64,000 nt of DNA, from IMG/VR virus record IMGVR_UViG_2595698868_000001, positions 192,001 to 256,000 of that record; one strand, given 5' to 3'. Shown in pieces: positions 1-64,000 of the stretch; the stretch's first letter is position 1; each line of letters begins with the position of its first letter. Source of the stretch: a virus. Taxonomy: Duplodnaviria; Caudoviricetes. The notes under the pieces are model-generated. The model was not told the DNA's origin. It saw nothing but the letters and a program-made list of their open reading frames with translations, and ran no database searches. Both the position numbers and the translations under genes were made by a program.

Positions 1-286
1 GACCTTCCAGCAGGTGCAGAAGTACGAGAAGGGCGGCAATCGCGTCAGCGCGAGCAAGCTGCACGGCATCGGCAAATTCCTGGGCGTTCCGGTCGCCTTT
101 TTCTTCGAAGGCCTGGAAGAAGCCGCCGACGGTCAAGTCACCACGAACGTCCAGACCCTGTTCGAAGTCGAGGGCGGCGCCGATCTGGCGGCCGACTTCC
201 TGGCCCTGACGCCGTTCGAGCGTCAGATGATCACCAACCTGACCCGCGACATGTCGGCGCAGCGTCAGCGCGGCAAGGCGGCCTGA
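1..286 (+). CDS. XRE-family HTH transcriptional regulator (5'-partial)
   Basis: [20 protein letters not shown]...[11 protein letters not shown] is typical of alphaproteobacterial XRE-HTH proteins; ORF runs off the window start. Confidence 0.85.
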
Positions 287-447
287 TGAACGACCGCGTC
301 CTGGTCCCTATGTGCCTGCTCGCCGGCGTGCTCGTGATCAACGGCACGCGAGGCGTCGGCTGGATCGCGCATTACGTCATGCCCGGCCTCGCGCTGGGCG
401 TGGTGTTCTACGTCCTGGTCAAGGTGCTCATGGCGGTGAAGCACTAA
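286..447 (+). CDS. small membrane protein (53 aa)
   Basis: ATG overlaps the upstream TGA (TGATG); two hydrophobic segments; below the ORF-track cutoff. Confidence 0.6.
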   Translation: MNDRVLVPMCLLAGVLVINGTRGVGWIAHYVMPGLALGVVFYVLVKVLMAVKH

Positions 448-666
448 TTGAGCACCCCCGTCTCCATCTTCGATTCTGACGACTTGCCCGGCGCTGTCGA
501 AGGCTACGAGGTTCAGATCGCGCGCCTGCCCAATGGTGAGATTGAGGCCGTCGCCTTTATCGACCACGAACAGGCCGACATGGTCGAAGTTCCGCCGCAG
601 ATCGCAATCGAGTTCGCGCGAGCGATCTTGGCGGCGGTTCGCGATCCGTCCGCAACCTTGAACTGA
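448..666 (+). CDS. hypothetical protein
   Basis: Fills the gap in a coupled gene string; GC3-rich codons. Confidence 0.6.
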   Translation: MSTPVSIFDSDDLPGAVEGYEVQIARLPNGEIEAVAFIDHEQADMVEVPPQIAIEFARAILAAVRDPSATLN

Positions 667-678
667 GGAGTCTAGCTC

Positions 679-1155
679 TTGACCCGCGACGAAGTGCAAC
701 AAGCCAACAAGCAAGCGGCAACCAACCGCATCATTCGCCTGTCCATCACGGGCGTCGTGCTCGCCCTCCTGGCCGGCGGCGGCATCCTGGTTGGGTGCCC
801 TGCCGCTAACGTCTATTACAAGCAGATGGACGGTAAGGCCGCCTACGAGAAGGCCGTCCAGGATCGCCGCATCAAGGTGCTGGAAGCCCAGGCTGCGCGC
901 GATTCCGCCAAGCTCTACGCCGAAGCTGAGATCGAGCGCGCCAAGGGCACCGAGAAGGCCAACGAGATCATGCAGAACGGCCTGGGCGGTCCGGAGAACT
1001 ATCTGCGCTGGTCCTACATCCACATGCTGGAAGAAACCGCCGGCAAGGGCGATCGCCAGATCATCTATATCCCGACCGAGGGCGCCATGCCCGTGATCGA
1101 AGCCGGCCGCGCCGTCACGCCCACGGTCCGCGTCGCCGTTCCTCCGAAGGACTAA
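679..1155 (+). CDS. membrane-anchored coiled-coil protein, SPFH/band-7 C-terminal-like
   Basis: N-terminal TM helix, EA-rich coiled coil, ending YLRWSYI...IIYIPTE as in SPFH C-termini; GAGGAG RBS. Confidence 0.55.
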   Translation: MTRDEVQQANKQAATNRIIRLSITGVVLALLAGGGILVGCPAANVYYKQMDGKAAYEKAVQDRRIKVLEAQAARDSAKLYAEAEIERAKGTEKANEIMQNGLGGPENYLRWSYIHMLEETAGKGDRQIIYIPTEGAMPVIEAGRAVTPTVRVAVPPKD

Positions 1156-1158
1156 GCC

Positions 1159-1701
1159 ATGTCGCCCGAAGACCGCAGTTTTACGATCGCGTGGTGGGAA
1201 CGGCTCCTCGCCGATGACGAGAAGATGGTCCGGTGGCTCCAAAAGCTGCAAGCCACCGAGTTTTCGGGCTACCAGGACAATCGTGACGCCGCCGCTCGTT
1301 GGGGCGGCGGCAATATCGCCGTCGAGAACGTCTTCATCCAGACCGGGGACGACGAGATGCGGCACAGCGATCTTCTCATCACCCTTTTGAGGGGACGAGG
1401 CGCATGGCCGGTCGAGACGCCGCCTCCAGAGTCCGCCTATTGGTTGGAGATGGAAGCGGTCACCGACAGCCTCGAAGCCTGCGCCGCTGTCTTTCACCTG
1501 GGCGAACGTTTGGCGACCGACCGCTTTTCGGTGATGTACAACCACGTCGACACGCCAGACGACATTCTGCTGTTCCTCGGTCACGCCTTGCCTGACGAGC
1601 GCCATCACGCTCGCGTCTTCCGTAAGCTGACCAGCGACGCCACTCTCGCCCGCATCACGCTGGCGCATAACGAGGCTGTCGAGCGCTTGAAGGGCTCTTG
1701 A
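1159..1701 (+). CDS. ferritin-like di-iron protein
   Basis: Two ExxH motifs (DEMRH, DERHH) with upstream Glu ligands. Confidence 0.7.
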   Translation: MSPEDRSFTIAWWERLLADDEKMVRWLQKLQATEFSGYQDNRDAAARWGGGNIAVENVFIQTGDDEMRHSDLLITLLRGRGAWPVETPPPESAYWLEMEAVTDSLEACAAVFHLGERLATDRFSVMYNHVDTPDDILLFLGHALPDERHHARVFRKLTSDATLARITLAHNEAVERLKGS

Positions 1702-1724
1702 CGTCAGGAGGTTGTTTCTTTACA
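1698..1724 (+). promoter_or_regulatory. class A phage promoter TTGAC-N10/11-GTTTCTTTACA
   Basis: First of 16 copies; followed by GACGATC and an AAGGAG RBS. Confidence 0.75.
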
Positions 1725-1753
1725 ACCGACCATGACGATCTTAAGGAGACCCT

Positions 1754-1954
1754 ATGGCTGAACTGCGCCCGACTAGCTGGACCTTCTCGACTTCGAATGA
1801 CGAGATGGTGTTGATCCTCAAGGCTTTGGGCGGTCGTCTGACCCCCAAGGAAGCTGAGAAGGCGAAAGCTCTCGGCGATCAATTGACGCGTCAGCGTGCG
1901 CGGCAATTGGAAATCACGATCTCTCAGTTGCGGGAGGCCGTGGGCGATGCCTGA
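1754..1954 (+). CDS. hypothetical protein
   Basis: Strong RBS downstream of class A promoter. Confidence 0.75.
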   Translation: MAELRPTSWTFSTSNDEMVLILKALGGRLTPKEAEKAKALGDQLTRQRARQLEITISQLREAVGDA

Positions 1955-2753
1955 GATCACCTTTGTCGATAAGGAAAACGCTGACGGTTTGATCGCCGGC
2001 TCGCAGTATAACTCCAGCGTGCGCATCATGGCACGCTCTCCTTCGGGCGTCGTCTTCAACGCCCTGGGGGTTCGCTATTGGAACCGCAAAGACGGCTCCA
2101 GCTTCCAGGACGTCAAGATCGTAGTGAGAGATCGCCCCACCAAGGCGGGCTTCGTCGCGGCCCGCGACGCGATCGACCGCTTCATGGGCGCCGGTGTCGG
2201 CGATGCCGTGATCCAGGCCTGGAAGGAAGGTAAGACCGTATTGGTCGACGGCGGCGGCGAGAAGCTGCGTCTCCCGCGCACCGAGCAGCGCATCATCGAC
2301 GCCCAAGCTTTGGCGGCAGTTTCGATCAACAAGTCGATCTCGATCGAGGATCGGGTACCGACGTGCAAGCAGTGTGCAAAGCCTCTGCAACCGAAATTTA
2401 CGGTCCATCGGATGGGTAGAGACATCCTGCCGGATCATCCTCGCTCGTGGGAAGACTGCCAACGCATGTCGAACTTCGAGGTGGTCGCGATCCGAGGTTA
2501 TAAAGTAACCGAAGGGCCTAAGGTCGGTTTCGTGGAGTCGTTCGACACCTGGGACGGCCAGAGCACTTTCGACCCACACTTCTGCGGCGATACCTGCGCG
2601 GCGAGCTACGGGCGGCGCGCGGCGGAAGCGCATCCACCTCTCGGCCCGAGCGATCCTGTCCCGAAACCCGGCTGGCGTCATGACTCTGTTGATCACTTCG
2701 AGCCCGCGCCTGCGCGAGAGATGATCCTGGACGGAAAGGTGTTCAAATTTTGA
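1947..2753 (+). CDS. hypothetical protein with Cys motifs (possible Zn binding)
   Basis: GGAGG RBS; CKQC and FCGDTCA motifs. Confidence 0.7.
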   Translation: MPEITFVDKENADGLIAGSQYNSSVRIMARSPSGVVFNALGVRYWNRKDGSSFQDVKIVVRDRPTKAGFVAARDAIDRFMGAGVGDAVIQAWKEGKTVLVDGGGEKLRLPRTEQRIIDAQALAAVSINKSISIEDRVPTCKQCAKPLQPKFTVHRMGRDILPDHPRSWEDCQRMSNFEVVAIRGYKVTEGPKVGFVESFDTWDGQSTFDPHFCGDTCAASYGRRAAEAHPPLGPSDPVPKPGWRHDSVDHFEPAPAREMILDGKVFKF

Positions 2754-3031
2754 TCCAGATCAAGCCTTCGGACACCGTGATCCATGTCAATCGCGGCCAA
2801 ATCGACAGCAATCGCATCGCCCTGAAGGCCGATCCAGCCGCCGAGGCCAAGCCGGTTCTGAAGGCACAGAAGGGTAAGACGGGCAAGAGCGACTACGGGA
2901 ATGCGATCGACGTCCTCGATGCCAATGGCGAGGTCGTGGGGACGTTCGTTTATGATCCAGCCGGCATTCTGGCATGCGGCGCCAAAGCCGTTTTCATCGC
3001 CAAGTACGGAGCGCGCGTACGTCATGACTGA
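2750..3031 (+). CDS. hypothetical phage protein
   Basis: 4-nt overlap with the upstream stop. Confidence 0.7.
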   Translation: MIQIKPSDTVIHVNRGQIDSNRIALKADPAAEAKPVLKAQKGKTGKSDYGNAIDVLDANGEVVGTFVYDPAGILACGAKAVFIAKYGARVRHD

Positions 3032-3290
3032 TGCACCATCGGCGCGCATGTTGATCGCTCAGGCCTATGCACGCCAGTTCGGTACCCAGGTCGAGCGGGT
3101 GCCGCATGATCGGCGACATCCCGCCGGCAAGCGATTTTACCGCATCAACACCCGAGGCTTTGTGATCGAGGTCCACGCGCCAACCTATATCGTCGTCGCC
3201 CAGGTCGTTTGCCGCTCGAAGGCAGAAGCCGATGAGTCTATCAACATTCTCTTGGGCCAAAGAGTTGACAGACGGCAACGCACGGGCTAG
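3024..3290 (+). CDS. hypothetical protein
   Basis: ATG overlapping the previous gene end. Confidence 0.55.
   Translation: MTDAPSARMLIAQAYARQFGTQVERVPHDRRHPAGKRFYRINTRGFVIEVHAPTYIVVAQVVCRSKAEADESINILLGQRVDRRQRTG
3262..3276 (+). promoter_or_regulatory. class B phage promoter -35 element GAGTTGACAG(A/C)CGGC
   Basis: Near-identical motif at 7681, 8645, 19098, 20924, 26785, 31467, 43807, 45989 and 49386, each upstream of a gene or RNA start. Confidence 0.7.
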
Positions 3291-3321
3291 TAGCATCTCC
3301 GACGATCACACGGAGGCAATC

Positions 3322-4032
3322 ATGTCCAAAACCATCTACACCTACATCGTGGAAGGCCCCAAGTACGGCGAATTTCCGCTGGACATGCTCCGCCGCGATC
3401 AATCCCAGGCGGCTACCGCCGCTGATCAAGCCCTGATCGATCGCCTCGCGGCCTTCGGCGTCGACAAGAAAGACCTGCCCAAGCGCGTCCGCGTCAAGCT
3501 GACCATGTCCAGCGACCGCTATCCGCCCAATGTCGAACGCTGGGAATCGTTCGGCTGGCAGGTCATCGCCAGCAATCACCCACGCAACTACGGCCTGCCG
3601 TTCACCATGGACGAGATCGCCGAGCAGGAACGCTCCGGCGAGGTCCCGGCGGCGCCCGTGAAGAAGTCGCGGCGCGAGACGCTGCGCGACCTCAAGGATG
3701 CCGTCGTCCGCCTGGAACCCTACGTCTACATGGCGAAGCCGACCTTCCAGGCCATTCGTGAGGCTTATGAAGCCTGTGAGTACGATCCCGAAGAGCGCCA
3801 GCATGCCTTGGGGATGCTCGACGGCGTCCGCACCGTGCTGAAGACGGGCAAGACCGCCGGCTTCATCGACGGCGCCGATGTTCGTGTGCTGATCACCGCG
3901 CTCGATCTGGCCTACGACCTGCTCACCTACCAGGACACCGACTACATCCGCAGTTTCCTCGGCGATCGCCCCGACACGGTCCTGGCCGACCTGAAGAAGC
4001 TGCTCACGATGTTCAAGGGGATCGCCGCATGA
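3322..4032 (+). CDS. hypothetical protein
   Basis: GGAGG RBS after class B promoter; strong codon bias. Confidence 0.8.
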   Translation: MSKTIYTYIVEGPKYGEFPLDMLRRDQSQAATAADQALIDRLAAFGVDKKDLPKRVRVKLTMSSDRYPPNVERWESFGWQVIASNHPRNYGLPFTMDEIAEQERSGEVPAAPVKKSRRETLRDLKDAVVRLEPYVYMAKPTFQAIREAYEACEYDPEERQHALGMLDGVRTVLKTGKTAGFIDGADVRVLITALDLAYDLLTYQDTDYIRSFLGDRPDTVLADLKKLLTMFKGIAA

Positions 4033-4292
4033 GCCGGTACGACTACCTCACCATCAACAAGCGCGACGCCGACTGCTACGACGTCACCGACGGCGATCGC
4101 CGCGTCGCGGCCCTGCGCTCGGCCTTCACGGAGGACGAGAAGGGTAAGCGCACCATGATCCCTGGTACGTGGCGCATTCGCTGGGAAGGTCCGGACTTCA
4201 GGCACGACGCCGGGCTGATCGTGCTTGAAGCTCTGCGCTTCAATACCGCCCATGAGGCGTTCGCGTTCTTCTGCGGGCAGTGCCTGAAATGA
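4029..4292 (+). CDS. hypothetical protein
   Basis: ATGA overlap. Confidence 0.7.
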   Translation: MSRYDYLTINKRDADCYDVTDGDRRVAALRSAFTEDEKGKRTMIPGTWRIRWEGPDFRHDAGLIVLEALRFNTAHEAFAFFCGQCLK

Positions 4293-4558
4293 AGTACGTC
4301 TGGACCGCCCCTGAGGGCCTGCACCAAGTCGCCTATTCGGTGGCCGAACGCCCTGACCTACACCGGGACATCAGTGCGCCGTTCGAGAGCACCATGGCTC
4401 AACACGTCAGCGATTTCCTGACGCCCGAGGGTAGTGGAATCCTGAAGGCGCTCCACTCCCTGGATTCCCGCGTCACCACCCTGACATTCGCCGACGCCCG
4501 CAGCGCCATTCGTTTCGTCGAACACTTCGCGCCGGCGAAGTTCGTGCTGGAGGGCTGA
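4289..4558 (+). CDS. hypothetical protein
   Basis: ATGA overlap. Confidence 0.65.
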   Translation: MKYVWTAPEGLHQVAYSVAERPDLHRDISAPFESTMAQHVSDFLTPEGSGILKALHSLDSRVTTLTFADARSAIRFVEHFAPAKFVLEG

Positions 4559-4560
4559 GC

Positions 4561-4953
4561 ATGGAAAGCAAGCCATACGTTCCACTCGCCGACGTCCTGC
4601 ACCGCCTGAAGATCGCGCATCTCTACGGCAACGAGACGGTGCAGGTCTCGACCGCCGATCTCGGCCGCGCTGTCGAGGCCCTGGAGACCGCGTACGGTCA
4701 GGGGTCCTATGAAGTTGGTAACTGCTTGCGTGGTTACCACCACGGCACGTTCACGAGCGCGGACGAGGCCTGGGAGGCGCTCTCCGAACGGTTTAACCGG
4801 TCCTATCCTTCGCGTGAAGGACGGCAGGTAGAGATGCGCCGCTCGATCCATCTCGGCTTCACGGCTGGCGGCAACGAGACCGAAAGGGATCGTCTTCTGC
4901 GTGAAAAGTTGGCTGAGGTGCTCAAAAAAGAGAAAGCCGAAACTAGCGCTTGA
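4561..4953 (+). CDS. hypothetical protein
   Basis: GGAGG RBS; adjacent to the upstream gene. Confidence 0.7.
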   Translation: MESKPYVPLADVLHRLKIAHLYGNETVQVSTADLGRAVEALETAYGQGSYEVGNCLRGYHHGTFTSADEAWEALSERFNRSYPSREGRQVEMRRSIHLGFTAGGNETERDRLLREKLAEVLKKEKAETSA

Positions 4954-4976
4954 CGAGGTCCGGGAGTTTCTTTACA
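4950..4976 (+). promoter_or_regulatory. class A phage promoter
   Basis: TTGAC-N11-GTTTCTTTACA, then GACGATCA and GAGGAGG. Confidence 0.75.
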
Positions 4977-5007
4977 TCCTCGTTCGACGATCACTGAGGA
5001 GGTCCCG

Positions 5008-5532
5008 ATGACCGATTTCAATTCGCGCGTTCCGGAAGGCCAACTGATGCCACGCCCGTGGTTCCGCGCCAACAACACCGCTGGACCGCTCTTCGGCATC
5101 TACAAGGCCGGCAATGGCTGGGCACGCTCCGCGCCGCTGACTGAAGGCGAGCGCATGCTGGGTGATTTCGTGCTGCCCTGGTTCCAACGTCCGCCCGTCT
5201 GGACCCTGGACCAGAAGGTCCGCCTGATCGAATCGATCTGGAACGGCCTGCCCATCGGGGCCTACGTGGTCAATCGCGTCCTGAACAGTCCGTACGACAA
5301 CTGGCTGCTAGACGGTCAACAGCGGATCACCGCGATCCTGGAATACGTCGCTGACGCGTTCCCGGTCATGGGCTATCGCTTCAGCGAACTCACCGTAACC
5401 GATCAACGCCAGTTCGCGATGATCCCGATGTCTTGCCTGGAAACCCAGATCACCGATCTGGCGGAACTGGAGGAGGTCTACAACCGGCTGGCCTATGGCG
5501 GTACGGCCCACGAGCCGAAGGTGGTCGCGTGA
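5008..5532 (+). CDS. DUF262 (ParB/Srx-like, GmrS-type) domain protein
   Basis: PWFQRPPVW, LIESIWNGLPIG and LLDGQQRITAI are the DUF262 hallmarks. Confidence 0.85.
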   Translation: MTDFNSRVPEGQLMPRPWFRANNTAGPLFGIYKAGNGWARSAPLTEGERMLGDFVLPWFQRPPVWTLDQKVRLIESIWNGLPIGAYVVNRVLNSPYDNWLLDGQQRITAILEYVADAFPVMGYRFSELTVTDQRQFAMIPMSCLETQITDLAELEEVYNRLAYGGTAHEPKVVA

Positions 5533-5819
5533 TGGAAGCTCGGATCGAACGCGTCCCCGCCCGCTACGACACCTATACCTCCCGTCTCGTGACGCGTGAT
5601 GGTGAGCACGTCACCGACGGCGGCCTCGTCGTCATCAACGGTGTGGACCGCCAAGGCAATCCGCTGGAGGACAACGGCTGCATCGGGGTGCTGGACATCC
5701 AACCCGGCTACCAGACCCTGAACATCAAGCTGGGCTGCGTCCATGTCCGGGTCAATCCGGATCAAGTGCGCGCGCTGAAGCTCGGCGAACGCGTCGCCAG
5801 CCCGGAAGGAGGTCGCTGA
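5532..5819 (+). CDS. hypothetical protein
   Basis: TGATG coupling. Confidence 0.65.
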   Translation: MEARIERVPARYDTYTSRLVTRDGEHVTDGGLVVINGVDRQGNPLEDNGCIGVLDIQPGYQTLNIKLGCVHVRVNPDQVRALKLGERVASPEGGR

Positions 5820-6142
5820 TGGACATCGAACTGCGCAAGATCGACAACAGCGGTGAGCGCGAGGAAGTCTTCGGCCGCCGCAAACGACAACGCCGGCGCC
5901 TGAACGCCTACGACATCATCCACGATGGTGTCGTCATCGGACGCGTCAGCGAGCGTCTCGTCACCTTCGAGAATCGCTCGCCGGGCAGGATGTACGTCAA
6001 CTATCGCTGGCAGAACGTGCGCTGGTTCGCCGAACGCCTGGGTCAGAATCCGCGCTATCGGGGCGGCTCCGAAACCCGCAAGTTGGAAGTCGAAGGCTTC
6101 CTGCGCGACTGGACCCGTGAACAGAAGGAGGCTTCCGCATGA
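5819..6142 (+). CDS. hypothetical protein
   Basis: GGAGG RBS, TGATG coupling. Confidence 0.7.
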   Translation: MDIELRKIDNSGEREEVFGRRKRQRRRLNAYDIIHDGVVIGRVSERLVTFENRSPGRMYVNYRWQNVRWFAERLGQNPRYRGGSETRKLEVEGFLRDWTREQKEASA

Positions 6143-6813
6143 ACGACATCAAGCACGTCTCTTTCGACGTCTGGAAAACGCTGATCGACCCGAGCCCGGA
6201 TTTCGGCGCCGCTCGCCGGCAACTGCTGATCGACACGTTCGATCTGCCCCCGAAGCAGGTCGAGACCGCGTACCGCTGGGTCAAGGACTCCTCGGATGGG
6301 GATGCTGAAGCCGCTGGAATTGGCTACACCAGCGCTCAGGTCTACGAGAAGCTGATGGAGGCGCTCGGCTTGCCCGCTGACGATTGGTGGGCGCTGCGCT
6401 CCAAGATCGAGGCCCTGTTCGCCAAGCATCCGCCGATCGTGCGGCCGGGCGTGACCGAGACGTTGCAGGCGCTGCAAACCGCCGGCTACGGCCTGTCGAT
6501 CTCCAGCAACACCAACTTCATCGCCGGAGCCTGTCTGCGAGAGGTTGTCTTGGATCATCTCGGTATCGAGTGGTCCTTCGCCCTGTTCTCGGACCAGATG
6601 GCGGTCGCCAAGCCGAACCCCCTCATGTGGCATGCCGTGAAGTCGCTCGCGGCGCTCCACTCGAACGCCGAGCCGCATCAAGTCCTGCACGTGGGCGACA
6701 ACCTCATCTGCGACGGCAGGTGCGTCGACCACGGGCTCCAGTTCCATCCCATCAACCAACCGGCGGACTTCCCCGCCCTGACCGGAGTCCTTCTGAATGC
6801 CCAAGCAGCGTAG
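6139..6813 (+). CDS. HAD-superfamily hydrolase
   Basis: Motifs FDVWKTL, SSN, KPNP and HVGDN...D. Confidence 0.9.
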   Translation: MNDIKHVSFDVWKTLIDPSPDFGAARRQLLIDTFDLPPKQVETAYRWVKDSSDGDAEAAGIGYTSAQVYEKLMEALGLPADDWWALRSKIEALFAKHPPIVRPGVTETLQALQTAGYGLSISSNTNFIAGACLREVVLDHLGIEWSFALFSDQMAVAKPNPLMWHAVKSLAALHSNAEPHQVLHVGDNLICDGRCVDHGLQFHPINQPADFPALTGVLLNAQAA

Positions 6814-7672
6814 TCCGTTCGCGCAGTTCGTCGTCCACAGCTTCGACGACCTGGAAAACCCGTCCTTCTGTCCGCGCGACTACTCGCGGCTGAAGTTCGG
6901 CTCCGACATCGTCGCCCGTCGGTTCGGCGACGAGATGGCCGAGGCCTTCTATGCGCAGCACCATGATCTGTTGATCACCGATCGCTGCGTCGTCGTGCCG
7001 TCCGCCTTCAACGTCGTCGAGATCGCCGCGACCATCCTGGCGCGCCACTTCATGAACCGCCTGAACGACCTGCTGACGCGGGAAGGCCATCGCGGCGTCG
7101 AGTGGACCATCATGCACCGCACGATGAGCTACGTCGCCGACTACTCCTTCATGCCGAAGGAGGAGCGCGCCGCGATGCTGAAGGCCGACAAGTTGTTCAT
7201 CAACCGCGACTTCATCGAAGGCAAGGTGCTGCTGTTCGTCGACGACGTCACCATCACCGGCGCCCACGAGCACAAAATCGTCGACTTCCTGGACGGCCTG
7301 GGGCTGAAGAATCCGCGCATCTTCTGCTACTACGCGCGGTACAACGGCGAACGCGCTGATATCGAAGCCGCGCTCAACCAGTCGAGCATCAAGGGCGCCG
7401 ACGAGTACGTCGAACTGATCCGCGAACCGGGGCATCAACTCGTAGTTCGGGCCGTCCGCTTCCTGCTGGACCTACCGACGTCGGAACTCGCCACGGTCCT
7501 GCGATTCGTCGATGGGCTGTTCATCGACAAGCTGTACCATGCCTGCCTCGCCAAGGAGTACGACAAGCAGGAGAAGTACCGCCAGGGCTTCGAGATGATC
7601 CGGGCGCGCCACGACAAGGGCTCGGCCTGGGGCACGCCGCCGGCGCAGGTCGTCAACATCGCGGCGGCGTGA
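6797..7672 (+). CDS. phosphoribosyltransferase (PRTase_3/ComF-like)
   Basis: PRPP-binding loop VLLFVDDVTITGA; YSRLKFGS N-terminal motif; paired with a HAD gene. Confidence 0.8.
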   Translation: MPKQRSPFAQFVVHSFDDLENPSFCPRDYSRLKFGSDIVARRFGDEMAEAFYAQHHDLLITDRCVVVPSAFNVVEIAATILARHFMNRLNDLLTREGHRGVEWTIMHRTMSYVADYSFMPKEERAAMLKADKLFINRDFIEGKVLLFVDDVTITGAHEHKIVDFLDGLGLKNPRIFCYYARYNGERADIEAALNQSSIKGADEYVELIREPGHQLVVRAVRFLLDLPTSELATVLRFVDGLFIDKLYHACLAKEYDKQEKYRQGFEMIRARHDKGSAWGTPPAQVVNIAAA

Positions 7673-7680
7673 TCCAATAG

Positions 7681-7715
7681 TTGACAGCCGGCAGCCTTCT
7701 CCGTAAGGCTGCCGG
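7681..7715 (+). promoter_or_regulatory. class B promoter overlapping an 11-bp inverted repeat
   Basis: TTGACAG at 7681; CCGGCAGCCTT (7688-7698) / AAGGCTGCCGG (7705-7715). Confidence 0.6.
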
Positions 7716-7735
7716 TCTAACTGACAGGTAAAACC

Positions 7736-7981
7736 ATGGGTTTCGCGGACAACATGAACGATTTTCAGCGCACCGAGATGCAGTCGATCAAGTCGCGCAA
7801 CATGGGCGGCGGCGGCTGGACGCTGAAGGAATTCGGGCATCGGGTCGAGGCTGGCAGGGTCATCGTCCATTGCAAGCGGGTGAACATCGAGAAGAAGTCC
7901 GAGCACGTCCTGGAATACGAGATCGACACCAGGGGCTTCTCCAAGGTCACGCTCGACGCCCAGGGCTCGATTACGCTGTGA
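7736..7981 (+). CDS. hypothetical protein
   Basis: Follows promoter; typical codon bias. Confidence 0.7.
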   Translation: MGFADNMNDFQRTEMQSIKSRNMGGGGWTLKEFGHRVEAGRVIVHCKRVNIEKKSEHVLEYEIDTRGFSKVTLDAQGSITL

Positions 7982-8643
7982 CGAAGCAGGTCACCCGCAT
8001 GGAAGTCGACGGCTCGGTCGTTCTTATCGAGCCGATGGAGCGCGAGGTCTCCTATCGCTACAGCGATGGCAGCGTAGGCGCCTATCGCCAGCGATCGCTC
8101 TACAAGGTGCTGGTCGATGACGTATTGCGAGGCTACCTGTCGTTTCCGATGGGCTACGGTGGTAGATGGTCCGTCGTAACGCTGCGCCCAAAACACCGCT
8201 ACAGCAACGTCTGGCGGCATCTGTATAGCGATCGCACCGAGCACGGCTTGTTCGAATACTACCGTTCTGTCTCGCCCGGCGTGCTGAATGAAACGGAGAA
8301 TTGGGGCGAGCACGCGAAGTTCTGGGAGGACCGTAACGCCATCCTGGCCGCCTTCCCCAAGATGATCGCGCTCGGTCGCGCTCCTTCGCCGGAAGAGGAA
8401 GAAGCAAACCTCATCCAGATGAAGGCGGACTATGAGGAGTCCGTGCGTCAAGACGCCGCCAACAAGGAGCGTTGGGCGCGAGAACGTGCCGAACGTGAGG
8501 CTCAGCAGGCCGAGGCCGCGCGCATCGCCGAGGAAAAGCGTCTGGAGACCCTCGAAGGCCTGAACTCCATCTTGGCCCGCGAGACCCTGACCAACTTCGA
8601 GCGCGACTGCCTGATGACGGCGATCGCACGGTTCTCGAACTAG
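7978..8643 (+). CDS. hypothetical protein with C-terminal coiled coil
   Basis: GTGA overlap start; ERAEREAQQAE-type helix. Confidence 0.7.
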   Translation: MTKQVTRMEVDGSVVLIEPMEREVSYRYSDGSVGAYRQRSLYKVLVDDVLRGYLSFPMGYGGRWSVVTLRPKHRYSNVWRHLYSDRTEHGLFEYYRSVSPGVLNETENWGEHAKFWEDRNAILAAFPKMIALGRAPSPEEEEANLIQMKADYEESVRQDAANKERWARERAEREAQQAEAARIAEEKRLETLEGLNSILARETLTNFERDCLMTAIARFSN

Positions 8644-8704
8644 AGAGTTGACAGCCGACTGAGGGCGCCACTAAAACTGTCACGACCCTTTCAGGATAAC
8701 CGGC

Positions 8705-9298
8705 ATGAACATCACCCTCCGCAAAGCCTCTCAGTTTTCCAAAGCGCTGATCGAGGCAGGCCGCAAGACCACGATCAATCGCCTCATCTCGGTGTCGGTC
8801 TACGAAGACTCCGTGGAAAAGCCCGCGCAAGCCCTGGTCGAACTGGCCCAAGAGGCTGCGCGGGAGAAGCTGACCCAAGCGCTCCACATGATCACGGGTG
8901 GCTACGAACTGCGCGGTCAGATCGCCAAGGCCAACGCCGACGTCGGCATCAACCTCCTGCTCACCGAGCAAGCCAACCTCTCGGCGCACGAGGCCCTCAT
9001 TTCGACGGTATGCGGCATCGAGTACACCTACGATGACTCGGTGGAGCCGCAGTACGCCGACGCAAAGCTGACGACGCTGAAGAAGAAGCGCGAGACCGAG
9101 ACCGTCATGCACCATGACGATCACCTGAACGTGCGCGTCATCACTGACGAGATCAAGGTGCCGCTGAAGGACTCGATCGCGGTGATCCGCCGGCGCAAGG
9201 CGGAGATCGCCGATGAACTAACCTATCTGAACGCCAGCACTCGTATCGAGGTGTCGGAGAACGTCCAGAGCCTGCTGAAGGCCCTGAAGCTGATCTAA
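8705..9298 (+). CDS. mostly helical coiled-coil protein, DIP1984/DUF6847-like (tentative)
   Basis: MNITLRKA N-terminus, LRGQIAKANA and IADELTYLNASTRIEV motifs; own class B promoter at 8645. Confidence 0.6.
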   Translation: MNITLRKASQFSKALIEAGRKTTINRLISVSVYEDSVEKPAQALVELAQEAAREKLTQALHMITGGYELRGQIAKANADVGINLLLTEQANLSAHEALISTVCGIEYTYDDSVEPQYADAKLTTLKKKRETETVMHHDDHLNVRVITDEIKVPLKDSIAVIRRRKAEIADELTYLNASTRIEVSENVQSLLKALKLI

Positions 9299-9302
9299 CG
9301 AG

Positions 9303-9562
9303 CTTGGACGTGCTGCCTTTCCTGCGGGACTGGCAACGTCCGAGGGGTGGAAGCGGAGAAGAGGAACGCAACAGCAAAGATGAGGCTCCGGCCTTCATCA
9401 TGGAACCCACCGCTTACGCGGACATCTCTTTGCTAACCGGAATTACTCTACGGAGTGCCCTTATGGGCTTGTTGTTTGTTCCGGACTGTAGAGATTTGTG
9501 GGTTGCGCGTTGTCCGTTGTAGCTTGCCCTTTGTCCAGCGCCCTTTATCACCGCTTCCACTC
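9303..9562 (+). ncRNA. putative structured ncRNA with a 7-nt periodic UUG array
   Basis: Hairpin 9303-9344; 12-bp closing stem 9345-9356/9551-9562; inner stems 9373-9380/9427-9434 and 9437-9442/9479-9484; TTG at 9496, 9503, 9510, 9517, 9524, 9531. Confidence 0.7.
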
Positions 9563-9582
9563 TACCAATTCACGGAGTCCTC

Positions 9583-9828
9583 ATGCGTAAGACCTTCTTC
9601 GGTGAACTGATCTTCCAACCCGGCGACGATTTCTTCGCTGAATGGAACATGAACTTCCAGGAAGACCCGGACGGAGAAATCGCCCGGTTCATCGAGCATG
9701 ATCCTGAAACCGGTTGGGGCTGCGAGATCACCGATAACAACGACCGCACCGCCCACGCCGCCGACTTCGAGAGCCGCGAGGCCCTGGTCGAGTGGTTGAC
9801 CCAGAACAAGATCGAGGTCGAGGTCTAG
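9583..9828 (+). CDS. acidic hypothetical protein
   Basis: GGAG RBS. Confidence 0.75.
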   Translation: MRKTFFGELIFQPGDDFFAEWNMNFQEDPDGEIARFIEHDPETGWGCEITDNNDRTAHAADFESREALVEWLTQNKIEVEV

Positions 9829-9831
9829 GCC

Positions 9832-10431
9832 ATGAACCGTCGTGAAATCCTCCTGGGCGCCGCCGCCATGGCAGGTGCTTCGGCCGTCGGTCTTCCCGCG
9901 CTCGCCACCGTTCGCGTTCGTGGTGCATGGGAAGACCTCGACAGCGATAAGGCCCATGCCTTCGTCTTCTGGTCGGCGGAAGCGAACGCGAGTCCGCACC
10001 GCAAGGTGGTCCGCGACTGGATCAAGGAAGTGGTCGATACGGGCATCCTGTACTGCGCCGGCGACGGCTTCATCGGTGATCGCACAGTGCGCGTCGAGAA
10101 CCTCCGGTTCGACGTTGCCTGGGGCAAGCCAGTGTTCAACTACATGTCCGGCTACACCGATGAGATTGGTCCGTCGATCACGATCACCGAGCACATGCCG
10201 GACGGCAGGGATGCCGTTTTCGCGCCGGTTGGCCTCGCCTCGACCCACGGATCGACGCACGTTCGCGCCGAGTATCGGGACGTCTACTTGGTTCGCAAGC
10301 CGCTGCTTCGTTACGAGGAGGAGCGAGAACTGCGGTACGTCCTCGGCGACACTAACGGCTACAGCCCCAATTCGCGCATCGGCTATGACATGCGCTGGCT
10401 GGACGACTTCAAGCTGAAGGGTTCGGTCTGA
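9832..10431 (+). CDS. hypothetical protein with twin-arginine-like N-terminus
   Basis: MNRREILLGAAAMAGASAVGLPALA resembles a Tat signal peptide. Confidence 0.65.
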   Translation: MNRREILLGAAAMAGASAVGLPALATVRVRGAWEDLDSDKAHAFVFWSAEANASPHRKVVRDWIKEVVDTGILYCAGDGFIGDRTVRVENLRFDVAWGKPVFNYMSGYTDEIGPSITITEHMPDGRDAVFAPVGLASTHGSTHVRAEYRDVYLVRKPLLRYEEERELRYVLGDTNGYSPNSRIGYDMRWLDDFKLKGSV

Positions 10432-10838
10432 TGGTCCAGCCGCGCCGGTCCTTCGAATCGATCCGTGAAGTGGTCGCGGCCTGTTCGTACCCAGGCTTGG
10501 ACTTCAAGCTCGCGACGCATCCAGGCACGGATAAGCCATATCTCCAGATCGTCTGCGAGGATGGCGTTGACACGAAGACCGGTGAGGCTGCCTCCTGGAA
10601 AGGGCGTAAGTGGGACCTGTCCTACTACGCGACCGACACCGAGATCGTTCAGACCGCTTGGGCCGCCGTCCAGCGAGCCTTGATCCACGAGGCGAGCGAG
10701 ATGTTCAAGTTCAAGGACGCGGCCATCTATGATCGCCACATCAGCGTCCATCGACTGGTCGACCTGATCGCGGGCGCCGATCCCTACGACAGCCGCGAAG
10801 ACGCGATGAACGGCCTTGGAGAAGACAGTGCTGCGTAG
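10431..10838 (+). CDS. hypothetical phage protein
   Basis: TGATG coupling; GRKW...EIVQTAW...HEASEMF motif. Confidence 0.75.
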   Translation: MVQPRRSFESIREVVAACSYPGLDFKLATHPGTDKPYLQIVCEDGVDTKTGEAASWKGRKWDLSYYATDTEIVQTAWAAVQRALIHEASEMFKFKDAAIYDRHISVHRLVDLIAGADPYDSREDAMNGLGEDSAA

Positions 10839-11562
10839 TCAGGCCATCGTAATCGACCTAGGCGACACCCAGACCTATCACGATCTCGACGGCGTCCACG
10901 CCGACTACGCTGCCGGCATGCGCAAGCTGGGCTACGACGTCAGCCAGGAACTGCGCAAGAAGTTCTTGTCGCCCGGTACCGGACATCCGCTGAAGCGTGA
11001 GATGTACGAAAAGATTAAGGGCACCGATTTCTTCCGATATCTACCGATCATGCCCGGCTCGGTCGAGATGTATCGTGCCCTGAAGAGCACGAACGAGCCG
11101 GTCATCCTGACCGCTTCACCGCTGTTCGGTGCGACCGAGGACAACTACTATCTCAATCCGTACTGGCAAGGCGCCAAGTATCACAAGCGTGGATGGGTTG
11201 AGCATGTCTTTCTGCCGCAGACCCAGCCTTACGAAGATTTCGCCTTCGGTATGCGTCGCGTTCACTACTCCGATCACATCGCGATCGCGGATGAGAACTT
11301 CATCTGCACGACCAGTAAGCGCAAGCACGAGTTCCTTCACCACAAGCACTCCCAGCGCCAACTGCTGATCGACGACAAGATTGAGAACGTCACCGCTTGG
11401 GCCGAGGCCGGCGGTCTGGGCATCCTTCATCTCGATCCCCATACCACGATGCGGGCGGCAGCCCTCCTGTCGGGTCAGGATTTCGGTTTCGAAGGTCCCG
11501 GCGAATGGAAGCGCTGCGGCTCCAACGGGGGCTACCTGTTTGATGCGCGGGTGCCTGAATGA
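10816..11562 (+). CDS. 5'(3')-deoxyribonucleotidase-like HAD phosphatase
   Basis: DLDGVHADY, FFRYLPIMPG, ILTA, LLIDD...N...W...GG.GI; start uncertain. Confidence 0.75.
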   Translation: MEKTVLRSQAIVIDLGDTQTYHDLDGVHADYAAGMRKLGYDVSQELRKKFLSPGTGHPLKREMYEKIKGTDFFRYLPIMPGSVEMYRALKSTNEPVILTASPLFGATEDNYYLNPYWQGAKYHKRGWVEHVFLPQTQPYEDFAFGMRRVHYSDHIAIADENFICTTSKRKHEFLHHKHSQRQLLIDDKIENVTAWAEAGGLGILHLDPHTTMRAAALLSGQDFGFEGPGEWKRCGSNGGYLFDARVPE

Positions 11563-12251
11563 TCGAGGTTCCAGGCATCCGCGCCTTCGGATTCGTCCCC
11601 GGCTACGAGCGCAAGGGCCTCTATTCGATCGAGGAGGTTCACGCCCACATCGGTCCCGAGCCACGAGAGTTCGACGGCGACATGGTTCCAATGGCGTCGC
11701 AGCGTTACGTGCTGTTCGCACGCGCACATGCCTGCGTGCGTTGTGGCCTCGTAGGCGCCTTCTACGCCAAAGAGCGTAGCGCTCGGTACGTGAAGTCGAC
11801 GGGCGAATACCGACCAACGACGAACTCCTGGCACTTCAATCTCTACGCCCTAACCGATGGTCCGAGCCCCCGCGCGGTTCTGATGACCAAGGACCACATT
11901 GTGCCCAGGGCGCGCGGCGGGGCCGACGTCGATGAGAACTATCAACCGATGTGCTCGCCGTGCAATACGCGCAAAGGCCACCGCATCGAAGGCGAGTCTG
12001 ACGAGGAATTCCAAGCTTCGCCGGCGGAGGTGGCCCGACGCCGCACGATCGAAGAGGCCCGCGCGCGCAAGCGGGATCGCCACACCGAGGCGCGTCACCT
12101 CCTGATCCAACAGGTCAAGCGCCTGTGTAAAGAGGTGGGTTTGGAGCCGCCAACCGACAACGAGTTCTGTCGGATCGCTAATCGCAAACTGTCAGCGCGG
12201 ATCAGTGATCTGCTTCTGATCAAGAACCAGACGGTGGTGGCCTATGCCTGA
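11559..12251 (+). CDS. HNH endonuclease family protein
   Basis: CVRCG...TKDHIVPRARGGAD..NYQPMCSPCNTRKG. Confidence 0.9.
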   Translation: MIEVPGIRAFGFVPGYERKGLYSIEEVHAHIGPEPREFDGDMVPMASQRYVLFARAHACVRCGLVGAFYAKERSARYVKSTGEYRPTTNSWHFNLYALTDGPSPRAVLMTKDHIVPRARGGADVDENYQPMCSPCNTRKGHRIEGESDEEFQASPAEVARRRTIEEARARKRDRHTEARHLLIQQVKRLCKEVGLEPPTDNEFCRIANRKLSARISDLLLIKNQTVVAYA

Positions 12252-12618
12252 TACTCCGAGCATCGAACTCCTGGAGCATCGGATTGATCTCCTCAGTCAA
12301 GCACTCCTGAAGGTGCTCCAGACTGAAGGAATGATCCGGCAGGATATCGAGGAACTGACCGGGCCGGAACTCCTCCACATGGCGGACAGCTACTGCATCG
12401 CCATGAAGGAAAGCCGCACCGGCGGCATCACCCTTGAGCCGGGCGCGGCCATTCAACGTGATGATGGCCGCTTCTATGTGCCGTTGAGCCGCATACCTCC
12501 CCGCGCCGGCGTCTCCAACATCGTCGCGCGCGTGGCTTCAGATGCTTTCGAGGAGCCGGAGGTGGAAGCGCAACTGTTTGCGCTCGAACTAGCGGCCCGC
12601 TGGAATAAGGGAGCCTAA
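12244..12618 (+). CDS. hypothetical protein
   Basis: Overlaps the end of the HNH gene. Confidence 0.65.
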   Translation: MPDTPSIELLEHRIDLLSQALLKVLQTEGMIRQDIEELTGPELLHMADSYCIAMKESRTGGITLEPGAAIQRDDGRFYVPLSRIPPRAGVSNIVARVASDAFEEPEVEAQLFALELAARWNKGA

Positions 12619-12620
12619 CC

Positions 12621-13121
12621 TTGGGTACTCACCGGCGTCTCTTCTCGACAGGCTCGTCGTCTTATCGCTCCCATTCGCCAGGGTCTGGCCCCAAACCTAT
12701 TCGAGCGCACTCGCCCGGCTCATCGGAGCGTTTTGAGCCTGTCCGTCGCTCGCATTCTCCCGGCTCGCCGGCCCGTTCTTTGCCGCGCTCTTCCAGCTAT
12801 TCGTCGCCGGCGGTCACCCAAGGCCTGTCGCCGATGACGCTGGAGCCCGGCAACCCGGACCCGATGCGCTGGACTCTGCTGCGTGGCCAGAAGGTCGGGC
12901 GCGGCTTCGTCGCCGAAATCCATTACCCGGACTGCACCAACTACGAGGGCAAGAAGATTCTCGTCTTCCGGGCCGCGAGCCTGGACGCCATCGTCAAGCA
13001 GAACAAGGGAATGCTCGACCCTCACTTCACCGACGATAGCAAGATGGTTGCGCCGGTGGCTCGCTTCGAACCCACCGAGCGCGGTTGGGAACTGGCCCTG
13101 TTGATCGCGGCGAACCTCTGA
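12621..13121 (+). CDS. hypothetical protein with Ser/Arg/Pro-rich N-terminus
   Basis: GGAG RBS, TTG start; three R(S/A)HSPGS repeats, then a globular YPDCTNYEGKKIL domain. Confidence 0.7.
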   Translation: MGTHRRLFSTGSSSYRSHSPGSGPKPIRAHSPGSSERFEPVRRSHSPGSPARSLPRSSSYSSPAVTQGLSPMTLEPGNPDPMRWTLLRGQKVGRGFVAEIHYPDCTNYEGKKILVFRAASLDAIVKQNKGMLDPHFTDDSKMVAPVARFEPTERGWELALLIAANL

Positions 13122-13318
13122 TGTCGATCGTCGCCTACCATACGACGCCGTCGATCAAATACTACGCCAAACGGCGCAAGTCGGACATCATCTTCTCGAT
13201 CCACATGATGTGCGATCAATTGAAGATTGAACGCCCGCCGACCGCCGAGTTGGAGAAGAAGACCAACTACGAACTGGCTTGGCAGGCCCTGCGTCTCCAC
13301 GCCCAATTTCCCGAATAG
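13121..13318 (+). CDS. hypothetical protein
   Basis: TGATG coupling. Confidence 0.6.
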   Translation: MSIVAYHTTPSIKYYAKRRKSDIIFSIHMMCDQLKIERPPTAELEKKTNYELAWQALRLHAQFPE

Positions 13319-13327
13319 GAGTCTGTT

Positions 13328-13705
13328 GTGACCCGTCGATCCTCGTCTTCCTCAAACGTCGCCTTGTGGCTGGGCGGCGCTGTTATACTGCTCATCGTGG
13401 GCGTCATCGTCTATGCGATCGCCGATCGCGCCGGCACGCCAACGAAGAGTGGCCTCGCCCGGATCGATGAGATTCGCTACCGACCCGCCTACACCTCGAC
13501 GTCCGGATCGGGCTCGGAGAAGAAGACGACGCATCATCAAGCCGAGTGGAAGGTCGATGTCGTCACGCTGGACGGCCGCGACACCGTGACCCGTACGTGG
13601 TCGCCGCCGGCGTGGATGGCTGAAGACGGCTTCGTCAAGGCTTCGTACAGCGTCGGCCGTTTCTCGCACTCTGTCTCGATCAGCAAGCTCGAACCGATCA
13701 AGTAG
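13328..13705 (+). CDS. membrane-anchored hypothetical protein
   Basis: AGGAG RBS; one N-terminal TM helix. Confidence 0.75.
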   Translation: MTRRSSSSSNVALWLGGAVILLIVGVIVYAIADRAGTPTKSGLARIDEIRYRPAYTSTSGSGSEKKTTHHQAEWKVDVVTLDGRDTVTRTWSPPAWMAEDGFVKASYSVGRFSHSVSISKLEPIK

Positions 13706-13709
13706 CGCC

Positions 13710-13928
13710 ATGAGCCTCACCCTCACCTTCATTTCTGTCCTGGTCGCTACCGCGTTTGGCCTTTGGCTCGCGGACGATGTCATTCCGGCATACCTCAATC
13801 GGGTGACCGATACGAAAGCGTATCGGGAAATGGCGACCTATCAGGGCTGGTTGAGGGGCGTCAGCTATTTGGGTGGGGCGTGGCTTCTGGTCATGGGCAT
13901 CATGCTTTGGGTGGACGGCTACCAGTGA
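13710..13928 (+). CDS. small membrane protein
   Basis: Two hydrophobic segments. Confidence 0.65.
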   Translation: MSLTLTFISVLVATAFGLWLADDVIPAYLNRVTDTKAYREMATYQGWLRGVSYLGGAWLLVMGIMLWVDGYQ

Positions 13929-14830
13929 TCCTCGATTTCACCGCACACGCCTCGGTCCTGGATCAAAGCGTCAACTTCGTGGCGCCGGCGGCTGACGGTA
14001 TGTTCGAGGCTCGCTATGTCCGGCGCGTCCGCGATTACTTCATTGCCTACCTGTCCAGCCACACGGGCTGTGACCAGTCCTGCCGCATGTGTCATCTGAC
14101 GCAGACCCGGCAGAGGTCTATGGTCCATGCCTCGCGCCAGGACTATCTCGCGCAGGCCGATCGCGTCCTCGCCCACTACGACGGGCTGGATGAACCCGCG
14201 AACTTAGTCCACTTCAACTTCATGGCGCGCGGCGAACCTCTGTTGAACACGGGTGTCCGGCGTGATTGGCCCCGCCTCCATCGGGACCTCACCGCCAAGG
14301 CCCAGGAACGGGGTCTGGAGGCCCTGTTCAATATCTCGACGATCATGCCTTCCCAGGCGATCCTGAACCGCCTCACGGACGTTTTTCGAGACACCCAGGG
14401 CGTGCGGCTCTACTACTCGCTCTACTCGATGCGGCCTGAATTCCGCCGACGCTGGTTGCCGTACGCGATGAACCCTGAACGCGCACTCGACAAGCTGGCG
14501 GACTGGCAGGTCGCAACCGGCGGCGCCGTGGTCCTTCATTGGTCCTTCATCGAAGGCGAGAACGACGACTTCGGCACGGTCGACGAGATCATCGAAGCCG
14601 TTCGGCGTCGCGGACTGAAGACGCGCTTCAATCTGGTCCGGTACAATCCGTACTCGCCGGCCCAGGGCAAGGAGCCCAACGTGACCCTGTTGGCCGAACT
14701 CTTCAATCACCTCGCCTTCCACCTCGACAACGATCGCAGCGAGTTGCTGCAACGCATCGACCTATCCCGCATCGTTCCCCGCGTCGGGTTCGACGTGAAG
14801 GCGTCGTGCGGCATGTTCATGGAGGCGTGA
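13925..14830 (+). CDS. RlmN/Cfr-like radical SAM RNA methyltransferase
   Basis: SSHTGCDQSCRMC (CxxxCxxC), FMARGEPLLN (cf. MGMGEP), NLVRYNP, C-terminal ASCG; GTG start overlaps the upstream stop. Confidence 0.85.
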   Translation: MILDFTAHASVLDQSVNFVAPAADGMFEARYVRRVRDYFIAYLSSHTGCDQSCRMCHLTQTRQRSMVHASRQDYLAQADRVLAHYDGLDEPANLVHFNFMARGEPLLNTGVRRDWPRLHRDLTAKAQERGLEALFNISTIMPSQAILNRLTDVFRDTQGVRLYYSLYSMRPEFRRRWLPYAMNPERALDKLADWQVATGGAVVLHWSFIEGENDDFGTVDEIIEAVRRRGLKTRFNLVRYNPYSPAQGKEPNVTLLAELFNHLAFHLDNDRSELLQRIDLSRIVPRVGFDVKASCGMFMEA

Positions 14831-15051
14831 TGATCAACATCGCTCATCACTTCGACGACATCGAGCGCCATTCAACGGCGATTGAATGCGAGTGTCACGG
14901 CTATGCTGCGCGGGAGGAGGCTTCACCTTCGCGCGAAGAAGATCTCGCAGCCGGTGGCTGTGGGCGCCCAGGCTGCTGCACCGCAGCTTTCACCTGCCGC
15001 CTCTGCGGTAAACGCTGGATCGCGGCGCTGCCGGCGCCTGAGATGGAATAG
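14830..15051 (+). CDS. small Cys-rich protein
   Basis: GGAGG RBS; CECHG, CGRPGCC, CRLC. Confidence 0.65.
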   Translation: MINIAHHFDDIERHSTAIECECHGYAAREEASPSREEDLAAGGCGRPGCCTAAFTCRLCGKRWIAALPAPEME

Positions 15052-15055
15052 AACC

Positions 15056-15463
15056 ATGGGCATGTACACCGAACTCGTGTTGTCGACGCAGATCGTCGAC
15101 AACCCAGACGTGATCGCCATTCTGAACTACATGCGTGAGGGCGCCGAGGGTGAGCCTCCGGTTCCATTGCCGGACCACCCCCTGTTCCAGACGCCGCGAT
15201 GGTCGTCGCTGTTCTGCTGTTGCAGCTACTATTTTACGCCCACGACCGTCTTCAAGCTGGAGTACGACAAGATCGCCAAGGCGTGGTCTCTGGTCTCGCG
15301 CTCTGATCTGAAGAACTACCACGATGAGATCGAGAAGTTCGTCGACTGGATCAGTCCATACCTCGACGATCACTTCGGTCAGATGATCGGGTACAAGCGC
15401 TACGAGGAATCGCGAGAACCTACGATCCTGTACGCGCCTGGAGGTGAAGATGATCCAAGCTGA
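15056..15463 (+). CDS. hypothetical phage protein
   Basis: MGMYTE start; LKNY..EIEKF..WI.PY motif. Confidence 0.75.
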   Translation: MGMYTELVLSTQIVDNPDVIAILNYMREGAEGEPPVPLPDHPLFQTPRWSSLFCCCSYYFTPTTVFKLEYDKIAKAWSLVSRSDLKNYHDEIEKFVDWISPYLDDHFGQMIGYKRYEESREPTILYAPGGEDDPS

Positions 15464-15833
15464 CCTCCCCTTCACCGATCACGACCCGGCCGACATCATC
15501 GAAGGCCCGCGTATCAGCCTGCGTTACGGATCAGCGCCTACCGAAATCTGCGTCGGCGCGCGTGAGTGGCGACGCACTGATCGGGGTGATCGGTTCACCT
15601 ATCAGGGGCGGTGGCGCTCGATCGATGACTACACGGACGAGGACTGCGTCGCGGGAAAGCGGGTGCGGGTGAAGTGGCGCGACGGGTTCCGTGAGGGGAT
15701 CGCTGAGATGGATGAGGAGGGCTTCATCCTAGTCGGAGGCATCCCCTATCACGCAAAGTCGGTCGAGGTGGTGCCCGACCCGACTTGCCTCAACATGTTC
15801 GAACGCGCGATCGCCGCGCACCGGGGAGAATAG
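15444..15833 (+). CDS. hypothetical protein
   Basis: Coupled ORF; start uncertain. Confidence 0.6.
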   Translation: MKMIQADLPFTDHDPADIIEGPRISLRYGSAPTEICVGAREWRRTDRGDRFTYQGRWRSIDDYTDEDCVAGKRVRVKWRDGFREGIAEMDEEGFILVGGIPYHAKSVEVVPDPTCLNMFERAIAAHRGE

Positions 15834-15835
15834 AA

Positions 15836-16174
15836 ATGGGCATGGATGTTAGCGCCCTCGCGGGCTGGGGTATCATCACGACCTTCGGACCCGATGAGGT
15901 CGAAGGCTGGTGGGATATCGACAAGCCGGACTGGCTGAAGTGGCAGCACGTAGGGGCGTACGAAGGTGGTAGCTATTTCCTGGGCGCTGTCTACGAGCAC
16001 GACTGGCGTCGCAACGTGTCGGGGGTCCCGATCAAGGATGTGCCCGACCTGTCGCTGATCCAGGTCGAGATCGCCTCCAGCTTGGAACGCGTGAAGCGTG
16101 ACGACGGCGAACCGATCGGCGATGTTCTCACGGCTGAGACCTTCGGCTTCCACGTCTACACCCACGTCAGCTAG
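15836..16174 (+). CDS. hypothetical protein
   Basis: GGAG RBS. Confidence 0.7.
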   Translation: MGMDVSALAGWGIITTFGPDEVEGWWDIDKPDWLKWQHVGAYEGGSYFLGAVYEHDWRRNVSGVPIKDVPDLSLIQVEIASSLERVKRDDGEPIGDVLTAETFGFHVYTHVS

Positions 16175-16183
16175 GAGGGCGCC

Positions 16184-16519
16184 ATGCTCTACGAGAACAT
16201 CTCTATCCGAGGTCCGGTCGGTGACGCTCGCGATGAGCGCGTCGGCAAGTCGGCCGATGCTGAGCGTTACGTCTATGAGCCCAGCCCAAATCTGAAGGCC
16301 TTCATCACTGAGATGTACCACACGCGTGGAAGCACTCTGGACAAGATCGGCGATCTGGCGGCCAAGATCGAGCGCGGCGACGCCTCAGGAAGCGAAGAAG
16401 AATCGCTTCAGGTCTACGACGCCCTGCCCGTCCTCTACGCCTGCATCGAAGACCTCGTCGACATGTGCCGCCGGCGCGAACAAGCGCTCTGGGACAATCA
16501 CATCGCCTTTGGTCGCTAG
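16184..16519 (+). CDS. hypothetical protein
   Basis: GGAGG RBS. Confidence 0.7.
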   Translation: MLYENISIRGPVGDARDERVGKSADAERYVYEPSPNLKAFITEMYHTRGSTLDKIGDLAAKIERGDASGSEEESLQVYDALPVLYACIEDLVDMCRRREQALWDNHIAFGR

Positions 16520-16551
16520 ACAACGGCCAGCCAAACTGGCAGGTTGGCGGG

Positions 16552-17706
16552 ATGAGAGAGTTGACGATCAACATCCCGGCGCCGGTCCTGCGCCTTCGCG
16601 AAAGCTTCCGCGCTGCTGGATTCGATATCCGCAGCGTGGGCGGCATCATCCGCAACAAGCTGGCCGGCGTCGATGATCTGTCGGACCATGACTTCGCGAC
16701 CGACGCCACACCAGATGAACAGATCGCCATCTACGAGGCCCTGGGCATCCGCTACATCCTCACGGGCTACGACTACGGCACGATCACAATCGTTCTCGAA
16801 GGCATCAACTACGAGATCACCACGTTGCGCCTGGACGTAGCGACCGACGGACGCCGCGCCGCCGTCGCCTATACACGTGACTGGATCGCCGACCTCCTGC
16901 GTCGCGATCTGACCTACAACGCCATCGAGTTGACCTTCGACGGCGATCTGGTCGACCCCTACGGCGGTCGAGAAGACCTCGCGGCGGGACGCACGCGATT
17001 TGTGGGCTCGGCCCTAGCGCGTATCCAAGAGGACTACCTGCGCCTGCTGCGGTTTGTCCGCTTCCACGCAAGGTTCTCAGGCCTTGCGCCGTTCGATGAT
17101 GAGGTGATGGCTGCACTGCCGCATGTCGTCGGCGGACTGCGAATGCTCTCGAAAGAGCGTATCTGGTCCGAACTGAAGAAGATTGCAGTAGGGCCGCACG
17201 CGCCGGCGATGTTCGCCCGCATGTCGGCGACCGGCATCTTGCAAAACGCCGGCCTGCCTCCCCTGGTCCATCTCTGGGCTTTCGAGGACGCCTACCGCTA
17301 CACCCAGAATCCCATCACCCTGATGACGGTTCTCCTGGGCGACCGTGCGCTCGAAGTCGGCGCTTCGTTGCGCTGGACGAAGGAAGACCTCGCCCTGGCG
17401 GCGTTCCTTCTGAAGCATCGCAACGAACCTGTGCGCGAGAAGGCCTTGAAGCGCCTGCTCGCGGTCAAGAAGGCTCCCCTGGATCATGTCCTCGAACTGG
17501 CGCTCTCGCAAGGGCAGGTCAAGTCGGCCAATGCGGTAGAGTATTGGGACATGCCGATGTTTCCGGTGACGGGCGATGATCTGGTCGAGTTCATCGCACC
17601 CGGTCCAGGCATGGGCGCCGCGTTGAAGCGTATGAAGGAGAATTGGGCCGAGACCAACTTCACCGCGACGAAACAGCAGTTGATCGTGATGGAGGAATGG
17701 ACTTGA
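16552..17706 (+). CDS. cca: tRNA nucleotidyltransferase (class II CCA-adding enzyme)
   Basis: VGGIIRN...DHDFATDA, EITTLR.D, DLLRRDLTYNA, IQEDYLRLLRFVRF, LSKERIWSEL. Confidence 0.92.
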   Translation: MRELTINIPAPVLRLRESFRAAGFDIRSVGGIIRNKLAGVDDLSDHDFATDATPDEQIAIYEALGIRYILTGYDYGTITIVLEGINYEITTLRLDVATDGRRAAVAYTRDWIADLLRRDLTYNAIELTFDGDLVDPYGGREDLAAGRTRFVGSALARIQEDYLRLLRFVRFHARFSGLAPFDDEVMAALPHVVGGLRMLSKERIWSELKKIAVGPHAPAMFARMSATGILQNAGLPPLVHLWAFEDAYRYTQNPITLMTVLLGDRALEVGASLRWTKEDLALAAFLLKHRNEPVREKALKRLLAVKKAPLDHVLELALSQGQVKSANAVEYWDMPMFPVTGDDLVEFIAPGPGMGAALKRMKENWAETNFTATKQQLIVMEEWT

Positions 17707-18005
17707 TCCGTCCTGGCGATCTCGTCCTGATCGGCGACATTACCGATCTGACGATGAAGACAGGCCGTGTGGTGATCGCCACCGATCTGGGCATCAAGAT
17801 CGAGCCATACAAGCACACCAGCGGCCAAGTCCTCGGCGATCATGCGTTGCTTCTGTTCGAGGAGAGCAAGCCCGTGCGGGTCATCCCGACGCTCGACGCC
17901 GCGCGCTATCTCTATCACATGCGCCGCGAATGGCTCGCCGAAGTGGCGCGCTTGAATAAGTCCTTCGACGCTCGCGTCGACGCCTGGATTGGAGCCGCCA
18001 GATGA
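17697..18005 (+). CDS. hypothetical protein
   Basis: Overlaps the cca stop. Confidence 0.6.
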   Translation: MDLIRPGDLVLIGDITDLTMKTGRVVIATDLGIKIEPYKHTSGQVLGDHALLLFEESKPVRVIPTLDAARYLYHMRREWLAEVARLNKSFDARVDAWIGAAR

Positions 18006-18847
18006 GCGATGAAAAGACCGCAGCGTTCTGTGAGCAGTTTGGCGAAGACATGCTTCAGAATATCGTCGAGGCCGTCTGGGCGGGCAAGAAAGAGGGCGAT
18101 CGGTTCTCGATCTTCGAGATCGTCAAACACGACGCCATCAACTGCACCATCTATGGCTTCATCGACGATGAGATCGGCTTTCAGATCGATGATGGTGATT
18201 GGGCCGGAACTGACGTGCGGAAGTTTGGCCCCGAGGTCAGCGCAATCCCACCGGCCGGCTGGTACAGCCGCCATTTCGATGTCGGGATGGGCCTGCGCGG
18301 CAACCGCGATCCCCGCGCGCAGATGCGTCTTCTCGCCCTGTATGTGGGCTGGGTGCGGGGAACCGTAGGCGGCGTCGGAGATCACGTCCGCAAGGCCGAG
18401 CAAGGCTATGCCTACGATGCTCACTTCGCTCCCGGACACAAGACGACGGAGCACTATCGCAAGATCGCCGAGTCGCACGGTCTGATCCTCAGCAGTGGTT
18501 CGGTCGGCGCTGAAGGCGACCCGCCGCGACTGGAGTACGACAAAGAAGTCAAGCCGCTCGAAGGCGCGCTTCACTTCGCGGTCAAGACGGGCGCCGATGC
18601 CTTGAAATGCGCCGCCTATTCGACCAAGCTTTCGGCATGGCTCAACGGTGAGGCCCGCACTGGCGCCGCCGAGGTCGCCCGCATGAACGCTGAGACCTGG
18701 ACCTCTTACGCTCCGCTGCTCGACACGGGCGAGACGATCGATTCGCTCGTGGCGGCCGATGCCGCTCGGCTCCAGGCCATCATCTCCGCCATGGAGACCG
18801 GAGGTGCGCCGGCGGCAGCCGGTCACGAGGCGCGGAGCGGCGAGTGA
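18002..18847 (+). CDS. hypothetical protein; C-terminus encoded by a repeat element
   Basis: ATGA overlap; ends GGAPAAAGHEARSGE. Confidence 0.75.
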   Translation: MSDEKTAAFCEQFGEDMLQNIVEAVWAGKKEGDRFSIFEIVKHDAINCTIYGFIDDEIGFQIDDGDWAGTDVRKFGPEVSAIPPAGWYSRHFDVGMGLRGNRDPRAQMRLLALYVGWVRGTVGGVGDHVRKAEQGYAYDAHFAPGHKTTEHYRKIAESHGLILSSGSVGAEGDPPRLEYDKEVKPLEGALHFAVKTGADALKCAAYSTKLSAWLNGEARTGAAEVARMNAETWTSYAPLLDTGETIDSLVAADAARLQAIISAMETGGAPAAAGHEARSGE

Positions 18848-18852
18848 TGGGA
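18796..18852. repeat. REP-like palindromic repeat, copy 1
   Basis: 46 nt (18807-18852) identical to 63521-63566; GACCGG...CCGGTC stem plus CGC-GGA-GCG mini-hairpin. Confidence 0.85.
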
Positions 18853-19104
18853 ACGGATGAGGACTTCTTCCTCCACGGCTACGCCTACGGCAAGACGACG
18901 GAGATTCCGCGTAAGAAGTGCTGCGAGACCTGTGCCTTCAACCCGACAGGCCCCACGGTCCGGCCGGCGGACGTTACGATCGAACAACTGACGAGGTGGT
19001 CCGCCGATTACGATGGGTTCGTCTGCCATACGACGGATGAGAAGGGCGTCAATCCCCGCTGCGCCGCATGGCACGCGCTGCACGGTCGTGACATCAGGAG
19101 TTGA
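18847..19104 (+). CDS. Cys-rich hypothetical protein
   Basis: CCETCAF...FVCH...C; start codon supplied by the repeat. Confidence 0.7.
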   Translation: MGTDEDFFLHGYAYGKTTEIPRKKCCETCAFNPTGPTVRPADVTIEQLTRWSADYDGFVCHTTDEKGVNPRCAAWHALHGRDIRS

Positions 19105-19159
19105 CAGACGGCTTTGAGGTGTTTTAGGGATGAGGGTGACGATAAACCTGGAGGCCTTC

Positions 19160-19825
19160 ATGTCCCTGTTCAAGATCACCCAAACGACCAAGACCGTGAG
19201 CTATCCGTCGGGGATCGACGGCCAGTGCTTCAGCACGGAAGAGGGCGCGCAGGCGCATCGTGCCGAAGCCGGCGCCGTCAAAGCCCTCGGTCGGGCGATT
19301 TTCGATGATACGCGCACGATGTGGTGCTTCACCACGCTCCGCAATATGACGGAGATGCCTGTCGCCGATCTCGTTATCCTGCGCGACCTGATGGATCAGT
19401 ACCTGATCAACGTCCTCCCGGCGTTCATGGCGCTGGAAGGTCCCTTCGGCTACGGCCTGGGCAAGAAGCAGATCGAAACCTCGGACGGCCGCTCGTTCGA
19501 TAACCGTCACGAAGCGGCCCTCCACACCCTGGAGATGCGCTTTGCCGCGCTGTTCAAGTCTCCGCTCTTCTCGGACGTCGGGCGGCGGGCGATCTGCAAC
19601 ATCAGTAAGTACAGCGACATCACCGCGCCGCACATCGCCAAGGAACTGACGGTGTGGCACTTCACCCGGCGGCTGATGGACTTCTTCAAGCGTCGCACGG
19701 AAGCCGGTAACCCCATGAAGGGCTACGAGCAGCGCTTCCGCGATGCGCTCGACGCCATGGTCGTCGCCCGCACTACGCCGATCGAGCCCATCGTGCGCAC
19801 TGTCAAGCCGAAGAAGGCGGCCTGA
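19160..19825 (+). CDS. hypothetical protein
   Basis: Class B promoter at 19098, GGAGG RBS; internal duplication (DGQCFSTEEGAQAH / DGRSFDNRHEAALH). Confidence 0.8.
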   Translation: MSLFKITQTTKTVSYPSGIDGQCFSTEEGAQAHRAEAGAVKALGRAIFDDTRTMWCFTTLRNMTEMPVADLVILRDLMDQYLINVLPAFMALEGPFGYGLGKKQIETSDGRSFDNRHEAALHTLEMRFAALFKSPLFSDVGRRAICNISKYSDITAPHIAKELTVWHFTRRLMDFFKRRTEAGNPMKGYEQRFRDALDAMVVARTTPIEPIVRTVKPKKAA

Positions 19826-20451
19826 TGACCATACCGACGATCGGTGAATCCCACTTCTCCGATGAGAAGGCGATGGACTACCCGGACCTGATCTTCAAGG
19901 TGCAGAAGGGGGCCGTGCGGACGTACTGGCATGACCTGAGCGTCCTCAAGTTCGATCAGTTCACGTCGCGCGTCCAGCCGATCCTGGTCAAACGCCTGAT
20001 CGCGCAGTTCGACGAGGCGCTGACGGCTACTGAAAAGGCTTCGGGCCTGCGCCGCCCGAGCCGTGATGTCGGTCACTGCATCTTCGATGACGAAATCGTC
20101 CCGGTCGAGATCACGCTGTGCGAAGTGGAGCAGCAGGCGCTTCGGCGGCTGACCCACATCGTGCGCCGGCGCAACGAAGAAGACTGGCAGGCAGTCTACC
20201 ATGTCCTCTCCGACCATATCGTCCTCAACGGCGGTCACGACCACTCTCAGTCGCTGGAGAATTCGACTTGGCTTCATGCCGAATCGAAAAAGGTGCAGGA
20301 CTATCTCGCCAAGCACCGCCATCCGGTCCTCAAGGTGAAACCTTACGAGGATAAGGAGTTCGAGGTACTGCCCTTCGAGCCCTCGGGCTGGCAGAAGTTC
20401 GTCGCGGCTGTGAAGCGCTGGCTCGGTCCTGGGCCGGACTGCACCGCATGA
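19825..20451 (+). CDS. hypothetical protein
   Basis: TGATG coupling. Confidence 0.75.
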   Translation: MTIPTIGESHFSDEKAMDYPDLIFKVQKGAVRTYWHDLSVLKFDQFTSRVQPILVKRLIAQFDEALTATEKASGLRRPSRDVGHCIFDDEIVPVEITLCEVEQQALRRLTHIVRRRNEEDWQAVYHVLSDHIVLNGGHDHSQSLENSTWLHAESKKVQDYLAKHRHPVLKVKPYEDKEFEVLPFEPSGWQKFVAAVKRWLGPGPDCTA

Positions 20452-20930
20452 CCCGCGTCGTCTCGCCCCAAATCATCCATGTCCTCGAACTCGCCGAGAA
20501 GGGTCGAGATATCTGGTGGGTGCCTTTGGTCGACGGGAAGGGTTCGCAATCGCGCACCGTAGGTCGCCAGAACACCATCTACACGGCGCAGCGTCATGGC
20601 TGGCTCGACAAGGATGACAAGCTGACGCCGGCCGGCAAGACCGTGCTGGAGGAGCAGCAAGCCCGTTCCCTCCAGCAGGATCGGTTCTTTGAGCGCCAAG
20701 CCCGTCTCAAAGGGACCCATTGGGAGCGAGGATATCGTGTCCACGGGTTCTGGCGTGGTGCTGAACGCCTGGGCTATGTCAGTCTCGGGCCGCCTTCGTT
20801 GTGGGACGGCGTATATTCCTGGGCCGTCGACAATCACGGTCCCTCGGGGACGGCAACGAAGTTGGCTGATGCGAAGCGCTTGGTGGAGGACGCGATCGCC
20901 TTCCCTGATGAGCGTGCTGCAAAGAGTTGA
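20448..20930 (+). CDS. hypothetical protein
   Basis: ATGA overlap. Confidence 0.7.
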   Translation: MTRVVSPQIIHVLELAEKGRDIWWVPLVDGKGSQSRTVGRQNTIYTAQRHGWLDKDDKLTPAGKTVLEEQQARSLQQDRFFERQARLKGTHWERGYRVHGFWRGAERLGYVSLGPPSLWDGVYSWAVDNHGPSGTATKLADAKRLVEDAIAFPDERAAKS

Positions 20931-20982
20931 CAGACGGCTTTCTCCCCTCGTACATCTAATGACGATCTCAAAGGAAGGCCCT

Positions 20983-21594
20983 GTGCTCCAGACCCTCATC
21001 GACCATCACAAGAAACAGCTTGCCGCCGCGCAATCCGTGCTGGACACCGATGGCAACCTGTTTTCGCACGAGATGCGTGAGCGCGCGCGAGTTGACGCGG
21101 CTCGTGAGCGCGACTTCATCCGTACCCTGGAGACGGCCAGCGCTCAACTCGACCGGGGCGACAAATATCGCCATCTGAAACGAGGCTCAACCTACAATGT
21201 GTTGGGTCAGGGTATCGCGCAATGCGAAACGCCTATCCAGGACAACGACGCGCTCGTCTTCTACCGCGACGGTCAAGGCCGCTTCTTCGCCCGTCACGTG
21301 GACGAGTTTCACGATGGGCGATTTGAGAAGGTGTCCGCCGAGCCGCCACGCGAATACGTGTTCGTGGTCGGCGGCCAGGAGGCTCCGTGCGAGCAGCTTT
21401 CGTTCGATGCGTTTCACGCGCTCTGCATGCTTGGTGAAATCATCTTCACCGATGAGCAGGACTATGGCTCTGGACTGCGCGGCCGGTACCTGATGCTGGG
21501 CGCCGAGTGGAGCGACCAACAGCGCACGCGTTTGATCCTGCGCCGACTGAATGACACCGCGTCGGCCTGGAGCAGCGGAGCGGAGGAAGCATGA
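20983..21594 (+). CDS. DUF1653-like domain protein
   Basis: YRHLKRGSTYNVLG...LVFYRD...FFAR...EF.DGRF; class B promoter at 20924. Confidence 0.65.
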   Translation: MLQTLIDHHKKQLAAAQSVLDTDGNLFSHEMRERARVDAARERDFIRTLETASAQLDRGDKYRHLKRGSTYNVLGQGIAQCETPIQDNDALVFYRDGQGRFFARHVDEFHDGRFEKVSAEPPREYVFVVGGQEAPCEQLSFDAFHALCMLGEIIFTDEQDYGSGLRGRYLMLGAEWSDQQRTRLILRRLNDTASAWSSGAEEA

Positions 21595-22955
21595 CGCAAG
21601 CTTTCGAGATCGAGAGCCGGCAATACGGCGATACGGGCGCAAAGCGGCCCTTCATCATCGCGCACTGCTCTGGCTGTGACGCTGAGGAAGCGATCGCCGA
21701 TCCAAAAGGTTCCGGCGCCGTTCCTCTGCAATACGCGCAGAAGCTCTTCACCCGCAAAGGGTGGGAACTAGGCAGCGTGCGGGCGAAAGACCTATGTCCC
21801 TCGTGTGTGCGCAGTAAGCGCGGACGCAAGGCCGAGGCGCCGAAGCAAGTCCTAAAGGGCGTGGATGGTCCGATCCCTGCCGATCCTTCGAAGGCCGACA
21901 CCATGCTCGGCGCAAAGCTGATCGAGGCGGCGCGTCTACTGACCGAGGCCCCTAAAGTTTCCCCAGCACCTGTCGCTCAAATTCGTGAGCCTCATATGCC
22001 TGCTCCTATAGCCCAAATTCGAGAACCTCATGCGCCTCCGGCCGTCAACCCTACGGTCGAAGCACCTAAGGGAATAGACCTTCGATCCGAAGAGCGCCTT
22101 GCGGCTTCGCGTAAGGGCGGACACAACCGCATCGCACAACTCACTCCGGAAGAGCGCAGCGCGCTCGCCCGCAAAGGCGCTGCGGCCTTGAATAGCAGAT
22201 CGCCCGAGGAACGCGCCGCCTCTGCCCAGAAGGCTGCCCAGACCCGTCGTGAACGGGCTGCCGAACGTGCGGAAATCAAGCGTCTGGCTGATGAGCAGGC
22301 AGCCGAAGCCCGCCGCGAGAAGATGGGACGCGGCATCAAGGGGTTCTGGGCAGGGCTCACCAAGGAGCAGCGCAGCGAACGCGGACGGGTCGCGGCAGCC
22401 ACTCGCGCCGCAAAACTCGCCGCCGAGAAGGCCGGAGTGCCTTTCATTCACCCCAAGCGGGTTACCCCGCAAGAACTCGCCCAAGCCAAGGTCAAGATCG
22501 CCCGCGCCACGAGCGCCGCCAAAAAGCCCCAGGAGTCCGCCATGCCCGCCGCCGCCACCATCAATCCCGCTCCGACCTCGATGGCTGATCAACCGCGTCA
22601 GGCCACGCGCGAGCAGAACCAGAAGATTCTGGAAAAGCTGCACGAGGTCTACGACACCTCCGATCCCACGAATCCTCACTACGTCAAGACCTACACCGAC
22701 AAACAGGTCGCCGAGGAGCTTCACTATCCGGCCGCATGGATCGCCGCCGTGCGCGATCAGTTCTTCGGCCCGGAGAAGAACGAGGCCGCCGAGGTCTTCA
22801 TCAAGGACGTCAAGGAACTCAAGACCAAGCAAGCCGACCTCAAGGCCCGCTTCACGAAGCACTTTGATGACCTGACGAAAATGGAAGACGAGATGCGTCG
22901 CCTGGAAGACGCCATCGCCCAGGCCTGTCGCCGAGCCGGCGTACCCGTCAACTAG
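21591..22955 (+). CDS. large basic protein with Zn-finger-like N-terminus and helical repeats
   Basis: CSGC...CPSC; AQIREPH x2; LTPEERSALARKG-type repeats; C-terminal coiled coil. Confidence 0.8.
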   Translation: MTQAFEIESRQYGDTGAKRPFIIAHCSGCDAEEAIADPKGSGAVPLQYAQKLFTRKGWELGSVRAKDLCPSCVRSKRGRKAEAPKQVLKGVDGPIPADPSKADTMLGAKLIEAARLLTEAPKVSPAPVAQIREPHMPAPIAQIREPHAPPAVNPTVEAPKGIDLRSEERLAASRKGGHNRIAQLTPEERSALARKGAAALNSRSPEERAASAQKAAQTRRERAAERAEIKRLADEQAAEARREKMGRGIKGFWAGLTKEQRSERGRVAAATRAAKLAAEKAGVPFIHPKRVTPQELAQAKVKIARATSAAKKPQESAMPAAATINPAPTSMADQPRQATREQNQKILEKLHEVYDTSDPTNPHYVKTYTDKQVAEELHYPAAWIAAVRDQFFGPEKNEAAEVFIKDVKELKTKQADLKARFTKHFDDLTKMEDEMRRLEDAIAQACRRAGVPVN

Positions 22956-22959
22956 GCTG

Positions 22960-22985
22960 TTGACATCGTCGTTGGTTTCTTTACA
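22960..22985 (+). promoter_or_regulatory. class A phage promoter
   Basis: TTGAC-N10-GTTTCTTTACA. Confidence 0.7.
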
Positions 22986-23017
22986 AGGCCCTTGACGATC
23001 AATCAGAAGGAGGTCCC

Positions 23018-23713
23018 ATGGAAGTCACCATCAACACCCTGGCTCTGGCGACGGTTACGACCGGACACGGCTTGGTGAGCGACATCGAAGACATCTTCGT
23101 GGCGCTGGAGGCTCTGTGGGGCAGCCGCCCGTCCGTGCTGCACGTCACCATGGCTGCTCAGATCGCGGCCCGGCATGTGCAAGGCGCGCTGCCTGACTTC
23201 CCCAATGAAGACGACGCTGAAGCGTTCGGCACGTGGCCCGATTGTGTGGACGCCTACGCGTCGTATCTGATCGCCAAGTACGGCGACACCGTGACGCTCT
23301 CGCCGATTCATCAAGAACCCACCTACGAAGATCGGCCGCTCGAAGACCTATTCGAGGCCACTTACGTCGAGAACGACGTCGTGGTCCGCGCCGGCAACGA
23401 CCTGACGTTCTCGATCCGGCCTCTTCAGGCTGGCGTCATGGTCGACGGCGTCGCCCGCAACGCCGAATATCCGGACACCTTCCAAATCCCCTCGGAATAC
23501 GAGCGCGAGAACCTTAAGCTCGGCGCGGCTGTGAAGGTCTGCATTGAGGTGGACGCCGGCGGTGGTGAGCGTTTCTGGACGGATGTTGTCGCTCGCCTGG
23601 ACGACGGGGACTACCTCGTCAAGGTCGACAACTATCTGGTCAACTCGATCTATCACGGTGTGCGCGTGAACGACATTCTGCGCGTCGCGCCCAAGCACAT
23701 CCTGACCACCTGA
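23018..23713 (+). CDS. two-domain hypothetical protein, C-terminal DUF2314-like
   Basis: AGGAGG RBS; LKLGAAVKV...GERFWTDV...VDN. Confidence 0.65.
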   Translation: MEVTINTLALATVTTGHGLVSDIEDIFVALEALWGSRPSVLHVTMAAQIAARHVQGALPDFPNEDDAEAFGTWPDCVDAYASYLIAKYGDTVTLSPIHQEPTYEDRPLEDLFEATYVENDVVVRAGNDLTFSIRPLQAGVMVDGVARNAEYPDTFQIPSEYERENLKLGAAVKVCIEVDAGGGERFWTDVVARLDDGDYLVKVDNYLVNSIYHGVRVNDILRVAPKHILTT

Positions 23714-23737
23714 TCCGGCGCCGACGAAAGGACACCA

Positions 23738-23950
23738 ATGACGCTGCCGCCTACCTGCGAGGCCCTGGTTACCGGGCTCACCGATCGCTCCCAGGAGCGG
23801 GACATCACGGCCGCCATCCGCGCCGTCGTCAAGGACGTGCCGCCTGAGCAGCACGACAAGGCGTTCGACCGCGTGCGTCGTGCCTGCCACATGAACCGTG
23901 GCACGTTCAAGCGTCTGATGAAGCACGCCACCTCGCGGGTGGACGCCTGA
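23738..23950 (+). CDS. hypothetical protein
   Basis: AGGA RBS; coupled to the Thg1-like gene. Confidence 0.65.
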   Translation: MTLPPTCEALVTGLTDRSQERDITAAIRAVVKDVPPEQHDKAFDRVRRACHMNRGTFKRLMKHATSRVDA

Positions 23951-24789
23951 TGGCGAGCAAGGACGACCTCGGCGATCGTATGAAGGAATACGAGTTCCAC
24001 GAAACGGGACGTCGTTTCCTTTCCATGCTGCCGGTCTACGCCCGCATCGACGGGCGTGGCTTCTCGAAGTTCACGCGCGGTATGGCCAAGCCGTTCGATC
24101 CGCGCATGTCGGCCGCAATGATCGAGACGACCAAGTACCTCGTTCAGCACACCGGCGCCCTGATCGGCTATACGCAATCCGATGAGATCAGCCTTGTCTG
24201 GAAGGCGCCGGACTACAAGTCGTCGATCTTCTTCAATGGCAAGATCACCAAGATGACCAGCGTCCTCGCCGGTCTCGCCACGGCCGCCTTCGGTAAGGAA
24301 ATTCGTGGCTGGACGCCTTACGAGGATCGCCTGCCGTGCTTCGATGCCCGCGTACTGCAACTGCCGCAGGACTACGAAGCCGCCAACATGCTGCTCTGGC
24401 GCACGCTGGACGCCGAGCGGAACGCAGTCAGCATGCTGGCCCAGGCCCACTTCTCGCACAAGGAACTGCAACACAAGACGCAGCGACAAATGCACGAGAT
24501 GCTCGACGCCAAGGGCATCAAGCTGACGGACTTCCCCGAAGGCGTTCAGCGCGGCACATTCGTGCGTCGCGTGACCTACGACCATCCGACCATGATGATC
24601 GACATCGAGACCATTCCCGGCCCGACGTTCGTGCCCAGCACGGTCAAGCGTTCCAAGGTCGACGTCATTCCGATGCCCTCGTTCCGTTACGTCCGGAACC
24701 GCACCGAGGTGGTGTTCGACGCCGCCGCGCCCGACCATCTGGAAACCCTGGAGCGCTGGGAACGCATGACAGGTGAAGCCGATGATTGA
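23950..24789 (+). CDS. thg1: tRNA(His) guanylyltransferase / Thg1-like protein (3'-5' polymerase)
   Basis: LGDRMKEYE, ARIDGRGFSKFT, YTQSDEISL, FDAR, WRTLDAERN, FSHKELQ. Confidence 0.92.
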   Translation: MASKDDLGDRMKEYEFHETGRRFLSMLPVYARIDGRGFSKFTRGMAKPFDPRMSAAMIETTKYLVQHTGALIGYTQSDEISLVWKAPDYKSSIFFNGKITKMTSVLAGLATAAFGKEIRGWTPYEDRLPCFDARVLQLPQDYEAANMLLWRTLDAERNAVSMLAQAHFSHKELQHKTQRQMHEMLDAKGIKLTDFPEGVQRGTFVRRVTYDHPTMMIDIETIPGPTFVPSTVKRSKVDVIPMPSFRYVRNRTEVVFDAAAPDHLETLERWERMTGEADD

Positions 24790-25174
24790 ACTCACGCCCA
24801 CGAGCCGCAACTTCCTGCGCGGAGATTTCCTGGACGCGAACAACATTAGCTGCTCGATCCAAGAGTCTTCGGTCGCCACGGATAATCTGCTTTGGCTCGG
24901 TTGCGACGGGTCGCGCATGCACCTGACCCAGGGCATGGCCGCCGACCTGCTGCCGCATCTTCAGCGTTTCGTAGCGACGGGTGAACTCACCGACAGCCCT
25001 GTCCCCGCCGGCGAGGAACCGCCGCTGGACCTGCTGGAGGCGCGTGTCGCCGAGATGGTGCAGCGTATGTGTCCGCCCGGCTGCCTGCCAACGCGAGGCC
25101 AGGAGCGAGATGCTTCGACGCTGGCTGCTCTCATCCGCATGGCGCGTCGCGGCGCCTCAGCCCCAAACTTGTAG
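24773..25174 (+). CDS. hypothetical phage protein
   Basis: CSIQESS.A....LWLG...RMHLT motif. Confidence 0.7.
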   Translation: MKPMIELTPTSRNFLRGDFLDANNISCSIQESSVATDNLLWLGCDGSRMHLTQGMAADLLPHLQRFVATGELTDSPVPAGEEPPLDLLEARVAEMVQRMCPPGCLPTRGQERDASTLAALIRMARRGASAPNL

Positions 25175-25183
25175 GAGGTCCAG

Positions 25184-25537
25184 ATGAACCAGTCCGACCC
25201 GCAGACGACGATCCACGAGGCCTGCGCCCGCGCGATCGCCTGGATGGCCCGAGGGCATGTCGCTCATGAACACCTCTTCCTGGATTCGGTGGTCGAGCGC
25301 ATCCGGGCCGTTCCGCGCCAGGAGAAGGCGTACGAAGTCTACACGGCCGTGCTGACCGAACTGACCCGCATGAACGCCGTGCTGGAGGCCGAAGGCCCCA
25401 GCAGCGCGAACAAGGCGCGTCTGGTCGCCGTCTCGATGGAACGCATCATGGAAGAAGTCGGGCCGCGCCTGGATGACCCCATGATCATCTATTCGGACCA
25501 CCACAAGTGGTGGCCGATGGTCGAGGCCGCCGCATGA
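25184..25537 (+). CDS. hypothetical protein
   Basis: GGAGG RBS. Confidence 0.75.
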   Translation: MNQSDPQTTIHEACARAIAWMARGHVAHEHLFLDSVVERIRAVPRQEKAYEVYTAVLTELTRMNAVLEAEGPSSANKARLVAVSMERIMEEVGPRLDDPMIIYSDHHKWWPMVEAAA

Positions 25538-26085
25538 GGTTCCACAACCTCCACCTAGGTATCGACTATGACGATGCCTACCGCGCCGTGACCGTCACGC
25601 TACGCGACGGCACCGAGGTGCGATTCGAATCGGGAGACCCGCCGGCTGACTTCGCCAAAGCGGTCGAGTATGCCCGAGGGGAATGCGTCCGCATCGGCTG
25701 CAACGTGATGACGTCCTCGTCGCTCGATAGTTTCGTGTTCGATGTTCCGGGGTGGAAGTACAACAACGAAGATATGCTGATCCGCGATCCGCGCGACCAC
25801 ATCGCCTCCGTCGCCGAAGTCATGTCGGGCTGTCCCATGGAGTGGGAGGGCTTGCTTGAAGACGGCACTCACTTCTATGCCCGATATCGCGATGGTCGGT
25901 TCCGGGTGGGCTTTGGTGAAACGAACATCCAGGCCGTGGATCATGCGGTCAGCAACGACAAGGGCTACACCGCACAGATCGGTGAGCATCTGGAAGGTCA
26001 CCTGACCTGGGCCGAGGCCCTGCCACACTTCAACCAAGCCCTCCTGAAGCGTGCGGGCTATGCCGTGGATCAAGACGACGAATGA
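25534..26085 (+). CDS. hypothetical protein
   Basis: ATGA overlap; CPMEWEG...YARYR.G motif. Confidence 0.7.
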   Translation: MRFHNLHLGIDYDDAYRAVTVTLRDGTEVRFESGDPPADFAKAVEYARGECVRIGCNVMTSSSLDSFVFDVPGWKYNNEDMLIRDPRDHIASVAEVMSGCPMEWEGLLEDGTHFYARYRDGRFRVGFGETNIQAVDHAVSNDKGYTAQIGEHLEGHLTWAEALPHFNQALLKRAGYAVDQDDE

Positions 26086-26492
26086 CCCCGATCCCTACCG
26101 ACCTGACCTGCTTCCAACTGGTCCGTATCGACCTCGCCAGCCTGAACCCCGGCAAGGGCATGGCGCAGACCAACCACGTCGGCTCCAAGCTGGTCTACGA
26201 CTCTCGCAAGTGGGACCCAATGCAGACCGCCTGGGTCGAGATGTGGCTGGAGGAGGCCGACGGGTTCGGTACCGTCTTCACGTACGGCGCTACCCTGGAG
26301 CAAATGCGTGCGGCGGTGATGCTGGGTAAGGCTGTCGGCACTCCGGCCGCGATCATCAACGACCCTACCTATCCGTTGCGCGACGGAGCTACCCTGCATT
26401 CGCTATCGCTGGAGACCGCTGCCTACGTGTTTGGTTCGCGTGCGGTCATCATGCCTCTCATGAAGCTGCTGGGCCTGGAGTGGCATCCGTAG
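26082..26492 (+). CDS. peptidyl-tRNA hydrolase type 2 (Pth2-like)
   Basis: LVRIDLASLNPGKGMAQTNH (cf. VRxDLxMxxGKxxAQxxH), W..W, I.D, terminal T...VFG. Confidence 0.75.
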   Translation: MTPIPTDLTCFQLVRIDLASLNPGKGMAQTNHVGSKLVYDSRKWDPMQTAWVEMWLEEADGFGTVFTYGATLEQMRAAVMLGKAVGTPAAIINDPTYPLRDGATLHSLSLETAAYVFGSRAVIMPLMKLLGLEWHP

Positions 26493-26791
26493 TGATCCGC
26501 TTCAAACACGCTGATTTCACTGACTGCGAACTCGTCTCGTTCGGCGAGGGGCGCGGTCGGCTGCAAGGTTTGGCAGGCTTTGCGAACTGCCGTACGACGG
26601 CCGGCGTCGAATTTCAGGCGATGATCCGAGCGCCGGAGAAGCTTCGCAAGCGTCTATTAGGCCCCGATGGCGCCCTCGTGAAACGTGTTCAGGTCCAACA
26701 CATGGGCCTGAATATCTGGGGGAAACCTCGTCTGGGCATGGTGATCAAGTTCATGGACGCCGACGGCGTCGATCTAGAGTTCGAGAGTTGA
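26492..26791 (+). CDS. hypothetical protein
   Basis: Coupled GTG start. Confidence 0.55.
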   Translation: MIRFKHADFTDCELVSFGEGRGRLQGLAGFANCRTTAGVEFQAMIRAPEKLRKRLLGPDGALVKRVQVQHMGLNIWGKPRLGMVIKFMDADGVDLEFES

Positions 26792-26844
26792 CAGACGGCG
26801 CAAGGCTAGGATACCTGTGTCGCTACTGACGACAAGGAGGCCCC

Positions 26845-27033
26845 ATGAAACTGTCCAAAGCTCAGGAAGCGTTCCTGCGTGAACTCCCTACGACCGCCGC
26901 CGAAGGCTATCAGCCGGCGAGCAAGCTAGTCGAACTCGGTCTGGCGACCAAGGAAGCGCAGAAGTACGGCTCCGACCGCTATACGCGCACGCCCGCCGGC
27001 GACGCCTGGATCGCCAAGAAGGACGCCGCCTGA
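26845..27033 (+). CDS. hypothetical protein
   Basis: Class B promoter at 26785; AGGAGG RBS. Confidence 0.75.
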   Translation: MKLSKAQEAFLRELPTTAAEGYQPASKLVELGLATKEAQKYGSDRYTRTPAGDAWIAKKDAA

Positions 27034-28010
27034 TGGGCCGCGAACTCCGCCGTGTGCCGCTCGACTTCGACTGGCCGATCAACGAGACCTGGGAAGGGTT
27101 CCTGAATCCGCACTACACGGCGACGCCGTGTCCCATCTGCGTCGACAATTCGGGACATTCAACGGGCTACTCGCCCTACGCCCAGAAGGTGATGGATCAG
27201 TGGTACGGTCATCGCGGCGGCATCAAGGAAGTGCCTGCCTACAGCCAGCCGCACCTGCCCACGGACGATCACGTCGTCGCGTACGCCCAGCGCCAACTCA
27301 ACCATAGCCCCGGCTACTACGGCCGAGGTCCGGAAGCCCTAGCGCGCGAAGCGCTGCGCCTGAGCAACCTCTGGAACGGTTCGCTGTGCCACCACATCGA
27401 CCAGGATGACGTGCAGGCCCTGATCAACGCCGGGCGCCTGAACGACTTCACCCATGTCTGGCGCGATGGCCCGGAGGGGCGTCGCTGGTATCCCAAGGAA
27501 CCAGCGGTGGTTCCGACGGCGCGCGAAGTCAACATCTGGTCCTGTAGCAGCATGGGTCACGACAGCATCAATATGTCGATCGTGATCCGCAGTCGCTGCG
27601 AACGCGCTGGGCAGCCGACGACCTGCACGCACTGCGGAGGGCACGGAGATATCTGGGCCTCCAAGGAGGACGAGGCGCGCTACAACGCCTGGAAGCCGAC
27701 ACCTCCGCCCGAAGGTGAAGGCTGGCAAATCTGGGAGACCGTCTCCGAGGGCTCGCCGATCACGCCCGTCTTCCGTACGCCGGAAGAACTGGCCCGCTAC
27801 AAGGCCCGCCATCCCTACGGCACGGACAAGGCCAGCTACGAATCGTGGATGAAGTTCCTCCTCGGCGACGGCTGGGCGCCTTCAGCTATCGGTTTCGCCG
27901 GCGGCGGCATCATGAACGGCGTCGAAGGGCTCGCGCGGCTTAAGGCCCAAACGTCCGACGACTACGATCCGGATGAGTACGCCGACATCGGCGTGGAGGA
28001 ACGCTTTTAA
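27033..28010 (+). CDS. conserved phage protein with CxxC motifs
   Basis: MGRELRRVPLDFDWP; CPIC, CTHCGG; GWQIWETVSEGSPITPVF. Confidence 0.8.
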   Translation: MGRELRRVPLDFDWPINETWEGFLNPHYTATPCPICVDNSGHSTGYSPYAQKVMDQWYGHRGGIKEVPAYSQPHLPTDDHVVAYAQRQLNHSPGYYGRGPEALAREALRLSNLWNGSLCHHIDQDDVQALINAGRLNDFTHVWRDGPEGRRWYPKEPAVVPTAREVNIWSCSSMGHDSINMSIVIRSRCERAGQPTTCTHCGGHGDIWASKEDEARYNAWKPTPPPEGEGWQIWETVSEGSPITPVFRTPEELARYKARHPYGTDKASYESWMKFLLGDGWAPSAIGFAGGGIMNGVEGLARLKAQTSDDYDPDEYADIGVEERF

Positions 28011-28726
28011 TGTCGGTCTTCGACGAGGGCCTCAACCAACTCGCGTTGGACCCCGGCGACACGCCGCCGGGAGTCTTCTCGATCATCGCCGACCGCCTAG
28101 AAGAAGCGATCTGCGGCGACGAGCAAGAACTGCGTTTGCTCGCCGAGAAGCTGGATACGATCTTGCGGGCGGGGCTTCGGAACAATGGCGCGATCGCTCC
28201 GGCGATCTTGGGCCAGGAGCCAGACTCGAAGATCGAGACTGCGTACGCCCTCGGTCGCCTGTCCTTCGCTCTGGAACTCGCGCAGCGTACTCTGAGCCGT
28301 CGACCGCCCGAAGGCTTCTACACGATGCTCGACGACTACGGCTGGAGCGGCTTCTACAAGGCGCTGCTCAAGCAAGGTCGGGTCTCGCTGTCGTCGCGCC
28401 TTGGCGAGAAGGCGACGAAAAAGCGACGCAAGGAGGAACTCGAACGCTTCCAGGTGCTCGTGAATTCGGGCGTCGTCGACTTCGTCGAGGAGAACGGCGA
28501 CACCCTGTTCATGCTGACGCCGGCGGCTCGTTCCTATCTGGAGAACAAGCCGCCTCTGACCCTGGGCCTGCCCGAAGAACTGCTGGCCGGATGGGGCGAC
28601 CTCGACAGCGCGATCAACCGCGTCATCACCTCGCTGCCGGCGCAGATTTCGGCCAACATGGAAGACCTGGAGGGCCGCAAGCGGACTTTCCGTGAACTGA
28701 TCCACAAGCTGGCGATGGGGCGCTGA
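28010..28726 (+). CDS. hypothetical protein
   Basis: TAATG coupling. Confidence 0.75.
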   Translation: MSVFDEGLNQLALDPGDTPPGVFSIIADRLEEAICGDEQELRLLAEKLDTILRAGLRNNGAIAPAILGQEPDSKIETAYALGRLSFALELAQRTLSRRPPEGFYTMLDDYGWSGFYKALLKQGRVSLSSRLGEKATKKRRKEELERFQVLVNSGVVDFVEENGDTLFMLTPAARSYLENKPPLTLGLPEELLAGWGDLDSAINRVITSLPAQISANMEDLEGRKRTFRELIHKLAMGR

Positions 28727-29097
28727 TGACCGACCTCGAAGAGCGTCTCGATCCACAGACGCTCGCCGACCTCATCTACCGTCACTTCTACAACGGGCCG
28801 GTCGGCGGCGCCCGTCATCGACTCGCGCGTATCATCCGCAACCACGTGATGGGCCTGCCGATCATGTACTTCCAGGAAGTTCTGGACGAGTACCTGACGT
28901 CGGCCCTGGCGCTGAACGACAGCACGGACCCAGCAATCCGCGCCGAGAACCAGAAGGCCCTCGCGGAAGCGCGCGCCTTGTTCTGGAAGGGGCTGAACGG
29001 CGTGGCCGATCCGGTCCACGTCGACGGATTGATCGCCTATGCCGCCGCCAAGGAACTGACGCCCTGCATCGCCGATACGATCGCACGGAGACGCTGA
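28726..29097 (+). CDS. hypothetical protein
   Basis: TGATG coupling. Confidence 0.7.
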   Translation: MTDLEERLDPQTLADLIYRHFYNGPVGGARHRLARIIRNHVMGLPIMYFQEVLDEYLTSALALNDSTDPAIRAENQKALAEARALFWKGLNGVADPVHVDGLIAYAAAKELTPCIADTIARRR

Positions 29098-29555
29098 TGT
29101 ATCCCATTTCGGTGCCGCATCTCCAGCAAATCGCCGACCCTTTCGAGAACGTGGTCTGGCACCTCGATATCGACTCCCCGATCACTCGGCAGGAGGTCCA
29201 TGATGCGATCGCTCAAGGACGCTACAGCGGCCACATCTCCACTGCGCTTTATTCGCGCAATTGGAACGATCCGACGGAACGCCGTCGGACCCATGCCGAA
29301 CGCATCGCCCATCTCGTAACTTTCGGATGGCATGACGCCATCATGATCGACGTCGGTATCCCGAGCTACTTCTTCGGCGCCCGCCCGCCATATTGGCCCG
29401 TCACGGACGGCAACCATCGGCTGGCGGCGGCGATCTACCGCTGTGATCCCTATATCGCGGGCGACGTCGTCGGCTGCGTCGAAGAAGCCTGCCGCCTGGG
29501 CCTGGGTCCGCCCGGTCAAGTGCGTCCTCCGCTCCCCATGGTGATCAATGGCTAA
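29097..29555 (+). CDS. ParB/Srx-like domain protein
   Basis: VTDGNHRLAAAI motif. Confidence 0.7.
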   Translation: MYPISVPHLQQIADPFENVVWHLDIDSPITRQEVHDAIAQGRYSGHISTALYSRNWNDPTERRRTHAERIAHLVTFGWHDAIMIDVGIPSYFFGARPPYWPVTDGNHRLAAAIYRCDPYIAGDVVGCVEEACRLGLGPPGQVRPPLPMVING

Positions 29556-29781
29556 GCACCCTCCCATCCCGCAGGACTGCCGCACCTGTCCGTCACTTTG
29601 GACCCAAGGTCGCAAGGATGGGCAGCACGACCGCTGGTGCTGCCACTTCGGAGCGCCGGCGCCCCGAATGATCGGTCACTGTAAGACGACCGGCTACTTC
29701 GGCAGCGCTGCCCACGAGAAACATAAGGGCGACTTCCCCCGACCTGCCCACGTCAAACCGAAGGACCGCGTCAGCCTGTGA
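29548..29781 (+). CDS. small Cys-rich protein
   Basis: CRTC...WCC...C. Confidence 0.55.
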   Translation: MAKHPPIPQDCRTCPSLWTQGRKDGQHDRWCCHFGAPAPRMIGHCKTTGYFGSAAHEKHKGDFPRPAHVKPKDRVSL

Positions 29782-30281
29782 ACCGTCCGATCCTGTTCCT
29801 GGACTGCGACGGCGTCGTCAATACGACGTCGACCGAGCCGCTGCCTTACGACAAGCGACGGCCGGCGTGGCGCAAATATGCCCACCTCTCCGAGCCGGCG
29901 ATCGTCGCGCGGCTCAAGACCTTCGTGCAGGCCCACAACATGATTGTGGTGGTGTCGAGCACGTGGCGTAAGCTGAACACGCGCGCGTAGTTCATCTCCT
30001 ACCTCGGCGATTGGCTCCAGAATCACATACCGCGCTCGAAGCATTGGCGGACGGTCTCGACCAACAAGGGCTTTCGAGGCGAAGAAGTGCGTATCTGGTT
30101 CCGCGCTAACCCTCGCCACGGCGCCGCACCCTACGTGATCTTCGATGACGATAGCGACTTCTATCCTGACCAACCCCACGTCAAGACGCACTATGATCAC
30201 GGCCTGACCGACGCCGATATCGAGCGCGCTTCGCAATTACTGGCAGACCAGCAGTGTTCGACTCTTTCGTCTACCACCTGA
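29778..30281 (+). pseudogene. HAD phosphatase (Swiss-army-knife RNA-repair type) interrupted by an in-frame TAG at 29988-29990
   Basis: ILFLDCDGVVN, IVVVSSTWR | *FISYL...RGEEVRIW...YVIFDDDSD...GLT form one 168-codon frame. Confidence 0.75.
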
Positions 30282-30712
30282 ACGCTTATCGTCAGCGCAA
30301 GGGCAAGTACCGGGTCTTCCGCTACATGGGACGCGAGGACGGTAACCCGCTGCGTATCGTCTACACTCGCAACTTCGGCCCGTCGCTCAACGGAGAGACA
30401 CGGTTCACGCTGGTGCTGGGCATCGATACCAAGCTGTTCAGCTACTCGCTGATGATCAACCGCTACAGCGAGCGTTATGTCCTCAATCCCCACACTGACG
30501 GCATCGACCACAACGAAATCCTGCTCCTGGAACTGATCCGGGCCAGGGCCGGCGGCGTCTTCTCGGCCGGCGCGGGAGCCCGCTCCTGGCTGAACGGTCG
30601 CATCTGGCGGCTCGACGGCGGTCAGGTTGAGCATGGCTTCACGAAGATCGAGAAGGGATCGCGCCTGACCTTGATCTTCCAACGTGGACAGCATGGCGGC
30701 CGATGTCCATGA
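30254..30712 (+). CDS. 2OG-Fe(II) oxygenase-like protein
   Basis: PHTD ... GG.F ... HGFTKIEKGSRLTL (HxD...H...R). Confidence 0.65.
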   Translation: MFDSFVYHLNAYRQRKGKYRVFRYMGREDGNPLRIVYTRNFGPSLNGETRFTLVLGIDTKLFSYSLMINRYSERYVLNPHTDGIDHNEILLLELIRARAGGVFSAGAGARSWLNGRIWRLDGGQVEHGFTKIEKGSRLTLIFQRGQHGGRCP

Positions 30713-30957
30713 TCTTGCTTCGGCCGCCAGTATGCTTTGCCAAGGACGTGCATATCTCACTTCGCGCGTCTGCTCCTCTGCATCCTGCCGCCGCTGAATG
30801 GATCGCCGGAGTAAGCTGTCCGCCTCATGTCGTGCCCAGGGTGATCGCTTGCCTGGAAAACAGTGGACGTTACGACTGCTGCGTGTCGGAGGCCGCTTAT
30901 GCGGCTTCTTGCGTCGACTTGCCCGAGGTGGGTATCGAAGTGCTAGTGCTCACTTGA
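30703..30957 (+). CDS. hypothetical protein
   Basis: Fills the gap; weaker codon bias. Confidence 0.4.
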   Translation: MSMILLRPPVCFAKDVHISLRASAPLHPAAAEWIAGVSCPPHVVPRVIACLENSGRYDCCVSEAAYAASCVDLPEVGIEVLVLT

Positions 30958-31007
30958 CCATGGGTATATCGTTCTTGTAAAGAAACATAAACATGAAGGG
31001 AGCCCAC

Positions 31008-31148
31008 ATGATCGAGATGCTAAAGGAGCTTCAGCGCCGGTTCGAGCACGAGATCAAAACGAACAATGCGTTCTTCTGGTACATCGTGGCGACGGGCGCC
31101 GTGAACGTCGTGATCTTCGTCTGGCTGATGGGCGTGATCTTTGGCTAA
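31008..31148 (+). CDS. small membrane protein (46 aa)
   Basis: GGGAG RBS; MIEMLKELQRRFEHEIKTNNAFFWYIVATGAVNVVIFVWLMGVIFG. Confidence 0.65.
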   Translation: MIEMLKELQRRFEHEIKTNNAFFWYIVATGAVNVVIFVWLMGVIFG

Positions 31149-31279
31149 CTGTCCAGATATGGCCGACAACCGCCGTTTATCGGTCGGATTTGGCCACCCG
31201 TGGACAATTGCGTAACCGCCCGTATGTGAGCCATTAAGGGCCTATTTCTCGGCTAACAGCCCACACATGACACTTTATC

Positions 31280-31333
31280 GACCGGAGGTCCCGCCGGCGG
31301 CAGCCGGTCACGAGGGCCGAAGGCGCGAGTGAT
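31280..31333. repeat. REP-like palindromic repeat, copy 2 (intergenic)
   Basis: GACCGGAGGTCCCGCCGGCGGCAGCCGGTCACGAGG identical to copy 3, then the covariant hairpin GCC-GAA-GGC and GCGAGTGAT. Confidence 0.8.
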
Positions 31334-31422
31334 TCCTTGACGCAGGGATCGAGATCAGCGAGAGTGAGATTCTTAGTAGGGGTGGTAGCCTGCTGGGTCT
31401 CCTTAGGGATGATGTTTGATGG

Positions 31423-31459
31423 AAACGGGAGGGCGGTCTTCGGGCCGCCCTCTTCGTTT
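31423..31459 (+). terminator. intrinsic terminator-like hairpin
   Basis: AAACGGGAGGGCGGTC-TTCG-GGCCGCCCTCTTCGTTT. Confidence 0.75.
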
Positions 31460-31505
31460 GAGCCAAGAGTTGACAGCCGGCGCCGGTCTCGCTTATCCAA
31501 GAGCC

Positions 31506-31895
31506 ATGCCGCACTCGCTCGACGCCATCGCCAATCGTGTCCGTATGGCGGACCCGAATCTCCTGCATCTGAGCCTGGAGGCGGACCTGCTCCACACGCT
31601 CTTGCTTCAGTCGGAGTGGCCACCCGAGTGGCATCATGTCACGCGCTTCAATCCGCTCGATCGCCTGGAATCGGCGATCAGCCTGATCGAGCGTTTCTTC
31701 CCCGGCTGGGACTTCGGAGTCCAGTACCGATTCGACGACAAGACGGATGAGAAGTACGCCAGCGCGGTGCTCTCCACCCCAAACGGCTCAACGGTCTATT
31801 CGGAAGAGGTGCGTGGAGGTTGCATCGCTATGCCAAAGGCGACTTGCCTTGTGCTCCTGCGGGGGTTGAAGGATCAGCTTTCGCACGCAGCTTGA
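31506..31895 (+). CDS. hypothetical protein
   Basis: Follows class B promoter at 31467. Confidence 0.7.
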   Translation: MPHSLDAIANRVRMADPNLLHLSLEADLLHTLLLQSEWPPEWHHVTRFNPLDRLESAISLIERFFPGWDFGVQYRFDDKTDEKYASAVLSTPNGSTVYSEEVRGGCIAMPKATCLVLLRGLKDQLSHAA

Positions 31896-31918
31896 CGATC
31901 GACTTCCATTTCTTTACA
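31892..31918 (+). promoter_or_regulatory. class A phage promoter
   Basis: TTGAC-N11-ATTTCTTTACA. Confidence 0.7.
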
Positions 31919-31950
31919 TGGGTCCTGACGATCAATCAGAGGAGACCCAC

Positions 31951-32142
31951 ATGCAGATCGGCACCATGGATGACGTCAGCAGGGACAATGACCTGCTCGA
32001 TCTCATTCTTCAGCTTCTCAAGGCCTCGGGCGACATCGACCAAGTGCCGCGCGATGCGGAGTACGTGGAAGCCTACGGCGCCGCCGTCAACATCAGGCTA
32101 GTCGACGGCCGCACCGCGACCATCCTGGTCTCGGTCGACTGA
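31951..32142 (+). CDS. hypothetical protein
   Basis: GAGGAG RBS. Confidence 0.7.
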   Translation: MQIGTMDDVSRDNDLLDLILQLLKASGDIDQVPRDAEYVEAYGAAVNIRLVDGRTATILVSVD

Positions 32143-32143
32143 C

Positions 32144-32761
32144 GTGACCCAGATCACCTACCGCGAAGCTAAAGCGCGCCTGAGCGCGCCGGACGCTGAC
32201 CTGAACAACCTGCGCGCCGAACTCGCCGTCCTAATGGACGCGATCGACAACAATCATTTCCCCTATGATCCCGAGCGGCCGTTCTGCCGGGGATTCGTTC
32301 TGTGGACCCATCCGGACGACCCCACAAAGCAGGTCACCGTCCGTAACGGACAGATCACCTGCGTCGACGGCGCGCATTACGGCATCTCGGCCAAGACCCT
32401 GTGGATCAGGGAGACATCCGAGAACGAAACCTATGCGCGATTGGAGATCGGCAGGGTTGATTCAGATGAAAAGGCTATCGAATTCAACTTCAGCGAGGTG
32501 CTCGCCGGCCTCGAAGACATCATTGGCTGCAAGGTGACGACCAAGGTCTGCTATGGCTTCGACGGCTTCTACCAACTCGGGTTCGAGCGTCAGTTCAAGC
32601 GTTGGGATCGCCAGCGTCTGCGCGCCGAGCAGGTCGTCACGTTCATGCAGAAGTACGACTGCGCTTTCGGGCGCACATTCGTGGAGGTGAAGACAGGCCG
32701 GATCGACCTGACGATCCAACTCCACAAGGGCGAGCACGGGAACTACACCAAGAAGGGTTGA
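32144..32761 (+). CDS. hypothetical protein
   Basis: Adjacent to the upstream stop. Confidence 0.7.
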   Translation: MTQITYREAKARLSAPDADLNNLRAELAVLMDAIDNNHFPYDPERPFCRGFVLWTHPDDPTKQVTVRNGQITCVDGAHYGISAKTLWIRETSENETYARLEIGRVDSDEKAIEFNFSEVLAGLEDIIGCKVTTKVCYGFDGFYQLGFERQFKRWDRQRLRAEQVVTFMQKYDCAFGRTFVEVKTGRIDLTIQLHKGEHGNYTKKG

Positions 32762-32784
32762 CGCTCACGTTGTGTTTCTTTACA
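32758..32784 (+). promoter_or_regulatory. class A phage promoter
   Basis: TTGAC-N11-GTTTCTTTACA. Confidence 0.75.
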
Positions 32785-32830
32785 AGCACATCTGACGATC
32801 ACAGATTACTGTGCAATCCAGGAGGACCCG

Positions 32831-33412
32831 ATGACCAAAGACCCCTTCCGCGACGCGCAGGGTAACCGCCAAATCCAGATGAAGGATGGCAAGCCTACCT
32901 ATCGTGGGTACACGATCGAGCCGAAGAAGGATTTCGGCCAGTACGGCTATCACGTCGGCCCGTTCGTCTACGATCGGGGCTACGTTGTGACCGATGGCGG
33001 AATCACCAACGTCATGCCGGGCGCGACGTGGTTCACGACCCACGACGACGCGATGCGTGCGATCGACGATTTGATCGCGAGCAAGGAATTCGTCATGGAC
33101 GGCGAGCATCCGTTCTGGGCCTACGTGCGGCTGCGCCGCGCCGCCGAAGAGCGCGCCCTGGAACTGGCTCTGGCGCTGAACGCCCTGGTCGAGACGTCGG
33201 AAGCCTCGATCGAGAAGCCGCTGACGACGATGCCGGCGCTGGTCAAAGCGCGGATGTGGGCGCGTAAGCTGCTCAACGAGATCGATGACAACTGCGATCG
33301 CCGCGACACAATCATCGAGACCGACGGCACGCGCCGGCGTGTGGGCGTCAAGAAGGGCGGCCACTTCAGCCTGCCGATGAAGAAGAAGGAAGAGCCGCAA
33401 AAGAGCGCTTGA
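32831..33412 (+). CDS. hypothetical protein
   Basis: GGAGG RBS; YRGYTIEPK.DF...NVMPGATWF. Confidence 0.8.
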   Translation: MTKDPFRDAQGNRQIQMKDGKPTYRGYTIEPKKDFGQYGYHVGPFVYDRGYVVTDGGITNVMPGATWFTTHDDAMRAIDDLIASKEFVMDGEHPFWAYVRLRRAAEERALELALALNALVETSEASIEKPLTTMPALVKARMWARKLLNEIDDNCDRRDTIIETDGTRRRVGVKKGGHFSLPMKKKEEPQKSA

Positions 33413-33466
33413 CCGCGCAGTTTAGTTTCTTTACAAGCCTCCATGACGATCAACGCCATGGAGGCT
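33409..33466 (+). promoter_or_regulatory. class A promoter with RBS-containing hairpin
   Basis: TTGAC-N11-GTTTCTTTACA; AGCCTCCATG (33436-33445) / CATGGAGGCT (33457-33466). Confidence 0.8.
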
Positions 33467-33471
33467 TTCTC

Positions 33472-33852
33472 ATGACCAGCACCTTCCGCCAGGAATTCGA
33501 GGCCCGCTACGCCGACAAGGCTGCCGCCGCCCGTAAGAAGGCCAAACCGCATGCCCGCAAGGCTGGTGACGAACTGCTGAAGCTGGGCGCTCCGGTCTAC
33601 TTCCACCTCGCCGGCGAACACGGCACCCACTTCATCATCGGCGCCGAACTGCGCGACAACGACGACAGCCTCTTCTGCGACTACTACCAGGAAGATGTGC
33701 GCGAGCGCTGGGATCGCGAGGACGTGCCGGTCGCCGAGCGTAAGATTCTTAACGCCCAGGGCATCAAGACCGAGGTCCATGATGTCCTGAAGAAGCACGG
33801 CCTCTACGCCGAGTGGATCAACCCCGGTCAGGTCGGCGTCTACGATGCGTAA
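33472..33852 (+). CDS. hypothetical protein
   Basis: GGAGG RBS; LKKHGLYAEWINPG. Confidence 0.8.
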   Translation: MTSTFRQEFEARYADKAAAARKKAKPHARKAGDELLKLGAPVYFHLAGEHGTHFIIGAELRDNDDSLFCDYYQEDVRERWDREDVPVAERKILNAQGIKTEVHDVLKKHGLYAEWINPGQVGVYDA

Positions 33853-34105
33853 GCTGATCTCGAAGTTCTCCGACGCCTACAATGCCTATCGTGACGCGCG
33901 CACGCCGCGCTACGTCGGGCATGTCAGGTTGCCGTACACGGCCTACAATCCTTTCATCGGGCTCTATCAGGGCGGCGAAGACTTCATCCACTTCTACCGC
34001 ACGCCCAAGGGCAAGCGGTCGGTGAAGGTCACGGATCGTCGCCTGATGCAGCGTCCCCTGGTTCAAGCCTATCTTCGAAACGGCACCCTGCCGCTCGCCG
34101 CGTGA
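33845..34105 (+). CDS. hypothetical protein
   Basis: Overlapping start. Confidence 0.65.
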   Translation: MRKLISKFSDAYNAYRDARTPRYVGHVRLPYTAYNPFIGLYQGGEDFIHFYRTPKGKRSVKVTDRRLMQRPLVQAYLRNGTLPLAA

Positions 34106-34500
34106 CTGAGCCCTACTTCACTTCTGATCCAGAGGCCCTGGCCGCGCGAGCGGTCAGGTTCCCTCTGCGCGGGCCGATCTCAATCTATGACGCCTGGGAC
34201 GGCGTCGCACTGATCGACTTCGCCTATCGAATGCGGCTGCCGCTGGGCAAGCTACGCGAACGACGCTGCCAGCAAGCCGTCGATGTCATTAAGGACCACG
34301 ACAGCCCCGCCGCCTTCCGCCTGATGGCCGTATCGCGCTTGGCGCAATATCAGGTGATGATGGTGCGCTTCTATCTCGGCCCAGAAACAATCCTCCCCAC
34401 GGACGAGGAAATCATCCGTGCATGCGAGATGCTCGATCGCGCCTACAAGAAGCGTCGCGCAGAACAACGTCGGCGCAAGAAGTTGCTTGACGCTGTCTAG
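34102..34500 (+). CDS. hypothetical protein
   Basis: GTGA overlap. Confidence 0.65.
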   Translation: MTEPYFTSDPEALAARAVRFPLRGPISIYDAWDGVALIDFAYRMRLPLGKLRERRCQQAVDVIKDHDSPAAFRLMAVSRLAQYQVMMVRFYLGPETILPTDEEIIRACEMLDRAYKKRRAEQRRRKKLLDAV

Positions 34501-34538
34501 TTGTTTCTTTACAAGCCTCCTCGACGAAACGAGGAGGC
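34487..34538 (+). promoter_or_regulatory. class A promoter with RBS-containing hairpin
   Basis: TTGAC-N11-GTTTCTTTACA; GCCTCCTCG (34515-34523) / CGAGGAGGC (34530-34538). Confidence 0.8.
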
Positions 34539-34542
34539 ACCC

Positions 34543-35061
34543 ATGAGCGACCACTGGCCCGAGACCCGCGACGAACTGATCGAGCGCTTCTGCGCGCCGG
34601 ATCATAACGGCCGGATCGCGATCGAGGACCGCGAACTGTTCACGCGGTTCGTCGACAAGGCGCTCTCCATGCCTGACCAGCGCTACACCTATGCCTTCTC
34701 GGACGACCCGTCCAAGCAGCCGCCGGTCACGCCGTCGGCGCTCTGCAACGCCATATACGATGGCGGCTACTTCCTGAACGACAGCACCGGCTGGATCGAT
34801 CGTGACGGCAAGTTCTACGGATGCGCTTATGCCCGTCATGAGCGTCTGCTGGAATGGATGGACATGAACTCGATCGAGCAAGAGCAAGAAGGCTGGATCA
34901 AGCTGTCCCGCTACACCGCACACGCCACGTTTGCGCCCAATGACGCGCAGTGCGCCACCCTCATGCGGATCAACGATGAGGTGCAGGAAAAGCACGCATT
35001 TTCGTTGAACTTCGCGCACCTGCACAATCTTCCCCAACTGCCGCGCAAGCGTCGCGCCTAA
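34543..35061 (+). CDS. hypothetical protein
   Basis: GAGGAGG RBS; GWIDRDGKFYGC...H...GWIKL. Confidence 0.8.
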   Translation: MSDHWPETRDELIERFCAPDHNGRIAIEDRELFTRFVDKALSMPDQRYTYAFSDDPSKQPPVTPSALCNAIYDGGYFLNDSTGWIDRDGKFYGCAYARHERLLEWMDMNSIEQEQEGWIKLSRYTAHATFAPNDAQCATLMRINDEVQEKHAFSLNFAHLHNLPQLPRKRRA

Positions 35062-35070
35062 GGACCCTCC

Positions 35071-35925
35071 ATGACCAAGCCAATCTGGATTCTGGAAACC
35101 AACGTCTTCGCCGAAGTGTGCTTCGATGCGATGGTCGCACACCTGATCGCGTCCGGCATCGAACATCACCTCGTACGCGTCCTGCCGATGACCAGCGATG
35201 GTGGTCGCAAGGCGCCGGAGATCGAGGGCAAAACCCCGGTTTTGCCGGCCGGCGTACCGGTCGTGGTCTATGGGTCGGTCGGTGTCCAGGCCTTAGCGCG
35301 CCAGCATGGTTGGACTCCGGGCGTATGGACGGACCACGAGAACTTCAACTATGAAACCTTCCGCGACAAGCTGGGCGACCTGCTTCTGAACGACGACATG
35401 GAGCGCATGCCGCTCAGTGCCGCCGGCGCCTACTTCGCCGCGCTCACTCCCGGCGAAAAGCGGTTCATTAAGCCGAACCTCGATACCAAGGAGTTCGCTG
35501 GTCAGGTCATCACCGCTGACGACTTCGACGTCTGGCTCGCCGGAATGATCGACACGGGGTATCTGACCAAGGACAGCGACTTCGATGTGGTGATCGCCGC
35601 GCCGAAAGACCTGGGCGTCGAATGGCGCGCGGTGGTCGTGGATGGCAAGGTCTCGTCCTGCTGTATCTATCGGCAGTGGCAGCGCGTGATGCCTGAACTG
35701 CACATCCTGCCCGAGGTCGAAGACCTGATCCTCAAGGCGCACGCCAAGTTCGCGCCCGGCGACGTCTATGTCATCGACGTCGCGCAGCAATACCAAATGA
35801 TCAACGGCGAGCGCGACTACGTGTTCAAGATCATCGAGTACAACACGTTCAACTCGGCCGGGCTGTATGCCTGCGACGTGGTCAAGATCATCGACGACAT
35901 CAACGCCTTTCTGGAAAGGAGCTAA
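35071..35925 (+). CDS. ATP-grasp family protein (R2K-like)
   Basis: FIKPNLDTKEFAGQV, EWRAVVVDGKV, YVIDVA, KIIEYNTFNSAGLYACD. Confidence 0.85.
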   Translation: MTKPIWILETNVFAEVCFDAMVAHLIASGIEHHLVRVLPMTSDGGRKAPEIEGKTPVLPAGVPVVVYGSVGVQALARQHGWTPGVWTDHENFNYETFRDKLGDLLLNDDMERMPLSAAGAYFAALTPGEKRFIKPNLDTKEFAGQVITADDFDVWLAGMIDTGYLTKDSDFDVVIAAPKDLGVEWRAVVVDGKVSSCCIYRQWQRVMPELHILPEVEDLILKAHAKFAPGDVYVIDVAQQYQMINGERDYVFKIIEYNTFNSAGLYACDVVKIIDDINAFLERS

Positions 35926-35926
35926 T

Positions 35927-36151
35927 ATGCCGTTCAAGCGTGCTTCCGAACTGAAGATCGTGGAGATCACCCCGCAAGGCGCTGAACTGCGCTACGAGGC
36001 GATCGCCCAGGCCGCTGGTCACTTCAACATCATCGCCTGGGGGCAAAACAGCGCCGGCGAGCCCACTCAACAGGAGCACGCCCGCTGCGGGTCCCGCGAG
36101 AAGGCCGTGTCGGAGATGGACGACCTGTTTCGCACGCTGGAGCGTGCCTGA
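35927..36151 (+). CDS. hypothetical protein
   Basis: AAGGAG RBS. Confidence 0.7.
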   Translation: MPFKRASELKIVEITPQGAELRYEAIAQAAGHFNIIAWGQNSAGEPTQQEHARCGSREKAVSEMDDLFRTLERA

Positions 36152-36417
36152 TGCGCGACCTGACCGTTTACGAATTTCACATCTACGGCGTCGACGAAAA
36201 CGGCGTGGTCACGGATGACGCCCAGATCGAGCGCATCCCGTGCTTCGACGAGAAGTCGGCGAAAAGCGCTGCCCGCCAGTTCGCCGCCCGCGACGGCATC
36301 GGTCCGGTCGATCTGGCGCGGGCGGGTCCCTCGCCCTGGGCCGATCGCTACGTCGGTACGGCTACGCGGAAGTGGCCTGAATCCAAGTACCGGGCGACGC
36401 AGTTCGAGGTGCTGTAA
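36151..36417 (+). CDS. hypothetical protein
   Basis: TGATG coupling. Confidence 0.7.
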   Translation: MRDLTVYEFHIYGVDENGVVTDDAQIERIPCFDEKSAKSAARQFAARDGIGPVDLARAGPSPWADRYVGTATRKWPESKYRATQFEVL

Positions 36418-36425
36418 AAAGGCGC

Positions 36426-36494
36426 TTGACGCGTCTGAAGTGTTTCTTTACAAACCTCCTCGACGAACACGAATTGCACCGCAATTTGAGGAGG
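36426..36494 (+). promoter_or_regulatory. class A promoter with RBS-containing hairpin
   Basis: TTGAC-N11-GTTTCTTTACA; CCTCCTCG (36455-36462) / TGAGGAGG (36487-36494) with inner AATTGC/GCAATT stem. Confidence 0.75.
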
Positions 36495-36499
36495 CCTGA

Positions 36500-36979
36500 A
36501 TGACCGAAGCCGCTACCGCCCGGAAAGAGTTCTACACCGCTGAGGAGATGGACCGCGTCTGCGAAGCGATGTGGCGTGTACGCGATCTGGAAGTCCAGCG
36601 CGTGCGTGAAGAAGAGCAGGCGCGCGCCAAGCGAATCCTGGAGGCTGCGCTGGACGACCAGCGTCGCCAGCTTTTCGCCGGCGCCGAGGCCAACTACGGG
36701 GCGGGCCGCTTCGAACTGACGCGGTTGAAAGCCGACGAATACCGCGACACCAGCGCGGTCCTGGCCGAAGTCCGGACCCGGCTGTTCGCGGCCCGCATCC
36801 GATACGACGATTCCGATGGTGTCTACGTGGTCACCGTCCTGATCAGCCGCCAGAGCTACTGGCCGACGCGCAAGCTGGAAAAGGAGTTCACCTCGTCGAG
36901 CGAGGCCTGGAACTTCTACAAGCGCGCCATCGACAAGTTCTACGACCAGGAGAACTTCTCCTGTCAGGTCGACTACTAA
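36500..36979 (+). CDS. hypothetical protein
   Basis: GAGGAGG RBS. Confidence 0.8.
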   Translation: MTEAATARKEFYTAEEMDRVCEAMWRVRDLEVQRVREEEQARAKRILEAALDDQRRQLFAGAEANYGAGRFELTRLKADEYRDTSAVLAEVRTRLFAARIRYDDSDGVYVVTVLISRQSYWPTRKLEKEFTSSSEAWNFYKRAIDKFYDQENFSCQVDY

Positions 36980-37011
36980 GCCCTTCCATTTCAGCAAAGG
37001 AGTCACATCCC

Positions 37012-37431
37012 ATGCCCTGCAACTCCGAATACATGAATCCGAACGCGCGCGAGATCGAGTCGAAGAAGGTCGCCGGCCTGATCGTCTACGCCAATCTGAA
37101 GCTGGGCGAGACGCCGGACCCCGAAGTCGTGGCGATCTCCCAGACCTACTACGGCGCGCCCCAGCAATGCGACTACCTGACGTCGATCCTCTGCTCCATC
37201 TGCCGCAAGATGATGGACGGCGAGCGCGAGCGCGTCATCTACGACGCCCACGACCCGAAGGCTCGTGAACTGGCCGACTGGTGGGAACGTCACCAAGCCC
37301 ACGACAAGGCGCGCGAAGAGCAGGAAGCCCACTCCGCCCAGGTCAAGGCCATGGCCGATGCGGTCGGCGGCGTCCTGTCGGACGACCAAAAGGCGCTGCT
37401 GCGCGAAGCCGTCAAGACCGGCGCGCTCTGA
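37012..37431 (+). CDS. hypothetical phage protein
   Basis: AAGGAG RBS; MPCNSEYM...LCSICR...LADWWERHQ.HD. Confidence 0.8.
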   Translation: MPCNSEYMNPNAREIESKKVAGLIVYANLKLGETPDPEVVAISQTYYGAPQQCDYLTSILCSICRKMMDGERERVIYDAHDPKARELADWWERHQAHDKAREEQEAHSAQVKAMADAVGGVLSDDQKALLREAVKTGAL

Positions 37432-37937
37432 TGACCGTCTACGCAATCGGCATCGTCTCGACTGACGCCGGCCTCGCCCTGGAGGCGGCCTTCGAAGCCA
37501 AGGCCTTCTTCTACAACATCCGCGAAGCCGAAAACGAGCGGCGCCGGCGCACGAAGGCTTCGGACGTCCGCTACCGCACCTTCGAGATGGTCTCGCTGAA
37601 CCGTGTCGTCGTTCTCGACAACATCGCGATCGAGCGCACACCCAGCGTCGGTAGCATCCCGGTCAATCCGCACGGCACGGATCGTCTCTATACGGTCGGC
37701 TTCTCCGGTTCCGTCATAATCGACGGCGGCTGGCGGAATATGCTGATCGGTCAGGAACAGCACCACACCGTGCTGGACGCCGAGGAAGCTCGCGAGCGCA
37801 TCCAGGCTGAGTACAGCTACGATGATGGTATTACGACTATTATCGTCGAGCAGGTCATCGCGGCCGAGATCATCGTCGAAGACGAACGTGTCATCCGCGT
37901 CCCGAATGCGATGCACCTCCTGCCGGCGGCGGCCTAA
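37431..37937 (+). CDS. hypothetical protein
   Basis: TGATG coupling. Confidence 0.7.
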   Translation: MTVYAIGIVSTDAGLALEAAFEAKAFFYNIREAENERRRRTKASDVRYRTFEMVSLNRVVVLDNIAIERTPSVGSIPVNPHGTDRLYTVGFSGSVIIDGGWRNMLIGQEQHHTVLDAEEARERIQAEYSYDDGITTIIVEQVIAAEIIVEDERVIRVPNAMHLLPAAA

Positions 37938-38519
37938 ATGGCGACCTACGAGGCCCACAAACCCCGGCTGGTCGACGTTCCCGAGGGCGTCAGCGGTAAC
38001 TGGCGCGTCGAGAAGTTCTTCGCCAAACGCTCGGCGTCGTCGATCATGGACGAACTGCGTGGACGCGGCCTGCCAGAGGGCGAGTACACGCGACTCGCGA
38101 ACGACACCGAAGACTGCTTCATGAGCGACACGCCGGCCGAGTACCGTGACGCTATGTGGTTCATCGGTGCGGCCAAGGGTGACATCTTGATCTCGGGGCT
38201 GGGCCTCGGCATGGTCGTGAAGGCCCTGCTGAAGAAGCCCGAGATTACGAGCATCACCGTCCTGGAACTCTCCGAGGACGTGATCAAGCTGGTGGCTCCT
38301 TCCTATCCCGATCCGCGCGTCCGCATCATCCATGCGGACTGTCGGACCTGGAAGGCTGATCGCAAGTTCGACTATGCGTGGCACGACATCTGGGCCGAAG
38401 TCTCGCTGGACGATCTGCCGGAGATGCAACTGCTGCGCCGGCGCTACGCCAAGGCCATGAAGGCGTCCCAGCGTCAGCATGTCTGGGGTGAAGACCTGAT
38501 CAAAAGGAGCCGCTGGTGA
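37938..38519 (+). CDS. class I SAM-dependent methyltransferase (spermidine-synthase-like)
   Basis: MSDTPAE, ILISGLGLG, ITVLELSEDVIKLV, IIHAD, FDYAWHDIW. Confidence 0.85.
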   Translation: MATYEAHKPRLVDVPEGVSGNWRVEKFFAKRSASSIMDELRGRGLPEGEYTRLANDTEDCFMSDTPAEYRDAMWFIGAAKGDILISGLGLGMVVKALLKKPEITSITVLELSEDVIKLVAPSYPDPRVRIIHADCRTWKADRKFDYAWHDIWAEVSLDDLPEMQLLRRRYAKAMKASQRQHVWGEDLIKRSRW

Positions 38520-38698
38520 GTGACCATGTTGAAGACATCCTCACCAGCATGCGCCGAGAGCGCGTAGAATGGGAGGCCCGTACAATCGAACGTCATCGCC
38601 TACAAGACCAATGTGAGGACGCGATTGTCTTCGACTTAATCGGTGCGGCGTTGGCGCTCACAATCCTCGGTTCCGTCCTGGCGGCGCTCTGCCTATGA
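38516..38698 (+). CDS. small membrane protein
   Basis: AGGAG RBS; C-terminal TM. Confidence 0.55.
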   Translation: MSDHVEDILTSMRRERVEWEARTIERHRLQDQCEDAIVFDLIGAALALTILGSVLAALCL

Positions 38699-39291
38699 AC
38701 CGCGACGCGATCGAATGGATGCAGACGGCGCCCGCCGATTTGCTCGAACTGGAGCCGCGCGACTGGATGCAGACGCAGATGCGGCAGCATAGGAATCAGG
38801 TTCAGTTCTGGCGCGACGACCTAAATCGCACGGACCCCTCGGTCATTCGAGCGGATGGCCGCGCGTGGGCTGGCGATGTGGATGTCGGTTCGGGTTGGCT
38901 GCGGATCAGCATCATCACGGCCAACGGCGAGATCGCCTATCACCGTGATCCTGGGTTCGAGAAATACGGCTACCTGCTGATCCTGCGTCCCGCTGGCTAC
39001 AGCGTCACCGGCCTCTACAACTGGAGAGGTGAAGAGGTTCAACAGCGCGGTATGATGTTGTGCCTCCATCAGGCGCGGCGGCTCCATGCTCTCGTGCGGC
39101 GCGGTACATCGAAAAGTCACGGCGTGCGTCTGAAGGATACATACGGCCTGCATACGTCAACGCCCGGCCGGGTGTGGATGGCGATCGGGTTCAATTCGGA
39201 GAAACTGCTGACGCTGGAAGAGGCATCGGAAGTTTTCCGAACCGATCTCGGAAAACGCCCTGTCAACGCCGCGAGGCGCTTGACAGCCTGA
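38695..39291 (+). CDS. hypothetical protein (possible cupin/2OG-like HxD...H)
   Basis: ATGA overlap; YHRDPG ... LHAL. Confidence 0.6.
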   Translation: MNRDAIEWMQTAPADLLELEPRDWMQTQMRQHRNQVQFWRDDLNRTDPSVIRADGRAWAGDVDVGSGWLRISIITANGEIAYHRDPGFEKYGYLLILRPAGYSVTGLYNWRGEEVQQRGMMLCLHQARRLHALVRRGTSKSHGVRLKDTYGLHTSTPGRVWMAIGFNSEKLLTLEEASEVFRTDLGKRPVNAARRLTA

Positions 39292-39305
39292 GTAGTTTCT
39301 TTACA
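39280..39305 (+). promoter_or_regulatory. class A phage promoter
   Basis: TTGAC-N10-GTTTCTTTACA. Confidence 0.7.
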
Positions 39306-39344
39306 AGAACCACAACGTTATTCCTCCAACCCAAAGGAGCCCTC

Positions 39345-39647
39345 ATGTCCCAACTCGACGATAACATCGCCGCTCTTCCCGAACTGGCCTACGCGGTCAT
39401 GCCGTCCTCGGGCGACACCGTCATCATCAAGCGTGGCGAGATGGGCTATCATGATCCGGGCTACGGTCCGCAAGGCGAAGCTGTCGTCAAGAACCTGAAC
39501 GACCGCATGGGCGTGACGCCGGCGCAGGCCGCCGCGATGTTCAACGGCTCGCTGTTCGGCTGGCATACGCCGGCCGCCAATCCCGATGCCTACGACGACA
39601 GCGGTCAGTTCAAGGTGTCGCTGAAGACGGCGCGGAAGAAGAGCTAA
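39345..39647 (+). CDS. hypothetical protein
   Basis: AAGGAG RBS; IKRGEMGY...N...GVTPAQ..AM..GSLFGW..P.A.P. Confidence 0.8.
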   Translation: MSQLDDNIAALPELAYAVMPSSGDTVIIKRGEMGYHDPGYGPQGEAVVKNLNDRMGVTPAQAAAMFNGSLFGWHTPAANPDAYDDSGQFKVSLKTARKKS

Positions 39648-39650
39648 ACC

Positions 39651-40274
39651 ATGGGCACCATCCGTCATCACGCCATCGTCGTCACCAGCCGTGACCGCGA
39701 TCACCTGAAAGAGGCTCACGCCAAGGCGGTCGAAATCTTCGGCGACGCGCAAGCCAACGTCATCACCGGCGAGAACCTCGCTCCCGTGAGCGAGATCACC
39801 GTCGATTCCCAAGGCTACGCTTCGTTCATGATCGCTCCCGACGGCTCCAAGGAGTTCTGGGACCACAGCGATCTCGCCGACAAGGGCCGTGAAGCCTTCG
39901 TCGTGTACCTGAACGGCGAACGTCATGCCGACCCGTCGATGTCCTCGACCCTGTCCTGGGCAGAAGCCCAATTCGGCGGCCCGAACGATGACGACATGCT
40001 GCTGTCCTCGGTCGGGGCCGATGCCAAGAAGCTGTACGCAGCCGTGGCGCGCATCGCCCATGAAGGTCATGCTCGACCCGAGTACCCCAGCTATGCGCAC
40101 GTCGGCTTCGACGTCCTGACCTCGCTGGAAACCATCGGCATGGTCTTCGTGGACTCGCGCGGCAACTATCTGCTGACGGAGACCGGCTTCGAGTCCGCCG
40201 GCTACGTGGCGCGCGATCATCCCTTCATCGTGAAGGCGGTCACCCACAACTCGGTGATGGCGACCGTCGGATGA
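39651..40274 (+). CDS. hypothetical protein
   Basis: HHAIVVTS...APDGSKEFW. Confidence 0.75.
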   Translation: MGTIRHHAIVVTSRDRDHLKEAHAKAVEIFGDAQANVITGENLAPVSEITVDSQGYASFMIAPDGSKEFWDHSDLADKGREAFVVYLNGERHADPSMSSTLSWAEAQFGGPNDDDMLLSSVGADAKKLYAAVARIAHEGHARPEYPSYAHVGFDVLTSLETIGMVFVDSRGNYLLTETGFESAGYVARDHPFIVKAVTHNSVMATVG

Positions 40275-40546
40275 TCCAGCCCGAACCCACCGTCGAAGAA
40301 CTGCTGGCCGAGATCAAGCGCATCCTGGAGGCGCCGGACGACATCGATCCGGCGGTCCTGATGTCGCCCAAGATGTCGTCGATCGCCGGCGTCGCGGACG
40401 TCGAGTTCGATGAACGCTGGGCACGTGAGGTCGCCGATCTCGAACGTGTCGCTACGCGCATCGTGCCGGCGCCGGCCGATCACACCGCCGTCGAGGCCCG
40501 CATCGACAACGTCATCTACGTCCGCTTCGGCGGTAGCCCGTACTAG
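40271..40546 (+). CDS. small protein with a PopZ helix-1-like N-terminus
   Basis: EPTVEELLAEIKRILEAPDD vs Caulobacter PopZ EPTMEEILASIRRIISEDD (recalled from memory). Confidence 0.7.
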   Translation: MIQPEPTVEELLAEIKRILEAPDDIDPAVLMSPKMSSIAGVADVEFDERWAREVADLERVATRIVPAPADHTAVEARIDNVIYVRFGGSPY

Positions 40547-40554
40547 GAGGACCG

Positions 40555-41055
40555 ATGGTCAGTTCCAGCCTGATGTGCCCCAGCCGCAGCAACCCGTTCG
40601 ACGGCGATGACGGCGTGACGAAGCTTCAGGATGATGTCCTGGGCCTGCTGGAAGACGCAGGACTGCCGACGGACATCAACGATCAGATCATGCTGCTCGT
40701 CCAAACGGGCGAGGGCATCCTGGCTGGTGAGCGCAAGTCGGCGGAGCCGCGTGCCCTGGAAGAGGCCCGCGACGCCGTCCAGTTCTACGACCGCGTCCAG
40801 CGCGCGTCGGCGGATGAGAAAATTGCGGTTGGACACGACCATTGGGACCGCCTGATCAAGGCGATCCGAGGCGTCGTGAGCCTGCTGCCGGGCGAGCGTT
40901 TCATCGATCCCGTCTCCGGCGCGATTCCCGAGGGCGTCTACTGGTTCGCCGAGCACCAGAACTTCTACGACGCGAATACCCGCGTCGGGATGGGTGACAC
41001 CTTTTATCGGAACTGGCGCGGGCGTTATCACGAATTCCCGACGGAGCCGGGCTGA
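40555..41055 (+). CDS. hypothetical protein
   Basis: GGAGG RBS. Confidence 0.75.
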   Translation: MVSSSLMCPSRSNPFDGDDGVTKLQDDVLGLLEDAGLPTDINDQIMLLVQTGEGILAGERKSAEPRALEEARDAVQFYDRVQRASADEKIAVGHDHWDRLIKAIRGVVSLLPGERFIDPVSGAIPEGVYWFAEHQNFYDANTRVGMGDTFYRNWRGRYHEFPTEPG

Positions 41056-41056
41056 C

Positions 41057-41287
41057 ATGCTGGATATCTGGGTCTATGGCATGATCGCACTAACGGTGTT
41101 CAACATCGGCTGTGCGTTCTCCCAGGGCTGGTGGTCGCCCAACAACTCCAAATTGGTGCTGCTCACTCTCGTGTGGCCGGCATGCTGCGTGGGACTAATC
41201 GTGCTCCTGTTCATCATGACAACCTTCACGGTGATGCCGGCATCGCTCAAGGCAGCGATCGAAAAATATCCGCTTGACCTCGGTTGA
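41057..41287 (+). CDS. small membrane protein
   Basis: Two TM segments. Confidence 0.65.
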   Translation: MLDIWVYGMIALTVFNIGCAFSQGWWSPNNSKLVLLTLVWPACCVGLIVLLFIMTTFTVMPASLKAAIEKYPLDLG

Positions 41288-41331
41288 GTGTTTCTTTACA
41301 AGCCTCCATGACGATCACAGCCATGGAGGCT
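41274..41331 (+). promoter_or_regulatory. class A promoter with RBS-containing hairpin
   Basis: TTGAC-N11-GTTTCTTTACA; AGCCTCCATG (41301-41310) / CATGGAGGCT (41322-41331); nearly identical to 33425-33466. Confidence 0.8.
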
Positions 41332-41334
41332 CCT

Positions 41335-41763
41335 TTGCACGACCTGACCAAGATCACCTTCGTCGACAAGCGCAATGAGGCGCTCGCGAAGGCCCTGCTG
41401 GGTGTCGTGACCGACGCCGAAGAGACCCTGGCGAAGTTCCAGGAAAGGTTCGCGGAGAACCCCTACTACGCCTTCGATTGGGCGGACAACGCCGTCCGGG
41501 CCGCTGCCTACAAGAAGGTCGCCCTGCACTACCTGGACGGCCTCCTGGGTAATCAGGAAGGCCAGGACCCCAAGGACTCGGACTACTGCGTTGAGTTCAT
41601 CAAGGAAAGCCTGCTGCGCGAGACCCTGCGCATGGCCGCCAATCCGCGCATCTCGACGTCGACCTGCGGCAACTATCTCCAGCAGATGGAACTGTCGGCC
41701 TACGCCGAACTCCGCGACCGCCTGGGCAAGGAGTTCTGGGCCTTCAAGGGGAGCTTCTCCTGA
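41335..41763 (+). CDS. hypothetical protein
   Basis: TTG start after GGAGG. Confidence 0.7.
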   Translation: MHDLTKITFVDKRNEALAKALLGVVTDAEETLAKFQERFAENPYYAFDWADNAVRAAAYKKVALHYLDGLLGNQEGQDPKDSDYCVEFIKESLLRETLRMAANPRISTSTCGNYLQQMELSAYAELRDRLGKEFWAFKGSFS

Positions 41764-42011
41764 TGCGCGGCGTCGACGTCAACGAAAGCTATCAGACCGA
41801 GCAGCGCTCGTTCGATGGCCAACTCGCCGGCAGCAAGTACGGTGCCTCGGGCGGGCCGGACCTGACCCGTGAGCAATGGCGCGCCATGCAGCGCGCCGAA
41901 CGTCAGCGGTTCACCGGCAAGGTCATGATGATCTTCCTGGGCCTGTTCCTGTTGACGTGGGTGATCGCCGATCTGACCCACTTCAACGCCAACCTGAACC
42001 TGCCATTCTGA
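41763..42011 (+). CDS. small membrane protein
   Basis: TGATG coupling; C-terminal TM. Confidence 0.7.
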   Translation: MRGVDVNESYQTEQRSFDGQLAGSKYGASGGPDLTREQWRAMQRAERQRFTGKVMMIFLGLFLLTWVIADLTHFNANLNLPF

Positions 42012-42385
42012 TGGACAAGGCGCAGCGCATCCGTCTGGCGATCGACACGGCGCGACCGGCGTGGATCGAGAAGACCGTCAGCGGCGATCACTACATCGTC
42101 GTCACCAAGGGCACGCTGTTCCCGCTCACGAAGTCGGTGTTGCAGCGCTGGTACAAGACGCGGGCCGGAGCCGTCAATCTGGCCCGGCGCGAAGGGCTCA
42201 CGATCCTGGAAGGCGAGTGTCCGTTCGATCCGCCGACCGATGAGCAGGTCAAGGCCTATCACGCCCGCGATCGCGAAAAGCGTAACGCGGCCGAGCAGGT
42301 CATGCAGGAACTCGACGTCCCGTTCACCGAGGCGTGGCGCGCACTAACCAACCTGGAGGCCAAGGGCCTCATCCGCTTCGGATAG
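42011..42385 (+). CDS. hypothetical protein
   Basis: TGATG coupling. Confidence 0.7.
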   Translation: MDKAQRIRLAIDTARPAWIEKTVSGDHYIVVTKGTLFPLTKSVLQRWYKTRAGAVNLARREGLTILEGECPFDPPTDEQVKAYHARDREKRNAAEQVMQELDVPFTEAWRALTNLEAKGLIRFG

Positions 42386-42388
42386 CCG

Positions 42389-42415
42389 TTGACACGTTGG
42401 GCGTATTTCTTTACA
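42389..42415 (+). promoter_or_regulatory. class A phage promoter
   Basis: TTGAC-N11-ATTTCTTTACA. Confidence 0.7.
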
Positions 42416-42447
42416 TGCGTTTCTGACGATCAATGAGGAGGTAGGTC

Positions 42448-42873
42448 ATGAAGTTTCCGAAAGGCATTACGCGTTGCGCCGCCCCAAAGCGTTCCAATCA
42501 CGCCGGCCGAGTCTGGGACTTGGCTGACCTGACCCTGCCGAACGGTGCCATCGCCTTGGCCCACTACGACATGTCGTATGGACAGAACTTCTATTTCGAG
42601 ATCGATGGCGTCTGGCGTAAAGGATCGATCGATCTGTTCGGCCAAGATAGCGGCCGACACATCAAGTTCGACCTGCGGGACGCAGCCGCTCTCGACGCTG
42701 TTGAGAAGCTGACGGTTGCCTACGAAGAAGCTCTGTGCAACGGCGACGAAGGCGAAATCGAGCGGCTTTGCTACGAGGTCGAGGAAGCCGCGACGAAAGC
42801 AGGCTACAACAATCATCGCCGGCTGGCCGCCCTGCACACCTGGGCCGAAGGTTTCGCACTGAAGGGAGCCTAG
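42448..42873 (+). CDS. hypothetical protein
   Basis: GAGGAGG RBS. Confidence 0.75.
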   Translation: MKFPKGITRCAAPKRSNHAGRVWDLADLTLPNGAIALAHYDMSYGQNFYFEIDGVWRKGSIDLFGQDSGRHIKFDLRDAAALDAVEKLTVAYEEALCNGDEGEIERLCYEVEEAATKAGYNNHRRLAALHTWAEGFALKGA

Positions 42874-43220
42874 TGTCTGGTCCCTTGATCATCTCCGGGT
42901 CCGAAATCTCGATCATCTCGGCGCATCCTAAGTGGGGTCGTTGGGTGAGCTATCCAGATATAGCTGAACCCATCCATCTGCATCCCGATCAGAAGTGGAT
43001 GCCGCATGAGGTGCTAGGCCTGAGGGTGGTGTTCAAGCCGGATGACTTGATCGAGATCAAAGATCAGTGGCTCGCTGAGCGGATTGGCGTCTGCGTCGCA
43101 CATGTCTCCAGGTTCCGCTGGTGGGCCTACAATCGCCGGTCTGGCGCGTATCCCATGGTGGAACTCCAGGGCCTGCCTCTGATTTGGTTCGCCGCTGGCT
43201 TCTTCCGAAAGATCAACTGA
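42873..43220 (+). CDS. hypothetical protein
   Basis: GGAG RBS, GTG start overlapping the stop. Confidence 0.55.
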   Translation: MSGPLIISGSEISIISAHPKWGRWVSYPDIAEPIHLHPDQKWMPHEVLGLRVVFKPDDLIEIKDQWLAERIGVCVAHVSRFRWWAYNRRSGAYPMVELQGLPLIWFAAGFFRKIN

Positions 43221-43411
43221 TGCCCAAGCCGCACAAGGATGTCGAAGAGCTTTACGCACAGGTGGGCGATCCGCGCTTCATGGTGCGCCGGCTTCAGGCC
43301 GAACTCGGCGACGACATGCGGATGCCCGACAACTGCCGTTACTGTGGCGAACTGACTCCGCGCCATAACCCCACCTGTTCCACCCTCATTCGCAAAGGAA
43401 AGCGCGCATGA
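43220..43411 (+). CDS. small Zn-finger-like protein
   Basis: CRYCG...H...C. Confidence 0.6.
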   Translation: MPKPHKDVEELYAQVGDPRFMVRRLQAELGDDMRMPDNCRYCGELTPRHNPTCSTLIRKGKRA

Positions 43412-43800
43412 CCGAGATCACCATCTACACCAAGGCCTTCCCGACGTTGGACGTTCTAGGCGCCACATCGGGTTACCTGCTGGCCGATATGGGCGGTATC
43501 TACGAAGTCCTGAACTTCATGACGGATTCGGACCTGTTCACCCATCAATTGCCCCGAGCCATGGAGCCGGCGCGCGAGGCCTTCATCCGCTACAATCCGG
43601 CGATGGTTCCGTTCTTCGCCGAGATCAAGGAGATGACCCAGGAGCAAATCCTGGCGGCCCGCGACGTCTGGGTGATGAAGTACGGTCCGACCCTCGACGT
43701 GCCGCGTATCCCGTCCCACAAGTACGAGGCGATGGACCCGATCTCGGAACTCGTGGCGATGCGCGGCGGCGCCGATACGGTAGAGGTCATCGTCGTCTGA
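43408..43800 (+). CDS. hypothetical phage protein
   Basis: IYEVLNFMTDSDLFTHQLPRA motif. Confidence 0.75.
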   Translation: MTEITIYTKAFPTLDVLGATSGYLLADMGGIYEVLNFMTDSDLFTHQLPRAMEPAREAFIRYNPAMVPFFAEIKEMTQEQILAARDVWVMKYGPTLDVPRIPSHKYEAMDPISELVAMRGGADTVEVIVV

Positions 43801-43867
43801 CTTCGAGAGTTGACAGACAGCGTGCGGGTCTCTAAAGGTGACGGTGACGATCACAAAGGAGACCCTC

Positions 43868-44395
43868 ATGCCCAAGATCAGCGACGTGACCTCGATCGAG
43901 GTTCAACTGCAAGGGAATCGGACTTGCATCCGTTTCCTCACCAGCAGCGCTCGCTATCACGTCTGGGCGGATGCTGAGACCCTGGAAGTGGGCGCCGGCG
44001 GCGCTTCGTACTTCGGTACGATGAAGAACGCTCCCGTCCTCTACAAGAACAGCCTCGTCGAAGATCATCGGGCCGAAGGCTATTCAGCCTGCCAGTACCT
44101 TAAACTCAGCGTACCGGCGAACCGCAAGCTCGTCGACGCCGTGATCCAGCGCGTTCGTGACGAAGGTCTAATCGAGGCCGCCCTGCAAGCGCAGACGCGC
44201 GCCGAGCAAGAACGCATCGCCAACATTTTCCGCGAGGACGCCGAGAAGGGACGAACGGTCTTCGGCCGCGTGATCGAAGAGGGCGAAGCCGAAGGTCTCC
44301 TGACCAAAGCGACCGCCGACTCGATCCGCGAACTGATGGAAGGCGTCAAGCCGGAAAGCTGGGCGGCGCTGACGCGCGCGTTCATGCGGACGTAG
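43868..44395 (+). CDS. hypothetical protein
   Basis: Class B promoter at 43807; AAGGAG RBS. Confidence 0.75.
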   Translation: MPKISDVTSIEVQLQGNRTCIRFLTSSARYHVWADAETLEVGAGGASYFGTMKNAPVLYKNSLVEDHRAEGYSACQYLKLSVPANRKLVDAVIQRVRDEGLIEAALQAQTRAEQERIANIFREDAEKGRTVFGRVIEEGEAEGLLTKATADSIRELMEGVKPESWAALTRAFMRT

Positions 44396-44400
44396 CTCCG

Positions 44401-44775
44401 ATGTCCAACGAAACTCTAGACGTCAAACAACTGAACTCGGGGCTGTTGAACAAAGCGGCCGATCTGATCGAGTCCCACGGCTGGTGGCATAAAGGTGATG
44501 CGGTGAGGCCTATAGGCTCTCTCTGCATCGTCGACGCCCTGCGCCGCGCCGTCATGTTGGATGCGAACGAACGTGCATTCATCGATACGGCGGCGAAGTT
44601 CGGCTATATCGAACGCAAGCCCCGCGCACTCGCGCTGTTCATGATCATTCAGTTGGGCCTGCATCCCTATCCCAGCCCGCCGACATCGTTGGTGGAGTGG
44701 AACGACGCGCCTGACCGCACTGTCCGGGATGTCCTCGACGCGCTGCGGACCGCCGCGAAGGAGTTGGCGCAATGA
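44401..44775 (+). CDS. DUF6197-like protein
   Basis: AADLIESHGW...CIVDAL...WNDAPDRTVRDVLDALR. Confidence 0.65.
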   Translation: MSNETLDVKQLNSGLLNKAADLIESHGWWHKGDAVRPIGSLCIVDALRRAVMLDANERAFIDTAAKFGYIERKPRALALFMIIQLGLHPYPSPPTSLVEWNDAPDRTVRDVLDALRTAAKELAQ

Positions 44776-45149
44776 CCAATCGCCTTTTCCTCCTCGCGGC
44801 TGCCCAGATCACCCGAGGCGCCAAGCTGACCACGGTCTTCAAGAACATCGCCATGCAGGGGATGCCGTTCGAGACGTCCGGGACCCGCGACGTCTACGTC
44901 TGGATGGTCATGGATTTCCAAATGGATGTGCCCGAGGCCGGTGCCGATATCGACGCCTGGGCCAATGAACAACCCATCGACGTGGTGCGCGCCGCCCTGA
45001 CCAAGGTGGCGGAGATCGACGCCGGCGGCAAGCGTGGTCGCGAGATCGAACGCATGCGTCAGCGCATCGACGCGGACTACGCCCGTCTCACTCAAACCGA
45101 CAAGGCTGTGGCGATCGCCCAGGCCGCTCAGATCATGGGGATCGCATGA
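44772..45149 (+). CDS. hypothetical protein
   Basis: ATGA overlap. Confidence 0.7.
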   Translation: MTNRLFLLAAAQITRGAKLTTVFKNIAMQGMPFETSGTRDVYVWMVMDFQMDVPEAGADIDAWANEQPIDVVRAALTKVAEIDAGGKRGREIERMRQRIDADYARLTQTDKAVAIAQAAQIMGIA

Positions 45150-45706
45150 GTCTCGTCAGCATCTACGAACGCGCGCTGTTCCTGATCCGGGAGGAGCCCG
45201 ACAACACACCGATGAACGCCTTCGTCGTCGGCCTGAACTACGGTTCCCAAGACGTCCCCACGCGCTATGAAGCCGTTCGGCGTCTCGGGAAGAAGATTGG
45301 TCTGGACGTCCCGGAAGACGCCAATCTGCTGAACGACAAGCAGGTCGATGCCCTGTTGATCAAGATCGACATGTGGCGCAAGGCGCGCACCATCTCGCAG
45401 TTCACCGGTCGCTTGGAGAACGCGTTCGGTGAGGCCCGCCGTGAACGCAACGCCGCCATCCTCGCGGAGGTGGTCAAGCGTTTCGAACGATTCCCGCAGG
45501 CCGCCGTCATCCCGCTGCGCGACGTCTTCGACACTATCTGCCATGAGGCGAGTAAGGTCGAGCCGACCGACAGCGTCTGGGCCGCCGCCGACGCCTACAG
45601 CGCCTTCGAAGTGGTGAACGGGAAGTCCTCGCCCAACTGCCTGCCGGCCGCGTCGGCAGTCGTGCGCCTTAAGGCTGCGCTCCAGGCGAACAGGCCGCCG
45701 GCATGA
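45146..45706 (+). CDS. hypothetical protein
   Basis: ATGA overlap. Confidence 0.7.
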   Translation: MSLVSIYERALFLIREEPDNTPMNAFVVGLNYGSQDVPTRYEAVRRLGKKIGLDVPEDANLLNDKQVDALLIKIDMWRKARTISQFTGRLENAFGEARRERNAAILAEVVKRFERFPQAAVIPLRDVFDTICHEASKVEPTDSVWAAADAYSAFEVVNGKSSPNCLPAASAVVRLKAALQANRPPA

Positions 45707-45990
45707 GCGCCTTCCTGGAGAATGGCAAGGCGACGCGCAACTCGATCCTGATCCACGCGGCCAAGGTCGCGCTGGGCTGGTATCCCAATCCGGCCACGCT
45801 CGATCAGGTAATTGAGGCTGCTGTGGAGCAGCAGGAACGTTCGGTAGGCTTCGACGAAGTCTACGCGGCGGAACGCGCCGCTCGGGCCGCTTTCCGCAAA
45901 CACTACAGCTACCTCGATCTGTCCGCGCCGGTCGAACCCGCCAAGATGGCCCATCGTCTGCTCTTCGTCGCGACGCAGGTGCCTGCGTGA
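45703..45990 (+). CDS. hypothetical protein
   Basis: ATGA overlap. Confidence 0.7.
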   Translation: MSAFLENGKATRNSILIHAAKVALGWYPNPATLDQVIEAAVEQQERSVGFDEVYAAERAARAAFRKHYSYLDLSAPVEPAKMAHRLLFVATQVPA

Positions 45991-46038
45991 GTTGACAGAC
46001 GGCGCCCCGTTCTCTACCCGTGTCAGTGTCCTTCCTTA

Positions 46039-46287
46039 GTGAGCAAATCCGATGCACTGCCGCAACCTGTTCAAGACCACTGGCCTCCTGTTCGCCGGGC
46101 TATTTGCGCCGGTTCGAGTCTGATGTCCGGTTCTAACCTCTATGGCGGTAATGTGCCCTTCATGGTCAACTCGGGGACCTTCGGACGCTGCAAGCACGGG
46201 CATACCCGCTACATGCCGTGCTGGCGCTGCGGCGTCTGGCATCCTATCAAATTCCTGCGCCACCTGATCGCCAACCTGAAAGGCTGA
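46039..46287 (+). CDS. small Cys/His-rich protein
   Basis: Follows class B promoter at 45989; CKHGH...CWRC. Confidence 0.5.
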   Translation: MSKSDALPQPVQDHWPPVRRAICAGSSLMSGSNLYGGNVPFMVNSGTFGRCKHGHTRYMPCWRCGVWHPIKFLRHLIANLKG

Positions 46288-46290
46288 ACC

Positions 46291-46650
46291 ATGGCCCTGG
46301 AAACCATCCCCGAATCCGAACTCGTCCACCGCGCCTACTATCGCGGCTGGAACCGCAACACCAAGTTCGCGCGCTGGGATGCGACGCAGAACTGCTTCGT
46401 GTTCTGGCGCGCGAAGTTCGACTCCGTCTACATCTCGACGGCGCCGTTCGGCGAGAACGCCTACCAAGGCGACATCTTCCGCCCGTACGAGCGTGTCGCC
46501 GATGAAGCGATCACCTTCCCCGTACCGTTCTACGCCGAGGGTGACATCGATCCCGAGCCGACCGCCCAAGCGATGCACGAGGAAGACATGCGCCAGTACA
46601 AGCTGGAGAATCCCGACGTCATCGTGGAACCCTATGGGATGTCGAAGTGA
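46291..46650 (+). CDS. hypothetical phage protein
   Basis: YYRGWNRN...ARWD...F.FWR.KF. Confidence 0.75.
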   Translation: MALETIPESELVHRAYYRGWNRNTKFARWDATQNCFVFWRAKFDSVYISTAPFGENAYQGDIFRPYERVADEAITFPVPFYAEGDIDPEPTAQAMHEEDMRQYKLENPDVIVEPYGMSK

Positions 46651-47264
46651 CCGAACCTTGGCCAATCCGCACTCGCCCGTCGGGCTTCGACATCCAGTCG
46701 AACGCACTCGACATCATCACCCGGCGCTCAGGCCTGAATTCCCAAGGCGGTCCTGACGTGATCATCGTGCCGACTGGCAAGGCCCGTAAGGTTGTTGCGA
46801 GCCAAGGCAAGATCACGCGCACGATCTCGGCTCCCGAAATGGACATGCTCTTGGAGGCGGCGGCCGAGTACATCGTCGAGCAAGGCTGGCGCCGTACAAC
46901 GGCCGACGACGACACGCTTACGATGACCAGCGCTGTCCTGCTCGCGGTGACGGTGTTCAAAGCCTACAACCGCGTGGATGAGGAATCGATGCTGGACCGG
47001 GTGGTGCTGAACCGATTGGCCAAGGCGCTACCGAGCTACTACGAGGGCTGCTCCGTCGACGAAGCCATCGGTAAGTGGGAGGCGACCCCCGGCCGCACCC
47101 TGGAGGACGTCCTGCACGTCCTGCGCACGCGCACCCGACTGCGCGACGACTGCTCGATCTGCCAGGGCCGCAGCGGCGGCGTGCCGGGCAATGAAAACGT
47201 GATTGGGGGCAAGCTGGTCTGTGACTACTGCCACGCCGCCGATATGACCTTGAGAGGGATGTGA
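46647..47264 (+). CDS. DUF6197-like domain plus C-terminal Zn finger
   Basis: AAEYIVEQGW...WEATPGRTLEDVLHVLR; CSIC...CDYC. Confidence 0.65.
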   Translation: MTEPWPIRTRPSGFDIQSNALDIITRRSGLNSQGGPDVIIVPTGKARKVVASQGKITRTISAPEMDMLLEAAAEYIVEQGWRRTTADDDTLTMTSAVLLAVTVFKAYNRVDEESMLDRVVLNRLAKALPSYYEGCSVDEAIGKWEATPGRTLEDVLHVLRTRTRLRDDCSICQGRSGGVPGNENVIGGKLVCDYCHAADMTLRGM

Positions 47265-47647
47265 TGGGGCTGAACTGTACGCATGGCGCCTTCGATGGCG
47301 CCTACTCGCGTTTCCAACGCTTCCGCGTGGCGATCTGCCGCGCGATGGGCGGCTCGTACCCCAACGGCTACGACGGGGAGACGAACTGGTACTACGGTCC
47401 CGGAATGGACCGTGACACTCATCCAGGGCTCTACATCCTCCTCTGCCACAGCGACTGCGACGGTCACCTGACGCCGAAGGAGTGCCGGCTGGTCGCGGAC
47501 GATCTGGACAAGATGGTGCCGTTGCTCGCGCAACTACCGGACCACGATCCCACGGTCCGCAGTCATAGCTTCGTCGAGATGGCCGAGACGTTCGCGGCCG
47601 GTTGCCGTGAGGCTGCCTCGAAGCGTCAGAAGCTGAAGTTCATGTGA
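47261..47647 (+). CDS. hypothetical phage protein
   Basis: YSRFQRFR...LLCHSDCDGHLTPKEC. Confidence 0.75.
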   Translation: MMGLNCTHGAFDGAYSRFQRFRVAICRAMGGSYPNGYDGETNWYYGPGMDRDTHPGLYILLCHSDCDGHLTPKECRLVADDLDKMVPLLAQLPDHDPTVRSHSFVEMAETFAAGCREAASKRQKLKFM

Positions 47648-48012
47648 TGCAGGCCCCTCGGAAAGTCCAGGGCGGCTACAAGCCTGAAACCGCCGAGCAT
47701 GGCGATCCGCCGTTCGGAGGCAGTGCGGTCCGCCCGTCTGGCTATCGCGTCGAACGCATGGGCTTCTTCGAGCACCGCGTGCCGACCTACGAAGAGCCTG
47801 CCCCTGAGCCGCCGGCGCCTAAGCGCGACTATCTGACGTGGCTGATCGCTGCCCTGCTCTGGGGCGGCGCCGTCTTCGCCGTCGCCCGTGCAGCGGGGCT
47901 TCCCATCTGGAACGCCGGGTGGACGATCGACGCAGTCGATCTGGCGCTGCTTCCCGTCGGAGTCTGGAGCATCTGGTTCTGGCAAGGCCTCGCGGAGAAG
48001 AAACGTCGATGA
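47644..48012 (+). CDS. membrane protein
   Basis: Two C-terminal TM segments. Confidence 0.65.
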   Translation: MMQAPRKVQGGYKPETAEHGDPPFGGSAVRPSGYRVERMGFFEHRVPTYEEPAPEPPAPKRDYLTWLIAALLWGGAVFAVARAAGLPIWNAGWTIDAVDLALLPVGVWSIWFWQGLAEKKRR

Positions 48013-48338
48013 GTCAGCGGCATCAAATGGTCCAGATGCTCAACGCCGACATCCTCCAACTCAATGAGGATGGGACGGGCAAGCTGGTCGACCAACCCTA
48101 CGACCTGATCATTCAACTCAATCTCAACTACGTCGATCACGGGGACATGGTCGATTTGGTCGAATTGGGTATCCAGGCCATGGCCGCCCGCGAAGATCTT
48201 CTGAAGATCACGCGCGAGAATCCGCCGCATCCGATGACAGCCGAGGACGTCGACGTGGTGATCGCGGCGACGCGTCAGCGCCGGTTCAAGGCCGAGGCGC
48301 TGCTACCGCTTATTCGCCGGCCTGGGCCGGTTCGCTAA
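48009..48338 (+). CDS. hypothetical protein
   Basis: ATGA overlap. Confidence 0.65.
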   Translation: MSQRHQMVQMLNADILQLNEDGTGKLVDQPYDLIIQLNLNYVDHGDMVDLVELGIQAMAAREDLLKITRENPPHPMTAEDVDVVIAATRQRRFKAEALLPLIRRPGPVR

Positions 48339-48353
48339 AGGGGAGGGGCTAAG

Positions 48354-48896
48354 ATGGGTGGATACGCTAAAAAGCCGTCGGAGCCTAAGTGGTGGTGGTC
48401 CAAGGCGCGACGCGCTGAACATGAGGCGCAGGCCGCCCAAGCTCAGGCAGAGAAGCGCGCTCAGGCGGAACAGAAGCGGGAGCAGAAGGCGCGGGACGCT
48501 AAGGCTCAAGCCCTGAAACTGCGCCGACAGCTTCGTCGCGCCGGCGCACATCGCGTCGTGCAGACCAATCAGGACCGATTCCATGTTGAGCAGATCAACG
48601 CACAGGGTAAATGGTTCCCTGTTACCTACTACGGGGAATGGTTGAATGGTCATTGGGAAGACCTTAAGACGCATCACTATGAGTCGTTAGAACAAGCCGC
48701 CAAAAATGGTCAAGGTTTCGAGGAAGATTTCAAGTCTCAAGTGACTTGGGAGATTAAGCGCCTGACCGAGTACAGCAACATCTTGAGCCCGCCTAATTAC
48801 GAGCCCATCCCCGTAAACGGTGGAATTAATCCTGATGAGGCGCTAGTCCGCGCTGTAGCCTCGGTCTGGGGCGGTAAGGAGTACAAGTACACGTGA
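48354..48896 (+). CDS. hypothetical protein
   Basis: GGAGG RBS; coiled-coil N-half, AT-richer C-half. Confidence 0.7.
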   Translation: MGGYAKKPSEPKWWWSKARRAEHEAQAAQAQAEKRAQAEQKREQKARDAKAQALKLRRQLRRAGAHRVVQTNQDRFHVEQINAQGKWFPVTYYGEWLNGHWEDLKTHHYESLEQAAKNGQGFEEDFKSQVTWEIKRLTEYSNILSPPNYEPIPVNGGINPDEALVRAVASVWGGKEYKYT

Positions 48897-49351
48897 CCCA
48901 AGAACGCTCACCCTGCCCCGATCTCGGCGGATACGTCCGTGATCCGGCCTATCACCTGATGCGCCTTCGGATGCTGCTGACCTGCACGAATGCTCCGGAG
49001 GACGCGGTGCTCCGCGACGCCCTGATCCGGCTGAACGCGCATCTGGAGAAGGACACGGACCTACTGTCCTCGCTCCGTGGTGAACGGAAGCTCCACTACG
49101 ACATCATGTCCGATCCTCGTGAAGACGGGGGTGTTCGTATCTGGAGCTACACACTGCGCGGGCTGCACCTTTCCGGCGCAGACAGTGGTGAAACGTTCGC
49201 CATGTTGCCGGATGCGATCAAGACGCTGTTGATCGCCAACGAGGGTGTTGCGGCCGACGAGATCATCTCGATCGCGATCAATCGCACGACGGATATCCCC
49301 TACAAGCGAGACGTCGTCGTCACACTGAAGCCGCTGCCGTCCGTTAACTAA
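48893..49351 (+). CDS. hypothetical protein (possible HicB-like C-terminal fold)
   Basis: GTGA overlap; REDGGVRIWS..L.GL.LSG.D. Confidence 0.6.
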   Translation: MTQERSPCPDLGGYVRDPAYHLMRLRMLLTCTNAPEDAVLRDALIRLNAHLEKDTDLLSSLRGERKLHYDIMSDPREDGGVRIWSYTLRGLHLSGADSGETFAMLPDAIKTLLIANEGVAADEIISIAINRTTDIPYKRDVVVTLKPLPSVN

Positions 49352-49385
49352 GTCGACGAAAAAAGTTCAAGAATCCTGTCATCAA

Positions 49386-49420
49386 GAGTTGACGGACGGC
49401 AGGGAGGCCAATAGATAGAC
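49386..49420 (+). promoter_or_regulatory. class B promoter driving the tRNA-like RNA pair
   Basis: GAGTTGACGGACGGC with an AT-rich -10-like ATAGAT ~40 nt upstream of RNA 1. Confidence 0.65.
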
Positions 49421-49460
49421 ATCAAGCGCGGCGGAGAAATCCTAAGCGTCGATGAGAGAT

Positions 49461-49736
49461 CGGAGGGTAGCTCAGCGGGTAGAGCACCAGGGCCGCACAA
49501 TCATCGGGTGAGACCAAGTTAGGTGACGCGGATGGCACATTCTTCAGTGCCGGAAACCGAGCCAAGCAAGGTTGGAAGTCCCTTTAGCGAGGGATGGACT
49601 TGGACGAAGATGAATACTGGCGAGGCGGTACGGGATAGGCCATTCCGGAAACCAGACTAGGAAAGTCGACGAAAGATCATTCGGTGCGCGGATGAAGACC
49701 TGGGTGTCGGGGGTTCGAATCCTTCCCCTCTGACCA
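49461..49736 (+). ncRNA. tRNA-like RNA 1 with a 200-nt insert in the anticodon loop
   Basis: Acceptor CGGAGGG/CCCTCTG+ACCA; D arm GCTC/GAGC; anticodon stem CCAGG (49487-91)/CCTGG (49699-703); T arm GGGGG-TTCGAAT-CCTTC; 207 nt between the stem strands. Confidence 0.85.
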
Positions 49737-49748
49737 TCTCTCGAATAA

Positions 49749-49997
49749 CGGTGTGTAGCTCAGGTGGTAGAGCGCCAGGGCCGGGATTACTGTGATGCTG
49801 CGGAACGAAGCCGACGCCGGGGTCGCTACTCGGAAGACGCTGGACTGAAGCAACGATGAGCTAGCGGATTACACGGCTCAGCGCGATGGCTAACTTCGGC
49901 CATAAGCGGGTGCTGAAGAAACGCTGGCAAGAGTCGGGGATCACAGCCTGGATGAAGACCTGGAGGTCGGGCGTTCGACTCGCGCCCACACCGACCA
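49749..49997 (+). ncRNA. tRNA-like RNA 2 with a 172-nt insert in the anticodon loop
   Basis: Acceptor CGGTGTG/CACACCG+ACCA; D arm GCTC/GAGC; CCAGG (49775-79)/CCTGG (49959-63); T loop TTCGACT; 179 nt between the stem strands. Confidence 0.85.
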
Positions 49998-50025
49998 TTC
50001 CCTTTCACAGCACAGGAGGCCTCTC

Positions 50026-50571
50026 ATGACGATCACGATTGAGGCCTCGCTGCTGGCCAACGAAACCCCCTCGCAATTGGTCGGGCATATGCTCGATCTC
50101 GCTGACGTACGTCCTGGGCACTCGGTCCTGGAGCCCAGCGCGGGCGACGGCCGTCTCGCGTTCGAGGCCGTGGCCCGAGGCGCCGATGTCACCGCAATCG
50201 AACTGAACCAGCGCTGCTGCGAGAGCATCGCCAAGCAGCGTGACATGTACGGTCTTCCGAAGTCCGTCCTGGCAGTGCGCCGCTCCGACTTCCTGATGAC
50301 GCCGGTGACGACGTTGTACGATCGCGTGGTCATGAACCCTCCGCGCGCCAATGTTCCGCACGTGACGCACGCCTACAGCTTCCTGAAGCCGGGCGGCCGA
50401 CTGGTCGCGTTGATCCACCGTGAGCATGCCCAGGCGATCATCGTTCATCTGGGTGTTGTCGGTGATGCGGAATACTCGCTCACGACCCTGCCGGCCGGCA
50501 TGTTCCATTTCGACGGCAAGCCGATCGAAGCCGCGCTCATCACGCTGTGGAAGCCGCATGAAGCTGCCTAG
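50026..50571 (+). CDS. SAM-dependent (N6-adenine-type) methyltransferase
   Basis: TP..LV..M, VLEPSAGDG, AIELN, YDRVVMNPP, LKPGGRLV. Confidence 0.85.
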   Translation: MTITIEASLLANETPSQLVGHMLDLADVRPGHSVLEPSAGDGRLAFEAVARGADVTAIELNQRCCESIAKQRDMYGLPKSVLAVRRSDFLMTPVTTLYDRVVMNPPRANVPHVTHAYSFLKPGGRLVALIHREHAQAIIVHLGVVGDAEYSLTTLPAGMFHFDGKPIEAALITLWKPHEAA

Positions 50572-51046
50572 CCTGATCTGGCGCCGGCCCGGCGGCCTGG
50601 AGGAGTGTCCGTACTTCCGCTTGACCAAGCTGGACTTCGGCCCCTTCTCGATCCGCGCCCACGAGTGGAACGGCGACGACGATCACCGCGCCTATCACGA
50701 TCACCCGAACTGGTTCATCACCTTAGTGCTGAAAGGTGGCTACACCGACGAGAGTCCGGACATGCGCCCTGAGGTGATCGAACGGCTTGGCGAGCCGGGC
50801 AAGGTCTATGACGTGCTTCGCGCAGGCTCGATCCGGTACCGCCGTGCCGACTTCGCCCACAAGGTCATCAATGTCAAGCCGGGCACGGTCACGCTGCTGA
50901 TCGCCGGCCGACCGTCGCGGCGTTGGGGCTTCTGGATCAAAGGCAAGCTGATCAAGCGCGATCGCTACTTCATTGAGCAGGGCCACCACGGCTGCACGCC
51001 CGACGCGGCTCCGATCCGCAGACGTCCCGACGGTTCCCGGCTATGA
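50558..51046 (+). CDS. cupin-fold protein
   Basis: DDHRAYHDHPNWFITLVLKGGY...H.V...WGF. Confidence 0.75.
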   Translation: MKLPSLIWRRPGGLEECPYFRLTKLDFGPFSIRAHEWNGDDDHRAYHDHPNWFITLVLKGGYTDESPDMRPEVIERLGEPGKVYDVLRAGSIRYRRADFAHKVINVKPGTVTLLIAGRPSRRWGFWIKGKLIKRDRYFIEQGHHGCTPDAAPIRRRPDGSRL

Positions 51047-51321
51047 TCTACTACCTGGAGGACGGCACGGTCATGGACCTGCGCTTCCAGTGTGTGAGGT
51101 GCGGTAAGCTGACTGGTGGGCGTCGACCTCGTGATGGTATCGGGCCGGGTGACGGGAGCTACTACTGGCCTCGCCGGCACAAGAGCGATCTGGGCGACCC
51201 CTGCCCCGGCATCTATGACGAGGCCGAGTGGGTCGAACGGGAAGTCGGCCGCGTCGAACCGCTCGAACGCTCGCAGTCTCGGCTGCGGGGAAAACTAGAC
51301 TTCAAGCGCCACAAGGTGTAA
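51043..51321 (+). CDS. small Zn-finger-like protein
   Basis: CVRCG...RRH...CPG. Confidence 0.65.
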   Translation: MIYYLEDGTVMDLRFQCVRCGKLTGGRRPRDGIGPGDGSYYWPRRHKSDLGDPCPGIYDEAEWVEREVGRVEPLERSQSRLRGKLDFKRHKV

Positions 51322-51387
51322 CTATGCCGTATGTCGATCAAGAACGAGGTGGTCGTCTTCCGTTAGGTTAGCCAACGGAGACTACCC

Positions 51388-51873
51388 ATGACCCAGAACT
51401 GGCGCCGCGTTGACGGCCCTGTGATCGCCCTCGAAACCTGGGGGACGGCGCGCCGCTTTGACTCTCTGGTGGAGGCGGTGCAATACTATGCGCGCGGTTA
51501 CTACGGTGACCCGAAGATGCGTCACATCCTCGACCAGGACGGCCTCTATATCCCGGCCTGGAAGATCGACGAAGTCGCTCGCCTGAATCCGCGCCCTAGC
51601 TATCGGCGATGGAACCGCCGGTACGTCTTCCGGCAAGGGCCGGTGGAGGGCGTCCGCTGCACGCGCGCCAGTCGCCGGCGTTGCTACCGCCGGATCGCCA
51701 CGACCGGCGAGCGCCGTGAGAATGGCTTCCTCTGCTATGACGAGGACGCGGTCGACCTGGGCGTGAAGGTTCGTGGGAAGCGTTCGAAGCTCCCGTCGGC
51801 CTGGGACGACGTCCAGCACGCGCGTCGCGGCAACGGCTGGAAGCGCAACCGGCAGAAGCAATATCGGGAATGA
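51388..51873 (+). CDS. Arg-rich hypothetical phage protein
   Basis: GGAG RBS; FRQGPV...LPSAWDD...WKRNRQKQY. Confidence 0.75.
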   Translation: MTQNWRRVDGPVIALETWGTARRFDSLVEAVQYYARGYYGDPKMRHILDQDGLYIPAWKIDEVARLNPRPSYRRWNRRYVFRQGPVEGVRCTRASRRRCYRRIATTGERRENGFLCYDEDAVDLGVKVRGKRSKLPSAWDDVQHARRGNGWKRNRQKQYRE

Positions 51874-52067
51874 CCCACACTCTCGCCAAGCGCAGCGGCC
51901 GTCTCTGGGTTCTCCAGGACGGCCAGCCGCTATACACCCCTCCCGATTTTGTCAGGCGTGAGATGCGCGGACGAGGGCTCATGGTCGAGTTGGTCGCCCG
52001 GCTAAACGCCGGCGACAGCTACATCAAGTCGATAGTCTGGTTCGAGACGGCGGTCCGTCCCTGCTAA
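51870..52067 (+). CDS. hypothetical protein
   Basis: ATGA overlap; last gene of the long + strand block. Confidence 0.6.
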   Translation: MTHTLAKRSGRLWVLQDGQPLYTPPDFVRREMRGRGLMVELVARLNAGDSYIKSIVWFETAVRPC

Positions 52068-52231
52068 AGCGTGATGATGATCGGGCGCGAGGCTTCCTTG
52101 CGGCGGACCTCCGCGTCCAGTTCCTTCGCCGCGTTGCGATCGCGGGCCGCGTCGGTGATCCAGATCAGGGCCGCTAGGAAGGCGAGTACGCCGCCCAGGC
52201 TGCCAATGAATATGCCGGCCGAGTAATCCAT
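52064..52231 (-). CDS. small membrane protein (55 aa)
   Basis: GGAG RBS; MDYSAGIFIGSLGGVLAFLAALIWI TM; convergent with the previous gene. Confidence 0.6.
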   Translation of the reverse strand: MDYSAGIFIGSLGGVLAFLAALIWITDAARDRNAAKELDAEVRRKEASRPIIITL

Positions 52232-52267
52232 GGTGATCTCCAGGCCTCGGGATGAGGCAGCTAGACC

Positions 52268-52711
52268 TTACACCGCTGGCGGCGGCGGCTCAACGGTGCG
52301 GTACATGACAAGCGGCTGCGGAGACCCCGCCGGCTTGATCTCCGATACCTTCGATTCCGCCAAGCCTGCGTGTTTCAGTGCGTGCAGAGAGGCCCGGACC
52401 TTGTCGGGGTTGTAGCCCAGCACTTCCACGAGTTGGTGGACGAAGACCCACCCGTGCCTTTCCTGGAGACCTTCCAGGGCGCCCAGGGTTGCCTGGGATG
52501 CCGGCGCTTGCGCTCGTCGTTGCACCTTCTCGGACAAGCTCAGTCGATCGCGGCGCACACGGCGCTTCCCCAGGCCTTGAAGTAGCGCATGGACATGGTC
52601 ATGATCCATGCGGACCTCGACGCCATTGAACGCCAGGACCGCACCGTCCTTCACGAGGCGGACGTCGAGGGCATCGCCAGGAGCCAGCGTGATGTTGATC
52701 GCCAGCTTCAC
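52268..52711 (-). CDS. winged-helix domain protein
   Basis: VHQLVEVLGYNPDKVRASLHALKHAGLAE. Confidence 0.65.
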   Translation of the reverse strand: MKLAINITLAPGDALDVRLVKDGAVLAFNGVEVRMDHDHVHALLQGLGKRRVRRDRLSLSEKVQRRAQAPASQATLGALEGLQERHGWVFVHQLVEVLGYNPDKVRASLHALKHAGLAESKVSEIKPAGSPQPLVMYRTVEPPPPAV

Positions 52712-53427
52712 TCCGCGCCCTCCAGCATGTTCAGCGCAGCTTGGGCGATCTCGCGCGGCGACATCTTCCGCTTCGGCGTGTTGAAATAGAGTGTTTTGAG
52801 TAGTTGCCGCGTCATCTCGATCCGGCGCTGTTGGCGCAAGGCCTCGGCCGACGTGAGTTCGTCGACCGTCTTTTGCGCGCGCTTCAGCACGGCGGGCCAG
52901 CCTGCGCGACGCCTTGCTCGCTCCTCCTCGGAAACAGGCTCATCCACCCACTCACCGGTCTCCCGATTGCGGTAACGCTCCGTCTGCGGATACAGCGGAT
53001 CAGCCAGCATCGCGGTGAAGTTCTCGACGGTGTGCTCGGCCTGCTGAAGCTTGTCGCGATGGTCGAGCCAGCCGATATGGCAGAGCGACTTGAGAACCCA
53101 GAGCATTCCTACGGCATCATGGACCTGGACCGCTTCAGCCAGGAGAAGCGCCTGATCGTGGGCAGCCTTCGACCAATCGCGCTCGCCGGCGCCGATCCGA
53201 AGGTTGTAGTTATAGGGCTTACCGAAATCGAGCCCACCAGTCACGGCGATCCTCGGCTTGTAGCCTACATGGCCCATCGCCGGCGCATCGCGCCCTTCAG
53301 CCCAGAACTCGACGAGGACGTGATCCGTCGCCATCGTGGAGCCGTTGACCGACACGAGGAATGAACCCAGGCCCGGAATGACGACCGGTTTGCGGTCGCC
53401 CTGGAGATGAATGAACCCCCGGCTCAC
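52708..53427 (-). CDS. hypothetical protein
   Basis: GTGA-coupled in the - strand operon. Confidence 0.7.
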   Translation of the reverse strand: MSRGFIHLQGDRKPVVIPGLGSFLVSVNGSTMATDHVLVEFWAEGRDAPAMGHVGYKPRIAVTGGLDFGKPYNYNLRIGAGERDWSKAAHDQALLLAEAVQVHDAVGMLWVLKSLCHIGWLDHRDKLQQAEHTVENFTAMLADPLYPQTERYRNRETGEWVDEPVSEEERARRRAGWPAVLKRAQKTVDELTSAEALRQQRRIEMTRQLLKTLYFNTPKRKMSPREIAQAALNMLEGAE

Positions 53428-53639
53428 AGGTACACCTCGGCCAGTTCGGGCGCGGCATCCTCGCCGTGCTCGTTGAACCACATCAGGATGGCGCTGTGGT
53501 ACAGATCGGCCGCTTTCGCTTTGGTGGGTGTCCGCATCAGGTCAAGACGCCGCGCGTCGAGTTCGACCTGATCGGACAGTTCGGCGATGCGCTCCAGCGC
53601 TTCGAAGTCACGGCGGACGGTGTCGTAGTGGAGCGCCAT
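53424..53639 (-). CDS. hypothetical protein
   Basis: TAATG coupling. Confidence 0.7.
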   Translation of the reverse strand: MALHYDTVRRDFEALERIAELSDQVELDARRLDLMRTPTKAKAADLYHSAILMWFNEHGEDAAPELAEVYL

Positions 53640-53881
53640 TAGAAGCGCTCCGCATCTTCACGACGGCGGAACAGGATGCCCTGAGCCGCGTGCGGCATGT
53701 CGGCGTAGGTACCCTTGAACTCTTCGTCCTCGGTCAACGCGATGGCCCAGCGCGAATGCAGCACGCGACGCATGTAGCCGACCGTCTCACCCTGTTCGGT
53801 GACGATCTCGTACATGATGCCGGCGACGCGTTTGGCGTACAGGATGACGCCGCCTGCCGGCGTTATGATCTGACGGGCCAT
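53639..53881 (-). CDS. hypothetical protein
   Basis: TAATG coupling. Confidence 0.65.
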   Translation of the reverse strand: MARQIITPAGGVILYAKRVAGIMYEIVTEQGETVGYMRRVLHSRWAIALTEDEEFKGTYADMPHAAQGILFRRREDAERF

Positions 53882-54069
53882 TAGGCAGCCTTCCCTCGCG
53901 CCGCAGCGCATCCTTCTTCGAAGCCGGTGCGATAGGCCGCCGGCGGATCATCGTAGCCGGCGCCGTAGTGTAAGCCGTGGAAGCCATCGCTGTAGCCGGC
54001 GAGATAGCCCGTCCGTTCGAGGCAGTTGTAGCCTTCGGACGGACGGGGATTCCAAGCGGTCTTGCCCAT
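53881..54069 (-). CDS. hypothetical protein (GY..GY.DG repeats)
   Basis: TGATG coupling. Confidence 0.65.
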   Translation of the reverse strand: MGKTAWNPRPSEGYNCLERTGYLAGYSDGFHGLHYGAGYDDPPAAYRTGFEEGCAAARGKAA

Positions 54070-54284
54070 CAGGCCACCACCGGGCAGTCGCCGGCCACGA
54101 CCTTCACGCGGCCGTACTTGAACCGGGGACGCAGGGCCTTCGCCGCGCGCTGGGCTGCCGCACCCGAGGGATGCGAGCACGAGTCGACGCCGGTATCCTT
54201 GGCGATCGCGAGGCCCGCGACCGAGCCGAGCAGATCGCAGTAGGGCCGACCGCCGATCGTGATGTGATGGGTCTGCTTGCACAT
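54069..54284 (-). CDS. hypothetical protein
   Basis: AGGAGG RBS after class A promoter. Confidence 0.7.
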   Translation of the reverse strand: MCKQTHHITIGGRPYCDLLGSVAGLAIAKDTGVDSCSHPSGAAAQRAAKALRPRFKYGRVKVVAGDCPVVA

Positions 54285-54317
54285 GGCGAGCCTCCTTTCG
54301 TTGTTCGTCAGGAGGGT

Positions 54318-54344
54318 TGTAAAGAAACTATTCGAGCCTGTCAA
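54318..54344 (-). promoter_or_regulatory. class A phage promoter
   Basis: Reverse complement TTGAC-N11-GTTTCTTTACA; CCTCCT/AGGAGG hairpin downstream. Confidence 0.75.
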
Positions 54345-54583
54345 TCGCCCGCGAGAGGCGGGTTGAGCACTTCGTACGTGGCGGCAGCATCAGCGATAAC
54401 CTTCGACCGCTGCTCGCTCGCTTCCGCGATCATCCGATGAGCGATCGTACGCCAGCGATTTCGCTCCTTCGCCGACATTTCCTCGTAGGATTTCGCCCGA
54501 TCCGGACGTTGTCCATAGGCGCGTCGAACCCAACTTTCATAGAGCGTGACCGCCAGCGTTTCGTAGGCGTCGATTCCGATCAT
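54341..54583 (-). CDS. hypothetical protein
   Basis: ATGA overlap, GGAGG RBS. Confidence 0.7.
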   Translation of the reverse strand: MIGIDAYETLAVTLYESWVRRAYGQRPDRAKSYEEMSAKERNRWRTIAHRMIAEASEQRSKVIADAAATYEVLNPPLAGD

Positions 54584-55212
54584 GAGGCCTCCTTCTCATA
54601 GAGCCGCGCCCAGGCGTCGGTCTGGCCCTCGTGATCTGCGGCGGAGATGCTAGGGTCGACCGGACCGTGATGCAGGATCGTGTAGATGTGCGGAGCACCG
54701 TGAGACCCGTCCATGACCAGCCCATCAGGCGTGATCTGCGCGCGCATCTTCCAGCACCCGTTCAGGACCCAGAGGAAGGCTTCACCATCTCGCACCGCCA
54801 GAACTTGGGCGTAGATGCCCGCCACACCGCGATCACCCAGCAGTAGGTAATCTTCGGCCTGGATGATGTGATCATCGGTGAAGGCGGTCGGCTCAGCGAC
54901 CTGGACCTGTTGGCCGTTCGCATCGTAGCCGACGATGGTGACCACCTCATCGATCTGATGCACTATGGTGCGCTCGTAGTAGATGATATCGACGATTTCC
55001 TGCGTCTCGATCATCGACTTCAGATAGCCGGCGGAGATCGCGCGGACTGCTTCCGCATGCGTCTCGTACGTGTCCGCGATCTCCGGGACCCACTCAGTCC
55101 AAGACCATCCGATCTTGGGGTAGACGTATTGGCCGATCTGTTTTGAAAAGCCCCGTACGATCCATTCGGTCTTTTTGCTGCTGTATTGACGCGGATGCGT
55201 TCCGATCTTCAT
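54580..55212 (-). CDS. hypothetical protein
   Basis: ATGA overlap. Confidence 0.7.
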   Translation of the reverse strand: MKIGTHPRQYSSKKTEWIVRGFSKQIGQYVYPKIGWSWTEWVPEIADTYETHAEAVRAISAGYLKSMIETQEIVDIIYYERTIVHQIDEVVTIVGYDANGQQVQVAEPTAFTDDHIIQAEDYLLLGDRGVAGIYAQVLAVRDGEAFLWVLNGCWKMRAQITPDGLVMDGSHGAPHIYTILHHGPVDPSISAADHEGQTDAWARLYEKEAS

Positions 55213-55595
55213 GGCGCCGTCACCACCGGCTCGAAGTGCGCCTTCAGGGCCTCCTTGCGTTCCTGTTCAGCCTCCTCGCAGGCGGCGATCGCGCTCGCCA
55301 ACTTCTTCTCCAGGGCGAGGCGATCGGCGTCGAGCGCTTCGACCGGCGCGCTCTTCTCTTTCCAGAGCGTGAAGGCCGACTTGCGGCGTTCATAGGCCTC
55401 CTCGAACGTGTCGAAGAAGCCGTACACGAAGTTGAACTCCGCGTGCTGGATGCCCGACTTCAGGCCCGGATCGGCGAGCCGCGCGATGCGGGTGCTGCTG
55501 TAGAAGCGGTCCTTCATCTGGACGGTGGTCCAGTCCACGATCTCCAGCGAGGCCGGAGTCGGTCGGGATGAAAAGGATACGACGGCGACGGTCAT
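55209..55595 (-). CDS. hypothetical protein
   Basis: GGAGG RBS. Confidence 0.75.
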   Translation of the reverse strand: MTVAVVSFSSRPTPASLEIVDWTTVQMKDRFYSSTRIARLADPGLKSGIQHAEFNFVYGFFDTFEEAYERRKSAFTLWKEKSAPVEALDADRLALEKKLASAIAACEEAEQERKEALKAHFEPVVTAP

Positions 55596-55603
55596 GAGCC
55601 CTC

Positions 55604-56371
55604 CTAGACGATGTATGGAACGCGCTGACGGAAGTCGAAGGCCCGCTTCGTCTCGCGAACGTAGTCGATCAGCTTCTTCAGCAGGTCAGGATCGTGGGCG
55701 CCGGGGTCGAAGTCGTTGCGCAGTATCGCGTCGATCAGTTCGATGTTCTCGGCGGCGAGTTCATCGCGACCGCAGATGCAATCCGCGAAGCGGGCCGCTT
55801 CCATGACCGGTTGCGGCACGTTCAGGCGCGCGCAGATGTCCATGATCTCGCTCTTCCAGAGCGACCGGATCGGCTGGATCGACACCGAGTCCGAGAGCAG
55901 GCTGAACTTACCCAGGGTGAATTCGGTCAGGTTGGTGCAGCCGACGACCCAGAAGTTGTTGCCCGGCTCATACGGAATCGGCTTCCTGGTTGGCATACCC
56001 TCGTGCGACTCGACGTCGTTCAAGGCACGCAGGTGGATGTCGGCCCAACGCTGCTGATCCTCATTGCCGCCCAGCGGCACGAGGACTTCGAGGCTGACTT
56101 CGTCGCCGGCGACTTCCTTGATCCAGGCCGCCGCAGCGGTCTCGAACCAGCTTGGCGTCTTGCGGCCGGCGGCGACGTAGTGCAGCGCGCGAATCGGAAC
56201 GCGTCGGAAGCCCTCGGCCTCCAGTTCGCGCACGGCCGTCAGCAGGGCGTAGAACGCCGTCAGCGAGTCGGTGCCCGACAGGCCGATGATGAAGCCCGGC
56301 ACAGGCGTCTGGGACTGCTTGATCTTGATCTTCAGCCGGGTGACGAGGTTCTGGAACTTAGGCGTCGGCAT
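55604..56371 (-). CDS. nadE: NH3-dependent NAD+ synthetase-like (NadE, PP-loop ATPase)
   Basis: FIIGLSGTDS (PP-loop variant), VVGCTNLTE..LG.F...D, PIRSLWKSEI...L.VP. Confidence 0.65.
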   Translation of the reverse strand: MPTPKFQNLVTRLKIKIKQSQTPVPGFIIGLSGTDSLTAFYALLTAVRELEAEGFRRVPIRALHYVAAGRKTPSWFETAAAAWIKEVAGDEVSLEVLVPLGGNEDQQRWADIHLRALNDVESHEGMPTRKPIPYEPGNNFWVVGCTNLTEFTLGKFSLLSDSVSIQPIRSLWKSEIMDICARLNVPQPVMEAARFADCICGRDELAAENIELIDAILRNDFDPGAHDPDLLKKLIDYVRETKRAFDFRQRVPYIV

Positions 56372-56567
56372 TGGCTTCTTTCTTGGCGTTGATATCGTCC
56401 AGCGCGGCTTTGATTTCCGCCGTCAGTGCCTTGGTGCGCTCCAGCAGGTCATCATGGATCGCTTGCTGCTCCGGCGTGATCGGCTTGGGTGCGTAGTCCT
56501 GCGGCTCGCTGACCGGCTCCAGCCACGTCATGCCGGTCTCGGGACAGGTGAACTTCTGAAACTTCAT
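56358..56567 (-). CDS. hypothetical protein
   Basis: TGATG coupling. Confidence 0.65.
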   Translation of the reverse strand: MKFQKFTCPETGMTWLEPVSEPQDYAPKPITPEQQAIHDDLLERTKALTAEIKAALDDINAKKEANADA

Positions 56568-56950
56568 CAGATCGCTTCCCCGTTTTGGTTCACCCACAGC
56601 GTCTTGCTCGGATGTAGCCGGCTCGCGATCTCGAATCCGAAAGCTTCGTTGATCTTGTCGGCGTGTTTGGCGATCGAGGCCTGCGTGATGCGGCCCTTCT
56701 CCAGCCAGCAGGTGTCGAACCCGCCCAGCATCTTGAACCGGGACGGCGCGCGCAGGATCAGTTGGGCTTGCACGTAGTCGCGGCCGAAGCCTCGTGCGCC
56801 GTGCGCCATCGTATGGCCGGGGACGATGAACAGCATCACCGTCGAAGTCGGATCATCGCGATAGATGCCGGGGCGATGGAGGGCGGCGATCAGCCGACGC
56901 TTCACGCCCCAATCACCATTACCGTGGCGCGGGATAATCTGCTGGGTCAT
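56567..56950 (-). CDS. hypothetical protein
   Basis: GAGGAGG RBS after class A promoter. Confidence 0.75.
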   Translation of the reverse strand: MTQQIIPRHGNGDWGVKRRLIAALHRPGIYRDDPTSTVMLFIVPGHTMAHGARGFGRDYVQAQLILRAPSRFKMLGGFDTCWLEKGRITQASIAKHADKINEAFGFEIASRLHPSKTLWVNQNGEAI

Positions 56951-56978
56951 AGGGCCTCCTCGTGATCGTCAAGCTTCG

Positions 56979-57005
56979 TGTAAAGAAACAGGACGACCAC
57001 GTCAA
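56979..57005 (-). promoter_or_regulatory. class A phage promoter
   Basis: Reverse complement TTGAC-N11-GTTTCTTTACA, then TGACGATCA. Confidence 0.75.
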
Positions 57006-57028
57006 GCGAGAAGTAGTGAGTGATAGCG

Positions 57029-57104
57029 TGGCGATCCCTACTGGACTCGAACCAGTACCCGCCCTTTAGAAGAGGGCTGCCCTCTCCAGTTGGACCAAGG
57101 GACC
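57029..57104 (-). tRNA. tRNA-Arg (anticodon TCT)
   Basis: Reverse complement: GGTCCCT/AGGGATC acceptor, GCCCT-CTTCTAA-AGGGC anticodon arm, ACTGG-TTCGAGT-CCAGT T arm, encoded CCA; 76 nt. Confidence 0.92.
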
Positions 57105-57358
57105 TATCGATAGCCGTGTTTGTGAAGGAACTGGTTCACGTTCTTCACAGCGAAATGTACGGAGGACTGATCGCCGCCTCGGGACGTGCTACGAATCGAG
57201 GTGACATGAATCCAGCCCTGGCCTGGAAGCTGAGATTGGACCCGGACGTGTTTGCCCTGCCGAACAGCACGGGCTTCCAGGCCCTTCTGCTTCAACATTT
57301 CTATTGCAGCGGCGGTCGCGAGTTCCATGTGCCGCTGCCCGTGCGTGCTGCGAGTCAT
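57104..57358 (-). CDS. hypothetical protein (HicA-like size and composition)
   Basis: ATGA overlap; RQGKHVRV motif. Confidence 0.55.
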   Translation of the reverse strand: MTRSTHGQRHMELATAAAIEMLKQKGLEARAVRQGKHVRVQSQLPGQGWIHVTSIRSTSRGGDQSSVHFAVKNVNQFLHKHGYR

Positions 57359-57714
57359 CCGGCGGCCATATGCAGGGCGTACTCGGCGCGTTCGCGGAAA
57401 GCCTTCCTGGCGGCGTAGGCGCGATCTACGATCTCGCTGGAGTAGAGTTGGCTTTTGTTCCCGAGGTTGGCGCGGGCGTGCGCCTCCTCGATCCAGAAGG
57501 CCGCCTCGTGTTCCGACCAGTCGCCGGCCTCGACCAGCGCGAGTCGTGCGACCATGGCGCGGCGCGACCACTCGGCCTGCGCATACAGGATGAAGGTCAT
57601 CGAGTAGGCTTCGGTCGCCAGCGCGCGATTGACCATGAAGCTGAAGCCGCCGATGACGGGCGTCGTCTGGGACACCAGCGACTCGGCCTTCTTGAGAGCG
57701 AGTTCGCGTTCCAT
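57355..57714 (-). CDS. hypothetical protein
   Basis: GGAGG RBS, TGATG coupling. Confidence 0.7.
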   Translation of the reverse strand: MERELALKKAESLVSQTTPVIGGFSFMVNRALATEAYSMTFILYAQAEWSRRAMVARLALVEAGDWSEHEAAFWIEEAHARANLGNKSQLYSSEIVDRAYAARKAFRERAEYALHMAAG

Positions 57715-58145
57715 CACGCGGCCTCCGCGCCGGCCAGCACATGATACCACGAGTCTGGGTGCTTCGAGTTGCCCTCGTCCTTGATCCAGCCGCCGCCGAA
57801 GTGGGCAGTCACCAGCCGCAGAATGCGCTCGGCGTCGCCGTAGGAGCCCAGGGTGAGCAGCACGCCCGGATCGCGCGAGAAGACCTCGCGGTAATCGCAG
57901 GCGCAGTAGCCGTTGAGGAAGACGTGCATCATGCGCGGCTCGCCACGATCGCGTTGATGGTACTTCTTGCGGACGTTGCCGGCCTTCTGCGCCGGCGTCA
58001 GTTCTTCGTTGAAATGCACGACGACGTGGTCGTCTTGATCCGTCAGGCGGATCGTATAGTCCGAGCCGCCGTACAGGGTGCGCATGGCCTTCACGATCGA
58101 CATGACGTCGGTGTGCTGGAACACGGCGTTGCAGGAAATGGACAT
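57714..58145 (-). CDS. hypothetical protein
   Basis: AGGAGG RBS after class A promoter. Confidence 0.8.
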   Translation of the reverse strand: MSISCNAVFQHTDVMSIVKAMRTLYGGSDYTIRLTDQDDHVVVHFNEELTPAQKAGNVRKKYHQRDRGEPRMMHVFLNGYCACDYREVFSRDPGVLLTLGSYGDAERILRLVTAHFGGGWIKDEGNSKHPDSWYHVLAGAEAA

Positions 58146-58177
58146 CAGGGCCTCCTGGGTTGTTCGTCAGTGGCGTG

Positions 58178-58204
58178 TGTAAAGAAACACTCTCCGCCTG
58201 TCAA
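58178..58204 (-). promoter_or_regulatory. class A phage promoter
   Basis: Reverse complement TTGAC-N11-GTTTCTTTACA. Confidence 0.75.
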
Positions 58205-58506
58205 CGCCCTCCAGCGTTGGAGGCTTCGAATTCCGCGTACAGTTTCACGACATGGCCGACAGCCTGCTCCACGAAGAGGAAGTACGTCTCCGGGCGCTGC
58301 CCGTACACGGGCTCCTCGTTCAGCTTGTAGAAGCCGAACCCGTACTTCGCCGTCCATTGGACCTGGATGTTGAAGTCGTTGCAGTCGATCTCGATCCAGA
58401 ACTCACCATTGGGCGATTCAGGACGATCGAGATGCGTCGTGGCCGAGGACGAAAGTAGCTCGGGGATCAGCGCCATGAAGTCGCTGGGCTGTTTGTAGAG
58501 GCTCAT
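58201..58506 (-). CDS. hypothetical protein
   Basis: ATGA overlap; LDRP...GEFWIEI...VQW....GFG. Confidence 0.7.
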   Translation of the reverse strand: MSLYKQPSDFMALIPELLSSSATTHLDRPESPNGEFWIEIDCNDFNIQVQWTAKYGFGFYKLNEEPVYGQRPETYFLFVEQAVGHVVKLYAEFEASNAGGR

Positions 58507-58808
58507 CGCGACACCGTGTCCTTCTTGCGCCGGTTCTTGTGGGCTTCCCAGCCGGCCTTGAACGCGATGTCCAGGACGAGACGATCCACGCCCGGCGGAT
58601 AGGTGCCGCCCAGAGCCTTCCAGGCTTCGAAAGCCTCGTGGCGCTCCTGCATGTCATTCTTCTTCATGTGGGGCTCCTCTTTTGCTGCGGGCACGTAAAT
58701 CGCTGACGACGGATCGCCTCGCTTGACGTATAGGTAGCCATCCGGAACGGGCGGCAAACCCTGCTTCGTCGGGTCGAGTTTGAAGACGGCCGTCTCGACT
58801 TTTGGCAT
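58503..58808 (-). CDS. hypothetical protein
   Basis: AGGAG RBS after class A promoter. Confidence 0.65.
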   Translation of the reverse strand: MPKVETAVFKLDPTKQGLPPVPDGYLYVKRGDPSSAIYVPAAKEEPHMKKNDMQERHEAFEAWKALGGTYPPGVDRLVLDIAFKAGWEAHKNRRKKDTVSR

Positions 58809-58839
58809 GGCGTGGCTCCTGGCGATCGCGGTCACATCT

Positions 58840-58865
58840 TGTAAAGAAACCACATACAGGGTCAA
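58840..58865 (-). promoter_or_regulatory. class A phage promoter
   Basis: Reverse complement TTGAC-N10-GTTTCTTTACA; divergent from TTGACAG at 58882. Confidence 0.7.
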
Positions 58866-58938
58866 GCCTCAAAATGCCGGCTTGACAGTCTGGCTGACCG
58901 TGCGAGAACCAGCGTTGCCATTAACCAATGAGGCCGAC

Positions 58939-59388
58939 ATGGGCACGCGTGCGCAGTTCTTCATCAACCACCCGAGCGATCTCGAAAAGCGTATCTGGCT
59001 CGGCTCGGTCGCTTGGGACGGCTACCCGGAAGGCGACATCGGCGAGGCCTTCCAGGGCGTCAAGACCGTTCACGACTTCCGCGAGGCCGTCGATAAGATT
59101 GCGCTCCAACGGGACGACTACTGCGACCCGGACAAGCGCAGCTTCCCGTTCCCCTGGACGAACGACCTCTATCTGACCGACTGCACCTATGCGTTCTTCG
59201 ACGACAAGGTCCAGTTCACCTATTTCCACGCAGGTTTCATGCCGCTGGAAGCGTATCTGACCCTGACCGATGAAGAGCAGGAAAAGCTGGACGCGCGTGG
59301 CGACACTCTGCCCGACAACGTGCCGGCGCCGGTCTCAGCCCTGCCACCCGGCCCCGACAGCATCATCATCGTGAGCGCAGCCGGCTAG
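58939..59388 (+). CDS. hypothetical phage protein
   Basis: GAGG RBS; MGTRAQF...WLGSVAWDGYP; lone + gene in the - block with its own TTGACAG promoter. Confidence 0.8.
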   Translation: MGTRAQFFINHPSDLEKRIWLGSVAWDGYPEGDIGEAFQGVKTVHDFREAVDKIALQRDDYCDPDKRSFPFPWTNDLYLTDCTYAFFDDKVQFTYFHAGFMPLEAYLTLTDEEQEKLDARGDTLPDNVPAPVSALPPGPDSIIIVSAAG

Positions 59389-59654
59389 GCTGCGTTCTTA
59401 CCGATGTGGTAGCCGTCGCAGAAGACGCACTTGTAAGGGCGAAAGACCCCGCCGTGCTTACGCTGCATGGCGCCGGCGGCCTTCTCCGCGCTTTCAAGGG
59501 AGCCGTATTCGACCTTCGGCTTCTTGCTGCCCCGGCTGATGTGGGAGTTGCGACTGAACATCCCCCAGGCATTGCCGGTGATGAAGAAGTTGCGGTAAAG
59601 CCGCGTCAGCGGCAGTTGACCCTTCAGGGCGAGGTAGACGTTACGCAGTCTCAT
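59385..59654 (-). CDS. small basic protein with a C-x2-C/H motif
   Basis: YKCVFCDGYHIGKN. Confidence 0.7.
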   Translation of the reverse strand: MRLRNVYLALKGQLPLTRLYRNFFITGNAWGMFSRNSHISRGSKKPKVEYGSLESAEKAAGAMQRKHGGVFRPYKCVFCDGYHIGKNAA

Positions 59655-59944
59655 TAGGCGTTTCCCTCCTGCGGGAACAGCGAGGCGATGTAGTCGAATG
59701 CCTCCTGGCGGCTGCGGAAGATGCGCACGTTGTGCTTCTCGCACCACTCGATGCCGACGCCGAGCGTTCGGAACGCGCCCTTGTTGCGGTAGATGCTCCA
59801 GCCCCAGAGCGCGCGACCCGTGCCGGGCGACCCAGGGTAGTCCTTCACGATGCACGCGAAGACGGTCGGGAAACAGTCGGACCCGTAGACGGCCCACAGA
59901 GGCACATCGAGCGGCGCCGTATCGAGCGTGAGCGGGATGAACAT
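59654..59944 (-). CDS. hypothetical protein
   Basis: TGATG coupling. Confidence 0.65.
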   Translation of the reverse strand: MFIPLTLDTAPLDVPLWAVYGSDCFPTVFACIVKDYPGSPGTGRALWGWSIYRNKGAFRTLGVGIEWCEKHNVRIFRSRQEAFDYIASLFPQEGNA

Positions 59945-60147
59945 CAGTCGTCCAGGCGCGTCGCGTTCTTCATCCAAACGCCGGCGCGGAAGAAGCAGAA
60001 GGCACACGCAATGCCGAGGCAGCCGAACGGCACCGTACCGATCGTGGGAATGAAGATGCCGGCGAAGAACGTGGCGACCGCGAAAACGGATGCGGCATTC
60101 TGCCAATCATGCGCTCGGGATAGTGCCAGATACCGCTTCATGCTCAT
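59944..60147 (-). CDS. small membrane protein
   Basis: AGGAGG RBS; two TM segments. Confidence 0.65.
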   Translation of the reverse strand: MSMKRYLALSRAHDWQNAASVFAVATFFAGIFIPTIGTVPFGCLGIACAFCFFRAGVWMKNATRLDD

Positions 60148-60198
60148 ATAAGCCTCCTGTCACGCCACTCGTAAACTCTCAAGCTCCGCCGCGCAAGA

Positions 60199-60477
60199 TC
60201 ACATCGTGCAGGTCTCGCACACCTCGCCGGCGTACTCGATCTCATGTACGACGGGCGAGGTTTTCATGCCGGGCGGCGGCTCACGGCCGCCAAAGCCCAT
60301 CTGATGGATGACGCCGCTGCGCGACTCTTGGCGAACGCGCGGCGTAGGTTGAGGCGCCCGCACCGGCCGCCCAGGTTCCAGCCCGCGCTCCACATAATGG
60401 ATCGTCCGCAGCCTCACGATGTAGGCGGCGAAGCTCAGGCCCCATAGGAACACCAGGAGCATACTCAGCATGCCCAT
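60199..60477 (-). CDS. membrane-anchored hypothetical protein
   Basis: N-terminal TM. Confidence 0.6.
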   Translation of the reverse strand: MGMLSMLLVFLWGLSFAAYIVRLRTIHYVERGLEPGRPVRAPQPTPRVRQESRSGVIHQMGFGGREPPPGMKTSPVVHEIEYAGEVCETCTM

Positions 60478-60480
60478 GCG

Positions 60481-60909
60481 TCAGAACTCCGTCGGCAGGT
60501 AATCCCAGGGCTGCTTGCCCTCGGGCACGGCGTCTTCGGCAGGCTGCACGTACAGGCTGTCGGTGCTGATGAAGGCTCCCCGCGCACGCTTGTGGGCCAT
60601 CTGCGTCGGATGCTCGTAGCTCAAGAAGTTCGGCTTCTGCCGACCGCGACGCTCCTTGTACTCGAAGCCCATCTCGACCAGCTTCTCGTGGGCGCGCCAC
60701 AGCTTGGACTCGCGGGCCAGCTTCCAGCCGGCCTCGTTGAGCTTGTCCTTATGCAGGGTCAGTATGTGGTCGCCGATCTGCACTTCGGTCGGCACGAGCG
60801 AGTAGTAGCCGTACATCGCGATGCGGGTGTTGGTGTGGAGGCCACGCTGGGCGCCGGTGATCGCCAGATAGGCCAGGGCGCGCGAGAGGGTCTTCGGGGT
60901 GGTCGTCAT
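60481..60909 (-). CDS. hypothetical protein
   Basis: AGGAG RBS. Confidence 0.75.
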   Translation of the reverse strand: MTTTPKTLSRALAYLAITGAQRGLHTNTRIAMYGYYSLVPTEVQIGDHILTLHKDKLNEAGWKLARESKLWRAHEKLVEMGFEYKERRGRQKPNFLSYEHPTQMAHKRARGAFISTDSLYVQPAEDAVPEGKQPWDYLPTEF

Positions 60910-60935
60910 CCTGATCTCCTATTTCGCTGTCTGGC

Positions 60936-61112
60936 TCATTCGGTGATTTCTTCGACCTCGGAACGGCTGTAGACCCGTTCCCCGGTCGCGGTCTCACGGC
61001 GGCTGATGATGACGTGGCCGTGGACGAAATGATCGTCGACGTACGACGCCAGCAACACCTTACCCGGATACGGGCGCACGCCGGTCTTGATCTTGAAACG
61101 CCGCTTGGTCAT
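60936..61112 (-). CDS. hypothetical protein (58 aa)
   Basis: AGGAGG RBS after class A promoter; MTKRRFKIKTGVRPYPG. Confidence 0.7.
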   Translation of the reverse strand: MTKRRFKIKTGVRPYPGKVLLASYVDDHFVHGHVIISRRETATGERVYSRSEVEEITE

Positions 61113-61140
61113 AGGGCCTCCTGTGTTCGTCCAGGCCGCT

Positions 61141-61167
61141 TGTAAAGAAACATATCACCCCATGCAA
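61141..61167 (-). promoter_or_regulatory. class A phage promoter (TTGCA variant)
   Basis: Reverse complement TTGCA-N11-GTTTCTTTACA. Confidence 0.7.
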
Positions 61168-61294
61168 GCGAAATCGTAAGGCGAGCCGCCTCGGGGGACT
61201 CATACCCACTTTGGGAATTGTGTCGGGAATTCGACACAACCTTGGCCATTCGAAATCGTTTGCTGCATGGCCGAAAAACGGCTATTCCACCTAC

Positions 61295-61513
61295 ATGACC
61301 AAGCTTCATCATGATCCGCAGGTCTACGCGCGCGAACAGGCCGCCATCGCCCACGTGGCGGGAGGGGTTCAGGCGTTGCTGGACCAGTCTGTTGAAGCGA
61401 CCGATATGACCGCCCTGCTCTCTCGATCCCTGCGCACCGAACTGGCGCGGGAGATGGCCCGGCGCCTCGTACAGATGCCGATGGCGTACCCTGGAGTCAG
61501 GGCGGCAGTCTAG
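61295..61513 (+). CDS. hypothetical protein
   Basis: Plausible codon usage but weak RBS. Confidence 0.45.
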   Translation: MTKLHHDPQVYAREQAAIAHVAGGVQALLDQSVEATDMTALLSRSLRTELAREMARRLVQMPMAYPGVRAAV

Positions 61514-61619
61514 CCGAGCCGGCTGTCAACACTTTTGGCGTTGACCTCACAGGTAGCGTTGGTTTACGGATAAGCCGAAAGGTTCACTCAGGGTGGACCA
61601 AATGGCTTGAAGGTAAACC

Positions 61620-61853
61620 ATGGGCTGGGGCACGCATCCCGACACCATCTCGTGCGCAATGGCCTCGGGCGCCGGAAACCGCAGCGGCCACCCCTGGGGT
61701 ACGCTGGCCTGGATGAAGGCCTATCGCGAACACTACGCTCAGAACAATGAATCCTTCGGCGGCACCCTGGAGAGCTATTTGGCGTCGATCGACGCCGAGA
61801 TAGCCTTGTTGGAGGCTGCGCCCAAAGGCACCATATCTAAAGGGTTCTGGTAG
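61620..61853 (+). CDS. hypothetical protein
   Basis: Downstream of TTGAC at ~61541. Confidence 0.6.
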   Translation: MGWGTHPDTISCAMASGAGNRSGHPWGTLAWMKAYREHYAQNNESFGGTLESYLASIDAEIALLEAAPKGTISKGFW

Positions 61854-62084
61854 ATGACTATTCAAGCGCAATACACCGACACAGAGTTCAATGAGGCTCT
61901 CAAGACTCTGGACCTATCCCGGAATCCCGACATGCCCCGTCCTAGTGCTATCTTGGACGCTCTGCTGCGAGGACTTAACGCTCGCCACCCTAGTGCGATG
62001 CGGCCCCTCCCAGCCCCTTCGCCAGAGCAAGTCAAGAGTATGACAGCGGCGGCGCTTTGCCTTAAGTCGTGGTGGGACCTCTGA
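61854..62084 (+). CDS. hypothetical protein
   Basis: Abuts the upstream stop. Confidence 0.55.
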   Translation: MTIQAQYTDTEFNEALKTLDLSRNPDMPRPSAILDALLRGLNARHPSAMRPLPAPSPEQVKSMTAAALCLKSWWDL

Positions 62085-63181
62085 TGATCATCTACCCCAT
62101 CCTCAACCGCATCAAGACCGGCGAAGTAACCGCTGAAGAAGCGCGCGCTGGACTGCGCCAGTTGCTGGATGAACAAGGCCTAAAGGTCTACACGCACGTC
62201 TTTTCCGCCCTGCGCGTTTGGACGGTCAAGGTGCTGACCAGCGGTCGAACCGACGCCACCGAACTCAACAGGTGGTTCAGACTCCTGCGCGGCGTTTCGG
62301 TCACGATGGCGCGGCGCGAACCTGACTGCCACGACAGCGTCGCCGTCGACGTGCTCGCCGAAGTCCTCTTCGACTACCTGTCCAAGCTGATGCGGGACGC
62401 CTTCGACGCGGCCGATTCCTTCCATTACCAATATCTCGTCCATCGACGCCTCGGGCGCTTCATGGTGAAGCCGGGTAATCCGATCGATTTCACGCGCATG
62501 CAGGTTCCGGGCGAGATGTCCTGGTCCGTCAAGGGCGATCAGAGCATTGAGTTCATCCATGTCCGCCGTCCGGAGACCGAGGACAAGGGTCGCTTCGCGA
62601 TCTCCAGGGAATGGTTCGAGCGTAAGGTCGCCCTGGAAGGCGACACCGAGATCGGCGCCGGGTTCGACATGATCCACATGCTGCAAGAGGACGACGTGAC
62701 TCAAGTCTCCCTGATCCAGACGCTGCGCGACCTGCATGACGCCTTCGCGCCCTGGGCAGCCCAGACCGTGAAGCAAGAACAGGCGATCGCTGCGGCCAAG
62801 GCGTTGCTGGATCGGTACGACCTCGACGCCTATGCGACCGAAAAGGATATCTCGTCCGAGAGCCGCGAGATCATCACCGACATCTTCGGGTCGGCCGTGC
62901 TGGTTTCGGATCGGCCGATCGTCTTCACCCTGGAAGAAGTCGACACCATCCTGAAGGTCCAGCGCGCCCTTTTGGGTAAGCCGTCCTTCGAGGACGCGTT
63001 GATTGAGTCGATCCGCGAGTTCGCCGATCAGGTCTTGAGCGCCGGGCAGGACTGCTGCATCGATCCGGATGCCGGCCCGGACGCGACAACCACGGTGCGG
63101 TTCACCGGCGAGGAAGGGTGTCGGATGGGGGACGCGCTGCATCGGATGGTTAACGCGGTGGCGCCGGTGGACTCCCAATGA
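62084..63181 (+). CDS. hypothetical protein
   Basis: TGATG coupling; 365 aa with strong codon bias. Confidence 0.8.
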   Translation: MIIYPILNRIKTGEVTAEEARAGLRQLLDEQGLKVYTHVFSALRVWTVKVLTSGRTDATELNRWFRLLRGVSVTMARREPDCHDSVAVDVLAEVLFDYLSKLMRDAFDAADSFHYQYLVHRRLGRFMVKPGNPIDFTRMQVPGEMSWSVKGDQSIEFIHVRRPETEDKGRFAISREWFERKVALEGDTEIGAGFDMIHMLQEDDVTQVSLIQTLRDLHDAFAPWAAQTVKQEQAIAAAKALLDRYDLDAYATEKDISSESREIITDIFGSAVLVSDRPIVFTLEEVDTILKVQRALLGKPSFEDALIESIREFADQVLSAGQDCCIDPDAGPDATTTVRFTGEEGCRMGDALHRMVNAVAPVDSQ

Positions 63182-63561
63182 AGCGGCCCGGCCTCCCGCG
63201 CATCCGCTCCGGCAATGCCACGCCTGAAGAGGCCGGGCTGGAGATCATCGAACATCTCCAGTTGGGCCGTCCTGGGCATCTCTTCCTCTACGGAGCGCTG
63301 CGCGAGCAGACCATCCGCATTATCCGGGGACAAGTCGCCTACGGTGAATCCTGGGGCTGGCGTCAGATCATGCGCGCGGTCCGTGATCAGTTTCAGCGCC
63401 GTGGTTCTGATTATGCCGGCCATATGGACGCCCTGCACGATTTGGTCGATTGGTCGATCCGGGAGCGTGAGCAATTGGATCGTTCCGGCCGTCTCGATCC
63501 CCTCGGCCGACCGGAGGTCCCGCCGGCGGCAGCCGGTCACGAGGCGCGGAGCGGCGAGTGA
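63178..63561 (+). CDS. hypothetical protein; C-terminus encoded by a repeat element
   Basis: ATGA overlap; ends PEVPPAAAGHEARSGE. Confidence 0.7.
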   Translation: MKRPGLPRIRSGNATPEEAGLEIIEHLQLGRPGHLFLYGALREQTIRIIRGQVAYGESWGWRQIMRAVRDQFQRRGSDYAGHMDALHDLVDWSIREREQLDRSGRLDPLGRPEVPPAAAGHEARSGE

Positions 63562-63566
63562 TGGGA
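63509..63566. repeat. REP-like palindromic repeat, copy 3
   Basis: Matches 18796-18852 and 31280-31333. Confidence 0.85.
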
Positions 63567-63788
63567 CAGTTCAAAGGCATCTGGAATGGATTGGTCATCA
63601 CGGTCGGACTGACCGCGATCGGCTGCATCCTGGCCCGCGTCATCGTGGACCCTTACGTCCGCTGGCTCGAACCGATCATCGCTGAATACGGCCCGGAAGT
63701 GGCCCTGCTAATTACCCTGGTGATCTCGGGCGCAGCACTGATCTTCCTCCTGATCGTCACCCACCTATTTGGACGGAAACGCACATGA
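63561..63788 (+). CDS. small membrane protein
   Basis: Two TM segments; start supplied by the repeat (GTGATG). Confidence 0.65.
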   Translation: MGQFKGIWNGLVITVGLTAIGCILARVIVDPYVRWLEPIIAEYGPEVALLITLVISGAALIFLLIVTHLFGRKRT

Positions 63789-64000
63789 CCAAAGAGACCC
63801 GCGTCGGCTTCATGTGCATGACCGACTTCGATGACGAGCTAGAGAACGCCGCCGGCGGCAACAAGGTCTATCCAAGCATGGAAGACCTGAAGAGCAATGC
63901 GTCGTGCTGGGACACCTGCGGCGTGGTCCGGGTGACGGTCACGAAGGAAGAGGTCGTCGTGCCTCAGAACCTGTTCCCGCGTCGAGCTTTTGAAGAAGGC
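63785..64000 (+). CDS. hypothetical protein (3'-partial)
   Basis: ATGA overlap; GFMCMTDFDDEL..A.GGNKVYPS.EDL...C...CG. Confidence 0.7.
   Translation, partial: MTKETRVGFMCMTDFDDELENAAGGNKVYPSMEDLKSNASCWDTCGVVRVTVTKEEVVVPQNLFPRRAFEEG

What the first reader, a model, noticed from the sequence alone, without database searches (positions are those of the whole stretch)
49461..49997. Tandem 'tRNA-scaffolded' RNAs: complete tRNA bodies carrying unrelated 200- and 172-nt structured cargo in the anticodon loop
Seen: both RNAs have a 7-bp acceptor stem, encoded CCA, D arm, 5-bp anticodon stem (CCAGG/CCTGG) and T arm. Between the anticodon-stem strands lie 207 and 179 nt instead of 7. The inserts look unrelated in sequence, but each folds back on itself (CGCAC/GTGCG in RNA 1; CCGGG/CCTGG and CTGTGAT/ATCACAG in RNA 2) and contains several hairpins. 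They lie 12 nt apart behind one promoter. Established: bacterial tRNA group I introns insert after a U in the anticodon loop and have a conserved P7 core; tmRNA lacks a D stem; engineered tRNA scaffolds use this same architecture to get RNase P processing and stability. Inference: this is a natural tRNA-scaffold system that matures and protects functional RNA domains (decoys for anticodon nucleases, protein sponges, guides, ribosome modulators), or a new class of tRNA intron.
Basis: partly seen in the sequence, partly recalled or inferred. Interest (0 to 1): 0.92.

Follow-up and report, generated by a model that had tools for sequence, protein, structure and literature searches.

The report
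Tandem interrupted tRNA-Phe-like phage RNAs
A giant Caulobacter phage carries two neighbouring, unannotated RNA genes, each a complete phenylalanine-tRNA shape split in its anticodon arm by a large folded insert of no recognised intron class, and the same design recurs in phages of related bacteria, so its role can be tested at the bench.

Summary
Window 49461-49736 and 49749-49997 are two complete tRNA-Phe(GAA) cloverleaves with C1-G72, A73 and an encoded CCA. Each is opened between nt 31 and 32 by an insert of 200 or 172 nt (ARAGORN intron mode).

Compensatory changes in CcrPW and in a third relative support the tRNA stems and several insert hairpins.

New here: the design is a family. Brevundimonas phage Bajun has the same tandem pair and Rhizobium phage RHph_Y1_11 has one copy. 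Each sits directly upstream of a homologue of the same small methyltransferase.

Shared across the five RNAs:
- the insertion site
- GAA at positions 34-36, although U33 is not conserved
- in 4 of 5, a conserved hairpin loop (CUUCA type) complementary to the displaced anticodon

No known intron class fits. Rfam, a purpose-built tRNA-group-I model and a profile all fail. Group-I-like motifs in insert 1 are only a lead.

Contigs from RNA-type libraries bridge the junction between insert 1 and the 3' part, unspliced.

Best reading (0.45): stable, non-decoding tRNA-scaffolded RNAs that clamp their own anticodon. Main rival (0.3): an unclassified intron.

Earlier notes of this scan describe similar split tRNA-Phe genes on other phage DNA.

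The parts
49389..49417 (+). Promoter-like element TTGACG - 17 nt - TAGATA, upstream of both RNAs
   Evidence: Read. It is identical in CcrPW. Bajun has TTGACG-17-TACATA upstream of its pair. The consensus scan did not call it. Inferred, not shown.
49461..49736 (+). RNA 1: tRNA-Phe(GAA)-type cloverleaf with a 200-nt insert
   Evidence: ARAGORN intron mode. Compensatory change at acceptor pair 4-69 in CcrPW and in X1. The orthologue in Bajun is L148:883-1156.
49492..49691 (+). Insert 1 (200 nt), 97.0% identical to CcrPW
   Evidence: 194 of 200 positions are identical, against 87.2% in the leader and 78.0% in insert 2. No Rfam family matches at E<=10.
49534..49551 (+). Hairpin GGCAC-AUUCUUCA-GUGCC. 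Its loop (49539-49546) is complementary to U33-A38 of the displaced anticodon loop (6 pairs).
   Evidence: Read. In Bajun the stem is fully replaced (CUGG/CCGG) while the loop UUCUUCA is kept. It is the best duplex partner of AUGAAGA within the insert: -5.8 kcal/mol, reached by 9 of 500 shuffles. The pairing itself is inferred.
49557..49567 (+). CCGAGCCAAGC, identical to the P4'-P6 block of tRNA group I introns
   Evidence: A pattern built on this block found real group I introns. nhmmer E = 0.029, and this block is the only match. Bajun has AUCCCGAGC at the equivalent place.
49578..49595 (+). Hairpin GUCCCU-UUAGCG-AGGGAU
   Evidence: In the X1 contig, 49581 C>T pairs with 49592 G>A, 49583 T>C pairs with 49590 A>G, and 49595 T>C turns G.U into G-C.
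49617..49648 (+). Candidate helix CUGG (49617-49620) / CCGG (49645-49648) enclosing GGGAUAGG (49632-49639). This resembles P7 with J8/7 of group I introns.
   Evidence: The helix is AGGG/CCCU in Bajun, with two pairs changed on both sides, and CUGG/CCGG in RHph_Y1_11. These are my reading of the sequences. RNAalifold prefers a different partner for 49618-49621, so the helix is tentative.
49692..49698 (+). AUGAAGA: the complete 7-nt anticodon-loop sequence of RNA 1, left as a 3'-side bulge
   Evidence: The same 7-mer is the anticodon loop of an uninterrupted phage tRNA-Phe in L192.
49737..49748 (+). 12-nt spacer
   Evidence: 12 of 12 positions are identical in CcrPW.
49749..49997 (+). RNA 2: tRNA-Phe(GAA)-type cloverleaf with a 172-nt insert
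   Evidence: 8 pairs change on both sides against CcrPW. Against Bajun L148:1180-1439, 6 of 7 acceptor pairs and pair 27-43 change on both sides.
49780..49951 (+). Insert 2 (172 nt): closing helix CCGGG/CCUGG, bulge AUUA, helix CUGUGAU/AUCACAG, then a long arm
   Evidence: The second helix is CUAUGGU/ACCAUAG in CcrPW. No Rfam family matches at E<=10 when the insert is searched alone.
49886..49903 (+). Apical hairpin AUGGCU-AACUUC-GGCCAU. The loop CUUC(G) is complementary to (U)GAAG of the anticodon loop.
   Evidence: The stem covaries in CcrPW (GCAGCU/GGUUGC) with the loop unchanged. Bajun has GCGGC-CCACUUCA-GCCGC. Best duplex -3.9 kcal/mol, reached by 66 of 500 shuffles.
49952..49958 (+). AUGAAGA: displaced anticodon-loop sequence of RNA 2
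50026..50571 (+). Methyltransferase gene (181 aa) that follows the RNAs in all three phage lineages
   Evidence: Weak matches only. Pfam Cons_hypoth95 3e-7. PHROGs 'DNA methyltransferase' families. NCBIfam RsmD 8.5e-7, far below its cut-off, and PDB Dim1/KsgA 9.7e-5. Homologues follow the RNAs in Bajun and RHph_Y1_11.

Best explanation
These are two co-transcribed, non-coding RNA genes of a conserved phage family.

Each RNA keeps a full tRNA-Phe-type body: C1-G72, A73, encoded CCA, and canonical D and T arms. That body should give it tRNA-like end processing and stability (inferred).

The anticodon arm is opened between nt 31 and 32. One unpaired purine follows, and then a helix that carries a 172-200-nt folded domain. 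All seven anticodon-loop bases remain as a one-sided bulge.

An apical loop of the inserted domain carries a phenylalanine-codon mimic (CUUCA type). It pairs with the bulged GAAG. The molecule therefore holds its own anticodon and does not decode (inferred).

The product that matters is the full-length chimeric RNA, not a spliced tRNA. Its most likely job is to act as a tRNA-Phe look-alike that occupies a protein which reads tRNA-Phe. Candidates are a host anticodon nuclease, the synthetase, or the methyltransferase encoded next door. In that case it would work together with that methyltransferase as part of an early counter-defence or takeover module (speculative).

Shown: the anatomy, conservation and covariation, the family, and the absence of any known intron signature.
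Inferred: end processing, the loop-anticodon pairing, and non-decoding.
Speculative: the target.
For: (1) Both cloverleaves are complete and their stems covary.

(2) The tandem of a type-1 and a type-2 RNA is kept in Colossus-type phages and in Bajun, whose portal is 47% identical. One copy stands in RHph_Y1_11. A selfish intron would be expected to show presence/absence instead.

(3) Across the 5 RNAs:
- GAA at 34-36 and A38 are kept in 5 of 5.
- Position 33 is U, U, U, A, C. U33 is recalled as near-universal in decoding tRNAs.

(4) In 4 of 5 RNAs the best partner of the anticodon loop inside the insert is a hairpin loop. That loop keeps its sequence while its stem is replaced. Shuffles reaching the observed energy: 9, 66, 43 and 23 of 500.

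(5) Insert 1 is 97.0% identical to CcrPW, against 87.2% for the leader. This implies purifying selection on the insert itself.

(6) No intron class fits:
- Rfam at E<=10 gives none at the locus or for RF00028 over the genome.
- The tRNA-group-I model R1 gives 7.5 bits, E about 0.1, on RNA 1 and nothing on RNA 2, Bajun or RHph.
- The base before every insert is G or A, not U.

(7) Contigs bridge the insert-1/3'-part junction (49691|49692):
- A 217-nt contig (depth 70.6) of run X6, on record as METAGENOMIC RNA-Seq cDNA, has 45 letters on the 3' side.
- 256-nt contigs of X2 and X3 have 36 letters on the 3' side.
- No joint was reported in any of the 4 runs laid.
Against: - The exons would make a clean tRNA-Phe. 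Their loop AUGAAGA and their C1-G72/A73 ends occur in uninterrupted phage tRNA-Phe genes: 5 of 5 new loci, with AUGAAGA in 1 of them.
- This phage has no other tRNA-Phe among its 28 tRNAs. phiCbK and CcrSC each have an ordinary one.
- Every insert ends in G, and insert 1 carries group-I-like blocks.
- The phage encodes RtcB and an Rnl2-type ligase.
- The RNA status of X2 is a guess and X3 is of unknown kind. X2 and X3 may be one data set filed twice. Contigs cannot show that a spliced form is absent. Ordinary RNA-seq captures mature tRNAs poorly (recalled).
- The loop-anticodon pairing fails in RHph_Y1_11 (461 of 500 shuffles as good). The four positive cases are two pairs of orthologues, not four independent cases.
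- No target, no aminoacylation data and no phenotype exist.
Confidence: 0.45

Rival explanations
1. These are true introns of an unclassified kind. One possibility is a much reduced, rearranged group-I-like ribozyme. Another is an insert cut out by proteins and resealed by the phage RtcB or Rnl2-type ligase. In both cases the insert is removed and yields the phage's only tRNA-Phe. The codon-like loop would be the counterpart of the P10 pairing that aligns the 3' exon.
For: - The exons form a canonical tRNA-Phe. Uninterrupted phage tRNA-Phe genes have the same loop and the same C1-G72/A73.
- The phage has no other tRNA-Phe, while relatives have one.
- The inserts end in G.
- Insert 1 carries CCGAGCCAAGC, GGGAUAGG and AGACUAG. 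A pattern made from its motifs retrieved 15 loci. By my reading 11 of them are group I introns. 7 pass Rfam's cut-off and 10 lie in tRNA genes. Two of those lie in tRNA-Phe(GAA), and there the intron's 5' end pairs with GAAAA of the 3' exon.
- RtcB and an Rnl2-type ligase are encoded.
- Lak megaphage tRNAs, among them tRNA-Phe(GAA), were reported to hold 'enigmatic introns' (10.1101/356790, passages read).
Against: - No U precedes the insert, no internal guide or P1 can be drawn, and there is no room for P8.
- RF00028 gives nothing at E<=10. R1 gives 7.5 bits, E about 0.1, on RNA 1 and nothing on the other four RNAs. The profile search matches one 11-mer only.
- The colinear block test is positive for insert 1 only (2 of 1000 shuffles). 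It is partly circular, because the introns were fished with motifs of insert 1. The others gave 162, 404, 772 and 856 of 1000.
- AGACUAG is not kept in the Bajun orthologue.
- A33 in Bajun RNA A and C33 in RHph would give abnormal tRNAs.
- RtcB does not track the split genes. It is present in phiCbK, which has an intact tRNA-Phe, and absent from RHph_Y1_11, which has a split one.
- The tandem of two different inserts is conserved, which selfish introns do not explain.
Confidence: 0.3
2. They act mainly in cis, as a processed 5' leader of the methyltransferase operon. The tRNA shapes would attract RNase P and 3'-end enzymes. That sets the 5' end, stability or translation of the downstream message. 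The inserts would only tune folding.
For: - The RNA(s) stand directly upstream of homologous methyltransferase genes in 3 of 3 alphaproteobacterial phage lineages: 29 nt, 44 nt and 0 nt away.
- No terminator lies between RNA 2 and the gene.
- A self-complementary GAGGCCUC pair (50016-50023 / 50041-50048) can enclose the ribosome site and start codon.
- In RHph_Y1_11 the annotated methyltransferase ORF starts with a strong AGGAGG site 10 nt before the RNA and reads through it.
Against: - 79 of 80 IMG/VR loci with homologues of the methyltransferase, and RHph_TM3_3_3, have no such RNA. The enzyme therefore does not need it.
- A simple processing signal would not need 172-200-nt domains conserved at 97%, a kept GAA, or a codon-like loop.
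Confidence: 0.12
3. They are decaying tRNA pseudogenes that happened to take up insertions.
For: RNA 2 has a G.G mismatch and an extra base in its T arm. Bajun RNA A has an A.C at pair 31-39.
Against: Compensatory changes occur throughout. Insert 1 is 97% conserved. The same architecture appears in three phage lineages.
Confidence: 0.03

Closest known systems
Group I introns in bacterial tRNA anticodon loops (IC3 type), including the tRNA-Phe(GAA) introns found here in loci L144 and L146
   Same: A structured RNA of about 150-250 nt inside a tRNA anticodon loop. It ends in G. A segment pairs with the anticodon side of the 3' exon. Insert 1 shares CCGAGCCAAGC and a GGGAUAG block with these introns.
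   Different: The insert follows G31 rather than a U. No P1/guide, P2 or P8 is present, and the motif order is partly non-canonical. It is not detected by RF00028, by a model built from 9 such introns, or by a profile. It sits in a phage tRNA gene. A 2014 review stated that all phage group I introns then known were in protein genes (PMC3984707, passage read).
'Enigmatic introns' in tRNAs of Lak megaphages (Devoto et al., preprint 10.1101/356790)
   Same: Phage tRNA genes, among them tRNA-Phe(GAA), hold highly conserved inserts that fit no intron class. Their removal has not been shown.
   Different: These are gut Prevotella phages. The sequences are in a supplementary table that I could not open, so no comparison was possible. 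No tandem pair, methyltransferase linkage or codon-like loop is described in the passages I read.
Y-RNA-like YrlA RNAs (Rfam RF02553), also encoded by this phage next to its Ro60 gene
   Same: A tRNA mimic fused to a second structured module, encoded by phages. There is a weak YrlA match across the RNA 1/RNA 2 boundary (25.3 bits).
   Different: The topology is opposite. In YrlA the acceptor-like stem is closed and the ends lie at the Ro-binding stem. Here the acceptor is open with CCA and the extra domain hangs from the anticodon arm. The score is far below the 69-bit cut-off. The phage's own YrlA-like modules lie elsewhere.
tmRNA
   Same: A tRNA-like end with CCA plus a large internal domain.
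   Different: Here a full D arm and anticodon stem are present. ARAGORN finds no tmRNA. There is no G3.U70 pair.
T-box specifier-anticodon pairing and engineered tRNA scaffolds (both recalled, not tested)
   Same: T-box: a codon presented in an RNA loop pairs with a tRNA anticodon. Scaffolds: cargo is placed in the anticodon arm so that the tRNA body gives processing and stability.
   Different: In a T-box the pairing is between two molecules. The scaffolds are man-made. Neither is a family to which this RNA could belong.

Membership tests
Group I intron (Rfam RF00028; IC3 tRNA introns) | Score at or above the family's gathering cut-off | tested here: not met
   No RF00028 match even at E<=10 at the locus (751 nt; insert 2 alone) or over the whole phage genome.
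Group I intron (Rfam RF00028; IC3 tRNA introns) | Conserved core P3-P4-P6 / P7-P3-P8 recognised by a subgroup-specific covariance model | tested here: not met
   Model R1, built from 9 tRNA group I introns, gives 7.5 bits, E about 0.1, on RNA 1. Only the GGGAUAG region aligns. There are no hits in the Bajun or RHph RNAs.
Group I intron (Rfam RF00028; IC3 tRNA introns) | 5' splice site after a U that pairs with G of an internal guide (P1) | tested here: not met
   The base before the insert is G, G, A, G, G in the five RNAs. No guide complementary to the 5' exon lies at the insert's 5' end.
Group I intron (Rfam RF00028; IC3 tRNA introns) | Terminal G of the intron | tested here: met
   In 4 of 5 RNAs the last insert base is G. 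Bajun RNA A, by my placement of its boundary, ends in A. This G is also drawn into the closing helix.
Group I intron (Rfam RF00028; IC3 tRNA introns) | Signature sequence blocks (P4'-P6, J6/7-P7, J8/7-P7') | tested here: inconclusive
   Insert 1: 11-mer identity (nhmmer E 0.029) and 31 of 42 block positions, reached by 2 of 1000 shuffles. That test is partly circular. The other four inserts are not above shuffles.
Group I intron (Rfam RF00028; IC3 tRNA introns) | Self-splicing | not testable with these tools
   Needs an in vitro transcript with GTP/Mg2+, or junction reads from infected cells.
Decoding elongator tRNA-Phe | Cloverleaf with conserved tertiary bases, A73 and CCA | tested here: met
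   U8, A14, G18G19, G53, UUCG/A T loop and C61 are present in RNA 1. RNA 2 has a T-arm irregularity.
Decoding elongator tRNA-Phe | Closed 7-nt anticodon loop with U33 | tested here: not met
   The loop is open on its 5' side in the gene. U33 is replaced by A in Bajun RNA A and by C in RHph_Y1_11. Whether splicing closes the loop is unknown.
YrlA / bacterial Y RNA (RF02553) | Gathering score, and a closed acceptor-like hairpin between the T and D arms | tested here: not met
   25.3 bits against a 69-bit cut-off. The match joins the 3' half of RNA 1 to the 5' half of RNA 2, whose acceptor strands pair in cis with their own partners.
tmRNA | Detected by ARAGORN or Rfam tmRNA models | tested here: not met
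   ARAGORN finds no tmRNA. There is only a 10-bit partial beta_tmRNA match on the T arm.

The most novel reading that the evidence does not exclude
A natural class of tRNA-scaffolded RNAs. Phages of alphaproteobacteria make stable, CCA-ended and perhaps phenylalanine-charged chimeras. In each, a ribozyme-derived domain grown out of the anticodon arm clamps the molecule's own anticodon with a codon mimic. Type-1 and type-2 RNAs would work as a pair, together with the neighbouring methyltransferase, to disarm or hijack a host factor that reads tRNA-Phe.
Probability: 0.3. Interest if true: 0.9.

Novelty: new variant of a known kind. Interest (0 to 1): 0.72.

Why it matters
Bacterial and phage tRNA genes are normally uninterrupted. 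The only established bacterial tRNA introns are self-splicing group I introns, and a 2014 review knew of none in phage tRNA genes. This case is a conserved, unannotated pair of interrupted tRNA-Phe genes in cultured, genetically tractable phage-host systems (CcrColossus and CcrPW on Caulobacter CB15, and Bajun on Brevundimonas).

If the RNAs are spliced, this is a new splicing route for bacterial viruses. If they are not, it is a natural counterpart of the engineered tRNA scaffold, with a built-in codon-anticodon clamp. That would be a new kind of phage non-coding RNA.

In both cases the question that Lak-phage 'enigmatic introns' left open becomes directly testable.

Tried and rejected
- **Known RNA families.** Rfam at gathering level finds only tRNA-Arg at 57032-57104 in the window. 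At E<=10 the locus gives only chance-level snoRNA hits and a weak YrlA hit. RNase P came to mind because AGGAAAGUC and AGAUGAAU are recalled RNase P motifs, but RF00010 finds nothing in the genome at E<=10.
- **Other ribozyme or splicing motifs.** I read the sequence for hammerhead, kink-turn and archaeal bulge-helix-bulge arrangements. None fits. This was reading only, with no tool.
- **Folding energy.** z = 0.00 for RNA 1 and -0.81 for RNA 2, which is uninformative.
- **Antisense targets in the phage genome.** Nothing beyond 10-13-nt words. The best match is a 16-nt same-sense match of insert 2.
- **Relatives by DNA similarity.**
  - Only CcrPW in 'phages'.
  - Nothing but tRNA arms in Marchewka, Domovoi, Kikimora, phiCbK and CcrSC.
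  - The Bajun and RHph loci match only themselves.
- **Whole Marchewka genome.** 23 tRNAs, none of them Phe. The 9 'intron' calls include chimeras of adjacent tRNAs, and the cloverleaves I read were poor.
- **Synteny probes.** The upstream ORF and the portal as single queries found only CcrPW in IMG/VR.
- **Collection scans with window-derived patterns.**
  - Junction plus T arm: only CcrPW.
  - A 24-mer of insert 1: 0 in genome contigs, 0 in metagenome contigs, CcrPW only in viral contigs.
  - GATGAAGACCTG...GTTCGA: 40 loci. The 39 new ones have no tRNA by ARAGORN, so they are chance matches, probably in coding DNA.
  - GGATAGG...GAAGACC...GTTCGAA: 16 metagenome loci with 0 tRNA, all chance; viral contigs gave CcrPW only.
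- **Ligase co-occurrence.** RtcB or Rnl2-type ligase does not track the split genes.
- **Methyltransferase substrate.** DNA or RNA could not be decided. PHROGs says DNA methyltransferase, while NCBIfam and PDB give weak rRNA-methyltransferase matches, all far below cut-offs.
- **Read laying.**
  - X2, X3 and X6 gave no cover outside RNA 1. A part without cover proves nothing.
  - The X6 contig ends at 49736, the CCA end. X2 and X3 end at 49727. The tool's 'two studies stop at one place' hint is therefore not met.
  - The X2/X3 contigs have only 15 letters left of the 5' junction, so they do not count as bridging it.
- **Secondary structure of insert 1.** It is not settled. The 5' end GCCG(C) can pair with the 3' tail, with 49618-49621, or with 49625-49629 (my reading). 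Two lineages are not enough to choose.
- **Literature searches.** Five searches found no description of these RNAs. Gill et al. 2012 (PMC3556154, passages read) report that Rfam found only tRNAs in Colossus. Supplementary tables (Devoto Table S6, Gill Table S6) were not seen and may bear on this.
Full report
**What the window is.** The window is bases 192001-256000 of a 279,967-bp virus record. That length and its 28 ordinary tRNAs match what Gill et al. 2012 give for Caulobacter phage Colossus (PMC3556154, passages read). The nearest named relative is CcrPW, genus Colossusvirus. It is 91% identical over 49380-50030, and the stretch is unannotated intergenic DNA there.

Reading the sequence gives two cloverleaves, at 49461-49736 and 49749-49997.
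- Each has a 7-bp acceptor stem starting C1-G72, then A73 and an encoded CCA.
- Each has a GCUC/GAGC D arm, the same anticodon stem CCAGG/CCUGG, a 5-nt variable loop and a T arm.
- Default ARAGORN and Rfam at gathering level miss them.
- All seven anticodon-loop bases (AUGAAGA) lie on the 3' side of the insert.
- RNA 2 has an extra base and a G.G mismatch in the T arm.
- All three reading frames of both RNAs hold stops.

**Selection on structure.**
- Against CcrPW, the RNA 1 acceptor pair 4-69 changes from A-U to C-G. In RNA 2, 8 predicted pairs change on both sides, among them CUGUGAU/AUCACAG to CUAUGGU/ACCAUAG.
- A 45-kb DNA contig of run X1, a third relative, shows two fully compensatory changes and one G.U-to-G-C change in hairpin 49578-49595.
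- Insert 1 is 97.0% identical to CcrPW, insert 2 is 78.0% and the leader is 87.2%. Insert 1 is thus constrained in sequence, and insert 2 mostly in structure.

**No known class fits.**
- Rfam at E<=10 gives no group I, group II, RNase P or ribozyme match at the locus or on insert 2 alone.
- RF00028 and RF00010 find nothing in the whole genome.
- The only notable hit is YrlA at 25.3 bits against a 69-bit cut-off. It spans the 3' half of RNA 1 and the 5' half of RNA 2, and reflects the T and D arms.

**A group I lead, followed and weighed.** Insert 1 holds CCGAGCCAAGC, GAUGAA and AGACUAG in an order I remembered from tRNA group I introns.
- A pattern made only of these window motifs found 15 loci in 596 Gb of genomes.
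- RF00028 passes its cut-off in 7 of the 15. ARAGORN finds intron-holding tRNA genes in 10 of the 15. By reading, 11 of the 15 share the full conserved core, and 4 (L138, L140, L143, L145) are chance matches.
- Two of them (L144, L146) are tRNA-Phe(GAA) genes with 247/248-nt group I introns. By the group I U/G rule I place these after U33; ARAGORN's own call, one base later, gives the same mature tRNA. The intron's 5' end pairs with GAAAA of the 3' exon.
- Such introns therefore exist in tRNA-Phe and share motifs with insert 1.
- The formal tests fail. A covariance model from 9 of these introns gives 7.5 bits, E about 0.1, on RNA 1, and only the GGGAUAG region aligns. It gives nothing on the relatives described below.
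- A profile search matches only the 11-mer, E 0.029.
- A colinear four-block count is above shuffles for insert 1 only (31 of 42; 2 of 1000 shuffles). It is partly circular, because the introns were fished with motifs of insert 1. The other inserts give 162, 404, 772 and 856 of 1000.
- AGACUAG is not kept in the Bajun orthologue.
- No insert follows a U, none has a guide sequence at its 5' end, and there is no room for P8.
- I therefore treat group I ancestry of insert 1 as a lead, not a finding, and membership as not met.

**The family.** Notes from earlier windows of this scan (e1-5343997, e1-5811963, e1-5828774) mention split tRNA-Phe genes next to methyltransferase or HNH genes, with relatives in Caulobacter, Brevundimonas and Rhizobium phages. 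I tested this.
- tblastn with the methyltransferase that follows RNA 2 (50026-50571) finds its closest homologues outside Colossus-type phages in Brevundimonas phage Bajun (41%) and Rhizobium phage RHph_Y1_11 (37%).
- In Bajun a 700-nt unannotated gap before the gene holds two tandem split tRNA-like genes, L148:883-1156 and L148:1180-1439.
- In RHph_Y1_11 one such gene, L149:1274-1501, ends where the protein match begins.
- RHph_TM3_3_3 has none. Of 80 IMG/VR loci with homologues, only CcrPW has them.

**Shared features of the five RNAs.**
- C1-G72, A73 and CCA in 5 of 5.
- A covarying 5-bp anticodon stem: CCAGG/CCUGG, ACAGG/CCUGU, CCGAG/CUCGG. Bajun RNA A has an A.C at pair 31-39.
- The insert at 31/32. 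In 4 of 5 it begins with one unpaired purine and a helix that starts CC and ends GG.
- GAA at 34-36 and A38 in 5 of 5, but position 33 is U, U, U, A, C.
- Bajun RNA A aligns with RNA 1 along its length and Bajun RNA B with RNA 2. In RNAalifold's consensus, 15 and 22 predicted pairs change on both sides. For RNA 2 against Bajun B, 6 of 7 acceptor pairs do.
- The type-1/type-2 tandem therefore predates the split of these phages, whose portal proteins are 47% identical.

**A codon-like loop.**
- In RNA 1 the hairpin GGCAC-AUUCUUCA-GUGCC (49534-49551) presents UCUUCA, a perfect complement of U33-A38.
- In Bajun RNA A the stem is replaced (CUGG/CCGG) and the loop UUCUUCA is kept.
- In RNA 2 the apical loop AACUUC (49892-49897) and in Bajun RNA B the loop CCACUUCA present CUUC(A/G). 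Again the stems covary and the loops are kept.
- RNAduplex picks exactly these loops as the best partner of the 7-nt anticodon sequence in 4 of 5 RNAs. Shuffles reach the observed energy in 9, 66, 43 and 23 of 500.
- RHph_Y1_11 fails this test (461 of 500), although it holds AAACUUCA.
- The four positives are two orthologous pairs, so this is suggestive, not proof. The pairing would resemble P10 of the real tRNA-Phe introns, or a T-box specifier (recalled).

**Is it spliced?** The data here cannot settle it.

For splicing:
- The exons make a clean tRNA-Phe.
- The same loop AUGAAGA and the same C1-G72/A73 occur in uninterrupted tRNA-Phe genes of other large phages. That holds for 5 of 5 new loci, with AUGAAGA in L192.
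- This phage has no other tRNA-Phe, while phiCbK and CcrSC have one in their main cluster.
- The phage encodes RtcB and an Rnl2-type ligase.

Against splicing:
- No ribozyme signature is found.
- A33 or C33 occurs in two family members.
- The tandem of two different inserts is conserved.
- RtcB does not track the split genes.

From public runs:
- A 217-nt contig of X6 (library on record as METAGENOMIC RNA-Seq cDNA, depth 70.6) lies on 49520-49736.
- 256-nt contigs of X2 and X3 lie on 49477-49727. The kind of these runs is guessed or unknown, and they may be one data set filed twice.
- All bridge the insert/3'-part junction with at least 36 letters on each side. No joint was reported in the 4 runs.
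- So the unspliced form exists in these libraries. Contigs cannot show that a spliced form is absent.

**Context.**
- A promoter-like TTGACG-17-TAGATA lies at 49389-49417. A like element stands before the Bajun pair.
- No terminator separates RNA 2 from the methyltransferase gene.
- The substrate of the enzyme is open. PHROGs families say 'DNA methyltransferase'. There are weak matches to RsmD, KsgA/Dim1 and Erm, all far below cut-offs.

**Verdict.** This is a real, conserved and undescribed pair of structured RNA genes.
- Best reading (0.45): stable, end-matured, non-decoding tRNA-Phe mimics whose inserted domain clamps the anticodon. They would act on a factor that reads tRNA-Phe, possibly together with the neighbouring methyltransferase.
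- Main rival (0.3): an unclassified intron, either a reduced group-I-like ribozyme or removed by proteins, that supplies the phage's tRNA-Phe.
- Minor rivals: a cis-acting leader of the methyltransferase operon (0.12) and pseudogenes (0.03).
- Nearest in print: the 'enigmatic introns' of Lak megaphage tRNAs (10.1101/356790, passages read). A 2014 review (PMC3984707, passage read) knew of no group I intron in a phage tRNA gene. My five literature searches found no description of these RNAs.

Noticed in passing
genome G000:C1 about 107,600-109,450, minus strand (outside the window; locus L088): Three tandem YrlA-like tRNA-mimic modules lie next to a TROVE/Ro60 gene. Their E-values are 3.4e-7, 8.6e-4 and 1.3e-3, all below Rfam's cut-off. 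A paper states that Y-RNA-like RNAs and Ro60 were already reported for CcrColossus (PMC12135203, passage read).
   Followed up: partly
genome G000:C1:168272-169417 (-) and 136474-137052 (-), outside the window: The phage encodes an RtcB RNA ligase (E 2.5e-125) and an Rnl2-type RNA ligase family protein (E 1.9e-20). The control genome of Caulobacter vibrioides did not ring for RtcB.
   Followed up: partly
window 50014-50048: The self-complementary octamer GAGGCCTC occurs twice (50016-50023 and 50041-50048). The two copies can form a hairpin that encloses the AGGAGG ribosome site and the ATG (50026) of the methyltransferase gene. Rfam's SNORD125 'hit' at 50009-50054 is this hairpin.
   Followed up: no
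L149:1264-1983 (Rhizobium phage RHph_Y1_11): The annotated methyltransferase ORF starts at an ATG with a strong AGGAGG site 10 nt before the tRNA-like gene. It reads in frame, without a stop, through all 228 nt of the RNA. No alternative start with a ribosome site is evident nearer the conserved domain.
   Followed up: partly
L144:3328-3647 and L146:92-412: Nearly identical 247/248-nt group I introns sit in identical tRNA-Phe(GAA) genes of a Falkowbacteria genome and a gammaproteobacterial MAG. This suggests recent transfer or a shared mobile or phage origin.
   Followed up: no
L190-L194 (IMG/VR contigs of 21-365 kb): These contigs hold uninterrupted phage tRNA-Phe(GAA) genes with a C1-G72 first pair, A73 and G37. 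These features are unusual for bacterial tRNA-Phe as I recall it. The 'proline-type acceptor end' noted by first readers is therefore a feature of a phage tRNA-Phe type.
   Followed up: partly
window 50558-51046: The gene overlapping the end of the methyltransferase gene matches a PHROG annotated as cysteine dioxygenase (4.7e-46). It is annotated as such in one CcrPW record.
   Followed up: no
window 57029-57104 (-): This tRNA-Arg(TCT) is the only ordinary tRNA in the window. It lies far from the phage's main tRNA clusters at genome positions 59-69 kb and 132-134 kb.
   Followed up: no
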